Source of the DNA: Mobula hypostoma | Lineage: Eukaryota | Direction of reading: 5' to 3' | Assembly (NCBI RefSeq): GCF_963921235.1 | Contig: NC_086097.1 | Location: forward strand, 7,068,001 to 7,132,000 | Length of the DNA: 64,000 nt | Shown: positions 1-64,000 of the stretch, one piece after another | Position numbering within the stretch: position 1 is the first letter of the stretch | Layout: the number at the start of each line of letters is the position of its first letter | The notes under the pieces: generated by a model | Told to the model about the DNA's origin: nothing | Databases searched by the model: none | What the model saw: the letters and a program-made list of their open reading frames with translations, nothing else | Made by a program: the position numbers and the translations under genes

Positions 1-288
1 GTGGTTTTATTATTCTTTATCTTTGTGTGTTTTTTGTGCTGCATTGGATCCAGAGTAACAACTATTTTGTTCTCCTTGACACTTGTGTCCTGGAAATGAC
101 ATCTTGAACCTTGACATCCTCACTTGACTCATTCCGAGCTTTGCTTACAGTGGTTTTGCTTTTCTACCTGGCTGATACTCTTCATGTCCAAGCCTGCCCT
201 CCCACCCCCTTTCGTTTGTTCTTCTCTTTCTGTACCTTTCGAAATATTCCCACAAATTTTCGCTTTGAGCATTGTTTCAGTCACGTAC

Positions 289-407
289 CTTGAGTTGAAC
301 AATGCTCGGTCTCGATTCTTTCCCTGAGCTCAGAGCGATTATTCTGCGACAATCCTCCTTTAAAAATGCAACTTGTTGAAATAATTTTCTCACAGTAGTT
401 TCAAAGC
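289..407 (-). other. Candidate internal exon (119 nt) of an unidentified minus-strand transcript
   Basis: Minus strand: polypyrimidine acceptor attattttctttgcag|G at 407 and donor AAG|GTACGT at 289. One frame is open (FETTVRKLFQQVAFLKEDCRRIIALSSGKESRPSIVQLK) but the peptide is not recognised. Non-repeat sequence. Confidence 0.35.
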
Positions 408-543
408 CTGCAAAGAAAATAATGTAGAAATCAATATCTGAAACAACTGTCCACATTAATAACATTAATGACATCAGTTTATGTAGTTCTGTATAATATA
501 AAAACAGTTTCAAGTTCCCGGGTGTCAACAACTCTGAAGATCT

Positions 544-1176
544 AAACATGAGAAATTCTGTAGATGATAGAAATCCAAAGCAGCATATATCAAATGCCAG
601 AGGAACTCAGCAGGTCAGGCAGCATCTGTGGAAATGAATGAACAGTCAATGTTTCGGGCCGAGGCCATTCATCAAGGATGGAAAGGAAGGGAGAAGAAGC
701 CAGAATAAGATGATAGGTGAAGCCAGGTGAGTGGGACGTCCATGGCCACCTCTTGTGCCAATATAAGGCCATCCTCAGGATGGAGGAGTAACACCTTATA
801 TTTCATCTGAGTAGCCTACAACCTGATGGCATGAATATCAAATTCTCCTTCGGTTAAAAAATATGTCCCCACCCCTTCTCTTCCTCGATTACCACTCTGA
901 CCTTTTACCTCTTCTCACCTGCCTATTACTTCCCTCTCATCTTTCCCTTTCTCTGATGGTCCACTCTTCTTTCCTATTAGATTCCTTCTTCTCCAGCCCT
1001 TGAACTTTCCCATCCAGCTGGCTTCACCTATCACCTTCCAGCTAGCCTCCTTCCCCTCCCACCCATCTTTCCCCTTCCTTCTCAGTCCTGATGAAGGGAC
1101 TCGGCCCGATATGTTGACTGTTTTTTCATTTCAATAGATGCTGCCTAACATGCTGAGTTCCTCCAGCATTTTGTGT
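544..1176 (+). mobile_element. Penelope-like retroelement 3' relic with an inverted 5' arm (fold-back structure)
   Basis: About 785-857 encodes a degenerate EE(Q)HLIF(R)L.SLQPDGMNI.FS, matching the C-terminus of Penelope GIY-YIG ORFs. 590-738 is an inverted copy of the 3' arm at about 1010-1176 (GGAACTCAGCAGGTCAGGCAGCATC / GATGCTGCCTAACATGCTGAGTTCC). Confidence 0.75.
1083..1120 (+). ncRNA. Degenerate minimal type-I hammerhead ribozyme motif (Penelope-associated)
   Basis: CAGTC-CTGATGA-A-GGG-actcgg-CCC-GA(T)A-TGTT-GACTG. Stem I is CAGTC/GACTG, the CUGAUGA core is intact, stem II is GGG/CCC, and GAAA is mutated to GATA. An antisense copy at 643-680 retains GAAAC. Confidence 0.6.
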
Positions 1177-1194
1177 CTGAAGATCTATTCTGGG

Positions 1195-2155
1195 CCCATG
1201 TTTTTGCAATTACAAAGAAGGCTATGTTTCTTGAGGTGTTTGAGGACATTTGGAGCAGATATGTTACCAAAGACTCCAGCAAATTTCTACTTATGTACCA
1301 TGGAGAGCATTCTAACCAGTTGCATCACTGTTATGAGGGGCCACAGCACAAAATCACAAAATGGTGCAGAAAGTTGCAAACCCATCCAGCTTCATCATGG
1401 GCACTAGCCTCCTGCAGCATCAAGGACATGTTCAAAAGACTATGCCTTTAAAAGGACCCTCATCATGCAGGGCATGCCATTTTCTCATTGCTACTATCAA
1501 GCAAGTGGTACAGGAGTCTGAAGACACACACTCAACATTTTACGAGCAGCTTCTTTCCCTCTGCCATCCGATTTCTGAACCAACAATAAATTCATGTACA
1601 CTATTTTTTTGAAAAAAAGAAAGAAAGAAAGAAGGAAAAAAGAACCCCTACTAACTAAAACAAAAAAACTCCTGCTAACAAAAAAAAACTGAAAAAAAAA
1701 CCCATTGGGAGCACAACCCCGGAGCTATACGCCATACAAGCTTCCATAAAAGGAAAACGTCAATCCGCCAACTGAAATCCATTTAAACAAGAATCAGAAG
1801 GAAACTATCTTAATTAATTCAAATCAGCTGTTTTAACACTTTATTTTGTTTCTTCTTATTATTGATATATTGTTTAGCTTTGTTAATCAGTTATTTGGTA
1901 ATTTAATTTCTCATTGTACATGTTGACATGTTGACTTGATTACTTTAATGTATTTTTTTTGTTGATCTTCAACAATAATTAATAAAAAAGATTTAAAAAT
2001 GAAAATGAAATTCATGTGCACTACCTCACTATTTTGATTTCTTTTTTGCTTTACTTGTTTCAGTTAAGTTTTTAGATATATTTTATTGTAATTTATATTT
2101 TTTATTATATATTGCAATGTACTACTGTTGCAAAACAACAAATTTCATGACTGTA
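1195..2155 (+). mobile_element. Old Rex1-clade LINE 3' fragment, interrupted by an L1 insertion
   Basis: Degenerate RLCFLRCLRTFG...FYLCTMESILTSCIT, the Rex1 RT C-terminal region. The 3'UTR ends tattgcaatgtactactg...aatttcatgac. Confidence 0.7.
1604..2007 (+). mobile_element. 5'-truncated, probably 5'-inverted L1 3'UTR insertion with a 16-bp TSD
   Basis: Flanked by AAATTCATGTACACTA (1588-1603) and AAATTCATGTGCACTA (2008-2023). The first half is A-rich, the second half T-rich, ending AATTAATAAAAAAGATT. That end is nearly identical to the 3' end of the L1 at about 53111-53145 (minus). Confidence 0.55.
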
Positions 2156-2156
2156 T

Positions 2157-2648
2157 ACAATATTGTGCAAAAGTCTTAGACCCATATACATAGCTAGTAA
2201 TTGCCACCGTAGAGCAGAGTGAGTTTGTAAATCTGGCGGTAGCAAAGGATGTTGGGAATAGTGGGGGTGGAGCACTATGGAAGGGGTGTAGGACAGGTGG
2301 CAGAGGAAGAGTGCCAGGGGTAGGAGGTGGTGCAGGTGCAGACACACCCAGTCCTAAGACACCAGGCTTGATTCTAACAATTTGTTTACTGATCATTACA
2401 GAATGTCTCCCTGGTGCATCCTACTCCCACCTCTCTCCCTTCTCCTTTTCCAAACATGATTTTCCTCTCCCTACCCCCTTCCCACTCTCAGCCCACAAAA
2501 GAGACCGAGATCAGAATCAGGTTTATGTCATGAGTGTGTTTTTTTTCTTTTGTGGCAGCAGTACACTACAATACATAAAATTACTACAGTAGTGTGCAAA
2601 ATTCTTAGGCACCCTAGCTATACATATTTGCCTAAGACTTGTGTCACC
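2157..2648 (+). mobile_element. Tc1-type MITE, TIR CAGTACTGTGCAAAAGTCTTAGGCAC family
   Basis: Ends and interior match the copies at 28456-29328, 46660-46890 and about 3140-3440 (minus). Confidence 0.6.
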
Positions 2649-3729
2649 TTGGTGATTGTATGTCACCTAGAACATGCCCTCTTCTCAATGCACAGCAGAC
2701 TGAACACACACATTCAACATTTTAGGAACAGCTTCATCCTCTCCACCATTACATTTCTGAATGCACAATGATCCCATATACACTACCTCACGATTTTCTT
2801 TCCAATTTTTTGCTCTTTGCACTACTGAAATATATTTCTTAATGTAATTTATAGTTTTTATCATTATGTATTGCACTATATGCTGCCACAATACAACAAA
2901 TTTCACAACAAACACCACTGAGCTTAAACCTGATTCTGAGTCAAATAGTCAGGCTGGTTTGGTCATTGTATCAGTGTCATACAGCACTGCAGAACAGAAA
3001 CAGGCCCTTCAGCCTATCTAGTCTGAGCCGAACAATAATTCTGCATAGTACTATTGACCTGCACCTGAACCATAACCCTCCTTACCATTGTTGTCCGTGT
3101 ACTTATCCAAATTTCTCTTAAATGGTGAAATCAAGCCTACATGGGAAGAAGGAAAGGAACAGGCGAGAGAGCGGAAAGCACCAGAGAGACATTCTGTAAT
3201 GATCAATGAACCAATTGTTTGGAATCATGTAACCTTAACTGGTGTCTCAGGCCTGGGTGTGTCTGTATGCATGGCACCTCCCTGCCCCTGGCACTCCTTC
3301 TCTGCCACCTGTTCCACACCTCTCTTGCAGCGCCTCATCCTCATCATTCCCACTGTCCTTTGCCCCTGCCAGATTTACAAACTCGCTCTCCACTCCATGT
3401 TGACAAATTCATATATATATACTTATTTTGCACAGTGCTGTTTCCTTGGAGGTCAAGCTCTTTGCAGACAGTTAAGCACATCAGAAGTGGACCTACTGTT
3501 ATAGTTTACAAAATCCTACCTCTAATTTACATGCAAGAATCCACAAGAAGGAAAAGGACAATAATTGAATTAAATTAGGGTGAGTTTTCCTGATCCTTCT
3601 CCAACCCTGGATGGAATCCAATGGGAGTAATTTGAATGAAATTTCACCACTGTGTACCCGGTGGGATCTGTACCCCCACTGCTTCTTCATTCATTCTTTC
3701 AAACAAGGTAAAATTAAAAGCCCAACTCA

Positions 3730-3910
3730 TAAACACAAGAGATTCTGCAGATGCTGGAAATTCAGAGCAACACACACAAAATACTGGAGGAACTCAGCAG
3801 GTCAGGCAGCATCCTGATGGAAGATCTCAGTCTGAACCATTGACTGTGTATTCATTTCCGTAGATGCTGCCTGTCCTACTGAGTTCCTCCAGCATTTTGT
3901 GTGCGTTGCA
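3730..3910. mobile_element. Short Penelope-derived fold-back repeat with a degenerate hammerhead in the loop
   Basis: Arm CAAAATACTGGAGGAACTCAGCAGGTCAGGCAGCATC pairs with GATGCTGCCTGTCCTACTGAGTTCCTCCAGCATTTTG. The loop contains CTGATGGAAGATCTCAGTCTGAACCATTGACTG. Confidence 0.65.
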
Positions 3911-4502
3911 TACAATAAAAAACAATTTATTTTCTGTTAGGTAACAACAGCTGGAGTTAACAGTAGACTTCAGGAAATACTGATAGGAAATTTAATTGCC
4001 AGTGTGACTTGCTAAGTTTTATTTGACCACACTTGGAGTTACCCTGTGAAAAATTCAGTGATGTTCACAATTAATTTTCCTTGTTTAATTATTTTGAGCA
4101 TTTATAATGATCAATTAGGAAGAATGGAAGACTTTAAAGTGTTGACAGGTATATTTATTAAATCTTGGATGGATCCTAATTATAATGTGACTTCAAATAT
4201 ACAAGCAAAATCTAATGAAGAAGATGTGACTGAGTATATGAGGAAATTATTGGAATATTAAATTGTGTTTCTAATACACCGAAAGATTATGTGAAGATGC
4301 TACCTTCAGAAGTAAATTAATTTTCGAAATTGGACGTACAGTAATAACATACTACTAACTTAAATGCCTTTCATCTCAGGATTTGGTTTGAGGCCAACTT
4401 AGGTTCAGAAGATGAAAGTGTTCTCTCTCTGCTGCTAATAATAAATTGGCACTCTTATTCAGGGGCCACAGGGTGGGTTGAGTTCAGGCTGGAAAAACTC
4501 AC

Positions 4503-4655
4503 ACTGATTGAGTAACAGAGCACTTTTTGAGGTTGAAGGTAAAACTCAATGCAGAGGGAACATTACATGAGACACATCCCACAACAGAACTTAAGTTACT
4601 CAAAGTTAACACTGCATAGAGAAGGCAAGAAAATATTCCATTTCCTGAAATTATC
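4503..4655 (-). other. Candidate exon (153 nt, symmetric phase 2-2)
   Basis: Acceptor gcttttcttttccag|G at 4655 and donor AGT|GTGAGT at 4503, with 50 stop-free codons in one frame. No homology recognised. Confidence 0.2.
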
Positions 4656-5293
4656 CTGGAAAAGAAAAGCTATTAGAGGATATTGCGACTTTTGGGGCAA
4701 GAGCAGTATAATAGAAAGACCTTTCATTTTGATTTGATGACAGCAAAACAGTTTTGTATCTATACTTGGTGAAATAACTTAAATAAAATGAGATTACTCA
4801 TTTCAGGTCATCAAAGTTACAAAAGTTACCCCAAATTACCGTGGCACAGTAGAGCAGTGGTTATAGTGCCAGCGAGCCAGGCTCCATTACCGCTGCTGCC
4901 AGTACGGAATTTGTACGGGCTCGTTCGGCTGGAAGGACCTCTTTACCGTGCTGTATCTCTAAATAAATAAATACTCAGTCTGAGTCCAGTTATTAGAAGC
5001 CATTAGCCCAATTAAGCACAAATTGGCACCAAATCAGCACTTTCGTCGGGAAATTTCACAGGCACCAGTGTAGGGGTAGGGGTGGAAATGTCATCTGGGC
5101 ATTAGAAAAGCCTTCTATCAAGAATGAGATTAAGGAGTATGTTTGATGCAGGGTAAACTAATGAATCGCCAGTCACTCAAAGCATAGAACTCCAGTACCC
5201 ATCACCACATACTCACACCGCACTGTGTCCGAATTTTTGATAAATAAAAGGTGACAGAGAGGAAATGAAGAGTCAGGAACAAAGAAGTTTAGT

Positions 5294-5947
5294 AGTCATA
5301 GTCATAGTCATAATCGTACTTTATTAATCCAGGGGGAGATTGGTTTTCGTTACAGTTGCTCCAAAAATAATAAATAGTAATAGAACCATAAATAGTTAAA
5401 TAGTAATATGTAAATTATGCCAGTAAATTATGAAATAAGTCCAGGACCAGCCTATTGGCTCAGGGTGTCTGACCCTCCAAGGGAGGAGTTGTAAAGTTTG
5501 ATGGCCACAGGCAGGAATGACTTCCTATGACGCTCTGTGCTGCATCTCGATGGAATGAGTCTCTGGCTGAATGTACTCCTGTGCCCAACCAGTACATTAT
5601 GTAGTGGATGGGAGACATTGACCAGGATGGCATGCAACTTAGACAGCATCCTGTTTTCAGACACCACCGTGAGAGAGTCCAGTTCCATCCCCATAACATC
5701 ACTGGCCTTACGAATGAGTTTGTTGATTCTGTTGGTGTCTGCCACCCTCAGCCTGCTGCCCCAACACACAACAGCAAACATGATAGCACTGGCCACCACA
5801 GACTAGTAGAACATACTCAGCATCGTCCGGCAGATGTTAAAGGGCCACGGTCTCCTCAGGAAATAGAGACAGCTCTGGCCCTTCTTGTAAACAGCCTCAG
5901 TGTTCTTTGACCAGTCCAGTTTATTGTCAATTCGTATCCCCAGGTAC
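5294..5947 (-). mobile_element. Young Rex1-clade LINE, 5'-truncated, with (ATGACT)n tail
   Basis: ORF 5452-5799 VVASAIMFAVVCWGS...PVAIKLYNSSLGGSDTLSQ, preceded by YLGIRIDNKL. Near-identical to the copies at 31234, 34997 and 38596. Confidence 0.9.
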
Positions 5948-6811
5948 AAATACACTATTACATCAATGAAATCGTTAGTGACTACAGTGAGATATACAAT
6001 ATTATGAGGGGCATAAACAGGGTAGATTCAAGTGGACTTTGTGCTATATTAGATATTAAAAAATGGAACACATACCATCACCGAGAGCATCTTCACATCA
6101 GCCAGTACTGTCTGGTTTGGTGCATCATCCTCTTGCAAAGGTCACTGGCTGCCATCTGGCATTACCACAAGACTTATATGTGTCCAAGACAGAGAAATGG
6201 CCAGGAAAAAATTATCGTGGATACTACCCACTTTGCAAACTGCCTTTTTCAAAAGGTCCCTTCGGGAAAGTGCTATAGGGCTATTAAACAAAATTTCACA
6301 CCATCTTAAAAGTATCTTCCCCAAGCAATTAATCAGATCAACCATTCTAGTTATTGAATTGAATTGACTTTACACCACCCCATCTACTACCCCCCACCAC
6401 TGCACTGTACTGTAATCACTTTAAGTCGGTACTTCGTAAATACATGAGAATATTTATCTATTTATGCATTTTTTTTTCTATATCCATACTTCTAACTTTA
6501 TTTTGTATTAATTTTTATTCTTTTTGATTGTTGAATGTTGTTTTAGTTGCATGTCACAGCAGAGAAAGTTTCTAATACATGCAAATGGATCTGGCCAATA
6601 AAAGATAATCCTTGACACATTTAAAACAAAGATTTTCCAGAGACACCTGAGTGGGATTTTTTTTATATCTCAATGGTTGGAATCTGGAATTCTTTAAACT
6701 GATGGTGGAGGAAGAGATTCTCACAATGGGAGAGCACTTGAATTACCAAGGTATAGGACGGGAACAGACCAAGTGCCAGCGTATAGGGATTCGTATAGAT
6801 GCCTAATCTAT

Positions 6812-7220
6812 TCTCTTCCCATCCTTACCATTCTGCATTAGCTTCCCCTATCTTTTAGAGTTGATTTTAAAGTTCTCTCACTTGTTTTTAAAGCTCTCAA
6901 TGGTCTGGGACAAGAATACATCATAGCTCTCAGGCCTTCATCTGCCGGTCCCTTAAATTTAAACAATCTTCCTCAAAAGATAATTAGCACATCAGCTTTT
7001 CTGAACTGCGCTCCTAAACAGTGGAACTAAATACCTAAAACTTTAAGGGATGCAGATTGTCCACTTTAAAGGACAGCTCAAAACCTACAGTATTTATTTA
7101 AACTTGCTTTTAACTGACATCTTTTTGTCTTTTATTTTCATGTTTGCACCTTATCCCATTGTAAAACACTTTGAACTACATCGTCTGTACAGAACGTGTG
7201 CTAAAAATAAGTTATTATTC
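6812..7220 (+). mobile_element. L2-clade LINE 3' fragment (a further tail copy lies at about 18130-18280, minus)
   Basis: Degenerate LH.LP..FRVDFKVL.LVFKALNGL...AF...AP..WN...FK..LKTY, typical of the L2 ORF2 C-terminus. Confidence 0.7.
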
Positions 7221-8134
7221 TAGTATTTTTATTTCAGATCTCAAGCTGGTAAAACCTGAGGTACGGGCATAGCCAAGCACAATCATTTCTCAATTGTAAG
7301 AACTTTCAGACTATTCTAGTGGTGTTTAGCGTTGTGGCTCTCTAAAGATTTACACAAATATTGCTGTGTAGGCCAAATTATTTAATGCTATTGTGTAGTA
7401 ACTTTGAGATGCTACCAATTGTAGATATTACTATTGGTGCAATGTATACCCTGTTCATGTTCCATCATTATTATTATTATTGTTGTTGTTATTATTAATA
7501 GCTGGGTGGATGAGGCCTGTTTCTGTGGTGACTGAATAACACACTGAAGAGATAACTCAGAGATAGGAGAGCAGCTGATGGAAACTGACTTTGACAGTAA
7601 CAGTGGCATTACAATCATTTGCTCATATTGACTTATGACTTGGAATAAGGCCATTCAGCCAAACAAGTCTAGGCTGGCTCCCAGAGGATACACATAGATC
7701 TCATTCCACTCCTATTTTCCAGTAACCTATTTTCTCACACATGTCCACCAACTCCCTTTGGGTTTCCTGCCAACCACTTGCACAACAGCTGCTATCAATG
7801 GCATGGTGAATTAACTCATTATAAGAGTGATTGGCAGGAAACTCAGGGAGATTTGATGGGTTTATGAGAGAAAATAGCCTACTATGGCTGGTAGGAAACC
7901 AATGCACCGAGGGAACTCATGTGGTGACAGAAAAAGTACATAAATTCTACCTAGACAGCACCTGACGTTAGGATTGAACCACTGAAGCTGTGAGGGAGCA
8001 ACACTTTGCAGTGCCAAAGTGCCACCCTATGCCAGCTGCCATTCATTCTGCCTGATAGCTTTTGTCGATGTGTTAGGTTTTACAGTAAATTCAGTATTTC
8101 TGTGGTCTGGGATTTGTGAGGCCTTTCAAGTCTA

Positions 8135-8806
8135 AGTATAGTGAAGAAGATTGTAGTGGTTTGATCGTTACTTTATTAGTTACAGTAGTGGAACTCGGCA
8201 TGGTCTTCCACTGCTATAGCCTGTCCACTTCAAGGTTCTACATGTTGTCTGTTCAGAGATGCTCTTCTGCACACCACTGTTGTAACGTGAGATTATCTGA
8301 GTTACTCTTGCCTTCTTGTCAACTTGAATCACTCTGCTAATTCTCCTCTGAATTCTCTCATTAATAAGGCATTTTAGCCTGCAGTATACTATAGTGTCAG
8401 CTTTTAGGAGAGAAAACTTGACAGACATACTGGTCAGTACCGAATTACATGCAGTCCTAAACTTCGGGGTGTGGAGGAGAAACGGTAAGGTATGCAAACA
8501 GTTAAGAACATCAGAAAGTATACACAACAGAGCCCACAGAACTGCCACTCACTGGACTTTGTTTCACTTTTTTTTTGCATAATTCTCTGTAAACTAGCGC
8601 AGGGGATCCCAACCTTTTTTTATGCCATCATTCCATGGTCAAAGTCACTTAGATCACATTTTTTACCCATTCTGTCATTTGATCTGAACAACAACTGAAC
8701 CTCTTGACATGTCTGCATGCTTTTATGCACTGAGTTGTTGATACATGATTGGCTGATTAGATACTTGCAATCATACAGGTGTACCAAGTAAAGTGGCCAC
8801 TCAGTG
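8135..8806 (-). mobile_element. Non-autonomous Tc1/mariner derivative (TIR CACT[C/G]AGTGGCCACTTTA...) containing small internal insertions
   Basis: TIR at about 8780-8806 flanked by TA. Relic transposase start MGKKCDLSDFD and relic DKKARVTQI...YNSGVQKSISE.TT.RTL. Same family as 23109-24088. Confidence 0.7.
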
Positions 8807-9085
8807 TATGTATATATCAATCCTGTTCGCAACTGAATTGATACCATCTGTATTATGTACAAGGTATTTCGAATTATAATTTATTCTCTTTCAATTTAAC
8901 TCCTACTCCCGCATTACTCTAAACACCCATCAGCAAGGACGCAGCGTGACATCCACACCAGGACCACCAGACTCAATACACTTATTTTCCCTAAGCAGAA
9001 AAGCTGATCGACACCTCCACCCACTAACCCACCCCTCCACATCCCCAATCATCACTCCATTATAATTTCATATCAGTCACTCCTG

Positions 9086-9455
9086 TGTCCTGAGCTCTGC
9101 GGCCCTCTGCAACGAGCTGTGGAGTGTTGGGCTTCTAGGTTTCTCAAGCATCTGTGTTTACTAATTGTTGTTTTAATGGAGCTGTTAAACCCTTGTGCTC
9201 CCTGTTGGATCTTGTCAACTTAATAGTGACTGGCATGGGTTTTCCACATTCTGTGATTATTTAAAGTGGAGTCCTGTTTACCACTCCCTGTGGGGTCCTG
9301 TGTGTTGAGAATGTTTGTCTTGTGCTATCGCTCGGTCATGCCACCAACGTTCAGTTTGAATTGCTATGTAAAACCTCTTGTTTCTGCCTCTACATGGGAG
9401 CCTGCCATTCATCCACACCTGGGTTCAGTTGAAACAAGCGCTCATTATTATGATA
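9086..9455 (+). mobile_element. Solo-LTR-like element inserted in a Rex1 3'UTR
   Basis: TGTC...TGATA ends. Flanked by CTCCTG (9080-9085) and CTTCTG (9456-9461). The host sequence reads through when the insert is removed. Confidence 0.5.
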
Positions 9456-9807
9456 CTTCTGTGCCTGGCTTCACCTTATGGACAATCTATGTATATTTAT
9501 GTTAATTGTACTTTTGTATTTTTTTTCTTATTGTGTTTCTCTGTGCCACATCAGATCTGGAGTAACAATTATTTTGTTCTCCTTTAGAAATGTGTACTGG
9601 AAATGACATTAAACAATCTTGAAGTTTGAACTTGGTTATTTGTTTACTGCTATAGCAAAGGTGTAAAAATCACAGAAGGTGAGAAGGCAATGTTGCTGCT
9701 GAAAGATTGTCTAACATCGCAGATGATGGCAGTGGGATGCAGGCTGTTCACGTCTTACAGTAGGCAGACCATCTAACTAGTAAAGTTTCTCATACTCTAT
9801 GTATGAC

Positions 9808-10205
9808 TTATCATCATCATTGTGTGCAGTGTCATTTGACGTGTGCATTCATGGTCCCAAGACCATGATTGTTCTTGGCAAATTTGCCTACCAAAGTGGT
9901 TTGCCATTGCTATCTTCTGGGCGGTGTCTTTACAAGACAGGTGACCCCAGCCATTATCAATACTCTTCAGAGACTGTCTGCCTGGCATCAGTGTTTGAAT
10001 ACCCAGGGCTTGTGATATGCACCAAATGCTCATACGGCCATCCACCACTTGTTCCCATGGCTTCACTTTACCCTGATTGGTGGGGGTGGGGCAGGGCTGG
10101 GGGTGCTAAGGAGCTGCTACACTTTGCACAAGGGTGACCTTTAGGCTAGCAGAGAGAAGGAGCACCTTATACCTCCTTTGGTAGACATGTATCTCCACCC
10201 CACCA
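9808..10205 (-). mobile_element. RTE-related non-autonomous retroposon (other copies at 17592-17965, about 26370-26525 and 27667-27865)
   Basis: Contains GCAATGGCAAACCACT...TTGCCAAGAAC, resembling the BovB/RTE UTR motif. Has a (GAT)n tail and a conserved GC-rich head. Confidence 0.65.
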
Positions 10206-11151
10206 CACATGTATAAGTAGGTCCATGCTAAGGAATAGCAGCAACCTATTCCATTTTATAAATCAAAGTTCAAAAATGTTCTAAGCTCAAAGTAAATTTG
10301 TTATGAAAATACATCTATGGCACTGTATGCCACCCTGAGATTCATTTTCTTGGGGGCATTCACAATAAATAGAAGCTATGAAAAACCTCACAGGACAGAG
10401 ACCGACAAATAACCAATGTGCAAAGACTGTGCAAATACAAAAAGAAAAAAAATATTATAATACTAAATAAGCATTGAGAACACCAGTTGTAGTCTTTTAA
10501 GAATGAGTCCATAGGTAGTGGAATCCGTTCACTGTTGAACTATTAAAGTTCTTAGTTTTCTTAAAGTTTAGCATGTAGGGTATCAGATACCAACTCACCC
10601 AGTTAGTGGAAAAACAGGAAAGGCTTGTAAATTATATTAAAATGTAGTTGAACAATCTAGCTTTGTACACAGACACCCAAATTGTCGCCTTATGTTACAC
10701 GGTGATGTATCCGAAGGAGGTGTTTACTGAAATTTCTGAAGGTAACAGATACAATTTTTTACAGGTTTCTGTGAACTAAGATTATTTTTTAGGATTGTTT
10801 AAGATTTCCAGTATACAAGTGTAAAGGAGAACGTATAATTGTTACTCCGGATCCGATGCAGCACAAAATTACACAAAAAGATATAGAACACAATTAAAAA
10901 AAAACATAATAAATATAATTACGTAAGATAGCTTATATATGTAGACTGATTGTATGTGATTAAGTGACGCTAGATACTGGAGTGTCTGTACAGAAGGTGG
11001 CGGACAGAAAGGTTAAGTTATGACGTTGGAATGGGCCCAATATCTTCAGCTCTGGGAAACGTTGGAAGAAATCGGAAAAGCACTTGGTGCTCTCCACGTC
11101 TCGCCCGGAGAGCGCGAAGTGAGGCGCTGTGCAGTTGGCAGCCACTCTCAC

Positions 11152-11212
11152 CGAGTCAAGAGAGATACCGTGAGCATGCAGCCAGTAACCGCCGCCAAGC
11201 CGAGATAAGACG
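11152..11212 (-). other. Candidate exon (61 nt)
   Basis: Acceptor cctgctttctgtcctgtcag|C at 11212 and donor TCG|GTGAGA at 11152. Confidence 0.35.
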
Positions 11213-12733
11213 CTGACAGGACAGAAAGCAGGATTGACGGGGAGTGTAGGAGTTGGTCACTGCTCGAGATTTAACGTGCCACGTTAACAGATCTCTCAAC
11301 CCCGAAACAGACCAAAAAAAGTAGAAACCTGTGATGACATAATAGTTGAAAGGAGGGAGCTTTCAGTACGTGCCGAATTCACGAATAAACAAGTCAATAG
11401 TGTTTGGAGAGGAAACAAGCATTTCTATACAGTGTCCACACAATAATCATCAGAGTCGTACACACTGGCGGGTTTGTTGTCAATAGAATACTCTACGTGT
11501 TAGGAGACCTCACACATCAACGAGAGAGAGCGTGTGACATATAAAGTTGTATCCCGCCGGCGCCTTCCTTAAAATCCCAGTGTCACCCAGTGATCTCCCT
11601 CAAGGCTGGAATACCTCTGTATATCTTTCCACAGATTGACTGCAACAAACCAATCTGTTATTTAATCATAAAGGGAGTTCAAGAAATGTGTTTACATCTC
11701 AATATTTGTGTCCCACTTTAAGACGAGAAAACGGTTCTTGCCCTTTTATCATTTGTTTTAAAACGAAAACGAGCCAATTATAGTGAATAGTGGGGCATTA
11801 AACTGCATTTTAAACCACTATTGTACCAATGCAGTTATCACAGACATCTCTCTGCGCATGGGGCGGGTATGATTGTCACTGAACAAGATTCAAGATTCAA
11901 GATTATTTAATATAATTTCCAGTACACAAATGTAAAGGAGAACGAAATAATCGATACTCCGTATCCAATACAGCACAAAAAAAACACAATAAGATTTAAA
12001 AATCACAACATAAAGCGTAATAAATGTATATACATAGATTGAATTATTTTAATAAAACTATCCTGAATAAGGCAAGGGTTCCGAAGACGGGTAAGTGATC
12101 AAACTTGCATCTATTCGTTAAATACTTGAGTGATTCTGCATTCCGATTCTTTAATTTGGTGTAAAAGTGGACAAATAAGAATTCTTTTTTTGTATATGCA
12201 TCTTCCATGATTGCAAAATGCGAACTGGTCTGGTCTCGATTCTTGAAATAGACAACACAAGCAGATTAGTTATTTGCCTAGCGTCAAGTTAAATTTCGAA
12301 TCGCTCTAGATCTGAAAGCTGAACATCTTTATTTTGCATTTTACATCAAAACACCGCATACAGTGAATTCTGTCAGGAGAGAACCACTTCCTTCCCGTTG
12401 TCGTGTCTGTCGTTTCTAGTTATAAATCTGCATTTCTGAAACGTGTTTGTTTTAGACAGGCAGCGAAAGGGAGTCGGTTTATTTATTTTCCGCCCGCCAG
12501 GGAGTCAGTGTCTTTTTCCGCTCTTCTCGCGGCGCACATCATTTTTCTAAATTAGTTCACCGCTTGTCCCGATAGCCAAGTCTGATCACGCTAGCTGCCC
12601 TGGAACTGTTTTCCCTGATAGACAGCCTATTCGGCCCGTCCAGCCTGCTACGGCGTTTCTTTTTATAGCTTAAACAGCCACTCGCCGTCCACTTAAATAC
12701 ACCTATCACTCGTAGCAAGTGCCAGATTCTCAC

Positions 12734-12863
12734 CACTTTTTGGGTAGGAGCCTTGTTCGCTTTAACCGTGATCATCCTCGGGTTTTGGGACCTTAATTTT
12801 CGACTGCCCCACCGTAGAGAGATGGTATCTACGCCCACCTGGTGCGAGTTCAAAGCTCCGTCT
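12734..12863 (-). other. Candidate exon (or the 3' part of a first exon)
   Basis: Acceptor cgctttctttccag|A at 12863 and donor GTG|GTGAGA at 12734. Lies downstream (minus sense) of the CCAAT pair. Confidence 0.3.
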
Positions 12864-13026
12864 CTGGAAAGAAAGCGCCGGGGGCAGTTCACTTTTTTTT
12901 TACACGGGAGTTCACACTTCTCCGGCGATTGAGAAGTTCATTTGGTTTGGAACGAGTCTTGACTGCAAGATCAGCTCTCGAGCTTTGCCGCGCAACGAAC
13001 CCTTCCAACAACTGAAAATTGTCCCT

Positions 13027-13113
13027 ATTGGATAAAAGATCAAATTGGCGAGGGACTCAGGGCCGGGGTAGGGGTAGGGGTAGGGGTAGGGATAGGGGTG
13101 GGGGTGGGGTGGG
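13027..13113. promoter_or_regulatory. Two CCAAT boxes (minus strand) adjacent to a (GGGGTA)n G-quadruplex-forming run
   Basis: ATTGG at 13027-13031 and 13044-13048. GGGGTAGGGGTAGGGGTAGGGGTAGGGATAGGGGTGGGGGTGGGGTGGG at 13065-13113. Confidence 0.5.
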
Positions 13114-14362
13114 TTGTAAGTAGATAGCGACCAGAATTCGTGCTCTTTGCTTATTTACTTTTCCTCTCCTATTTACTGTTCGCCTACCAGACACTCGGGA
13201 GCTGTAATAAAGACATTTCTTTCAGCCTTTACTTCCCCTGGATCTAAAAGGCTTAACCGTCGTCAAAAAAAAAACGCAACCGCGAAAAAAGGACAGATTT
13301 TTTTAATTGAAACTTTTTTTTAATCGGATCGATTTGAGGACTGTTTTACAGCGGACAATTCAGTAAACAATAAACAACTCTGATAGTTTTAAGATTCCCT
13401 CTACTTTGTAGACCTGCTCTATGTAAAAACACTTATCAAATTTATTTCGGATGACAGGCTTGTCTAAGCAGCTTTTACTTGTATTGTTCTGTTGTCGAGT
13501 GTCTTCGCCGCCGAAAGGTAGTTTTGATTTGCTTTTCGTGGCGGATTTATACGGGGTTAAGCATTGAAATCTGAATTAAGGGAAAACGAGGTTTCTCAGG
13601 TGAAACTCAACCATCCTGTTAAAGGGTCTCGGCCCGTTTCAGTTGACTGTTTATTCATTTCCCTAGATGCCGCCTGACCCGTGAGCTCCTCTCGCATTTT
13701 GTACGTGTTTCTCAGTTGAAAACTGGGGGTTCAGGAGGGAGCGCCGCGTTGGGTAAGTATCTGTGAAAACTCCCTCTCTTTCTTTTTCCAACACGTGAGT
13801 GAAGTATCCCAACCGATAAACACCATGTATATGTTTGCCACGGTCGCGATTGCAGATCGTGAAAGCGATACTAAAGAATTGGAATAGATGGCCATTGTGA
13901 AAATCTTTCGGCGCGGCCGAAATGGAGGGCATCGATAAGCAGAGAGGCAATTAAGAGAGAAAACATCCACGAAAAGATAGGGCGCTTAAGAAAACAGCGA
14001 AGGAGCTAATTGTCAACACGTTTGGCTAGAATTCATGAAACACTGAAGGAGCAGTTAAAACATGTAGCGTAGTTGGGAAAAAATCAGCGAAATCGTGCGC
14101 TTAATCTTGTGATCCGAAAGTGCAAATAAACCCGAAAGTTTGATTAGAAAAGTGTACAGAACGCGTTCGCCTTCCCTGCGTTTAAAGTGAACGTAGTTTA
14201 ACAACCAGCTGCCCGATTTCAGAGTAACTTGGCTTAATACTTTTTTTCTTATGAATGTAGGTTACGCTCGCAGTTTCATCCACAAAGACTGGTAATCCAA
14301 GACCCCCCTCTGCCTTTTTAACGAATTTACAACTTGGGACCATTTACGAGACCAACACCTAC

Positions 14363-14480
14363 CTCAATTCTGGCCGCTTCTGCACTCGCCAGTCACACAG
14401 AGAACCATTTTACTCCGCTGAGGAGGACAACCTGTTGAATTCTTGGGAACTCAAGTTTAAGCAGTCCTGTACTCCTGAGT
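14363..14480 (-). other. Candidate non-coding exon (118 nt)
   Basis: Acceptor ttttcatatttcag|A and donor GAG|GTAGGT, with stops in all three frames. A further donor CAG|GTGAGA lies at 15056. Confidence 0.3.
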
Positions 14481-15919
14481 CTGAAATATGAAAACGCCCA
14501 CTTGCTGATCTCACCGGCTCCTGAACGTAATTTAACTCTTCCCGGCCATTCGCTGAGCGCGGCGTGTTTAGATTTTGGTGCTGAATTCGCAGGTGGAGTC
14601 GCGTTACTGCGTTGAGAATGTTTTAGTTCGATGTTAAAAAAAAAGACAGCGTTGTACCTTAAAGCACGTAAGGAGAAATCGCCTATGTTAGAATAATCAT
14701 CACAAATCCCCTTTCTCTCCCTCTGGTCAGTAAACATTGCACAATAGTCCTGATGAAAGTGCTCGGCTCCAACCATCAAATAGTCATTCTTTTCCATAGA
14801 TGCTGTTTGACCTGCTGAGTTCCTCCAGCATTTTGTGTGTACTACAAGAATTTGTAAGTGCGCGTTGGCAGCTTACAAGCCGGGTCATTTAAAGCAACTT
14901 TAAACATTCGACTACTGCCTTAGCATTGTGAGAGTGTGTTCGCTTTGGTGGGTGGGGGGTGGCAGGCGCGAAGCATTCTTCAACTCTGTTCAGACTCTGG
15001 AGGAGAGGTGCAGGAAAGAGTGGGGCTGCTGTATCCCAGGGAGAGAAATTCTCACCTGATGTGAATGAAAGGTGACACGCTCGCTCAATTGGACTGACGC
15101 CAGATGTCAAGCCAAGCATGTTTGGCACTTAGTTGACTCTCTTTGCTTCTTAAAAGTACTTCAGTGGCTGTTAACCACTTCGGCATTACGCGAACACACG
15201 CCTTTCTTTTTCCTGCGCCTCGCTACTTGATCTCACTTTTTTTTTGGTTTCAGTGTTTTGTCAGTTTCCTTTTTGGAAGCCAGTGGTTCATTCTGCTAAC
15301 TTGGTTCTTTTTTTCGTACCGACAAAAAGGAACAGCTGTTAATCTGCTTGGAAATCAACAGATTAACAACTACATTAAAATAACACTCTCACAAAAAAAA
15401 ACTGTGTGAGGGAAGAGCTCTACCAGAGAAAAATAAATCCCATAATATCCCTGGAATGGCCTCAAGCCATTTTATGGAAGTAGCCGTTTCTACAGCACGG
15501 AAATAAGCCCTTGACTCATCTCGTCTGTGCCAAATATTAATCAGCCTACTCCCATTGACCTGCACCCGGACCTCAAACCCCACCCATCCATGTACCTATC
15601 TAGACTTCTCTTCAAACCCTCATCCACCACTCGCGCTGGAAGCTGGTTCCACAATCTCACCATGCTCCGAGTGAAAAAGTTCCCCCTCATATTTCACTTA
15701 AACAAACCCTTAACCTACAACCTCTGTCAGTCCCATCCAACCTCAGCGGAAAAAGCCTGCTTGCACTTACCCTATCTATACCCCTCGTAATGTTGTGTAC
15801 CTCCGTCAAATCTCCCCTCTTTTTGTGTCAGTCTGTCTAGATGCACTGACCATCAACGGAACATCAGCAGCCAACAGTGGAACATCCGTCCTGATACAGA
15901 GTTTCGGCCTGAAATACGT

Positions 15920-16160
15920 GGGTGGCATGGTAGGGTAGTGGTTAGCACAATGCTTTACAGTGCAGGTGATCCAGTTCAATTCCTGGCCTTGCCACTTTCT
16001 CCCCGTTATCATGTGGACGGGTTTCCGGGTGCTCGGCTTTCCTCCCATATTCCAAAGGCGGACCAGTTAGTAGGTTAGTTGTGTACTGTAAGTCCTCCCA
16101 CCAGGTGCAGTTCGGAGGTCCAGAAGGGCCTATTGCAGCTCAATACGTAGTTAAATAAAT
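15920..16160 (+). mobile_element. tRNA-headed V-domain SINE (HE1-like); other copies at about 17400-17580, 20937-21210, 51975-52130 (minus), 60958-61220 and 61320-61608
   Basis: A-box-like GGTAGNGTAGTGG and B-box-like GTTCAATTCC. V-domain TTCTCCCCGT...GGGTTTCC...TTTCCTCCCA and an AATAAAT tail. Confidence 0.8.
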
Positions 16161-18373
16161 GTCTACTGTTTCTTCCACAGATGCTGCTCGAGCCATGGAG
16201 TTCCTCCAGATTCCAGTGTCGGGCATCTCGAATGGGTCAAGAGTGGCGCATGAGTAATAAAGGAGGTGGAATTGCTACCGCTCTGATGTCACACATAATA
16301 CCTGACTTCAGGTGAGAGGTCTTTGGTAGATGCCAGAAAACATGAAGTGATATACTTTGAACGCATTTCTACTTGTGTTTTTCTGCTGTATTTTCATTGT
16401 TCAATGCACACGCTGGATTTCTCTACGCACTGAATCTGGATGTAGTCCACATTATTCCGCGTCTGGTAATCATGAGGTAAGGCGTATCATCCTGGAAATG
16501 CTCAGAATGCCAGTTAGCATCTGCCCAATGAGAAGCAGAGTTAATGTTTCAAACTATGTTTTGTATGAACTTGGAAAAAATAAAGTAATCTTAAAGTTGC
16601 AAAGACTGTTGGAGGCTAGGTCAAGAAATCCAGTAACTAAGACTACAAGACACAAAGTTCAAAGTAAATTTTATTATCAGTATACAGTACATAATGTCAG
16701 CACATACAACTCTGAGATACATTTTGCAAATCTGTAGAATAATGGGGTCAATGAAAGATCAAGTGAAGAGCTGAAGACAACAAATGTGCAATGCAAATAT
16801 AAATAAATAGTAATAAATAACAAGAGCATGAAATAACAAGATAAAGAGTCCTTAAAATGAGATCTTTGGCATGGGAACATCTCAATGGATGGGCAAGTGA
16901 GTGTAGTTATCCCCTTTTGTTCAAGAGCTTGATGGTCGAGGGGTTGTAACCATTCTTGAACCTGTGGTGCAAGTCCTGAGGGTCGTGTGCCTTCTACCTG
17001 ATAGCAGCAGCAAGAAAAATGCATGGCCTAGACCGTGAGGAACTCTGACGATGGATGCTGCTTTCCTACGACAGCGTTTCACGTAGATGTGTTTAATGAT
17101 TGTACTGGGTTGTATCCATTACATTCTGTGGGATTTTTCTATTCACAGCCATTGGTGTTTCCATAGCAGGCTGTAATGCAGCCAGTCAGTACACCCTCCA
17201 CCACACATCTATAGAAGTTTGTCAAAGTTCCTGATGTCATGCCTTATCTCTGCAGACAGGAGCAGAACTAGGCCACTCTGCCCATTGAGTCTGCTCTGCT
17301 ATTCCAGCATAGTTGATTCATTAACACTTTCAACACAATTTCCTTGCCTTCTTTCAATAACTTTTGATTAAGTTCAAATGGAAGCATCATCATCGTCATT
17401 TACTGTGTGGGTTTCTTCCAGGTGCTCCAGTTTCCTCCCACAGTCCAAAGATGTACGTTTGCTAGGTTAATAGGGCATTGTAAATTGTCCTGTAATTCGG
17501 CTAAGAATAAATCAGGGGATTTCTGGGTGGTGTGGCTTGAAGGGCTGTAAGTACCTATTCCATGCTGTTTCTTAATAAATTTTTAAACATGTGCCCTGTC
17601 ATATTTACGTGGATGATCATGATCTTGCCCATGACCATCATTGTTCTTGGAAAATTTTTCTACAGAAGTGGTTTGCCATTGCTATCTTCTGGGCAGTGTC
17701 TTTACAAGCCAGGTGGCCCTAGGTTTTATCAATACTCTTCAGAGATTTTCTGCCAGGTGTCACTGGTCACATAACCAGGATTTGTGATGTACACCGGCTG
17801 CTCATACGACCGTCCACCATCTGCTCCCATGGCTTCACGTGACCCTGATCAGGGTGTGAGGCTAAGCAGATGCTACGCCTTGCCCAAGGGTGATCTGCAG
17901 GTTAGCAGAGGGAAGGAATACCTTACACTTTATTTGGTAGAGACATATCTCCACTCCGCCACCCAAATGGAAGACATGAGTGATAAGCTGACAAAAGAAA
18001 GATAGAACTACGTGAAAGAGAATGGTACAGATTCAGTGATTAATAAAAAGTAACTTTGGAGGAGATGTATGTATTTTGTATATGAAAATGCTGAGAAACT
18101 GAAATTAAAACAGTAAATAAAATTATAATAATATTAAATTTATAGAGCACTTTTCATACAGATTATGTAGTTCAAAGTGCTTTACAATGGGATAAAGTTA
18201 AAACATGAAAATAAAAGACAGAAATATATTAGTCAAAAGGGAGGTTAAATAAATAAGTTTTGAGCTGGCATTTAAAAGTGCTGGAAACACTCAGCAGGTC
18301 AGACCTCATTCTCGAAAAGAAGAACAGAGTTATCATTTCATGCTGATGACCTTTCATCCAGCAGGGTGGCATG

Positions 18374-20936
18374 CAGGGCTGGATTTAGTGGGGCCAGGGC
18401 CCCTGGGCTGAAGACCCTGATGGGCCCCTGCCGACACCGTAAAATGTTGCTGTACCAACCAAAAAAAGGCAAGAACAAGAGCAAAGGTTGTACTGGTCTA
18501 AATATCAATGCTGTGGACCAAGTCATTGGTTTAGTACAATACACAGGCTATAAACTTACAGACCTTAAGAGGGAGGACAGAAAGTAATGCAGATTCTTAG
18601 TTTGAAGGACAGCATCTAAAGCACTCAAAAATTGACCTAGGCTTAGTTGGCTTAGTAAAGTTATGAGGGAGACGAAGTATGATGTACCCAATCTTAAATC
18701 TTTATTTAGCTATTGCTGCACAGACCATAGGCCTTATTTCTCAAACAACGCCAAAGCATTTTTATCTAGGTATTTTTCTCAGCTGTGTGTTCTGAGAATG
18801 TAAAATGGAAATGAGAGACAAAAAGGCCAAGAGAGATGGCACTATGGCAAACTAGGAAACTTGACAATACTCCAACAATCTTTTTGAAAAATGAGATCTA
18901 GCACATACTAACCTATTGCTGCACTGTGTGGCTTGCAGAGTAAAGAGCACTTATTACTTACTAGGTTTGTAAACAGTCAACTATTAGCCTATTGCCACAA
19001 AAATAGGAACAGCACTGACACACAAGCCTAGATATTTACAAAGTCAGATGCTAGTTTTTCAAAATTAAAGCCTAGTTCTTCTGGATTTCTTCACAGCAAA
19101 GTCCTTGATCAGATCACTAAAATCCAGTGTCTGAACAAGATCACTTTCAAGTGACATCAGAGTAAGATGATTCAGCCTGTCCTGTCCCATTGTGGATCTG
19201 AGCCTGTTCTTCACTAGCTTGAGCTTGGAGAAAGATCACTCACCACTTGCATTTGTGACAGGGAGAGTCAAGTCAAGCCTCAAAGCAATGCTTACATTTG
19301 GGAAGATGACCTGCAAGTTTTTTTCTTTGAGGAAGCATTAAAGCTCTGTAGCGGATGAAATATTTTTGCCACTTACAAATTCCCTGAAATGGACAATCTC
19401 CTCCACAAAGTCTAACTCCAGGTCAGCTGAGTATCTGCTTTGGAGATCAGATGCTCTCTTGCGCAAATCTTGTACAGAGGGAGAATGGATATTGATTAGG
19501 ATGCCAAAGTGTGTTGTTAAGGTAATTATATGATGCAAATCTGCAATCAATTTCTGCAAGTAATCTATCCATCACAACCAAAAAAAACAGTAGCTGAGAA
19601 TTTTTCTCTGGCTGTGAAGCCAACATCAGGTGTTGTTGACTCACCCAGAAAGGCTTTACATTTTCTTTGTTGTTGGGTGTCTTCTTTGTACACTTGTGAG
19701 ACTGTTGGAGACATAGTTTTAGCTTGGGTTTCAAAAGTATCAAATTGATCACGCAGGCTTGCTATGTATCCCCATAGTGATCTCACCAAATCCCCAGTAT
19801 TACACAGGTCTAGATTTACAGCTTGCATTGCAACACTTGCACTTTCAAAGCGCTGATGAATGCAATGCCACAATTTGCTCAGAAAAGCTATATCAAGCTT
19901 GTCCATTTTTTACCTCTAGAATGCCCATGTAGTTGCCATTATCAGGCCTGCCAAATAGGTCACTGGAGCCTCGGATAGCCAGTCCCCTCTTGACCAAAAA
20001 CTTCACAACCACCACCACTCTTCTCAATACGTCGGTCCAGTAGACACACTCTGATTTGAACTGTTTTTGCAGTTCTGTATCTATTCTTCCGCTGTCAGAT
20101 GCCAGTGTAATGTAGGTCAGTATCGTTTTCCTGTGGTGTTCGCTATTTTCATGCTCTCCTATGCGCTCAGCGGCATGTTTCCAGTCGCTAAAGCCAGATT
20201 CGAAGATGGACTGACAGTTACCATCACTGAAGATGCGGCATGCAAAACAAAACACACAGCCGGTGGAAGGGGAATATAAGAGCCATTACCTTGACATGTA
20301 CTCACCATTTACAAGCTTGCATTTGAAGTGAAATTTGGAGGAAAAAATCGTCTCTGCTGTTTGTATACTCATTCCAAAGCTTTGATATCCACATCCTTAT
20401 TCTGGCAGGACTCCGGCCCTTTCTTAGCCCAGTACGCTCGGACTGAATCATCTAACGTTTCCTTTCCCCAGCGAGCAGGATCAGTGCTGTAAGGATCCTC
20501 AGTAGCGGTAACATTAACATTAATGGCGGCCCGACTTTGTTGTTCGGAGGCCTCTGTGGTTGTGAATCCCAAAGTCATGCTCTCTGCCTCTTCAACGTTA
20601 GCTGCTGACCTGGCAAGGACGGTGGTCTTGTGCTAACGCTGGTGTTAGCACTAGCTGTTGAACAAGTCTCCATTTGTCCACCGGTCTCAGACTGTGAAAA
20701 GAGCAATGGTACTGCTGCATCATTGAGAACAGGTTTTAAAAATTCTGTCACTTGCAATGTCTTTTTTAATGCTTCTTTCTCACGGTCCTCTTTTTCTTGT
20801 TTCTTTTTTCTTCTCTGTGCTCCACTCTCATATTTTTCTTTGTCCGCCATGATGATAGCTCCCTATTTTGGGCCCCTCTGTAGCTCTGGCCCCCTGGGCT
20901 GCAGCCCAGCCTAGCCCTACCTAGAGTCCGGCCCTG
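18374..20936 (-). mobile_element. hAT DNA transposon (ZMYM1/Tip100-like transposase), internally deleted
   Basis: TIRs CAGGGCTGGAT / CAGGGCCGGAC. Perfect 8-bp TSD GTGGCATG at 18366-18373 and 20937-20944. GGGCCCC subterminal motifs. Confidence 0.9.
19065..20850 (-). pseudogene. hAT transposase pseudogene
   Basis: N-terminus KYESGAQRRKKK, TTF-type zinc finger FCFACRIF...GFSDWKH...HENSEHH, and a DUF4371-like GLAIRGSS...NGNYMGILE. C-terminal dimerisation motif LTLPVTNASGE*SFSKLKLVKNRLRSTMGQDRLNHL. Frameshifts, stops and loss of the catalytic middle near 19912. Confidence 0.85.
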
Positions 20937-21632
20937 GTGGCATGGTAGCATGGTGGTTAGCACAAGGATTTATATTACCGGCAACCTGCAATCACTTCTC
21001 ACTGCTGTCTATAAGGAGTTTGTATGTTCTCCCTGTGACCATGTAGGTTTCCTCCAGGTGCTCCAGTTTCCCGCCACAGTCCAAAGATGTACTGGTTGGT
21101 AGGTTAATTGGTCATTGTGAATTGTTCTGTAATTGGGCTAGGGTTAAATTGGTGGTTTGCTCGAAGGGGCGGAAGGGCCTATTCCGCACTGTATCTCAAT
21201 AAATAAAAATATAATTTAAAAAGTTGAATAGGACAGAATGAATAAACAGGCAGCGTAGAATGCAAACAGGCAGTGAAATGTTGCTATGTCCAAGTTTCAA
21301 CCAATAGGACGATGGAATGAATGGAGTTAAATACTCACAATGAAATAATCGTTTGCTGGCACATGCATATTCATGAGCGCAATTGCCGTATTTGCTGTGC
21401 TGCTAAATCCGTGGTTGTGACAAATCATGTCTGTGCGACTAAGTACAGCTCTAGCGCCATATTTATGTTTTCTGAACGTGGTGGCCCATGATGTTGTGCT
21501 GAATTATTTAAGATAATGATGCCTAATTAATCTGATATCTCCTGCCTAGCTATTATTCATACCCCATCTTTTCTTGCACATTTACTTGCCTATCTAAAAG
21601 CCGTTTAAGCTTTCAGTCGACACTCCACCATT

Positions 21633-22172
21633 GTCACGATGTATGCTGGTTATGTTGGAACCCAAATGGGGAGGAAAGTCAGATTCCAATGTAGAAACGG
21701 CAACCAGAATTTATTCGTGAGAATTCCAGTATTACATTGCTGGCTCGGCTGAGTGACACCACAGGATGTAACGTGCTCCAAACTAGGACCCCTCTATTAG
21801 TGCTCATCGGGCATCCACTTAAGTAATGCAAGTAACATGGAATCATCAAACCTTTCAAAAAAAAATTAACAAGTCTGAACAGAAAGCAGCAGATGCCCAG
21901 ATTACAATAAGCGAATTGCTTGAGATAAAAACACAAGGAACTGAAAACGATTATCAACTCACATTAAATGACAATTAACCAATTCAAGTGCAGTAAAAAC
22001 CTCTGACCCAATGCTCTCTTGCTCCTACACAGGCCCGAAGAGCTCATTACAACCATTCATGCCTAGCCGATTTCCTGTAGTAATTTCATGACATGTATCT
22101 CTGTATGGGCTGTGTCTATTGCAACCAGTACAATACAAAGGCAGACTTTAAGGCTCACACGGGGGATGTGAC
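21633..22172 (-). mobile_element. LTR-like element
   Basis: TGTCAC...GTGAC ends, with minus-strand AATAAA near 21710 and a U5-like ATTTGGGTTC. No clear TSD. Confidence 0.35.
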
Positions 22173-23108
22173 TGGGAAATCATTGGGTATATTTAAAGCG
22201 GAGGTTGTTAGGTTCTTGATTAGACAGGGCATTAAAGGTTACGGGGAGAACGTAGGAGAATGGGGTTGAGAGGGAATATAAATTAGCCATGATGGAATGG
22301 CAGAGCAAATTTGATGGGCTGAATGGCCTAATTCTGCTCCTATTTCTTAGGATCTTATGGGAAGTAGTGTGACAAGCCAACATATTGATGCATTAATAGT
22401 TAAATAAATTAGCAATGAATATGTACAGATAATTCAATAACAAAGATGAAATTAAAATAAACCTGACAGAAAATATATCAATGTTTACAACCTAGGGTCT
22501 ATGATGTCATTTTCTTAAGTCTTGTTTAAATATCACAATGTCCCTACCCATTCATGGATATCTGCAGTCAGATTTGATCTTTGCATAATAAAATGAGCAA
22601 TATCTATTCAGTATCAACATACATCTCTTCCAACAAAGTTAATAGACAATCAATTGACTTGGATCAAAGTCAATATTGTCCCCTGATTCTGAAGACTTTA
22701 TCTGATCAAGATAAATGTGTTTGGAGTAGGTGTTGTGCTTTTAGGTGATTATCTGTAGTTTGGATGGGGGAATCTTTATTGCAGAGATAAAGATTGGTGA
22801 TCTGCCAAACAGACGGCAATGAAGGATGGGAGAAGGCGTGGCTAAAGGTAAAGGGAATTACATAGCAAAGGAAGATGCAGTTCACCAGTAAAATACCTCC
22901 ACCTTACACAGCATGAGTATTGATCATAGAAGTGCTTGTGCTTGTCAGAGAAGGTACCAAAGGAGACACACCGTGTGAGGACAACAGCAGTTCTTTGTGC
23001 TTAAGAAACTGCTGAAATGTTCTACTTTCTTTTGATCTTGGCCTACACTTTCCATGATGTTGTTAGCATGATGTATTTACCAAATTCAAATACATCACGC
23101 CCTTTGTA

Positions 23109-24088
23109 CACTCAGTGTTCCCTTTATTAGGTCCCTCCACCTGGTCTTCATGGAACTTCATGGTGTTCTGCTGCTGTACCCATTCACTTCGCAGCTCGGT
23201 GTGTTGTGCGTTCAGAAATGTTCTTCTACACAGCACTGTTATTCTCATATTCCTGTCAGCTTGGGAACCAGTCTGGCCATTCATCTTTGAACTCTCCCAT
23301 GAACAGGGCATTTTATAGAACTGCCACTCACTGGATGTTTGCACCATTCTCTATAAATACTAGAGGCTGTTGTGTGTGAAAATCCCAGGAGATGAGATGC
23401 TCAAGCCATAAGACCATAAGATAGAGGAGCAGAAGTGGGCCATTCGGCCCATCGAGTCTGCTCCGCCATTCAATTATTGGATGATCCAATTCTTCCAGTC
23501 ATCCCCACAACCCTGCCTTCTCCCCATACCCTTTGATACCCTGGCTAATCAAGAACCTATCTATCTCTGCCTTAAATACACCCAGTGACTTGGCCCCCAC
23601 AGCCACTCGTGGCAACAAATTCCACAGATTTACCACCCTCTGACTGAAGTAATTTCTCCGCATCTCAGTTCTAAATGGACGTCCTTCAATCCTGAAGTTG
23701 TGCCCCGTTGTCCTAGACTCCTCTACCATGGGAAATAACTTTGCCTTATCTAATCTGTTCTGGCCTTTTCCCATTCAGAAAGTTTCTATGAGATCCCCCC
23801 TCATTTTCCTGAACTCCAGGGAATATAGCCCAAGAGCTGACAGACATTCCTCATACAGTAACCCTTTCATTCCTGGATGAAGGAACCCTGTGTGGCATCA
23901 AGAACCATTCCAAAGTCACATAGATCACATTTCTCTCCCATTCTGATGTGTGTTGTGAGCAACAGCTGAGTCTCTTGACCATCTCCGCATCCTTTTATGC
24001 AATGAGTTGCTGTCATATGACAGGCTGATTGAATATTTACATTGATGAGCAGATGTACGTGTGTACCTAATAAAGTGGCTACTAAGCA
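23109..24088 (-). mobile_element. Non-autonomous Tc1/mariner element with TIRs and TA flanks, interrupted by a CR1 fragment
   Basis: TA|CACTCAGTGTTCCCTTTATTAGGT at the left end and ACCTAATAAAGTGGCTACTAAGCA|TA at the right end. Relic MGEKCDLCDF. Confidence 0.75.
23408..23877 (-). mobile_element. CR1/HER1-type LINE 3' end
   Basis: ORF 23499-23774 (TTGHNFRIEGRPFRTEMRRNYFSQRVVNLWN) and a (TATGGTCT)n tail. Confidence 0.9.
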
Positions 24089-25304
24089 TATATATACAGT
24101 AAACAAGAACATTAAGATTATAAGCAAGAATAGGACATCTGATAATTGAGACTGGTCCATCAACCATTAACATCATGGCTGATTTTCTACCCCAATTCCG
24201 TTTTCCTGCACAATCCATTAATATCCATTATTCTATCAATTTCGATCTTGAATGAACCCAGTGATTGAGCAGCCTTCCAGGTTAAAGAACCCAAATACTA
24301 CTGCCTGCTGATTGAAGAAATTGCTTTTCATCTCTGTCTGAAATGAGCTGCCTCTTATATATCTCCCCAGGAAAAAGCATCTTCCTCACACTAACTTTAT
24401 CGAGTCCTGTAGCAATTTTGCAAGTTTTAATAAGATCTCCTCTCATTCCATTGAGTGCAGACAATTTAATCCTATTTGCCATGACAGTAATCAGTCTAGT
24501 AATTCTTTCCTTGCACTTTTTAAATGGCAAAGGCCTGATTTTAATAGTATTACATGGCTCTTTAAGTACATTGGACATCTTGACAACTCATAGTGTACAA
24601 TCTAACTTTACAGGTCTTCAAAGAAAATCAGTTTAAAAAACTACAATGACATGCACTTTGGGATCATTAGCAAAATTGTTTGAGTGCTCTCTGGGAAATG
24701 AACTTCCAGTTTTCCGACATCATTTGTTATTAACTGCTAGTGAAATGGAAACTCCTGAAATTCAGCTGCAGTGCCATCACCAAGCTGTGCAATCTGAAGT
24801 TCAAAATTGAAAGTAAATTTATTACTAATATACATACATGTCACTATATACTGTACAACCCTAGGTTTGTTTTCATTTTCTTGCAGGCATCCACAGTTAA
24901 TATAAGAAACACAATTAACAGGGGTTCCTGACCTTTTATAGGCCATGGACCCCTACAATTATCCAAGGAGTTCGTGGACCCCAAGAGGAACCCTAATAGG
25001 ACGGATAACAACCAATGTGCAAAAACTATGCAAATACAAAACAAGGGAAGAAACGAAGTAATAGTAATAAATAAATAGCAATAAATATCGAGAAAAATTG
25101 TTTTTGAGTGCTAGAAAATGAGTCCATAGGTTCTGGAAACAGTTCAGTGATGGGGTGAGTGAAGTTGAGTGAAGTTATCCCCTCTTGTTCGAGAGCCTGA
25201 TGGTTGAGGGTTAAAAACTGTTCCTGAACCTGGTGGTGTAGGTCCTGAGGCTCCTGTACCTCATTCCTGATGACAGCAGTGAGAAGAGAGCATAGCCTGG
25301 GTAA

Positions 25305-25400
25305 CATACAAAAATTGCTGGAGGAGCTCAGCGGGCCAGGCAGCATCAATGGGAAAAATTACGGTTGACGTTTCAAGCCGAGACCCTTCGGCACGACTGG
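25305..25400 (-). mobile_element. Penelope-derived arm with degenerate hammerhead
   Basis: Minus strand reads CAGTC-GTGCCGA-AGGGTCTCGGCTT-GAAACGTC-AACCG, followed by GATGCTGCCTGG...GAGCTCCTCCAGC. Confidence 0.6.
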
Positions 25401-25669
25401 AGAGAAAAATCCTGGGTGGTGGTTGTCCTTGATGATGAATGCTGCTTTCCTGCAACTGTGTTCCGTGTAGATGTGTTCTATAGTGGGTAGGGTTTTACAG
25501 GTGATGGACTGGGCTGCATCCACTGCTTCAATGTCACTGACGGTAACAAGTGCAAGGAGAAAGCTCACTTTTAAATAAAAATTTACAGGTGAAGACAGGA
25601 ATATACACATACAATTACAGTAAGAGCTAATATTTAATTTAAAAACTTTAATTAAAGAAAGCAATACCC

Positions 25670-25805
25670 TGCCCCATTCCTTTCTAATCCTGATGAAGGA
25701 TCTCGACCTAAAATGTCGATTGTTTATTCCCTGACCGTAGAAGCTGCTTGACTTGCTGAGTTCCTCCAGCATTTTGAGTGTGCTGCTCTGTATTTCCAGC
25801 ATCCA
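25670..25805 (+). mobile_element. Penelope-derived arm with degenerate hammerhead
   Basis: TAATC-CTGATGA-AGGATCTCGACCT-AAAATGTC-GATTG, followed by GCTGAGTTCCTCCAGCATTTTG. Confidence 0.6.
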
Positions 25806-28455
25806 TGGAATGTCTTCTGCAAATAATATTCTAATACAGTTTTAAAGGAATTAAAACTGAAACATAATCTTCGCAGAGCCAGAGAGTTTGTTAAGCAGTG
25901 CACAACATTACTACACTGCCCCATACAACAAAGTGGAATAGTTTGAGGGCAGTTTTCAGTGAGTACAGATCATGCATTCCTGAAGTTGTTGTCAATTCTC
26001 TGATTTCAGGAGATTACACTTGAGAGGGGTGAAAACAGCACGCCCTGTGGAAGAGCAGAGAATTAGAGTAACTTCTGGATTTTCATGTTTGACCACATGT
26101 GTAAATTCCCAAGGTTGTTCTCAGTTTCAGGTGTAATAGCCGCAGGCAGTTTCATTGGTAACATCTAGGCTGATTAATGGTTCATGTCAGGTGGAGAGGG
26201 GAGAGACAGTGTAAGTTAATTTGTTAAGGTGATCTCACCTGTACTCTGATGAATACATCAATTAGAGAGTTACTGCAGAGTAAAGAATTCTTACCCCTTG
26301 GCAATAAAGTGAACGAATAGACCAAGATCAACTAAGTTTGTGATATTAATTAAACTTTTTTAATACAATTGATAATGGCTGGGGTCACCCGTCTTGAAAA
26401 GACACTGCCCAGAAGAAGACAATGGCAAACTGCTCCTGTAGAAAAAATTGCCAAGAACAAACATGGTCATGGAACGACCATGATCGCCCTCATCATATGA
26501 CATGGCACATAATGATAATGATGGGTGTGATAAGATGGACCCTTGATCTCACAATCCAACTTGTTACAAGATCATAAGATATAGCACAGAATTAGGTGAT
26601 GGCACATAGGTTTATTTTTTAAGGTTTATTCTTGATATCCTAGCAGCACTTTATAAAAATATGCTGATTTATCAGATAAATAATATTGAGGTTGAGAGAG
26701 CTCAGAGATTCAAGTTACTAGTTGTGAAGTTACTGTAGCTTGTCCTGGTCCAACCACGTAGATGTTATATCCAAGAAGCTCACCAACTCTTCTCCATCCT
26801 CAGAAGGCTAAAGAAATTTGGCATATCCCCATCGACCCTTACTAATTTTTATCAGTGTATTGTAAAACGATTTTGCCCACTTAATGGGTTGGTAAAGCAA
26901 CTGTTCTCACATGACTGCAAGAAACTGCAGAGAGCTGTGGACACAGGTCAGCACATCAGACCAGCCTCTCCTCCGTAGTCTCTGTCTGTGCTTCTTGTTG
27001 AATCAGTAAAGCAGCCAGCATATTCAAAGTCCCGTCCACCCGGGATGTTCTCTCTTCTCCTCGCTCCCATTCGAAGATACAACAGCTTGAAATCACTTAC
27101 CATCAGTCTCAAGGACAGCTTCTACCCCACTATGGTAAGACTATTAAATAGTTCCCTAGTACAATAAATTGGACTTTTGATCTCACGATCTACCTGGTTC
27201 TGATCTTGCACCTTATTGTTTACCTGCACTGCACTTTCTATGAAACTGTTATATTTTATTTCATACTGTTATTGTTTTACTGTGATTTACATCAATGCAC
27301 GGTGCAATGATCTGCTCTGTATGAATAGGATTCAAGGTGATTCATGTGAAAATAATAAACCAATTCCAATAGCAAAACATAAATTTTCGTCTCCGTCAGG
27401 GGTTCCCAACCTGGGGTCCATGGATCCCTTGGTTAATGGTGATGAAAAAGGTTGGGAACACCAATCTCCATCAACCATGATGGAATGGCAGAACAGACTC
27501 AATGGGCCGAGTGGCCTGAAATCTGCTCCTATGTTTAATAGTCTTATGATCTTATTATTTGCAAAGAAAGTTAATACACTGTTATCGTTTAAAGTTATGC
27601 ACTGACACAATAGGTAAGGGCATTCCTGAAATAAAAGGTTGGCAAATTCAGCACATAGACTCTCCGGGGTGGCAAGGTGGGAATATATCTCTACCAAAGG
27701 AGGTGTAATGTGCTCCTTCCCTCTGCTAGCCTAAAGGTGACCCTTGGCCAAGGTGTAATACCTGCTTAAACCCCCAGTCAGGGTCACATGAAGCCATGGG
27801 AGCAGATGGATGGTTGTATGAGCAGATGGTGCATATCACAAGTCCTGGTTATGTGACACTGTCTGTGCATAATGTGATTGACAGGAAATGATAAAGTAGT
27901 GGTGTTTGAGGGTGTTTGTTGGTGGATTAGTGGGTGGAGGTGTTGATCATTCTTGCTGCTTGGGGAAAGTAACTGTTTTTGAGACTGGTGGTCCTTGGGT
28001 GGATGTTACATAGTCTCCTCCCTGATGGGACTGGGACAAACAGTCTATGATCAGGATGGGTGGGATCCTTCATGATATTGCGAGCCTTTTTTCTCTGGCA
28101 TCTTTCTTTATATATGTCCTTGTGATTGTACTGCAAGTTCTGTTGACTTGGCTTCATGATCAAATAGCCGCCTACTTCATTGTCCTTGAAGTATGATGAC
28201 GAGAGCAATGGATGATAGTTTCTGAAAGTACACCAAAAGTAATTCAGTTCAGCAAACTGTTAATTGAAAAAAGAAGTTTCATAAAACACTTGCATAAATC
28301 AGTCAGTGTATTTTTCAAAACACTTCTCAATACAGTTTGTGAGTTAGGAAAGTCTGAATAATTACTTTTATTATATGGTGCTTGAAGATTATCTAGCTGG
28401 AAGCTATGCTACTTAATAATTATGAAGGTTCATGATTGCTTAAGTATTCAAGATA

Positions 28456-29328
28456 CAGTACTGTGCAAATGTCTTAGGCACATATATATAGCTAGTGTGT
28501 CTAAGACTTTTGCACAGTGCTGTACTTGTCAACGTGGAGTGGAGGGCAAGTTCGTAAATCTGGCAGAAGTAAAGGATGTTAGGAATGGCAGGGGTGGAGC
28601 GCCAAGGGAGGGGTGTGGAACAGATGGCAGAGAAAGAGTGCCAGGGATGGGCGTGGAGTGAGTACAGACAGAGCCAGCCCTGAGACATTAGGCAAGGTCA
28701 TTTGATTGCAAACAATTGGTTTATTGATCATTACAGAAGGTCTCTCTGGTGCTTCCCACTCCCTTCCCTCTCCCTTTCCCTTTTCCCAAACATGATTCCC
28801 TTCTCCCTACCCCCTTCCCACTCTCAGCCCACAAAAGAGACTCATATCTATATCTGATTTATCATCACTCACATAGGTCATGAAATTTGCTTTTTTTTCC
28901 AATTCAGTTCAATGTTAATTGTCATTCATCCGTACATGAATACTCATGAATACAGGTAAATGAAAGAGTGTTACTCTGGGGTCAAGGTGCAAAGCACAGT
29001 ACCACCAGTCACACACAGCACAAAACACACAGAAGATAACAAGCGCACGTGGTATCACAATCACGCAGTAAGAGACCAAAACTCAATCCAAGTCAATCAA
29101 CGGTCAACCAGAATACAGCCCGTCTCCCACTGAGCGAACACTGGGGGGCAGCACTGATTCCATCCTGGACGTCACTCCACACCGCCCCTGGTGGAATGCG
29201 CCAGTTATAACACTCCTGTTGTTGTGGAAACAGTATAGAGGAATACATAAACTTACCACAGTACTGTGCAAAAATCTAAGGCACCCTAGCTATATATATG
29301 TGGTTAAGACTTTTACATAGTACAGTGT
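28456..29328 (+). mobile_element. Composite Tc1-type MITE whose ends are each a palindromic mini-MITE; contains a SINE-like insertion at about 28900-29220
   Basis: 28456-28524 CAGTACTGTGCAAATGTCTTAGGCAC...CTAAGACTTTTGCACAGTGCTG, with an inverted counterpart at 29258-29328. Confidence 0.65.
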
Positions 29329-29408
29329 GTACTTCAGAAGGCCTGTGTGGCTTTAATACATTTGAAAGTCAAGCAAGCTTTTCTGTGTCTGAGAACCCAA
29401 CCTTAAAG

Positions 29409-30610
29409 TTGATGTTGTATATTTGGATTTTCAGAAGGCCTTTGACAAGGTGCCACACATGAGGCTACTTAACAAGATAAGAGCCCATGGAATTACAGGA
29501 AAGTTACATACGTGGATAGAGTGTTGGCTGATTGGCAGGAAACAGAGAGTGGGAATAAAGGGATCCTATTCTGGTTGGCTGCCGGTTGCCAGTGGTGTTC
29601 TACAGGGGTCCGTGTTGGGGCCGCTTCTTTTTACATCAACGATTTGGATTATGGAATAGATGGCTTTGTGGCTAAGTTTGCTGATGATACGAAGATAGGT
29701 GGAGGCGCCAGTAGTGCTGAGGAAATGGAGAGTCTGCAGAGAGACTTGGATAGATTGGAAGAATGGGCAAAGAAGTGGCAAATGAAATACAATGTTGGAA
29801 AGTGTATGGTTATGCACTTTGGCAGAAGAAATAAATGGGCAGACTATTATTTAAATGGGGAAAGAATTCAAAGTTCTGAGATGCAACGGGACTTGGGAGT
29901 CCTTGTACAGGATACCCTTAAGGTTAACCTCCGGGTTGAGTCGGTAGTGAAGAAGGCGAATGCAATGTTGGCATTCATTTCTAGAGGAATAGAGTATAGG
30001 AGCAGGGATGTGATGTTGAGGCTCTATAAGGCGCTGGTGAGACCTCACCTGGAGTACTGTGGGCAGTTTTGGTCTCCTTATTTAAGAAAGGATGTGCTGA
30101 CATTGGAGAGGGTACAGAGAAGATTCACTAGAATGATTCCGGGAATGAGAGGGTTAACATATAAGGAATGTTTGTCTGCTCTTGGACTGTATTTCTTGGA
30201 GTTTAGAAGAATAAGGGGAGACCTCATAGAAACATTTCGAATGTTGAAAGGCATGGACAGAGTGGATGTGGCAAAGTTGTGTCCCATGATGCTGGAGTCT
30301 AGTACGAGAGGGCATGACTTAAGGATTGAAGGGCGCCCATTCAGAACAAAAATGCAAAGAAATTTTTTTAGCCAGAGGGTGGTGAATCTATGGAATTTGT
30401 TGCCACGGGTGGCAGTGGAGGCCAAGTCATTGGGCATATTTAAGGCAGAGATTGATAGGTATCTGAGTAGCCAGGGCATCAAAGGTTATGGTGAGAAGGC
30501 GGGGAAGTGGGACTAAATGAGAGAATGGATCAGCTCATGATAAAATGGCGGAGCAGACTTGATGGGCTGAATGGCCGACTTCTGCTTCTTTGTCTTATAG
30601 TCTTCTGGTC
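29409..30610 (+). mobile_element. CR1/HER1-type LINE ORF2 3' part (reverse transcriptase), one frameshift
   Basis: DFQKAFDKVPH, GVLQGSVLGPLLF, frameshift near 29630, then YINDL...KFADDTK...RDLGV...YKALVRPHLEY...FFSQRVVNLWN. Confidence 0.95.
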
Positions 30611-31233
30611 TAAAGTGGAGTACTATAATGGCACTGCTTATATTGGACAAGTCCTCTGGAAGTTGAGTGCATTGTGCCATTGTGGAGTAAATAGTGCAGA
30701 AGAAATTCCCTGCAGCCAAATTCAATAGAGTTCAATTTGCTGGCGAGTTGACTGCTAGTCGTGCTGTCTGTTCCAAATGAACACTTGGCTCACAGATGAG
30801 CTTCCCCTGCTCTTTGATTGCATTCCGATGCAAAGTAAATGTGTAGATGCACAGTTATCCAACTGACTTGAAACATAGATGGAAGTGGAGCCAGGCCCAC
30901 TTATCACACAGATGGTGCTTGGCTTTATTCAGTTCCAGGTGCTCCTGCTCTTTGCCACCTTGCGTCTGATCTGTCCAATATCATCTCATGAGCAATCTGG
31001 CATGCTACGTTTTGGCACTGGTGTACTTTATTTATTCTTTTCTGCTTCTGTTCCAACTTACCTTACACGGTGTCCTTTTATTTTTTTTTATCCTCAGTCC
31101 TTTCTCATCTGCTTGGGTCTTAGCTGATTTGGCTGCAGTTGTTTTTCCTTTATCCCTTTAACCTCTGGAGGTTCCTTTCTCCATTGTTTACTCAGTTGTT
31201 CCAATTCTAGTATCAATTCTCAGGTCCTTTAAC

Positions 31234-31598
31234 ACGGTGGTGTCTGAAAAGAGGATGCTGTCCAAGTTGCATGCCATCTTGGACAATGTCTCCCATCCAC
31301 TACATAATGTACTGGTTGGGCACAGGAGTACATTCAGCCAGAGACTCATTCCACCGAGATGCAACACTGAGCGTCATAGGAAGTCATTCCTGCCTGTGGC
31401 CATCAAACTTTACAACTCCTCCCTTGGAGGGTCAGACACCCTGAGCCAATAGGCTGGTTCTGGACTTATTTCCTGGCATAATTTACATATTGCTATTTAA
31501 CTATTTATGGTTTTATTACTATTTAATTATTTATGGTGCAACTGTAACGAAAACCAATTTCCCCCGGGATCAATAAAGTATGACTATGACTATGACTA
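31234..31598 (+). mobile_element. Young Rex1-clade LINE 3' end with (ATGACT)n tail
   Basis: ORF 31237-31452 shares the C-terminus GGSDTLSQ with the other young copies. AATAAAGTATGACTATGACT tail. Confidence 0.9.
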
Positions 31599-32185
31599 AT
31601 TCTTGTATTCATAATTGCTAATGACATGATGCTATATGAAGAACTAATAGAGAAAGAAGAGAAAACACAAGACAAGAAATGAAAGTATGAGGCAGGAAGG
31701 GACAGCACACTCTGCAATAAGGTGAGAAATACTGGATGTTTAATACCATTGTGCTGACAAGTGCCACAATTTGTTTTGATCCCCAGGTATGTCTCTGCAT
31801 TTGTTCTTGAATAATGAACATTTTATGCTCAAACTCCACTGACTCCTCCTTACATTTCTTACTTTACTCTTTTATGAAATGCTTTCATTTACAGTAATTT
31901 TAAATCCCTCTGTTCAATTATCTCCATTTTTACAAACCTCTCTTTTTCTCGCCCTCCTCCTGTGTTTCTCTCAGTCCAAAATTCCTCTATGCATCATTGT
32001 TTTCTATTCGTTCAAAGTTCAAAGTACATATTTGTCACCGTGTACAACCCCGAGTTTCGATTTCTTGCAGGCATTCTCGCTAAATCCAAGAATTAAATCG
32101 AATCAATGAAAGACCGCACCGAATAGGAAAGACAAACAATCAATGTGCAAAGGCAACCAACTATGCAAATACAAAAATAAATAAA

Positions 32186-32550
32186 TTACTTACTTGCAGC
32201 CGTTACGCCGCTGACATTTAGGGCAGCAATAAAGGTCCTCTATCTCTGGCTGTGTTCAGGGCTTCCTTTATCATGTCTGTAGCTTCCTCTTGGTTTTCAC
32301 TTCTGACAGTCATAGAAGTCCTGGACCGAGACTCAGGAATACCATCACACTCAGATGTAGATGGATTTTTCATTGTTGTCTCTGTAACAATTTTGTTTGT
32401 AGCCCCGAGCTGAACCTCTGACTCCGGAGGACTAGTGGACCACTCTTTGTCTGACCTTTACCCTTTGACCTGTTTGGTATATGTGACCCTATCAAGAGCC
32501 AAAGCATAAAGCCCTGATACCAGCTAGCATAGCTCTCCAGGTCATTGAGG
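32186..32550 (-). mobile_element. RTE (Rex3/Expander-like) bipartite non-autonomous element; second copy at about 61612-61950
   Basis: Minus strand has CAATGACC...GAGCTATG...TAGGGTCAC (RTE 5'UTR-like), joined to an RTE-type 3' end ...GCTGCCCTAAATG...TAAGTAA. Confidence 0.6.
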
Positions 32551-32817
32551 TTGTGGTCCTCTTGGAGGAATAATAAGTTAATAAGCAATAAATATTGGGA
32601 ACATGAGATAAGAGTCCTTGAAAATTAGTCCATAGATGCAGAACAGTTTAGTGATGAGGCAGGTGAAGTTGAGTGCTTATCCCCATTGGTTCAAGAGCCT
32701 CATGGTTGAGGAGTAATAACTGTTTCTGAACCTGGTGGTGTAGGTCCTAAGGCTCCTGTACCTTCTCCCTGTTGGGATCATTCACAAAAGTGGACTTTGC
32801 TCACTTCACTAGAGTAG

Positions 32818-33780
32818 CATTTTACGATGTATGTCAATAATTTGGACTAAGGTAATAATGGATTTGTGGCTAAATTTGCTGATGATACAAAGATAGGTGA
32901 AGGAGCAGGTAGTGTTGAGGAAACAGCGCCTGCAGAGAGACTTAAATAGTTAGGGGAATGGGCAAAGAAGTGGCAAATGAGATACAATGTTGGGAAGTGT
33001 TTGGTCATGCACCTTGGTGGAAGAAATAAACGGGCATACTATTATTTAGATGGGGAGAGAATTTAAAATTCAGAGATGCAAAGGGACTTGGGGGTCCTTG
33101 TGCAGGATACCCTAAAGGTTAACCTCCAGGTTGAGTCAGTGGTGAAGAAGGCGAATGCAATGTTGACATTCATTTCTAGAGGTATAGAATATAAGAGCAG
33201 GGATGTGATGTTGATGCTCTGTAAGGCACTTGTGAGACCACACTTAGAGTATTGTGTGCAGTTTTGGGGTCCTTATTTTAGGAAGGATATACTGACATTA
33301 GAAAGGTTTCAGAGAAGATTCACAAGAATGATTCCAGGAATGAAAGGGTTACCATACGAGGAATGTCTGGCAGCTCTTGGGCTGGAGTTCAGGAGAATGA
33401 GGGGGGGATCTCATAGAAACATTCCGACTGTTAAACCTGAACAGATTAGATATGGCAAAGTTATTTCCCATGGTAGGGGATTCTAGGACAAGAAAGCACA
33501 ATGTCAGGATTGAAGGACGTCCATTTAGAACTGAGAGGAGGAAAAATTACTTTCGTCAGAGGATGGTAAATCTGAGGAATTTGTTGCTGCGAGTGGATGT
33601 GGAGGCCAAGTCATTGGGTGTATTTAAGGCAGAGATAGATAGGTTCTTGATTAGCCAGGGCATCAAAGGGTGAAAGCAGGGGAGTGATGATGACTGGAAG
33701 AATTGGATCAGCCCGATTGAATGGCACAACAGACTCAATGGGCCAAATGTCCTACTTCTGCTCCTATATCTTATGGTCTA
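32818..33780 (+). mobile_element. CR1/HER1-type LINE 3' fragment
   Basis: KFADDTK, RDLGVLVQD and ALVRPHLEY motifs with frameshifts, and a TATGGTCT tail. Confidence 0.9.
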
Positions 33781-34996
33781 ATATATTGTCCAACTGTAAT
33801 CAACTGCCGAACTGAACGGTTCACTGGGCTAATAACAATGGGCAGTCAAAAATCATCAATATTGACGTTTCTGAAGCCTCGTTTGGGCCAGACTGGATAA
33901 GAATGGCAGATTTTCTTCACAGGATTTTTCTTCTCTTTTCAACATGATCCCCTTCTCATGATCTCCTCCAACATTGTTTAATGTCATTTCCAGTACGCAA
34001 GCGTAAAGGGAGAACGAGATATTGTTACTCTGGATCTGATGCAGCATTAAAAAAACATAATAAGGTAAAGAACAAACAATAAGTATAAATTCATAAGATA
34101 TCTTATAAACATAGATTAATTATATGTACATAAAGTGATGCTAGGAACAGGAGTGTCTGTACATAAGGTGACTGAAAGGCCATGATAAAGTAATGGCAGT
34201 TGGAGGGTGTGGAGATGTGCATTAGTGGGTGGAGGTGTTGAATAGCCTGACTGCTTCGGGAAAGTAACGTTTTTTGAGTGTGCTGGTCCTGATGTGGATG
34301 CTATGTGGCCTCCTCCCTGATGGGAATGGGACAAACAATCCACGAGCAGGCTAGGTGCCATCCTCCTTGATGTTACTGGCCATCTTCTCATATTATAAAC
34401 ATGAGTCTGTATATAAATACAGTTCGATTATATGTCCTTAAAGTGACGCGAGACACAGGACTGTTTGTACATAAGGTGACTCCGATAGCAAATGATAAAG
34501 AAGTGGTGGGTGGGTGGGGTTGTTGGTGAGCCTTACTGCTTAAGGAAAGTTTTGAGTCTGGTGTGGATGATATGTAGCCTCCTCCCTGAAGGGAATAGGA
34601 TAACCAGCCAATGAGTAGGGTAAGTGAGATCCTGCCTGACGTTGTTAGGCCTTTTACAGCACCTTTTTGTATCTATGTCCTTGATGGCAATTGGGCAGTT
34701 ATGACTACCCATTGCTGATCCTTCCTGTCCATTGCAGTGCAATTTCCATACCATGCAGTGACGTAGCATGCTGGAATTGCTTTCCTCTGCACATCAGTAC
34801 ACAGGCGCAGGTATTTTAATTTCCGCACTAAGCTACTAGTAAAAATATTGCATCTAGTCTTTTGATTTACTTTGAATCTTCAGTGACTGCAGAGGTACTA
34901 ACGTTTTATTTCATAAGAGCTAGCCATTCATTCATACCTTTGCAATTCCAATATGATAGCATATTCTCAGTAGGTGGAATAATATTCATCAATGGT

Positions 34997-35646
34997 ATAG
35001 TCATAGTCATAGTCATACTTTATTGATCCCAGGGGAAATTGGTTTTCGTTACAGTTGCACCATAAATAATAAATAGCAATAGAACCTTAAATAGTTAAAT
35101 AGTAATATGTAAATTATGCCAATAAATTATGAAATAAGTCCAGGACCAGCCTATTGGCTCAGGGTGTCTGACCCTCCAAGGGAGGAGTTGTAAAGTTTGA
35201 TGGCCACCAGCAGGAATGACTTCCTATGATGCTTTGTGTTGCATCTCGGTGGAATGAGTCTCTGGCTGACTGTACTCCTGTGCCCAACCAGTACATTATG
35301 TAGTGGATGGGAGACGTTGACCAAGATGGCATGCAACTTGGACAGCATCCTCTTTTCAGACACCACCGTCAGAGAGTCCAGTTCCATCCCCACAACATCA
35401 CTGGCCTTACGAATGATTTTGTTGATTCTGTTGGTGTCTGCTACCCTCAGCCTGCTGCCCCAGCACACAACAGCAAACATGATAGCACTGGCCACCACAG
35501 ACTCGTAGAACATCCTCAGCTTCGTCCGGCAGATGTTCAAGGACCTCAGTCTCCTCAGGAAATAGAGATGGCTCTGTCCATTCTTGTAGACAGCCTCAGT
35601 GTTCTTTAACCAGTCCAGTTTATTGTCAATTCGTATCCCCAAGTAT
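34997..35646 (-). mobile_element. Young Rex1-clade LINE, 5'-truncated, with (ATGACT)n tail
   Basis: ORF 35151-35672 YLGIRIDNKLDW...LYFLRRLRS...YESVVASAI...GGSDTLSQ. Confidence 0.9.
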
Positions 35647-35659
35647 ACACAGTGTAAAA

Positions 35660-37108
35660 AGCAACACATCATGGATTGTGGACTTCAGAAAGGATAAGAT
35701 GAGGGAACATACATCAGTCCTCATAGTGGGATCAGAAGTGGAAAGGGTGAGCCATTTCATATTCCTGGGGTGTCAATATCTCTGCGGATCTAACCTGGAC
35801 GCAACATATTTATGTAGAAACAAAGAAGGCACAACAGTGGCTATGTTTCATTAGGAGTTTGAGAAGATCTGGTATGTCTTCACAAACATTTGCAAAATTC
35901 AACAGATGCACAGTGGAGAGCATTCTAACTGGTTGCATCACTGTCTGGTATGAGATGGTGTGTGTCTGTGGGAGGGGGAGATTCTGCACAGGATCAATCA
36001 AAGCTTCTGAGTTGTAAACTTAGGCAGGTCCATCGTGAGCATTAGCCCCTGTAGTATGCAGGACATCTTCAAGGAGCGATGCCTCAAAAAGGTGGCATCC
36101 ATCATAAAGGATCCTCATTACCCTGGTCTTGCCTTGTTCTCATTCCTACCATCAGGGAGGAGGTACAGAAGCCTGAAGACAGACACTCAATGATTTAGGA
36201 ACAGCATCTTCTCCTCTGCCATCTGATTTCTGAATGGACATTGAACCCATGAACACTACTCAATATTTTTATTTCATTTTTGCATGACTTATTTAATTTA
36301 ATGTTATATATATTTACCGGAATTAAGCTTTTTTCCTCTATTATTATGTATTACAATGTACTGCTGCCACAAAGTTAACAATTGGAGGAGGGAGGAGAAG
36401 ATGGCAGCGTGATGCAGCTCGCAGTGGCCACTCTGGTGAATGATATCTGTTATCTGTCAAGTAGGATGCCGTGCACAATCCTGATTTGATGGAGACAGAT
36501 GTGAGAGCACTGAGGAACATCTGGTGAAACTTCTGAAATGCCTTCTTCGCTGCCACTGCTACTGTGTGATCCAGAATCTCTGGAGGAGAAGGCCCCAAAT
36601 CCTTGGCTTTGCTCATTGCTCGGCGGCCGGGGTGGGGTCAAAGCGCTCGGTAGAGGATGGTGCTCAGTGCTCGGTGTTGGAGGGCTGGTCGGAGGCTCGA
36701 AGTTTTCGGACGGACTCAGAGTCGGCTGTGGTCGGGTGCTTTCAATGCATCGGCAGTTGTCGGCGCCTGGAGGCTTACGGCAGGGAGAGTTTCTCCCTTT
36801 TGCCACCTGCTATCGAGACTATCGGGAGTCGATCGGAACTTTGAAATTTTTTTTACTGTGCCCATGGTCTGCTCTTTATCAAATTATGGTATTGCTTTGC
36901 ACTACTGTAATTATATGTTATAATTATGTGGTCTTGTCAGTGTTAGTCTTTGGTTTGTCCTTTTTTTTGTGATATCACTCTGGAGGAACATAGTATCATT
37001 TCTTAATGCATGCACTTCTAAATGACAATAAACGAGGACTGAGTGCCCTCATAATCTAATTTTTACGACATATGCCGATGGTGTTAAACCTGATTCTGAT
37101 TCTGATCA
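35660..37108 (+). mobile_element. Older Rex1-clade LINE 3' fragment with (ATTCTG)n tail, interrupted at 36384-37060
   Basis: Relic IMDCG/VDFRK...KAQQWLCFIRSLRRSG...RCTVESILTGCITVWY. The tail resumes after the insert. Confidence 0.7.
36384..37060 (+). mobile_element. Non-autonomous retroposon with an AAGATGGC head and a (CTAAT)n tail; a 3' copy sits at about 55239-55518 (minus)
   Basis: GC-rich head GGAGAAGATGGCAGCG. The tail TAAATGACAATAAA...CTCATAATCTAAT is shared with the insert in L1 ORF2. Confidence 0.65.
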
Positions 37109-37200
37109 TTCTGACATTTAAATACAAGGATCTGGTATATTACACCTATGAATTAAGTGTTGCAGTTCATCCAATTTTATGCTGCTAATTTGCAAGAGAT

Positions 37201-37558
37201 TGTGACCTTTTCAGGCCAGCTCCTATTGATAACTCCAAACCTGCACATGCAGTCACCTCCCAGTCTCCTCCCAGGTAATAGGATTCACCTGCCGCTCATT
37301 CCAGACACATCACCTGCAGCCTATTTGAACCACAGTTCTCATCTATAGTCCTTGTTCATGCATCAATCTGTCTCAAGCAGTTGCTCACAGCTTTCACTCT
37401 CCCTGCCTGAAGATGACCTCATTGACGTTATGATTATTTTCTCTTCTGTCTTGTCTTATGAATTGTTATTTTGCAGTCTATTATTGAAGTTATCGCTCAT
37501 GGCTAAATCATCTCCACTGCTCTTCTTTTGAGTCAAGCATCCTCCGAATTTAATGACA
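37201..37558 (+). mobile_element. LTR-like element
   Basis: TGTGAC...ATGACA ends, with CACCTG repeats and a TATTT box as in fish Gypsy LTRs. No clear TSD. Confidence 0.35.
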
Positions 37559-38595
37559 GACCCTTTAGTACCTATTTCTCCACTATCTCACTCAAATATG
37601 AGAAAACAGCTTTTGGTTCACTAGACCGAATTCAGTGAGTTGATCTTCTTCTGATTGTCATTACTACAATTGACTGATATCACTTAGAAGTGTTTTTGCC
37701 TCTGACTTTAAACATTTTGGGTTTGATTCCCACTCCAAAGATCAGTATATTCAAAGTCTTTGATAATATTTCTGTGCAGAACTGAGGGGATGAAGTTAGG
37801 GTTTATTGACAAGGATGTGGGGTAATTAGAGGTCAGGCCAGAGTCTAAGCCTCTGCACATGCCCAAAGGCCAGCACTGTGTGTACGGGACATCCGTAGTC
37901 TTCATACCGGCATGGACGAGGGCTGATGGCACCCCCAGGGCCAGTGGGTTTTCGGAGTTCCATGCAGGCAAGTGGAACAAGGTTTGATAGCCCTCAGGGT
38001 TGACAAATCGGTGAGGTTGGAGTTTGAGGCCTAGTGTTCAGGGTCCCATTATCGACGAGTCCAGAGCTCAAGGCCGAGAATGCAGTGATCAGGAGATCCT
38101 ACGATCGGTGCCAAGGATGGAGGCCCGAGGGTCAATCAGAAGTCCAGAAATTGAAGCCTGTTGCTGGAGCTCCAATCTGCAAATCTCAGCGGGTCCATTC
38201 AAGAAATCGAAGCCCGGTGTCTGTGAGCCAGTATCTGCTGGAGGCTGAAGATGGCCTGTCCCGTGGTTGATGGATTGTGTATGTGCATGGGTGGGTGCGA
38301 GGGAGAAATGAGGCTTGTTTTGCCTTTCTTGTTTTGTTGCTTGTTATGCTCTATGTTGTTGTGTACTGTATTGTTCTGCCGAGCAATGTGGGGTTGATTT
38401 GTTGGTGCCTGAATATGTGGCAACACTTACAGTCTGCCCCCAGCACACTCTCGGGTGTGTCAGTTGTAAACCAAATGACACATTTCACTGGGTGTTTCAA
38501 TGTACACTGATAAATAAATTTGATTCTTGAAATATTCAACCAAGGATTTAGTTGTTCACTCAAGAGAGTGTAAAAGATGCCATGATACTTCAGGT

Positions 38596-39118
38596 GCTGA
38601 GTATGTCCTACGAGTCTGTGGTGGCCAGTGCTATCATGTTTGCTGTTGTGTGCTGGGGCAGCAGGCTGAGGGTAGCAGACACCAACAGAATCAACAAACT
38701 CATTCGTAAGGCCAGTGATGTTGTGGGGATGGAACTGGACTCTCTGATGGTGGTGTTTGAAAAGAGGATGCTGTCCAAGTTGCATGCCATCTTGGACAAT
38801 GTCTCCCATCCACTACATAATGTACTGGTTGGGCACAGGAGTACATTCAGCCAGAGACTCATTCCACTGAGATGCAGCACAGAGCGTCATAGGAAGTCAT
38901 TCCTGCCTGTGGCCATCAAACTTTACAACTCCTCCCTTGGAGGGTCAGACACCCTGAGCCAATAGGCTGGTCCTGGACTTATTTCCTGGCATAATTTACA
39001 TATTACTATTTAACTATTTATGGTTTTATTACTATTTAATTATTTATGGTGCAGCTGTAACGAAAACCAATTTCCCCTGGGATCAATAAAGTATGAGTAT
39101 GACTATGACTATGACTAT
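38596..39118 (+). mobile_element. Young Rex1-clade LINE 3' end with (ATGACT)n tail
   Basis: ORF YESVVASAIMFAVVCWGS...GGSDTLSQ with a tail identical in type to the other young copies. Confidence 0.9.
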
Positions 39119-40465
39119 GTGAATGGTCCCTGGGGTCATGGCCAATACTGATTATCAGTATTAAATAATGGAATCACATATAAGTATTACAATAATTTCA
39201 CCGGATTGTGTTTGTGCAAGTCAAAGAAGCATGATCTAGGCTTACCCTCTGCTTCAGCATGACGACCTTTCCCTGCAGGTTGAGTACACATCCAACACTG
39301 TTTCAATCAGATGAAGCTTTTTCTGACTCCATTCATTAAGTTTCCAAGTTATGTGGTACAAACCTCTGCCACACTCACAAGGGATGAAATTCTGTTTCCT
39401 TTTCAAAGTTCAAAGTATATACAGTATATGTCACCAAATACAACTCAGAGATTCATTTTCCTTTGGGCATACTCAGCAAATCTATAGACCAGTAACCATA
39501 ACAGGACCAATGAAAGATCAATCAGGGTGCAAAGGACAACCATCAGTGCAAATGCAAACATAAATATATAGCCCTAAATAATAAGAACATGAGATAAAGA
39601 GTATTTAAAGTGAGATCATTGGTTGTAGGAACATTTCAATGATGGGGCAAGTGAGTGTAGTTACCCCTTTTATTTAAGAGCCTGATGGTAGCAATTGCTC
39701 TAGCCTGATGGTTGAGGAGTGGTAACTTCTATATCTTCTTTCATACATCTACCAATTACATTAAATCTATGGCTCCTTGCTTTTCACCCCACTGCTGAAT
39801 GAAACAGTACTCCTGCCAGGCACTTCATGATTTCGTATACTTCTGGTTTCTTCTCAGCTGACTCTGTTCCCAACAGGAAAAGATGCACATTATCCAGTCT
39901 TTCCCTCAGAGCAACAATTTTCCAATCCCACTGTCTTCTCATAAAAATCTACTGCTCCCTCATTAACTTTGTTTAACTTTGTTTAACATGGGAGGGCTGA
40001 TGCACGGGCAGCCAACACATGGTCCTTGACAGATTGGGGGTCAGGGTTTAGTAGCATGGAATGATGGGATGGCAAGAGCAGCCTTCCTCTGCTGTCTCAG
40101 CCATTGTGATGTGTCACCATCTTCTCCCAGCTCCACCATGGAGGTCTTGATTGAATCGCTCTGGAAACTCCCCCTTGACCGTATTGCCATTAGTGACCAG
40201 ATAGCTAAGCTCCAGACAGCATCACTCTTGGGATCTCAGGATTCCTCCACAACAAGGTGACAATTCTCAAAATTGTTATAAGATAAGGTAACATAAAACT
40301 GTTATTCATCTTCTTATATATTCTAAACTTGACTAATAAAAAAACATTCCATGACATCTTCTAAGCATCTTATCAATTTTTCCTGACATTAAGGATCTAT
40401 GGATTTACATACAAAGGTTCCTCTGTTCCTCTGCACCATTCAATATCCAACAATTTAATATATAT

Positions 40466-40585
40466 CCCTCCTGATGAAGGGTCTCAGCATGAAACATCTA
40501 CTGTTCACTCTTTTCCATAGATGCTGCCTGGCCTGCTGAGTTAGTCCAGCATTTTGTGTGCTCAGCATCTGTAGATTTTCTCTTG
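40466..40585 (+). mobile_element. Penelope-derived arm with the hammerhead core intact
   Basis: CTGATGA-AGGGTCTCAGCAT-GAAACATC-TACTG, then GATGCTGCCTGGCCTGCTGAGTT. Confidence 0.6.
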
Positions 40586-42384
40586 TTAATGTATATCCAC
40601 TTGCCTTGCTACACTTCTCTAAGTGCATCCAACTCTGGTTGAAGTTCCACTTGCTGCTTCTCTTTCTGTGAGAGGTTCCAGTGTGCAAATTAGCTGCTGT
40701 GTTTCCTTCTTTACAGCCTTATGGGCTTTTAGGAGCTCTGGGATAACCTGAGGTTCTACGAAGTACTGTATAAAAAAATACATTTCCTTCTTTTTAACTA
40801 ACATATTCATCTGAAGGTCCTCATGCAGTCATTCAGGAGGTCAGATTCAAAGATTCAAAGTACGTTTATTATCAAAGTATGTATACAGAATACAGCTCTG
40901 CGATTTCTCCTCCCACAGGCATCCATGACACAAAAAAACACCGTGGAACCCATTCAAGAAAACATCTAACACCTAACACACAAATAAAGAGTAAATTGCA
41001 CAAACGGCAAAAAGCAAGTGGGCAATGCATAGAATATTGAATATCAAACTAAGACTCCAGTAGTATTCAGTTTACTTCAGTTTAATATCACACTGCTTGC
41101 CTATTGCAGGCCATAGGCAAGCATTCTTCACTGAAGCAAACCAGACCACATCAATCACCTCCATCCAACCACTCAAGAACAGTAAAAAAAAGAGTAACCA
41201 GAATCCAGAAACACATGCAACATGAACTCCAAAGTCCCCCAAAATTGGTCCTCAGCCTTTTCATTCAATCTTTGTAATGTGGATCCTAAGACTCCCTTTC
41301 TCCGGCAGCAGCAAGTGAGTAGAATGAACTGTTCCAATGCAGGCAGACGGCACATTACATCCACCCATCCTCCAACCTTGTCCTCGTTGATGTCAACCTT
41401 GCTCAGTCCTCAATCAGGGAGAAGCAATTGAGTCAATCGTGAGCTCGTACCCTTGATGTCACAGTCAGAGAGAAGCAATGGAGTCGATCATGGGCTCGTG
41501 CTCTGCCTTCAGGTTTCCAGACCTCCAGGCCACACACTCAGCTCCAAACCTCATTGAACTCACTCAGAGACAGCAAAGTGCCTGACCACTCAATTGGCCC
41601 AGAAACACACCATCAAAATGTAAATCACAGGTTCCAGTCACACACAGCTGAACAGTAGAAGCATATTTGGAAGCAGAAGAAGTAAATGAAGTCGGTTTGT
41701 GAACTGTCTGAAGGATGTCGCCATTGGTCACATTGCTCGCTGGCACCCTCCCAAACAGATCCTTTATCATCAGATCCCTGAACAACCCATGAGCTCATAA
41801 TTTGACCTTATCCCTTTTTTGTTTACACAATACTTGTTTTGTAATTTTCAGTAATTTTATGTCTTGGCACTGTTCTGCAGCTGCAAAGCAGCAAATTCAT
41901 GTCATGTAAGACAACGATAAGAAAAAACCTTCTCTGATTTTCATGTTTGTCATATTATTTTAGATAAATGAAATGCTTTAACTTTGGATAATATATTGTC
42001 CTTGAATAAATTCACAGTGAAGGCTATAGCAGACCAAGAATATCTGTTGTAACCCCTACTTTAGGGAGGCATTACTTCTGGATTAATGCCTTGTTGCCTT
42101 TTCCCTAGATAATGCAGTTCATCAGCTTGGCAAGAGATGCATGGTCACTGTATCTCAATCTTAATGCTCCATATTATAACCTTTGCCTGCCCTTTCACTT
42201 TCTGTACTCTGCCTCAGGCCTGTGAGTTTATCGGTGCTTAACACTCACTCTTTGAATTTTTTTCTGTTTTTGCAGACCGACATTATATCATTACTGTTTT
42301 CCCAACACAACATGTTTAGTTGTGTCAAGCTGTTTCTCATTCCATCCAATGACTTGTACATCCTGAATCTCCCTTTTATAAGGG

Positions 42385-42955
42385 ATTGGTCAGACCGCTC
42401 TTGGAATATTGTGAGCAGTTTTGGATCCCCTACCTAAGAAAAGATGTGCCATCATTGGAGAGTGTCCAAAGGAGGGTCACAAGAATGATTCTGGGAATGA
42501 ATGGGTTAATATATGAGGAGTATTTGATGGCTCTGGGCCTCTGCTCACTGGAGTTTAGAAGAATGAGGGGGCATTATCTTTGAGAACTATCAAATATTGA
42601 AAGGCTTCAGTAGAGTGGATGTGGAGAGGATATTTCCTATAGTGGGAGAGTCTGGGACCAGAAGGCATAGCCTCAGAATGGAGGGACATCTATTTAGAAC
42701 AGAGATGTGGAAGAATTTCTTTAGCCAGAGGGTGGTGAACCTGTGGAATATATTGCCATGGATGACTGTGGAGGACAAGTAACTGGGTATATTCAAATTG
42801 GAGGTTAATATCTTTTGATTTGTCAGTATATCAAAGGATACAGGGAAAAGGATGGTGAATGAGATTGAGATGGGTAATTAATCAGCCATGATAGAATGGT
42901 TGAGCAGACCTGATGGGCTGAATGGCCTAATTCTGTCCCTATGTCTTATGGTCCT
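42385..42955 (+). mobile_element. CR1/HER1-type LINE 3' fragment (another at about 52198-52692)
   Basis: VRPLLEYCEQFW...NFFSQRVVNLWN. Confidence 0.85.
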
Positions 42956-43305
42956 CCATAAGATATGGTCTTTCATCTCTGCTTCTCCTGAGAATTTTTA
43001 GCCTGTAAATGCCATATCTGGAATCGTTGTACAGCTATCAGTTTTACTCTTTTCAACTTTATCAGTGTCAGTTGTGAACATTCCCAAAAGAGTAATACAA
43101 ATAAATTTACCATTATATACTTTTTAATTAGCCGCATCTGCAAAGCGTCCCAAATTATTTTACAGCCAGCGTTTTTTTGCTATGTAGCCACAGGGATATG
43201 GTGGATCAGGTGGAAAAGTGTTCTTTCTCTCTGCATATTGGGTGTGATGGTCTTTGTTCCATGGCTGTTATATGATGAATCTCAAGGTTGTATAATAGAT
43301 ATATA

Positions 43306-44854
<1,549 letters not shown>

Positions 44855-45184
44855 TACATATACTTTGATACTGAATGTAATTTGAACGTTGAACATTGAA
44901 CTTTGAAGTTGACTTGAAGCAATAATTAAGCATGTTGTTTCAAAATGTCTGATAATTAGAATCAGGTTTAGTACCTCTGACATATGTATATCATGAAATT
45001 TAATGTTTTGTAGCAGCAGCATATTGCAATACATAATGATAAAAAATATCAATTTCAGTAACAAATATATATAAAAAGAAAATCAAATTTGTATTTAATG
45101 TATTTCTTATATATACTGTATGCATACATAATACACACACATACACAGTGTATATAAATATATATATATAAATATATTCCTCCA

Positions 45185-46600
45185 TCCTGATCAAAAAAAT
45201 GCAACAGCACCTTTATTTACTGTGGAGCATCAAGAAAGCTCACCTCTGTCCCAGGACACTGACGGACTTTTACCGCTGTACCATTGAGAGCATACTCACC
45301 AACTGCATCTCAGTGTGGTATGGCAATTGTCCTGTATCAGACCGCAAAGCACTCCAGCGTGTGGTGAAAACTGCCCAGCGGATTATTGGCACCCAATTGC
45401 CCACCATTGAGAACATCTACCATAAACGCTGCCTGGACAGGGTGAAAAGCGTTATCCAGGATGCATCTCACCCAAACCATGGACTTTTTACTCTCCTCCC
45501 ATCTGGTAGGCGCTACAGGAGCCTCCGCTCCCGCACCAGCAGGCACAGGAAGAGCTTCTTCCCTAAGGCTGTGACCCTGCTGAACCTCACATCACAGCGC
45601 TAAGCAGTATTGCACCCATATTGTACTGTCTCAGTACTTTTATATGTGTGTGCTGTAGCACTTTATATTCGCAGTTATGGGCTGACAAGTGGCAGATGGA
45701 GTTCAATCCGGAGAAGTGTGAGGTGGTACACTTTGGAAGGACAAACTCCAAGGCAGAGTACAAAGTAAATGGCAGGATACTTGGCAGTGTGGAGGAGCAG
45801 AGGGATCTGGGGGTACATATCCACAGATCCCTGAAAGTTGCCTCACAGGTGGATAGGGTAGTTAAGAAAGCTTATGGGGTGTTAGCTTTCATAAGTCGAG
45901 GGATAGCGTTTAGGAGTTGAGATGTAATGATGCAGCTCTATAAAACTCTGGTTAGGCCACACTTGGAGTACTGTGTCCATTCCTGGTCGCCTCACTATAG
46001 GAAGGATGTGGAAGCATTGGAAAGGGTACAGAGGAGATTTACCAGGATGCTGCCTGGTTTAGAGAGTATGCATTATGATCAGAGATTAAGGGAGAAAGGG
46101 CTTTACTCTTTGGAGAGAAGGAGGATGAGAGGAGACATGACAGAGGTGTACAAGATAATAAGAGGAATAGATAGGGTGGATAGCCAGTGCCTCTTCCCCA
46201 GGGCACCACTGCTCAATATAAGGGGACATGGCTTTAAGGTAAGGGGTGGGAAGTTCAAGGGGGATATTAGAGGAAGGTTAATTACTCAGAGAGTGGTTGG
46301 TGCGTGGAATGCACTGCCTGAGTCATTGGTGGAGGCAGATAAACTAGTGAAGTTTAAGGGACTACTAGACAGGTATATGGAGGAATTTAAGGTGGGGGCT
46401 TATACGGGAGGCAGGGTTTGAGGGTCAGCACAACAATGTGGGCTGAAGGGCCTGTACTGTGCTGTACTATTCTATGCTTATGTTCTATGTATGTTATTTT
46501 GTAAATAAAACCATTCTTTGCATTTCTGGTTAGATGCTAACTGCATTTCATTGGCTTTGTATCTGTACTTGGCACAATGACAATAAAGTTGAATCTAATC
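45185..46600 (+). mobile_element. Rex1-clade LINE 3' fragment with a CR1 inserted in its 3'UTR
   Basis: ORF 45199-45603 FYRCTIESILTNCISVWYG. The 3'UTR resumes near 46491 and ends GACAATAAAGTTGAATCTAATC. Confidence 0.85.
45674..46490 (+). mobile_element. CR1-type LINE 3' fragment
   Basis: WADKWQMEFNPEKCEV...RDLGV...YKTLVRPHLEY...TQRVVGAWNALP. Confidence 0.9.
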
Positions 46601-47029
46601 GTATATATATATATACACACATCTAGATGTATGTATGTACCTATAACAATATATATATACAGTATTGTGCAAAAGTCTTAGGCACACATATGTATAGCTG
46701 GGGTACCTAACAGGTTTACATGGGACTGTATTTGTCAATGTGGAACAGAGGGCGAGTTTGTAAATCTGGTCGGAGCAAGTGGTGAGGTTATTGGAAATGA
46801 TGAGGGTGTTGCACTGAGGGTGGAACTGTTGGGAGAGAAGGATTGCTGGGGTGGGGGTGGGGGAGGGCGGAGAAAGGAGGCATGGGTGAAACAATGAAAC
46901 AATGAGAGGGCATGTTCAAAATGACAACTGAATTACAATCACTTTTAGTTCTTATGTGTTTACAATATTCTGTCAAAATGTACAGCAGCATTTTGCAAGT
47001 CCTGTGATCCTGCAACAACAATTGAGACA

Positions 47030-48815
47030 AAGATCATCTGCTTTTAATGTTGATGATTGGGGGAAGAACGTTGACGGGCTCATAATGAGAACTTCTCCGA
47101 ACATTTTTTTTCAGTAACAGTGAAAATGATTGGACTGGACAGGACTCTCACAAAAATGCAGGTACAGATATAGCAGCCATTGCTGGAGCGGACTTAGGGC
47201 TGAATGGAAGTTTGGGATGGATTAATGTGCTGAAGCCCCAGCCGGAGAGAGGAAAGCGAACTGATATTTAGTTGATTAAAGTGCCAAACCAGATCTAAAG
47301 GTCAGGGTGTTGAGGCTGAGAGTGATGACCCAGTGCTCAGTACTCTGTAAGGCTTCACCACTTGTTTCAGCGCTGAACGGACTCTAGTTGTGGCCTACAG
47401 CCATCAGGATTCTGGATCTGCTGCGGTGCTGAACTGCTTCGGTGGCTGTGGACCCACTGCTGGGAACTCTTGCTTTTTTATAGCTTGCATGATTTGTTCC
47501 TTTTCGCACATAGAGTGTATGACGATCTTTGTTGTGTGGATTTTAAAAAATATGTTCTTTGGTGCTCCTTTGTTTCGTGGTTGGTTGCAGAAGATGAATC
47601 TCACGATTGTACAGTATATCAAGTAAATCTTTTGGTAAGTTGAATTTTAACTGTTACTTCTATCTGAATTAGCAGAAAAAATAAAAATGTCATCTAAAAC
47701 ACAGCAACACAATGCCCGATCAGCACCCTCTCAGAAACATAATGCCCGCTCAACACCATCTCAGAAACACAATGCCCGCTCAACACCATCTCAGAAACAC
47801 AATGCCCACTCAGCACCCTCTCAGACACACAATGCCCGCTCAGCACCCTAAACACAATGCCCGATCAGCACCCTCTCAGAAACACAATGCCCGATCAGCA
47901 CCCTCTCAGAAACACAATGCCCACTCAGCACCCTCTCAGACACACAATGCCAACTCAACACCCTCTTGGAAACACAAAGCCTGATCAGCATCCTCCCAGA
48001 AACACAATGTCCACTCAACACCCTCTCAGAAATACAATGCCCACTCAACACCCTCTCAGAAACACAATGCCCACTCAGCACCCTCTCAGAAACACAATGC
48101 CCGATCAGCACCCTCTCAGAAGCATAATGCCCACTCAGCACCCTCTCAGAAACACAATGCCTGATCTGCACCCTCTCAGACACACAATGCCCATTCAGCA
48201 CCCTCTCAGAAACACAATGCCCACTCAGCACCCTCTCAGAAACACAATGCCTGATCAGCACCCTCTCAGAAACACAATGCCCATTCAGCACCCTCTCAGA
48301 AACACAATGCCCACTCAGCACCCTCTCAGAAACACAATGCCTGATCAGCACCCTCTCAGAAACACAATACCAAATTAACACCCTCTCAGAAACACAATGC
48401 CCGATCAGCACCCTCTCAGAAACACAATGCCCGCTCAGCACCCTCTCAGAAACATAATGCCCGATCAGCACCCTCTCAGAAACACAATGCCCGATCAGCA
48501 CCCTCTCAGAAACACAATGCCCGCTCAGCACCCTCTCAGAAACACAATGCCCGATCAGCACCCTCTCAGAAACACAATGCCAACTTAACAACCTCTCAGA
48601 AACACAATGCCCGATCAGCACCCTCTCAGAAACACAATGCCCGATCAGTACCCTCTCAGAAACACAATGCCCGCTCAGCACCCTCTCAGAAACACAATGC
48701 CCACTCAGCACCCTATCATAAAGGCAATGCCCGCTCAGAAAGATAGTCTGTGTTATGTCTCTTGCTGCTGGAGTGAGGTTCTGACTCAGGCAAGACTGCT
48801 ACTGGCTAAGCCAAG
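47030..48815 (-). mobile_element. Degenerate Deu-domain SINE (SacSINE1-like) hosting the minisatellite; another Deu-SINE head at about 37690-37790 (+)
   Basis: The flanks resemble the recalled reverse consensus: AGATCATCTG...TGATGATTGGGG (about 47030-47070), AATGTCATCTAAAACACAGCA (about 47686-47706) and TTATGT...CTGGAGTG...TTCTGACTCAGGCAAGA.TGCTAC (about 48750-48805). Confidence 0.5.
47706..48738. repeat. 30-bp minisatellite, about 34 copies, consensus AAACACAATGCCCGATCAGCACCCTCTCAG
   Basis: Directly visible head-to-tail 30-nt periodicity. Variant triplet GAT/ACT/GCT/ATT, and one short unit near 47845. Confidence 0.97.
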
Positions 48816-50556
48816 TGCCTATAGAAATGGATAAAATTCCAAATCAGTACTGTGCTCATCTCCCATGGCAAAATAAATAGATGACGTTTCAATTTAAAGT
48901 TTGCATATTGTTTTAGATAATTAAAGAACACTAGATACCAAAGTTCAGAGTAAATTTATTCTCAAAGTACATGTATGTCACCACATACAACCCTGACATT
49001 CATTTTCTTGTGGGCATACTCAGTAAATCCATAATAGAATAATAGCCATAATAGACTGCATCAACTTGGGTGTTCAGCCAATGTGCAAAAGACAACAAGC
49101 TGTGCAAATATAAAGAGAAATAAATAATAATAATAAATAGGAAAGCAATAAATTAAGAGAACCTGAGATGAACAGTCCTTGAAAGCGAGCCCATAGGTCG
49201 TGGGAACGTTTCAGTGATGGAGCGAGTTAAGTTGAATAAACTGATCCCCTCTGGTCCAAGAGCCTTATGTTTGAGAGTTAGTAATTATTCCTGAACCTGG
49301 TAGTGAGAGTGTTGAGTCTCCTGTACCTCCTTTCTGACGGCATCAGTGAGAAGAGAGCACGTCCTGGATGGTGACTGACCATGATGATGGAGGCTGTTTT
49401 CCTGCAACAACTCTTTGTACCAGACGTGCTCAAAGGTGGGGCGGACTTAACCCGTGATGGACTGGGCTGTATCCATTAACTTTTGCAGGGTTTTCTGGTC
49501 AAGGGGACCATAAGAGAAATGTGGTCCCCCAATTCAGCCAGCAGCAACATTATTTTCTCTGGCTTGTCTAAAAATGAAGTTTCCTGACATCTGGCCAATA
49601 AATTCAGTGTCACAAGCCTACTCATTCTGATTTACACACACCAGTGGACCACACACAGTACAGTAGGGATATGATACATTACAGGCTGTTCAAAAGGAGC
49701 AAGCGGAAGCAAAGAGAACTTTCTAACCTTACCGGTTACTTCTAAAAGAAGGATTATTCTGACAATGAATTGCTACACCATATGAGAACACTTTGAAATA
49801 ATAATCATATTATCTTAAACTGGATTACTATATTTACTGTACTACTTACTGAGAAACAGCACAGAATAGGCCCTTCCAACTCTTCGAAACACGGGGCCTA
49901 ACAACCCCTGATTAACCCTTAACAAATGAAAGGACAATTCGCAATGACCAATTAACCTACTGGTATGCCTTTAGACTTTGGGATGAAATCGGAATGCCAG
50001 AAGAAGAAACCATGCAATCCACAGGGAAGATGTATAGACTCCTTACAGAGAACAACAGAATTGAACTATTCACTAACTCACCCAATTGATATTGGGGAAA
50101 GAAATATTCTCTTTCTAAAAATATTTGTCTGTGTCTGTTCTACGAATCACTTGCTTACACAGGACTCGTTGGGTCAGTTCCCTTCCTGTGTGCTCAGCTG
50201 AGCTGAACAACGCTGGAACCCTGAAGCCTTCTAAAGGTCACTCCTTCCAATCGGGCAGGTCTGAGCTCAGAAAGGTGTGTTACCAACAGAGGTGGCTTTG
50301 AAATCATTTACACCTTCCTAAATGGTTGTGTCCTGAATTATTGATATGACAGTGATTTTTTTTTAAATAATTGCTCACTTCCTGTTGCAGAAAAGGCAAA
50401 CAGATTGAAGACCAATGAGCTTTATTTGTCAAATGTACACTAAAACATGGAAACATACAGTGAAATGCATCATTTGCATCAAATCAAATCAGCGAGGTCT
50501 GTGCAGGGCTGCCAGCAAGTGTTGTCACCCTTCTGGTGCCAACATACTATGCCCAC

Positions 50557-51972
50557 TGTTGTCGCGTGAATAAAGTCACTGGAGAGACGCAGCTGGTGGA
50601 TATGAAGAAGACTTTTATTTGACTAAATGAGACACAGCCAGCATCATATTGAGACCCCTTCTGAGGAAGAGACCTGTTGACCCAATATTTCATGTCTTTT
50701 TATATGCTAAGAATCAAAGGGCAATTCTATATTTATAATATATATAACCATATAACAATTACAGCATGGAAACAGGCCATCTTAGCCCTCCTAGTCCGTG
50801 CCGAATGCTTACTCTCACCTAGTCCCATCGACCTGCGCTCAGCCCATAACCCTCCATTCCTTTCCTGTCCACATACCTATCCAATTGTTCTTTAAATGAC
50901 AACATTGAACCTGCCTCAACCACTTCTACTGGAAGCGCGTTCCGCACAGCCACCACTCTCTGAATAAAGAAGTTCCCCCTGGTGTTACCCCCAAACTTTT
51001 CCCCCAACTCTCAACTCATGTCCTCTTGTTTGAATCTCCCCCACTCTCAATGGAAAAAGCCTATCCACGTCAACTCTATCTATCCCCCTAATAATTTTAA
51101 ATACCTCTATCAAGTCCCCCCTCAACTTTCTACGCTCCGAAGAATAAAGACCTAACTTGTTCAACCTTTCTCTGTAACTCAGGTGCTGAAAGCCAAGTAA
51201 CATTCTAGTAAATCTTCTCTGTACTCTCTCTATTTTGTTGACATCTTTCCTATAGTTTGGTGACCAGAACTGTACACAATACTCCAAATTTGGCCTTACC
51301 AATGCCTTGTACAATTTTATCATCACATCCGAACTCCTATACTCAATACTCTGCTTTATAAAGGCCAGCATTCCAAAAGCTTTCTTCACCACCCTATTCA
51401 CATGAGATTCCACCTTCAGGGAACTATACACCATTATTCCTAGATCACTCTGTTCTACTGCATTCTTCAAAGCCCTACCATTTACCATGTATATCCTATT
51501 TTGATTAGTCCTACCAAAATGTAGCACCTCACACTTATCAGCATTAAACTCCATCTGCCATCTTTCAGCCCACTCTTCCAACTGGCCTAAATCTCTCTGC
51601 AAGCTTTGAAAACCTACTTCATTATCCACAACACCACCTATCATCTGCATACTTACTAATCCAATTTACCACCCCATCATCCAGATCATTAATGTATATG
51701 ACAAAAATATCTACATATCTACAATGCTTCCTTTGTATTACATATAGCTTCCACATCTCCTTCTCTGCATCCACACTACAGACACCCAAGATGAATGTTA
51801 AATCAGCATTGTCTGATTTTCCAATTCACTGCAGTTCACGGCTCTTCAGAACCCATTGTCGAGAGCTGCATTTTAAACTTAATCGACAGTTCATATTCAG
51901 GTCTGAAGACTGGTGGCAGAAGTTAGTTGCTGAAGTTAATAGTTAACATTTCGCTATATGTCTTTACTCCAA
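50557..51972 (-). mobile_element. Solo-LTR-like element split by a CR1 insertion
   Basis: Minus-strand order is TATA (GCATATAAAAA, about 50697-50707), AATAAA (about 50615), then the ...CAACA end at 50557. Unique LTR-like sequence resumes at 51705. Confidence 0.45.
50742..51703 (-). mobile_element. CR1-type LINE 3' fragment
   Basis: ORF 50985-51650 LQRDLGQLEEWAERWQMEFNADKCEV...YKALVRPNLEY and a (TATGGT) tail. Confidence 0.9.
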
Positions 51973-52924
51973 AAACACCCTAACCCCTATGTCTTTGGAC
52001 TGTGGGAGGAAACTAGAGCACCCAGAGGAAAACCACGCAAACATGGGGAGAACATACAGGTTGCGGCAGGAATTGAAACCCAGTCAGTGATCACTGGTGC
52101 TGTGAAGTGATGCACTGACTGCTCTGCAGCCATATCAACACATTTCATGTTTAACCTTTAATGTACTTTACAACAATTTACTATATTTGCTGCTAGCATT
52201 GCAGAGGCTCCAGAGGAGCTTCATGAGAATGTCTCCGGGAATGAATGAGTCAACATTTGAGAAACATCTGTTGGCTCTAGGACTGTTCTTGCTGGAGTTT
52301 AGAAAACTGAGGGGGGAATCTTATTGAAATCTATTGAATGTTGAAAGGCCTCGATAAAGTGGATGTGAAGAGGCTGGTTCCTATGGTGAAGGAGTCTAGG
52401 ACAAGAGGGCACAGTCTCAGAATTGAGGGACCTCTATTTAGAAATGAGATGAGGAGGAATTGTTTTAGCCAGCGGGTGGTGAACCTGTGGAATTCATTGT
52501 CATAGATGGTTTGGAAGGCCAAGTCATTGAGTATATTTACAGCTGAGGTTGTAGGTTCTTGATTACTCAGGGCACCACAGGTTGTGAGAAAAGTCAGAAG
52601 AATGGAGTTGAGAGGATATTAAATCAGCCATGATAGAATGACAGAGCAGATTAGATGGACCAAATGGCCTAATTATGCTCCTATGTCGTATGATGATGAA
52701 ATGGTGGGGAATTCCAGAACTTAGACCCAACAATAATGAAGGACCAGTGATATCTCTCCAAGTGTGCTGTACAACTCTAGGAAGCGAGTGTAAATGATGG
52801 TTCTTAAAGGGCCAAAGTGGAGCACAGATACAGAGATATAATAGGGAATTACAAAGCTCAGGGCCTTGACAACTAAAAATACCTATAATTCAGGGATGAT
52901 TAAGAGGTTAGAAATGGTGAGGTG

Positions 52925-53110
52925 GAACACACACAGAATGCTGGAGGAACTCAGCTGGTCAGAAAGCATCCACAGAACTAAACAAGTACCCGACGCTTTG
53001 GGCCAAGACTCTTCTCCGCCAGTCCTGAAGAAGCATCTTAGCTTGAAATGTCAACTGGTTGTTTATTTCTGTGGATGCTGCCTGACTTACTGAGTTCCTC
53101 CAGCATTTTG
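52925..53110. mobile_element. Penelope-derived fold-back repeat with back-to-back hammerhead relics (another arm at 60426-60565)
   Basis: Inverted arms. CAGTC-CTGAAGA-AGCATCTTAGCTT-GAAATGTC-AACTG at 53020-53058. Confidence 0.65.
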
Positions 53111-53503
53111 TTCTTTCTTTCTTTTCCAATCTTTTTATTAATTTTCAAAATTATAAACATAACAACAATATTAATGAACAGAAATTGGGATTACATTATT
53201 AATAATTGACATTGCAAATATAGCATTGGTAATAATACAGATGTATAAAGTTTCCCAAACTCTAAATATAATTAAACATGGTAAAGGGATAAATGAGGAA
53301 AAATCTAAAAAAAACCAAATTAGAAAAGAAAAAAAATATTAATTAACTAAGCGATATTAAGCTAAACTAAATAAAACTAAAAACAAAACTATAGAAAAAA
53401 AAGACAGACTAACATATTACATTGGATAGAATCAGTAATGTCGTTAACTCCACTCCTCTATCCATGTATCTTAAGTTTAAAAAAAGGATTCGATAAGGTC
53501 AAA

Positions 53504-56500
53504 CTACATCATATGGAAATGTTGAATGAATGGTCTCCAAGTTTCTTCAAATTTAATCAAAGGGTCGGAGGTGCCACTTCTAATTTTCTCCAAATTTAAA
53601 CAAGATATAGTCTGAGAAACCCATTGGAATGTAATAGGGGGATTGACCTCTTTCCAGTTCAATAAGGTAAACTTTCTAGCCATTAATGTTAAAAAAGCAA
53701 TCATCCGACAGGCTGAAGGGGATAAGTAACTATCTTCCGTCATTGGTAACCCAAAAATTGCAGCAACAGGGTGTGGTTGTAAATTAATACGCAAAACAGT
53801 AGAAATAATATCAAAGATATCTTTCCAATATTTATGCAAAAAGGGCAAGACCAAAACATACAGGTCAAGGAAGCAACTTCAGAACGGCATCTATCACAAA
53901 TTGGGCTTCTATGTGAATAGAAACGAGCTAATTTGTCTTTAGACATATGTGCCCTATGCACCACCTTAAATTGTATCAATGTATGTTTAGCACATAAAGA
54001 GGACGTGTTAACTAATTGAAATTTTTCCCCCCATTTTTCTATAGGTAAATGAAGTTGGAGTTCTCTTTCCCATTCAATCTTAATTTTATCAGATATACCT
54101 GAATTTATTTTCATAATCAAATCCTAAATGAATGCTATTAAACCCTTCTGAAAAGGATTTAAGCTTAGAATTTTTTCCATAATATCAATTGGATGTGAAG
54201 TTAGAAATGTGGGTAAATTAATATTTAATAAGTTTCTAATTTGTAAATATCTGAATAAGTGAGATCTAGGCAAATTATATTTATTAGATAACTGTTCAAA
54301 AGACATGAAACAGTTATCCAAAAATAAATCACGAAAGCTTAATATACCCTTCATTTTGCATACCGAGAAAGCTTGATCTATAATAGAAGGTTGAAAGAAA
54401 AAATTAGACGTAATAGGGCTTGATAAAATAAATTGGGTCAAGCCAAAAAATTTATGAAATTGAAACCATATTCGTATTGTATGTTTAATTATTGGATTAA
54501 CCAGTTGTTTATTTAATTTAGAAATAACAAGTGGTAAAGAAGTCACTAAAATGGAAGTCAAAGAAAACCCTTGTACAGATTTACATTCCAGGTTTACCCG
54601 TTGTAGGCGTAAAGTTATATCCAAATCTTGTGTCCAAAATATTAAATATCAGATATTATTTGCCCAATAGTAAAATCTAAAATTTGGTAAAGCCAAACCA
54701 CCATCCTTTTTAAATTTAAGTAAATATTTTTTTCTTAGTCTAGGATTTTTGTTCTGCCATATATATGAAGAGATTTTAGAATGTAAAGTATCAAAAAAAA
54801 TTTAGAAATAAAAATTGGTAATGCTTGAAACAAGTATAAAAATTTTGATAGGAGAATCATCTTAATAGCATTAATTCGACCGAGCATTGATGGAAACAAT
54901 GGGGACCATTTAATAAAAATTTGATTAATTTGATCAATTAAAGGTAAATAAAAATATGCTTAAATAAATCCTTATGTTTCTTAGTAATTTTAACACCCAG
55001 ATAAGTAAAATAATCATTAACCGGTCTGAATGGTGGGCCTCTATAAATTGGAACTTGCATAGTTAAAGGGAAGAGTTCACTCTTATTAAAGTTCAATTTA
55101 TAGCCCGAAAAATTACTAAACTTATTAAGCAAGGATAGTAGTGCCGGATAAGGTTTTTCATGGTGAAAAATATATAGTAATAAATCATCAGCGTATAGTG
55201 ATACCTTATGTATTTCATTCCCCCGTGTGATACCAAATATTAGATTAGATTAGATTATGAGGACACACAGTCCTCTTTTATTGTCATTTAGTAATGCATG
55301 CATTAAGGAATGATACAATATTCCTCTGGTGTGATATCATAGAAACACAGGACGGACCAAGACTGCAAAACTGACAAAAACCACACAATTATAACATATA
55401 GTTACAACAGTGCAAACAATACCGTAACTTGATGAAGAACAAGCCGTGAGCACGGCAAAAAGTTCAAAGTCTCTTGAAAGTCCCACATCTCATGCAGACG
55501 GGAGAAGGAAGAAAACTAATAGTTGATTCAAGAATAGCAATGGCCAAAGGTGCTAAAGCAATATCAAATAGCAATGGACTAAGAGGACAACTTTGCCTGG
55601 TGCCGCGAAACAGCTGAAAAAAGGGAGATCTTTGATTATTGGTAAATACCGACGCTGGAGGGGTAAGGTACATTAATTTAATCCAAGAAATAAATGTCGG
55701 ACTAAAATTAAATTTTTCAAGCACACTAAATAAGTATGTCCATTAAACCTCGTCAAATGCTTTCTCAGCATCTAGTGAAATGACACATTCTGGAGTTCTA
55801 GATGAAGGTGTATAAACAATATTCATTAATCTCCTAATATTAGAAAAAGAATAACGATTTTTAATAAATCCCATCTAATCAACAGAAATAATTTGAGGCA
55901 ATACTTTTTCCAATCTGGTCACTAATATTTTAGAAAAAATCTTGGAATCTACATTCAACAAAGATATAGGCCTATATGATACACATTCAGTGGGATCTTT
56001 ATCTTTCTTAAGAATCAAGGAAATAGAAGCACCATAAAAGGACTGTGGTAATTTATCTATAGATAATGCATCATTAAAAATTCTATATAACCAAGATGAA
56101 AGAATATTAGAAAAGGATTTGAAAAATTCTACTGTGAAATCGTCCGGTCCAGGTGCTTTACCTGAATTCATCGAAAAAAATAACATTTTTAACTTTATCT
56201 TCAGTAATGGGAGTTTCTAATATTAAACGTTGATCAGATAATAATTTCAGAAAATTCAATTTCCTTATAAAATCCGTGCATCATAGTAAGATCATCGGGA
56301 GATTCTGATTAGTACAGTGAAGTATAGAATTCTTGAAAGGATATATATGTATCTCATCATGATCAAGGGTCAGGATACCATCACTTTTACGAATCTTAAG
56401 AATCTGGCGTTTAACCAAAGCAGTTTTCAGTTGATTAGCCAATAATTTAGCAGATTTATCATCGTGTATATAGAACTGACTCCTAGTTTTATTTAATTGA

Positions 56501-57579
56501 TTTTCGATCGAGGATGTCAGTAATAAGCTATGCTCCATTTGAAGCTCAACTCTCTTTTTATGAAGCTCCTTACTAGTAGCAATAGAATATTTCTTGTCAA
56601 TTTCTTTGATCTTATCAACCAGTATTTGTATTTCATTATTAATTTGTTTTTTCAGTCCAGCTGAATACGAAATAATTAGTCCACATGTATATGCTTTAAA
56701 AGTGTCCCTTAATATTCCACTAGAAATTTCTTCCATAGCATTTGTTGAAAAGAAAAAAATCAATCTGATCTTGAATGAAATTAATAAATTTCAAATCTTG
56801 AAGAAGAGTAGAATTAAGCCGCCGTTGTCTAATGTTAGAAAATATATCCATTAATTTGATAGATAGTTTCAAAGGCACATGGTCAGAAATTGCAATGGAG
56901 TCATAGTTACAGTCAATAACAAATGGAATTAAATGAGAGTCAATAAAGAAATAGTCAATTCTAGAGTACTTATGATATACATGAGAAAAGAATGAAAACT
57001 CTTTATCCTTAGGGTGTAAAAATCTCCAAATTTCTACAATTCCTCTATCAACCATAAAAGAATTGATAAGAGTGGCAGATTTATTTGGAAGTGTCTGATT
57101 AGAAACAGATCTATCCATCAAAGGATTTAAACAAAAGTTAAAATCTCCACCAATTATCAGCATATAATCATTTAAATTAGGAAGAGCTGTAAACAAATAC
57201 TTAAAAAATTCAGGATGGTCAATATTTGGAGCATGAACATTGACCATAACAACCTTTTTATTAAAAAGTAAATCGGTAATTATCAAAAATCTACCATTTG
57301 GGTCTGAAATAGTTTCATAATGAATAAATGATACTGAAGAATCTATGAAAATGGAAACTCCTTTCACTTTGGTGTTAGAGTTCAAATGATATCCTGCCAA
57401 AATCTAAAAATACACTGAATATCCTCTCTCCTCACATGAGTTGCTTGTGCAAAAATAATGTAAGTGTTCATTCTGTGGAAGACATTTAAAATTTTTTTCC
57501 ATTTAATCAGGTGGTTTAAACCATTTGTATTCCATGAAACAAAGTTAATAATCTTGTGCATGTTACTAAAATTAACCAT
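53504..57579 (-). pseudogene. L1 ORF2 (APE endonuclease + reverse transcriptase + CCHC-like domain), frameshifted
   Basis: FVSWNTNGL, GGDFN, YSRIDYFF, ISDH, KAPGPD, YRPISLLNVDSKI, RGTRQSCPLSPLLF, LYADDLL, YLGV and CDRC...MFWSC. Confidence 0.92.
55239..55518 (-). mobile_element. 3' end of the (CTAAT)n-tailed retroposon inserted in the L1 RT domain
   Basis: Interrupts LAIAILES|NIFGITRG and matches the 3' part of 36384-37060. Confidence 0.75.
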
Positions 57580-58171
57580 TTGGTATGTAAAGAATTAACT
57601 AGAGTACAAACTCATGACTCCGGAAGAAGAGAAAAGGGTTTGAACAGGAACTGGAAATTACGACATTTCCGAAATATTTGTAGTTGCAAGTTAGCCCCTT
57701 TGAAAAAAATAGACTAAAAATAGAAAGACCCCCACCCCCACCCACAAAGACCCAGAAAAAAGGCAAAGAGAAGCCAAAAAGTAATTTAACACTAAATCTA
57801 ACCCCATCTATCTAGAAGGCAGCCCAACGATATATATTTATATTTAAAAACACGCCAAAAATTAATCTAAGTAAATTAAAGCTACAGTTATTGAAAGCAT
57901 AGGACAAAATATCATCTTATTAGTATTTTTAGAAAAAAAACAAGCGTCACTTAATATTGTTAGTACTTTTCAAATCGAAACAATAAGAAAATGATGCAAC
58001 AAGATAGAAAAAAACAACATAGAGGAAGAAAGGCATAAACATCATCTTGAAATGTAAAGAAACGAAAATAACCAAATACTTCCCCAAACCTTTCAAACAC
58101 AAAATTAAGCCCCGAGTCTTCTACTTAATTATCTTCAAAAGCAGAGAAACTAAGAATAAAGTAAGAATAAG

Positions 58172-59118
58172 AACCACATCATCAAGTTCGCCAAGACACA
58201 ACCGTGGTGGGTCTCATCACTAACGGACTGGTGCAGAGGCAACAACCTGTCTCTGAATGCAAACAAAACAAAAGAGATGGTTGTTGACTTCAGGAGGACA
58301 CGGAGTGACCACTCTCCACTGGACATCAGCAACTCCCCTGCAGAGAAGAGGAGTCTAAGAGCACCAAATTCCTTGTTGTTCACCTGGTGGAGACTCTCAC
58401 CTGGTCCCTCAACACCAGCTCCATAGCAAAGAAAGCCCAGCAGCGTCTCTACTTTCTGCGAAGGCTGAGAAAAGTCCATCTCCCACCACTCCCGCCATCC
58501 TCACCATATTCTACAGAGTTTGTATTGAGAGCATCCTGAGCAGCTGCATCACGGCCTGGTTCAGAAATTGCACCATCTCCGATCGCAAGGCCCTGCAGCG
58601 GATAGCGCGTCATCTGAGAAGATCACTGGGGTCTCTCTTCCCGCCATCACAGACATTTACACCACACGCTGCATCTGCAAAGCAAACAGCATTATGAAGG
58701 ACTCCACACACCCCTCATACAAACTCTTCTCCCTCCTGCCATCTGGCAAAAGGCACCGAAGTATTCGGGCTCTCACGACCAGACTATGTAACAGTTTCTT
58801 CCCCCAAGCCATCAGACTCCTCAATACCCAGAGCCTGGACTGACACCAACCTACTGCCCTCTACTGTGCCTACTGTCTTGTTTATTATTTATTATTATTT
58901 ATTGTAGTGCCTGCACTGTTTTGTGCACTTTATGCAGTCCTGGCTAGGTCTGTAGTCTAGTGTAGATTTTGTGTTTTTTCTTACCTAGTTCAGTGTAGTT
59001 TTTGTATTGTTTCATGTAGCAACATGGTTCTGGAAAACTTTGCCTCATTTTTACTATGTTCTGTACCAGAAGTTATGGTAGAAATGACAATAAAAAGTGA
59101 CTTGACTTGACTTGACTT
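58172..59118 (+). mobile_element. Rex1-clade LINE 3' part inserted in the L1 inter-ORF spacer, with (GACTT)n tail
   Basis: HIIKFA.DTTVVGLI...WCRGNNLSLN..KTKEMVVDFRR...KAQQRLYFLRRL...SFFPQAIRLLN. Confidence 0.88.
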
Positions 59119-59312
59119 AAAAATAGAATTTAAAGAAAAATGGACAGAATCATTAAGAAAGAAAAACTTTAATCGAAAAGTATGTAGAAAAAATACCTAC
59201 ACTACAGACCAAGAACCTAAGCCCTCGGATTATCACAGGTCCAAATCTGTAAATCTATTACTAACAAAAAAAAACAACAGGAACAAAAATGAAAAAAGAA
59301 GCAGTAGAATAA

Positions 59313-60182
59313 TTAGATCTTAGGAGGCAAATTCAGATCATCGAGAAATTTTTGAGCTTCGATCGGGGATTTAAAGGGACGGTGGGAGTTATTGGGAAGG
59401 ACAACTCTCAGACGAGCTGGGTAAAGGAGAGCTGGTTTGAAACCTTTTTGAAAAAATTCTGAAGACATTGCTTTAAAAGCCATCCATTCCCTTAAAACTT
59501 CAGAACTGAAGTCCTCAACCAAACAAAATCTGAAACTTTGAAATTCAATCATTCTTCTGCTTCGAGCAGCTCATATCAGACAATCCTTGATGTGAACGTA
59601 ATGAAACCAAATAATAACAACCCTTGGTTTAGAACCTGTGGTTGGTTTGGCGAAAGGAATACGGTGGGCCCAGTCAATTAATGAAGGGGTCTCCAAAGCT
59701 TCCAGTCCAAACATGTCCATTAAGAATTGAGAAAAGGATTTAACTGGATCCCCCTTCTCAACGTCTTCGGTAAGTCCGATTACCCGCAAATTCTGTCTCC
59801 GGGAGCGATTTTCAAGGTCGATAATCTTGGATTTATAACATTCCAACATTTGAAATGTCGAAGATAAATTTTGCTCCAAGGTTTCAATCTTTTGATCCTT
59901 TCGTCGAGTAGTTCCATCGAGTTCTGAGATTCTTGTTTGCTGTTGTTCAAATTCGTGTCTAAACAACCTAAGATTATCTTCAACTGTCTTTAAAACTCCT
60001 TCAATCGCTGAAAATCTGTGGTTAAATTTTTCATCTCGACGGTTGAATTTTTCATCTAGAAGGTTCGAAATTGTGTCAAAAGTTAATGGGATATCCGTAG
60101 ATGATTTAGGGTCTCCATTTTTTCTTTCCTTGCTGTTGAAATCTTTGCAGTTTTTAACCTCTCTTCATCTGAGAGTTGCCAT
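59313..60182 (-). pseudogene. L1 ORF1 (coiled-coil + Transposase_22-type RRM/CTD), disrupted
   Basis: IIDLENRSRRQNLRVIGLTE, AHRIP...KPRVVII and LLYPARLRV...F.SP.EA..FL. Confidence 0.88.
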
Positions 60183-61254
60183 TTCCAGCAACTTAAAATC
60201 AAATTTGTAGAAAAAACTGTATATGAGCCCTTTAGTGTAGGTTTGAACAAAATGAATAAGGATGGTTATGGAGATACCTTGGATGGTTGTAAAATGAGAA
60301 GAAATTACTAGTGTACCTCGGAATGATTTGACCATTTTAGCATGAGTGGATTGATGAACCGAGAACCAACACTGGTCAGAAATCACAGGAGAAATTAATA
60401 AAAAGAAACTTATGCCATTTTGAAAATGAAGTCCTGAAGAAGGATCTCAGCCCAAAATTTAGACTGATTGTTCATTTCCATGGATTCTGCCAGACCTGCT
60501 GAGTTCCTCCAGCATTTTGTATGTGTTGCTCTGGATTAACAGCATCTGCAGAATCTCTTGTGTTTAGTGAATGAGGATTACAACAGTGAATAGTTTTCAA
60601 CAATACTTCCTTGATCACAGACTTGCATGGGATGTCCTGAAGCCGAGAATGGCTCAGAATAATGTAAGTTCTTTCCTCACCTTGTCAAAACTCATTTCAA
60701 CACTGACACCTGAATAATAACTATTCAGAAGTGTTTCTGTGAGCAGTCTATAAGCGTCATAGAGATAAGTTCCCTTAACACAAGAGATTACTGGTATTGA
60801 GCCTCACTGTGCATATTGTATTACCACATCAAACCCTATTTTAAAAAATATTAAACTCAAAATTCTACTTAATTTATTTTTAAAGGAGTTTTTGTATCAT
60901 TGCTAAAGAACACCTGATGTACCAGATATCTTTTTAATCCAAGTCTGCATCTCATTAGGGGTGGCATGGTAGTGTAACTCGATTACAGTATAGGCAGCCC
61001 GGGTTCAACCCTTGGCCTTATCTGTCAGGAGTTTGTTCGTTCTTCTCATGACCGTGTGGGGTTCCTCCGAGTGCTCTGGTTTCCTCCCACATTCCAAAAA
61101 TGCCTGGGTTAGTAGGTTAATTCGTCACAACGGTGTAATTGGGCAGCGCTGGCTCATTTGGGTCAGTAAGGACTGTTACTGTGTTGTATCCACAAATGAA
61201 CAAACCAATAAATAAATAAATGTAATTTTAAAAATTCATACGCACGTGCGCGCG

Positions 61255-61255
61255 T

Positions 61256-61298
<43 letters not shown>
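61255..61298. repeat. Compound (CA)n(TA)n microsatellite
   Basis: Directly visible. Confidence 0.9.
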
Positions 61299-61979
61299 GG
61301 TAGATACATAAATAATAGATGGCATGGTAGTGTAGTGGTTAGCACAATGCTTCACAGTGCAGGCATCCTGGGTTCAATTCCTGCCACTGCCTGTATGGAG
61401 TTTGTACGTTCTCTCCACGACTGTGTGGATTTCCTCCTGGTGCTCCGGTTTCTTCCCGCAATCAAAAGTCATACCGGTTTGTAGGTTCATTGGTAATTGT
61501 AATTGTCCCACGATTCTTTTTTGGATTAAATCAGGGGATTGCTGGGCGGTGTGGATCAAAGGGACAGAAGGGTTTATTCCACGCTGTATTTCAATATATT
61601 AATAAATTATGTACTTACTGCCCATTAGGATGCTGGTATTTAGGGTAGCAATGAAGCTCCTCCATCCCTGTCTGCCCTTGGCCATCTTCTAAAGTCCCAC
61701 CTGATGTTTCAAGGATACCATCACGCTCAGATGTCGAAGGACTCTTCATTGCTGTTTGTTGTTTCTGTAACAGTTTTGTTTCACCTGTTAACCCTGAGCT
61801 GAACCCTTGAATCTGGAGGACCCTTTGAGCCATTGACCTATTTGGCATAGGTGACCCTACCAAGAGCCAAAAGCTCTGATTCCAGCCAATAGAGTTCACA
61901 GGGTCATTGAGGAATGCAAGCGTCCAAACCACAGCATGGTTTTGGTCCACCTGGAGGAGAGAGAGAGAGAGAGATAAGT

Positions 61980-63408
61980 AAATATAAAACACATTTGATT
62001 GCATGAGTATTCACCCCCTTCAAGTCAGTATTTTGTAGATGCACCTTTGGTGGAAATAACAACCTTGAGACTGTGTGGATAGGTCTCTATCAGCTTTGCA
62101 CATCTGGACGCTGCAATTTTTCCCATTCTTCTTTACAAAACTGTTCAGGCTCTGTCAGACAGCTTGGGGATCATGGATGAACAGCCTTTTTCAAATCCAG
62201 CCACAAATTCTCAATTGGATTGAGGTCTGAATTTTGACTTAGCTACCGCAGGACATTAACTTTGAAGTTTTTAAGCCATTCTCCTGTAGCTTTAGCCTTA
62301 TGCTTGGGGTCATTGTCTAGAAAACAAATCTCCCAAGTCACATTTTTCTTGCAGACTGCATCAGGCTTTCCTCCAGGATTTCCCTGTATTTTGCTGCATT
62401 CTTTTTACTCTCAGCTTTCACAAGCCTTCCAGGGACTGTTGCAGTGAAGCATCCCCACAGCATGATGCAGCCAACACAGTGCTTCATGGAAGGGATGGTG
62501 TGTTTTTGATGATGTTCAGTTTTTGGCTTACACCAAACATAGCCTTTAGTCTGATGGCCAAAGAGCTCAATTTTGGTTTCAACAGACCATAGAACCTTCT
62601 TCCAGCTGATTTCAGAGTCTCCCACATGCCTTCTGGCAAGCTCTAGCTGAGATTTCATGTGAGCTTTTTTCAAAGGTGGCTTTGTTTTTGCCACTGTTCC
62701 ATAAGGCACCGACTGGTGAAACAGCTGGGCAACCTTTGTCGTATGTGCAGTTGTTCGAATCTCAGCCACTGAAGCTTGTAACTCCTCCAGAATTGTCATA
62801 TTGTTTTTGTGGCCTCCCTCACTAGTGTCCTTCTTGCAAGGTTTTTGAGGACCACCTGCTCTGGGCAGATTTACAGCTGTGTCATATTCTTTCCATTTCT
62901 TGATGATTGACTTAACTGTACTCCAAGAGATATTCAGTGACTTGGAAATTTTTTTGTATCTATCTCCTGACTTGTGCTTTTCAATAACCTTTTCACAGAG
63001 TTGCTTGGAGTTTTCTTTTGTTTTCATAGTGCAGTTTTTGCTAGGGTACTGACCGACCAGCAGCTGGACCTTCCAGATACCTGTGTATTTTTACTACAAT
63101 CGATTGAAACACCTTGATCGCACTTACTGATCTCCATTTACCTAATTATGTGACTTCTCAAACCAGTGATGATTTGGTGTGTCATATTAAAGGGGGTGAA
63201 TACTTATGCAATCAATTATTTTGTGTTTTATATTTATAATTAATTTAGATCACTTTGTACAGATTTATTTTCACTTTAACATGAAAGAGTCTTTTTCTGT
63301 TTAGTGTCAAAAAAGCCAAATTAAATCCATTGTGATTCAATGTTGTAAAACAATAGAACATGAAAACTTCCAGGGGGGTGGGGAAGGTGAATATTTTTAT
63401 AGGCACTG
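61980..63408 (-). mobile_element. Second IR/DR-type Tc1 transposon, outer right end missing
   Basis: Left TIR CAGTGCCTATAAAAATATTCACC at 63408. Inner DR GCATAAGTATTCACCCCCTT near 63190-63208, with an inverted copy near 62000-62020. Confidence 0.85.
62025..63027 (-). pseudogene. Tc1 transposase pseudogene
   Basis: MKTKENSKQL...YKKISKSLNISWSTVKSIIKKWKEY, WS(V)[23 protein letters not shown] and KGASTKY*. First catalytic Asp mutated, with frameshifts. Confidence 0.88.
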
Positions 63409-64000
63409 TGAATAAATTTGGAGTGGTGGCAGGGGAGGAGGTGGAGTGAAACTGGTAAACAATCATCTTTGAAAGAAATCAAGGTGAGATGTTTGTCCAA
63501 AAACAAGAACACCTTAAGGTTTTACATAGACATGTTTGCATAGCAAATAGGACAAAATGGAGAATTCTTATGACCAGCAGACCATGCATTAAATTCAGTA
63601 TAGATTCTCCAACTGGCTGTGAAAGGCAAATTGCCTCGCAATTAGATTCTAGCAGCTTAATAACAGAGGTTTCAAAGGCCTGATCACCAGCAGGCATATT
63701 AGATTACCAGTAGTACTGTTGTGACAGTTGCTATGTATAGGGGGATGTTTTCATAGAGGCAGGAAGCTATCAAAGACAAAACTGCTCTCCTGTTTTTTGT
63801 CAGGCGAAATCTGACTCAGCATAAAAGAATAAAGCAGGAATTATTGATCTCATCTGCAGATGGCACAGGAATTTCTAATTTTGTTCTTCTATTGACTTAT
63901 CATCAGCTTTTCTGAGAGATAACATCTCACTGCTTTGAGTAGATTTCAGTATTGTCTGCACTCTGAGTGGTCAAACCAGTTCAGTCTGAACCTGCTTCAT

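Follow-up and report, generated by a model that had tools for sequence, protein, structure and literature searches.

A probable dead Penelope-like insertion with a predicted minimal hammerhead motif, and its very abundant relatives, in Mobula hypostoma

The closest described systems are Penelope-like elements (PLEs), and our account of them follows excerpts of the cited papers. The minimal hammerheads of PLE pseudo-LTRs (pLTRs) have an extra base between positions 9 and 10.1 and a palindrome at 15.2–16.2, and occur as opposite-strand pairs 100–700 bp apart (PMC4209133); Cervera and De la Pena list the extra base and the palindrome as unforced features of the minimal motif (PMC4209133). PLE hammerheads cleave poorly in vitro and need dimers or protein (PMC4209133, PMC11167929, PMC6765202), dimer cleavage having been described by Lunse, Weinberg and Breaker, as cited in PMC6765202. 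PLE insertions show heavy 5′ truncation, partial tandems that make pLTRs and, often, an adjacent inverted 5′-truncated copy, with a 30–40-bp tail at one end (PMC8557442). In the anole PLE, the encoded protein cuts both strands of the target and extends them, and the tail is bracketed by two internal reverse-transcription start sites (PMC11167929). Our literature search on hammerheads or PLEs in cartilaginous fishes found nothing specific to them, and the species lists in supplements may already include this lineage.

The element described here is a very abundant member of this known PLE kind and not a new class, and the fold-back and pLTR traits seen are already published PLE traits. In particular, as in the PLE pLTR minimal hammerheads (Cervera and De la Pena 2014, PMC4209133), the motif lies in both flanking repeats of an element encoding a reverse transcriptase (RT) and GIY-YIG; its boxes are CUGANGA and GAAA, a single unpaired base separates A9 from 10.1, helix I is 4–5 bp long, a true helix III is missing and the insert between A15.1 and U16.1 is palindromic; and it occurs as thousands of dispersed single motifs and as pairs on opposite strands. 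The copies share 5′ truncation, partial-tandem pLTRs, an adjacent inverted 5′-truncated copy, a 30–40-bp tail at one end and an ORF start in the repeat/tail region with endonuclease-positive PLE units (Craig, Yushenova, Rodriguez and Arkhipova 2021, PMC8557442; anole Poseidon PAc, PMC11167929). With animal non-LTR retrozymes (PMC7229834; Li, Clavereau and Pollet 2026 preprint) they share a type-I hammerhead, a palindromic loop 3 and an origin in PLE pLTRs; unlike those retrozymes, whose tandem hammerhead repeats give rise to circular RNAs, they are dispersed, 5′-truncated and mostly arranged as head-to-head pairs. Differences from the published minimal hammerheads include a helix II of 4 bp, in contrast to the 7–8 bp of the Schistosoma families (PMC4209133); a G10.1–U11.1 pair in the youngest lineage, unlike the conserved G10.1–C11.1 stressed in the same paper; and numbers far larger than the 4,000–9,000 quoted there for coelacanth and Xenopus.

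The insertion at 533–1187 and the other copies in the window

The DNA analysed is a stretch of 64,000 nt (the window). Positions 545–1175 most probably represent one dead insertion of an endonuclease-positive PLE, with the 37-nt motif as the pLTR's minimal type-I hammerhead (probability about 0.87). Borders at 544–1176, as placed by an earlier note on this DNA, are accurate: a 12-nt direct repeat, TCTGAAGATCTA, is present at 533–544 and at 1176–1187, a length found in 0 of 200 random control comparisons. The insertion would comprise a forward 5′-truncated copy (ORF end, 3′ UTR, hammerhead and short tail) positioned head-to-head with a shorter inverted copy (long tail, hammerhead and a bit of UTR). 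Its features are:

533–544, no strand: left target-site duplication (TSD), TCTGAAGATCTA, a 12-nt match to 1176–1187
547–735, minus strand: inverted 5′-truncated copy, with long tail, tail core, hammerhead relic at about 640–680 and about 55 nt of 3′ UTR
738–857, plus strand: C-terminal relic of the PLE ORF, amino acids 1004–1040 of 1043, with one in-frame stop and the natural stop at 855–857
858–1082, plus strand: C/T-rich 3′ UTR of the forward copy, of an older "B" lineage, resembling the upstream regions of loci L006 and L013
1083–1120, plus strand: hammerhead relic of the forward copy, which fails the strict descriptor
1121–1175, plus strand: linker and short tail form (the reverse-transcription start region in PLEs); nhmmer match 1083–1185, model positions 4–104
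1176–1187, no strand: right target-site duplication, matching 533–544

The inverted copy is matched by nhmmer from 676 to 548 (model positions 8–133, E = 1.7e-24), with UTR homology further upstream. The relic at 738–848 aligns by blastx with the ORF of a full-length copy, L041, at 65% identity across 37 amino acids (E = 1e-12). The earlier note had read this segment as a GIY-YIG C-terminal relic; it is the end of the PLE ORF, sited downstream of the GIY-YIG core, and is not the core itself. In the forward hammerhead relic, helix I pairs 1083–1087 with 1116–1120; CUGAUGA occupies 1088–1094, the extra A is at 1095, and helix II spans 1096–1107. GAAA has decayed to GATA at 1108–1111, loop 3 and U16.1 occupy 1112–1114, and H17 is U at 1115. 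Just to the right of the insertion, window positions 1138–1451 contain open frames of 89–100 amino acids that resemble another decayed repeat.

At all ten places in the window where the motif had been listed earlier, a recognisable copy is present, each followed by about 90 nt of common tail. An nhmmer profile derived from 8 intact genomic copies identifies 14 window copies: the ten listed, 3734–3817(−), 52925–53014(−), and two weak matches at 16157–16212(+) and 18275–18358(−). When at most 3 mismatches are allowed, the core pattern has 5 matches in the window, where 100 shuffles predict 0.07; it has 0 exact matches. As the earlier note had also observed, none is intact: 0 of the 14 copies satisfy the strict minimal-hammerhead descriptor, and the damage consists chiefly of CpG transitions and decay at C11.1/G12, at the CG of loop 3 and at C17/G1.1. 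The window copies are mutated and inert. The copy at 25685 does carry the AATC/GATT pair in stem I that had been taken as preserved pairing; this is a single dead copy, and the 39-copy alignment lacks an excess of two-sided changes. Outside 533–1187, the main copies are arranged as follows:

3734–3918: tails-out fold-back, minus arm 3734–3817 and plus arm 3811–3918 (nhmmer and neighbour-pair analysis)
13613–13714, plus strand: solo copy with its 5′ end close to the 5′ border of the hammerhead (nhmmer)
14745–14850, plus strand: solo copy with its 5′ end close to the 5′ border of the hammerhead (nhmmer)
25300–25815: tails-out pair, minus arm 25300–25398 and plus arm 25685–25815, separated by a gap of 287 nt (nhmmer)
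40468–40581, plus strand: solo copy with long tail (nhmmer)
52925–53111: tails-out fold-back, minus arm 52925–53014 and plus arm 53018–53111 (nhmmer)
60430–60562, plus strand: solo copy with long tail (nhmmer)

The window also contains two weak tRNA-like matches, at 15924–15994 and 61321–61392 (24.7 and 21.8 bits, under the 29-bit threshold), which may be the heads of tRNA-derived SINEs. Low mir-297/mir-466 scores at 45097–45166, 46601–46662 and 61223–61293 correspond to (TG)n/(TA)n-like simple repeats and not to miRNA genes.

Full-length elements and genome-wide abundance

A 290-aa frame that matches GIY-YIG weakly is found upstream of one intact motif. A genome search with this frame returned 234,228 first-look candidates, and several of the 135 scored matches fall within open frames of 1043 amino acids. 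Two such loci, L041 and L042, reveal the full unit: a direct repeat, the ORF, and the repeat again, the two repeats being at least 710 nt long and set 3517 nt apart. Within each repeat, the end of the ORF is followed by about 300 nt of C/T-rich UTR and then by the hammerhead and tail. In L041, the direct repeats are at 1486–2197 and 5003–5710, and motifs at 2089–2218 and 5602–5714 stand on either side of the 1043-aa frame at 2181–5309; L042 is arranged alike. The link to Penelope made in the earlier note is thereby upheld, with the hammerhead in both flanking repeats of full-length RT + GIY-YIG elements. In every copy about 90 nt separate the motif from the 3′ end, and full-length elements carry it in each of their flanking repeats.

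The 1043-aa ORF matches RVT_1 at amino acids 582–697 (E = 6e-5; 23.2 bits, short of the Pfam cut-off of 29.6) and GIY-YIG at amino acids 946–1002 (E = 2e-3; 18.7 bits, short of the cut-off of 22.6). An RT followed by a C-terminal GIY-YIG fits an endonuclease-positive PLE in order and spacing, with both domain scores below cut-off. The closest ESM-Atlas clusters are eukaryotic RVT_1/GIY-YIG proteins (score 0.97–0.98), and a PDB sequence search with the ORF gave 0 matches. The PAc ORF starts inside the hammerhead (PMC11167929), whereas here the frame opens about 55–60 nt downstream of the cleavage site. The 1043-aa frames open inside the long tail, the first ATG being codon 2 in one copy and codon 28 in the other (L041:2181–2260; L042, minus strand).

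Two copies are internally rearranged. At L004:1349–1500, the RT–EN linker region of the ORF is joined directly to a CTGATGA box, apparently because about 900 nt have been deleted from inside this one copy. At L014:6091–6205, the 3′ UTR is joined straight to loop 2 by a short internal deletion that removes the 5′ strand of helix I and the CUGANGA box.

This PLE family with its hammerhead motif is extremely abundant and was amplified recently. In the 3.48-Gb assembly, the 27-nt core with at most 1 mismatch occurs 41,963 times (20,805 + 21,158). The exact 37-mer with C at N7 and U at 11.1 occurs 32,520 times, the C7/C11.1 form 4,745 times and the U7/C11.1 form 835 times; the reversed-pattern control is 0 in every case. 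An unselected sample of 254 kb, comprising the window and 19 stretches of 10 kb not chosen for the motif, contains 68 profile copies, and the hammerhead + tail piece makes up 2.7% of its bases. Extrapolation from this small sample gives a genome total of about 0.9 million copies, about 10^5 of them descriptor-intact (7 of 68). Contigs under four organism codes match the hammerhead and tail at a similarity of at least 85%, and the loose ends of these contigs cluster at L041 positions 2092 and 2128, which bound the 37-nt motif. For annotation, one element explains a very common repeat; it also accounts for many short inverted repeats that an annotator might take for MITEs, hairpin RNA genes or a new class of retroposon.

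Inverted pairs and their mode of insertion

Among 27 neighbour pairs less than 1 kb apart, 19 are (−,+) with tails out, 4 are (+,−), 2 are (−,−) and 2 are (+,+). Pairs at most 50 nt apart are (−,+) in 10 of 10 cases, with the 5′ ends facing, and among the first 100 exact copies listed the same orientation holds for 9 of 10 close pairs. Of the 19 tails-out pairs, 13 combine a long tail with a short one. The position of the arm junction varies from locus to locus in every fold-back inspected. Flanking TSDs, sought for 16 pairs, are 12–14 nt long in 3 (including 533–544/1176–1187), 8–9 nt long in 3, and no better than control in 10. Copy lengths form a continuum from less than 100 nt to the full 3517-nt (3.5-kb) unit.

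Each fold-back is a single insertion made anew and not a member of a self-copying family, because the junctions differ, TSDs flank whole pairs, and lengths form a continuum. By analogy with published PLE biochemistry, the PLE protein would nick both target strands and prime reverse transcription on each; starting at one of two tail sites, this would yield tails-out inverted pairs with variable 5′ truncation, the tail being long on one side and short on the opposite one. We reject an origin of the fold-backs by snap-back self-priming at a single fixed palindrome, because junction positions are not common between loci.

The earlier note had suggested that the short fold-backs may be a distinct non-autonomous retroposon family, its RNA processed by its own hammerhead before retroposition, and this suggestion fares badly. 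It would accommodate the great excess of short copies over long ones (41 of 68 start within the 133-nt hammerhead + tail model or at its edge), the derivation of animal retrozymes from PLE pLTRs, as summarised in a preprint (bioRxiv 10.64898/2026.07.22.740005), and a possible discrete 5′ end at model positions 9–13, where 7 of 68 copies begin. Against it, every fold-back inspected has a junction of its own, a single TSD surrounds the whole pair wherever one is visible, and the length continuum reaches the full element; a fold-back transcript would moreover lock the hammerhead in a long perfect hairpin with its own complement, 1 copy in 68 begins at the predicted cleavage site, and inverted copies are a published PLE habit. 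We consider a separate family very improbable. Same-strand arrangements, which tandem retrozymes would produce, account for 4 of 27 close pairs, and the 254 kb contain no stretch of at least three same-strand copies in tandem; a tandem-retrozyme reading is rejected on these grounds. The inverted arms between direct repeats at 533–544 and 1176–1187 also resemble a DNA transposon or MITE with terminal inverted repeats and a TSD, in which the hammerhead-like word would have arisen by chance. The arms, however, are unequal and end at different internal points at each locus, solo one-armed copies are common (30 of 68 lie outside tails-out pairs), and each arm corresponds to the 3′ end of a unit that encodes an RT; we reject this scarcely credible reading.

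Conservation and predicted activity of the hammerhead motif

The minimal type-I anatomy given in the earlier note is borne out by the intact copies. They begin with the first strand of helix I (4–5 bp), followed by CUGAYGA, which fits the CUGANGA consensus, and by one more A beyond A9. Helix II, 4 bp long and capped by a tetraloop, leads to GAAA; next come a palindromic CG flanked by A15.1 and U16.1, a U and then C or U (completing GUC/GUU), and finally the second strand of helix I. Model column 15 is A in 45 of 46 copies, and loop 3 is ACGU in intact copies, palindromic at 15.2–16.2, which would permit a dimeric helix III. The conserved core (C3 U4 G5 A6 N7 G8 A9 / G12 A13 A14 / H17), with helices I and II in the type-I order, is present in genomic copies: the strict descriptor is satisfied by 7 of 68 unselected copies and by 0 in reversed sequence; all 7 belong to the PLE-tail family, with no other, unrelated hammerhead family found by the descriptor in 254 kb. 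In 39 aligned copies, 79.5% of helix cells are paired, against 16–44% with the partners slid. Judged from the sequence, homology of the motif to the PLE hammerhead is near certain.

Representatives of three lineages differ within the 37 nt at N7, two loop-2 bases, 11.1 (C/U) and H17 (C/U) only, and their upstream UTRs are barely alignable. The stems are invariant among these representatives except for C/U at 11.1, both of which pair with G. Among core columns, N7 alone has three states that are common (T 24, C 15, A 5), and column 11.1 is T in 31 copies and C in 24, with C11.1 in the older lineages. The U11.1 37-mer outnumbers its C11.1 counterpart 6.9-fold (32,520 vs 4,745), and the young G–U lineage retains every one of the 11 invariant core bases. 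C at N7 together with U at 11.1, the latter giving a G–U closing pair in helix II, is found in 17 of 17 motifs beside ORF-bearing copies (L030–L042; for example L041:2089–2128 and 5602–5641). Outside CpG sites, conservation is about 0.9 in the hammerhead columns and about 0.7 in the following linker. Conservation of the tail equals that of the hammerhead, and conservation alone therefore does not single out catalysis.

Both checks that the earlier note had named for the hammerhead fold came out negative. Rfam gave no hammerhead family at the gathering threshold or at E up to 10 in the window, in 8 loci with intact cores and in 121 nt around one intact copy, where the matches were chance-level miRNA/snoRNA ones; the missing score is explained by the missing helix III and so is not decisive. 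The Rfam Hammerhead_1 family (RF00163) has the same catalytic core and topology (open helix I), and differs from the motif in that helix III here is one A–U pair around a 2-nt loop and an extra A follows A9. Covariation in stems I and II scored 0.189 in 39 copies, against a shuffled mean of 0.215, with none above the shuffles (484 of 500 shuffles at least as high; two-sided cells 3 vs 4.9 expected). The copies are dead and closely related, and because dead copies decay neutrally, the missing covariation is likewise not decisive.

Nearest-neighbour folding gives a monomer MFE of −11.0/−11.1 kcal/mol, against −7.0/−8.9 kcal/mol for the hammerhead-compatible fold. A double-hammerhead fold can be drawn (−11.5/−16.7) and is not the optimum: two monomers reach −22, and the dimer MFE is about −30. 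In the predicted best monomer fold (L041:2092–2128), G5–G8 pair with the CGUC that spans the cleavage site, and helix I is extended into a long hairpin; this hairpin could be an off-state. Ribozyme activity is inferred: in multi-unit transcripts the hammerhead would cleave weakly after GUC/GUU, as a dimer or with protein help. We give about even odds that self-cleavage is meaningful in vivo. The 68 copies show no pile-up of 5′ ends at the predicted cleavage site.

The hammerhead-like block might instead be kept as a 3′-terminal RNA module recognised by the RT/EN, or be carried as a passenger, with self-cleavage dispensable or lost in the amplifying lineage. This possibility, which we hold to be rather doubtful, would account for the equal conservation of the neighbouring tail, for the G10.1–U11.1 state of the amplifying lineage (all 17 motifs, and the great majority among exact 37-mers), and for predicted folds that disfavour the active form. 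It also draws on excerpts of two published reports: catalytic mutants of the anole PLE left in vitro insertion unchanged, and no RNA-seq reads start or end at the cleavage site (PMC11167929); Naiad PLEs proliferate well without hammerheads, and "HHRs may simply parasitize PLEs" (PMC8557442). However, differences between lineages within the 37 nt are limited to rule-free or pairing-preserving positions, a pattern predicted by selection on the ribozyme fold, and the young lineage keeps 11 of 11 invariant core bases, with the G–U at 10.1–11.1 still able to pair. A narrower proposal, that the massive amplification of the G–U lineage does not depend on efficient self-cleavage and that the block serves another role (RT recognition or a folding switch), we regard as unlikely. 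Reading the motif as the minimal hammerhead of the PLE pLTR, we find the system mildly unusual in its copy number, in the success of the G–U variant and in a small excess of 5′ ends at G5.

The genome provides a very large natural set of minimal hammerheads, including an old G–C form and a young, far more successful G–U form. This set could test whether self-cleavage matters for PLE spread, a question left open in the excerpted discussions of PMC11167929 and PMC8557442. If the G–U variant cleaves poorly, the genome would be a natural experiment with, by extrapolation, about 10^5 descriptor-intact copies in a total of 10^6 motif copies.

In statistics that rest on the 68 copies, 5′ ends fall at model positions 9–13, around G5 of CUGANGA, in 7 of 68 copies, against about 1.6 expected with even truncation (a post hoc comparison). 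Examples of starts near G5 are L012:4523–4620(−), L016:1472–1565(−), L017:5686–5781(−) and window 18275–18358(−). The excess could mark a discrete RNA end or an RT stop tied to the alternative fold.
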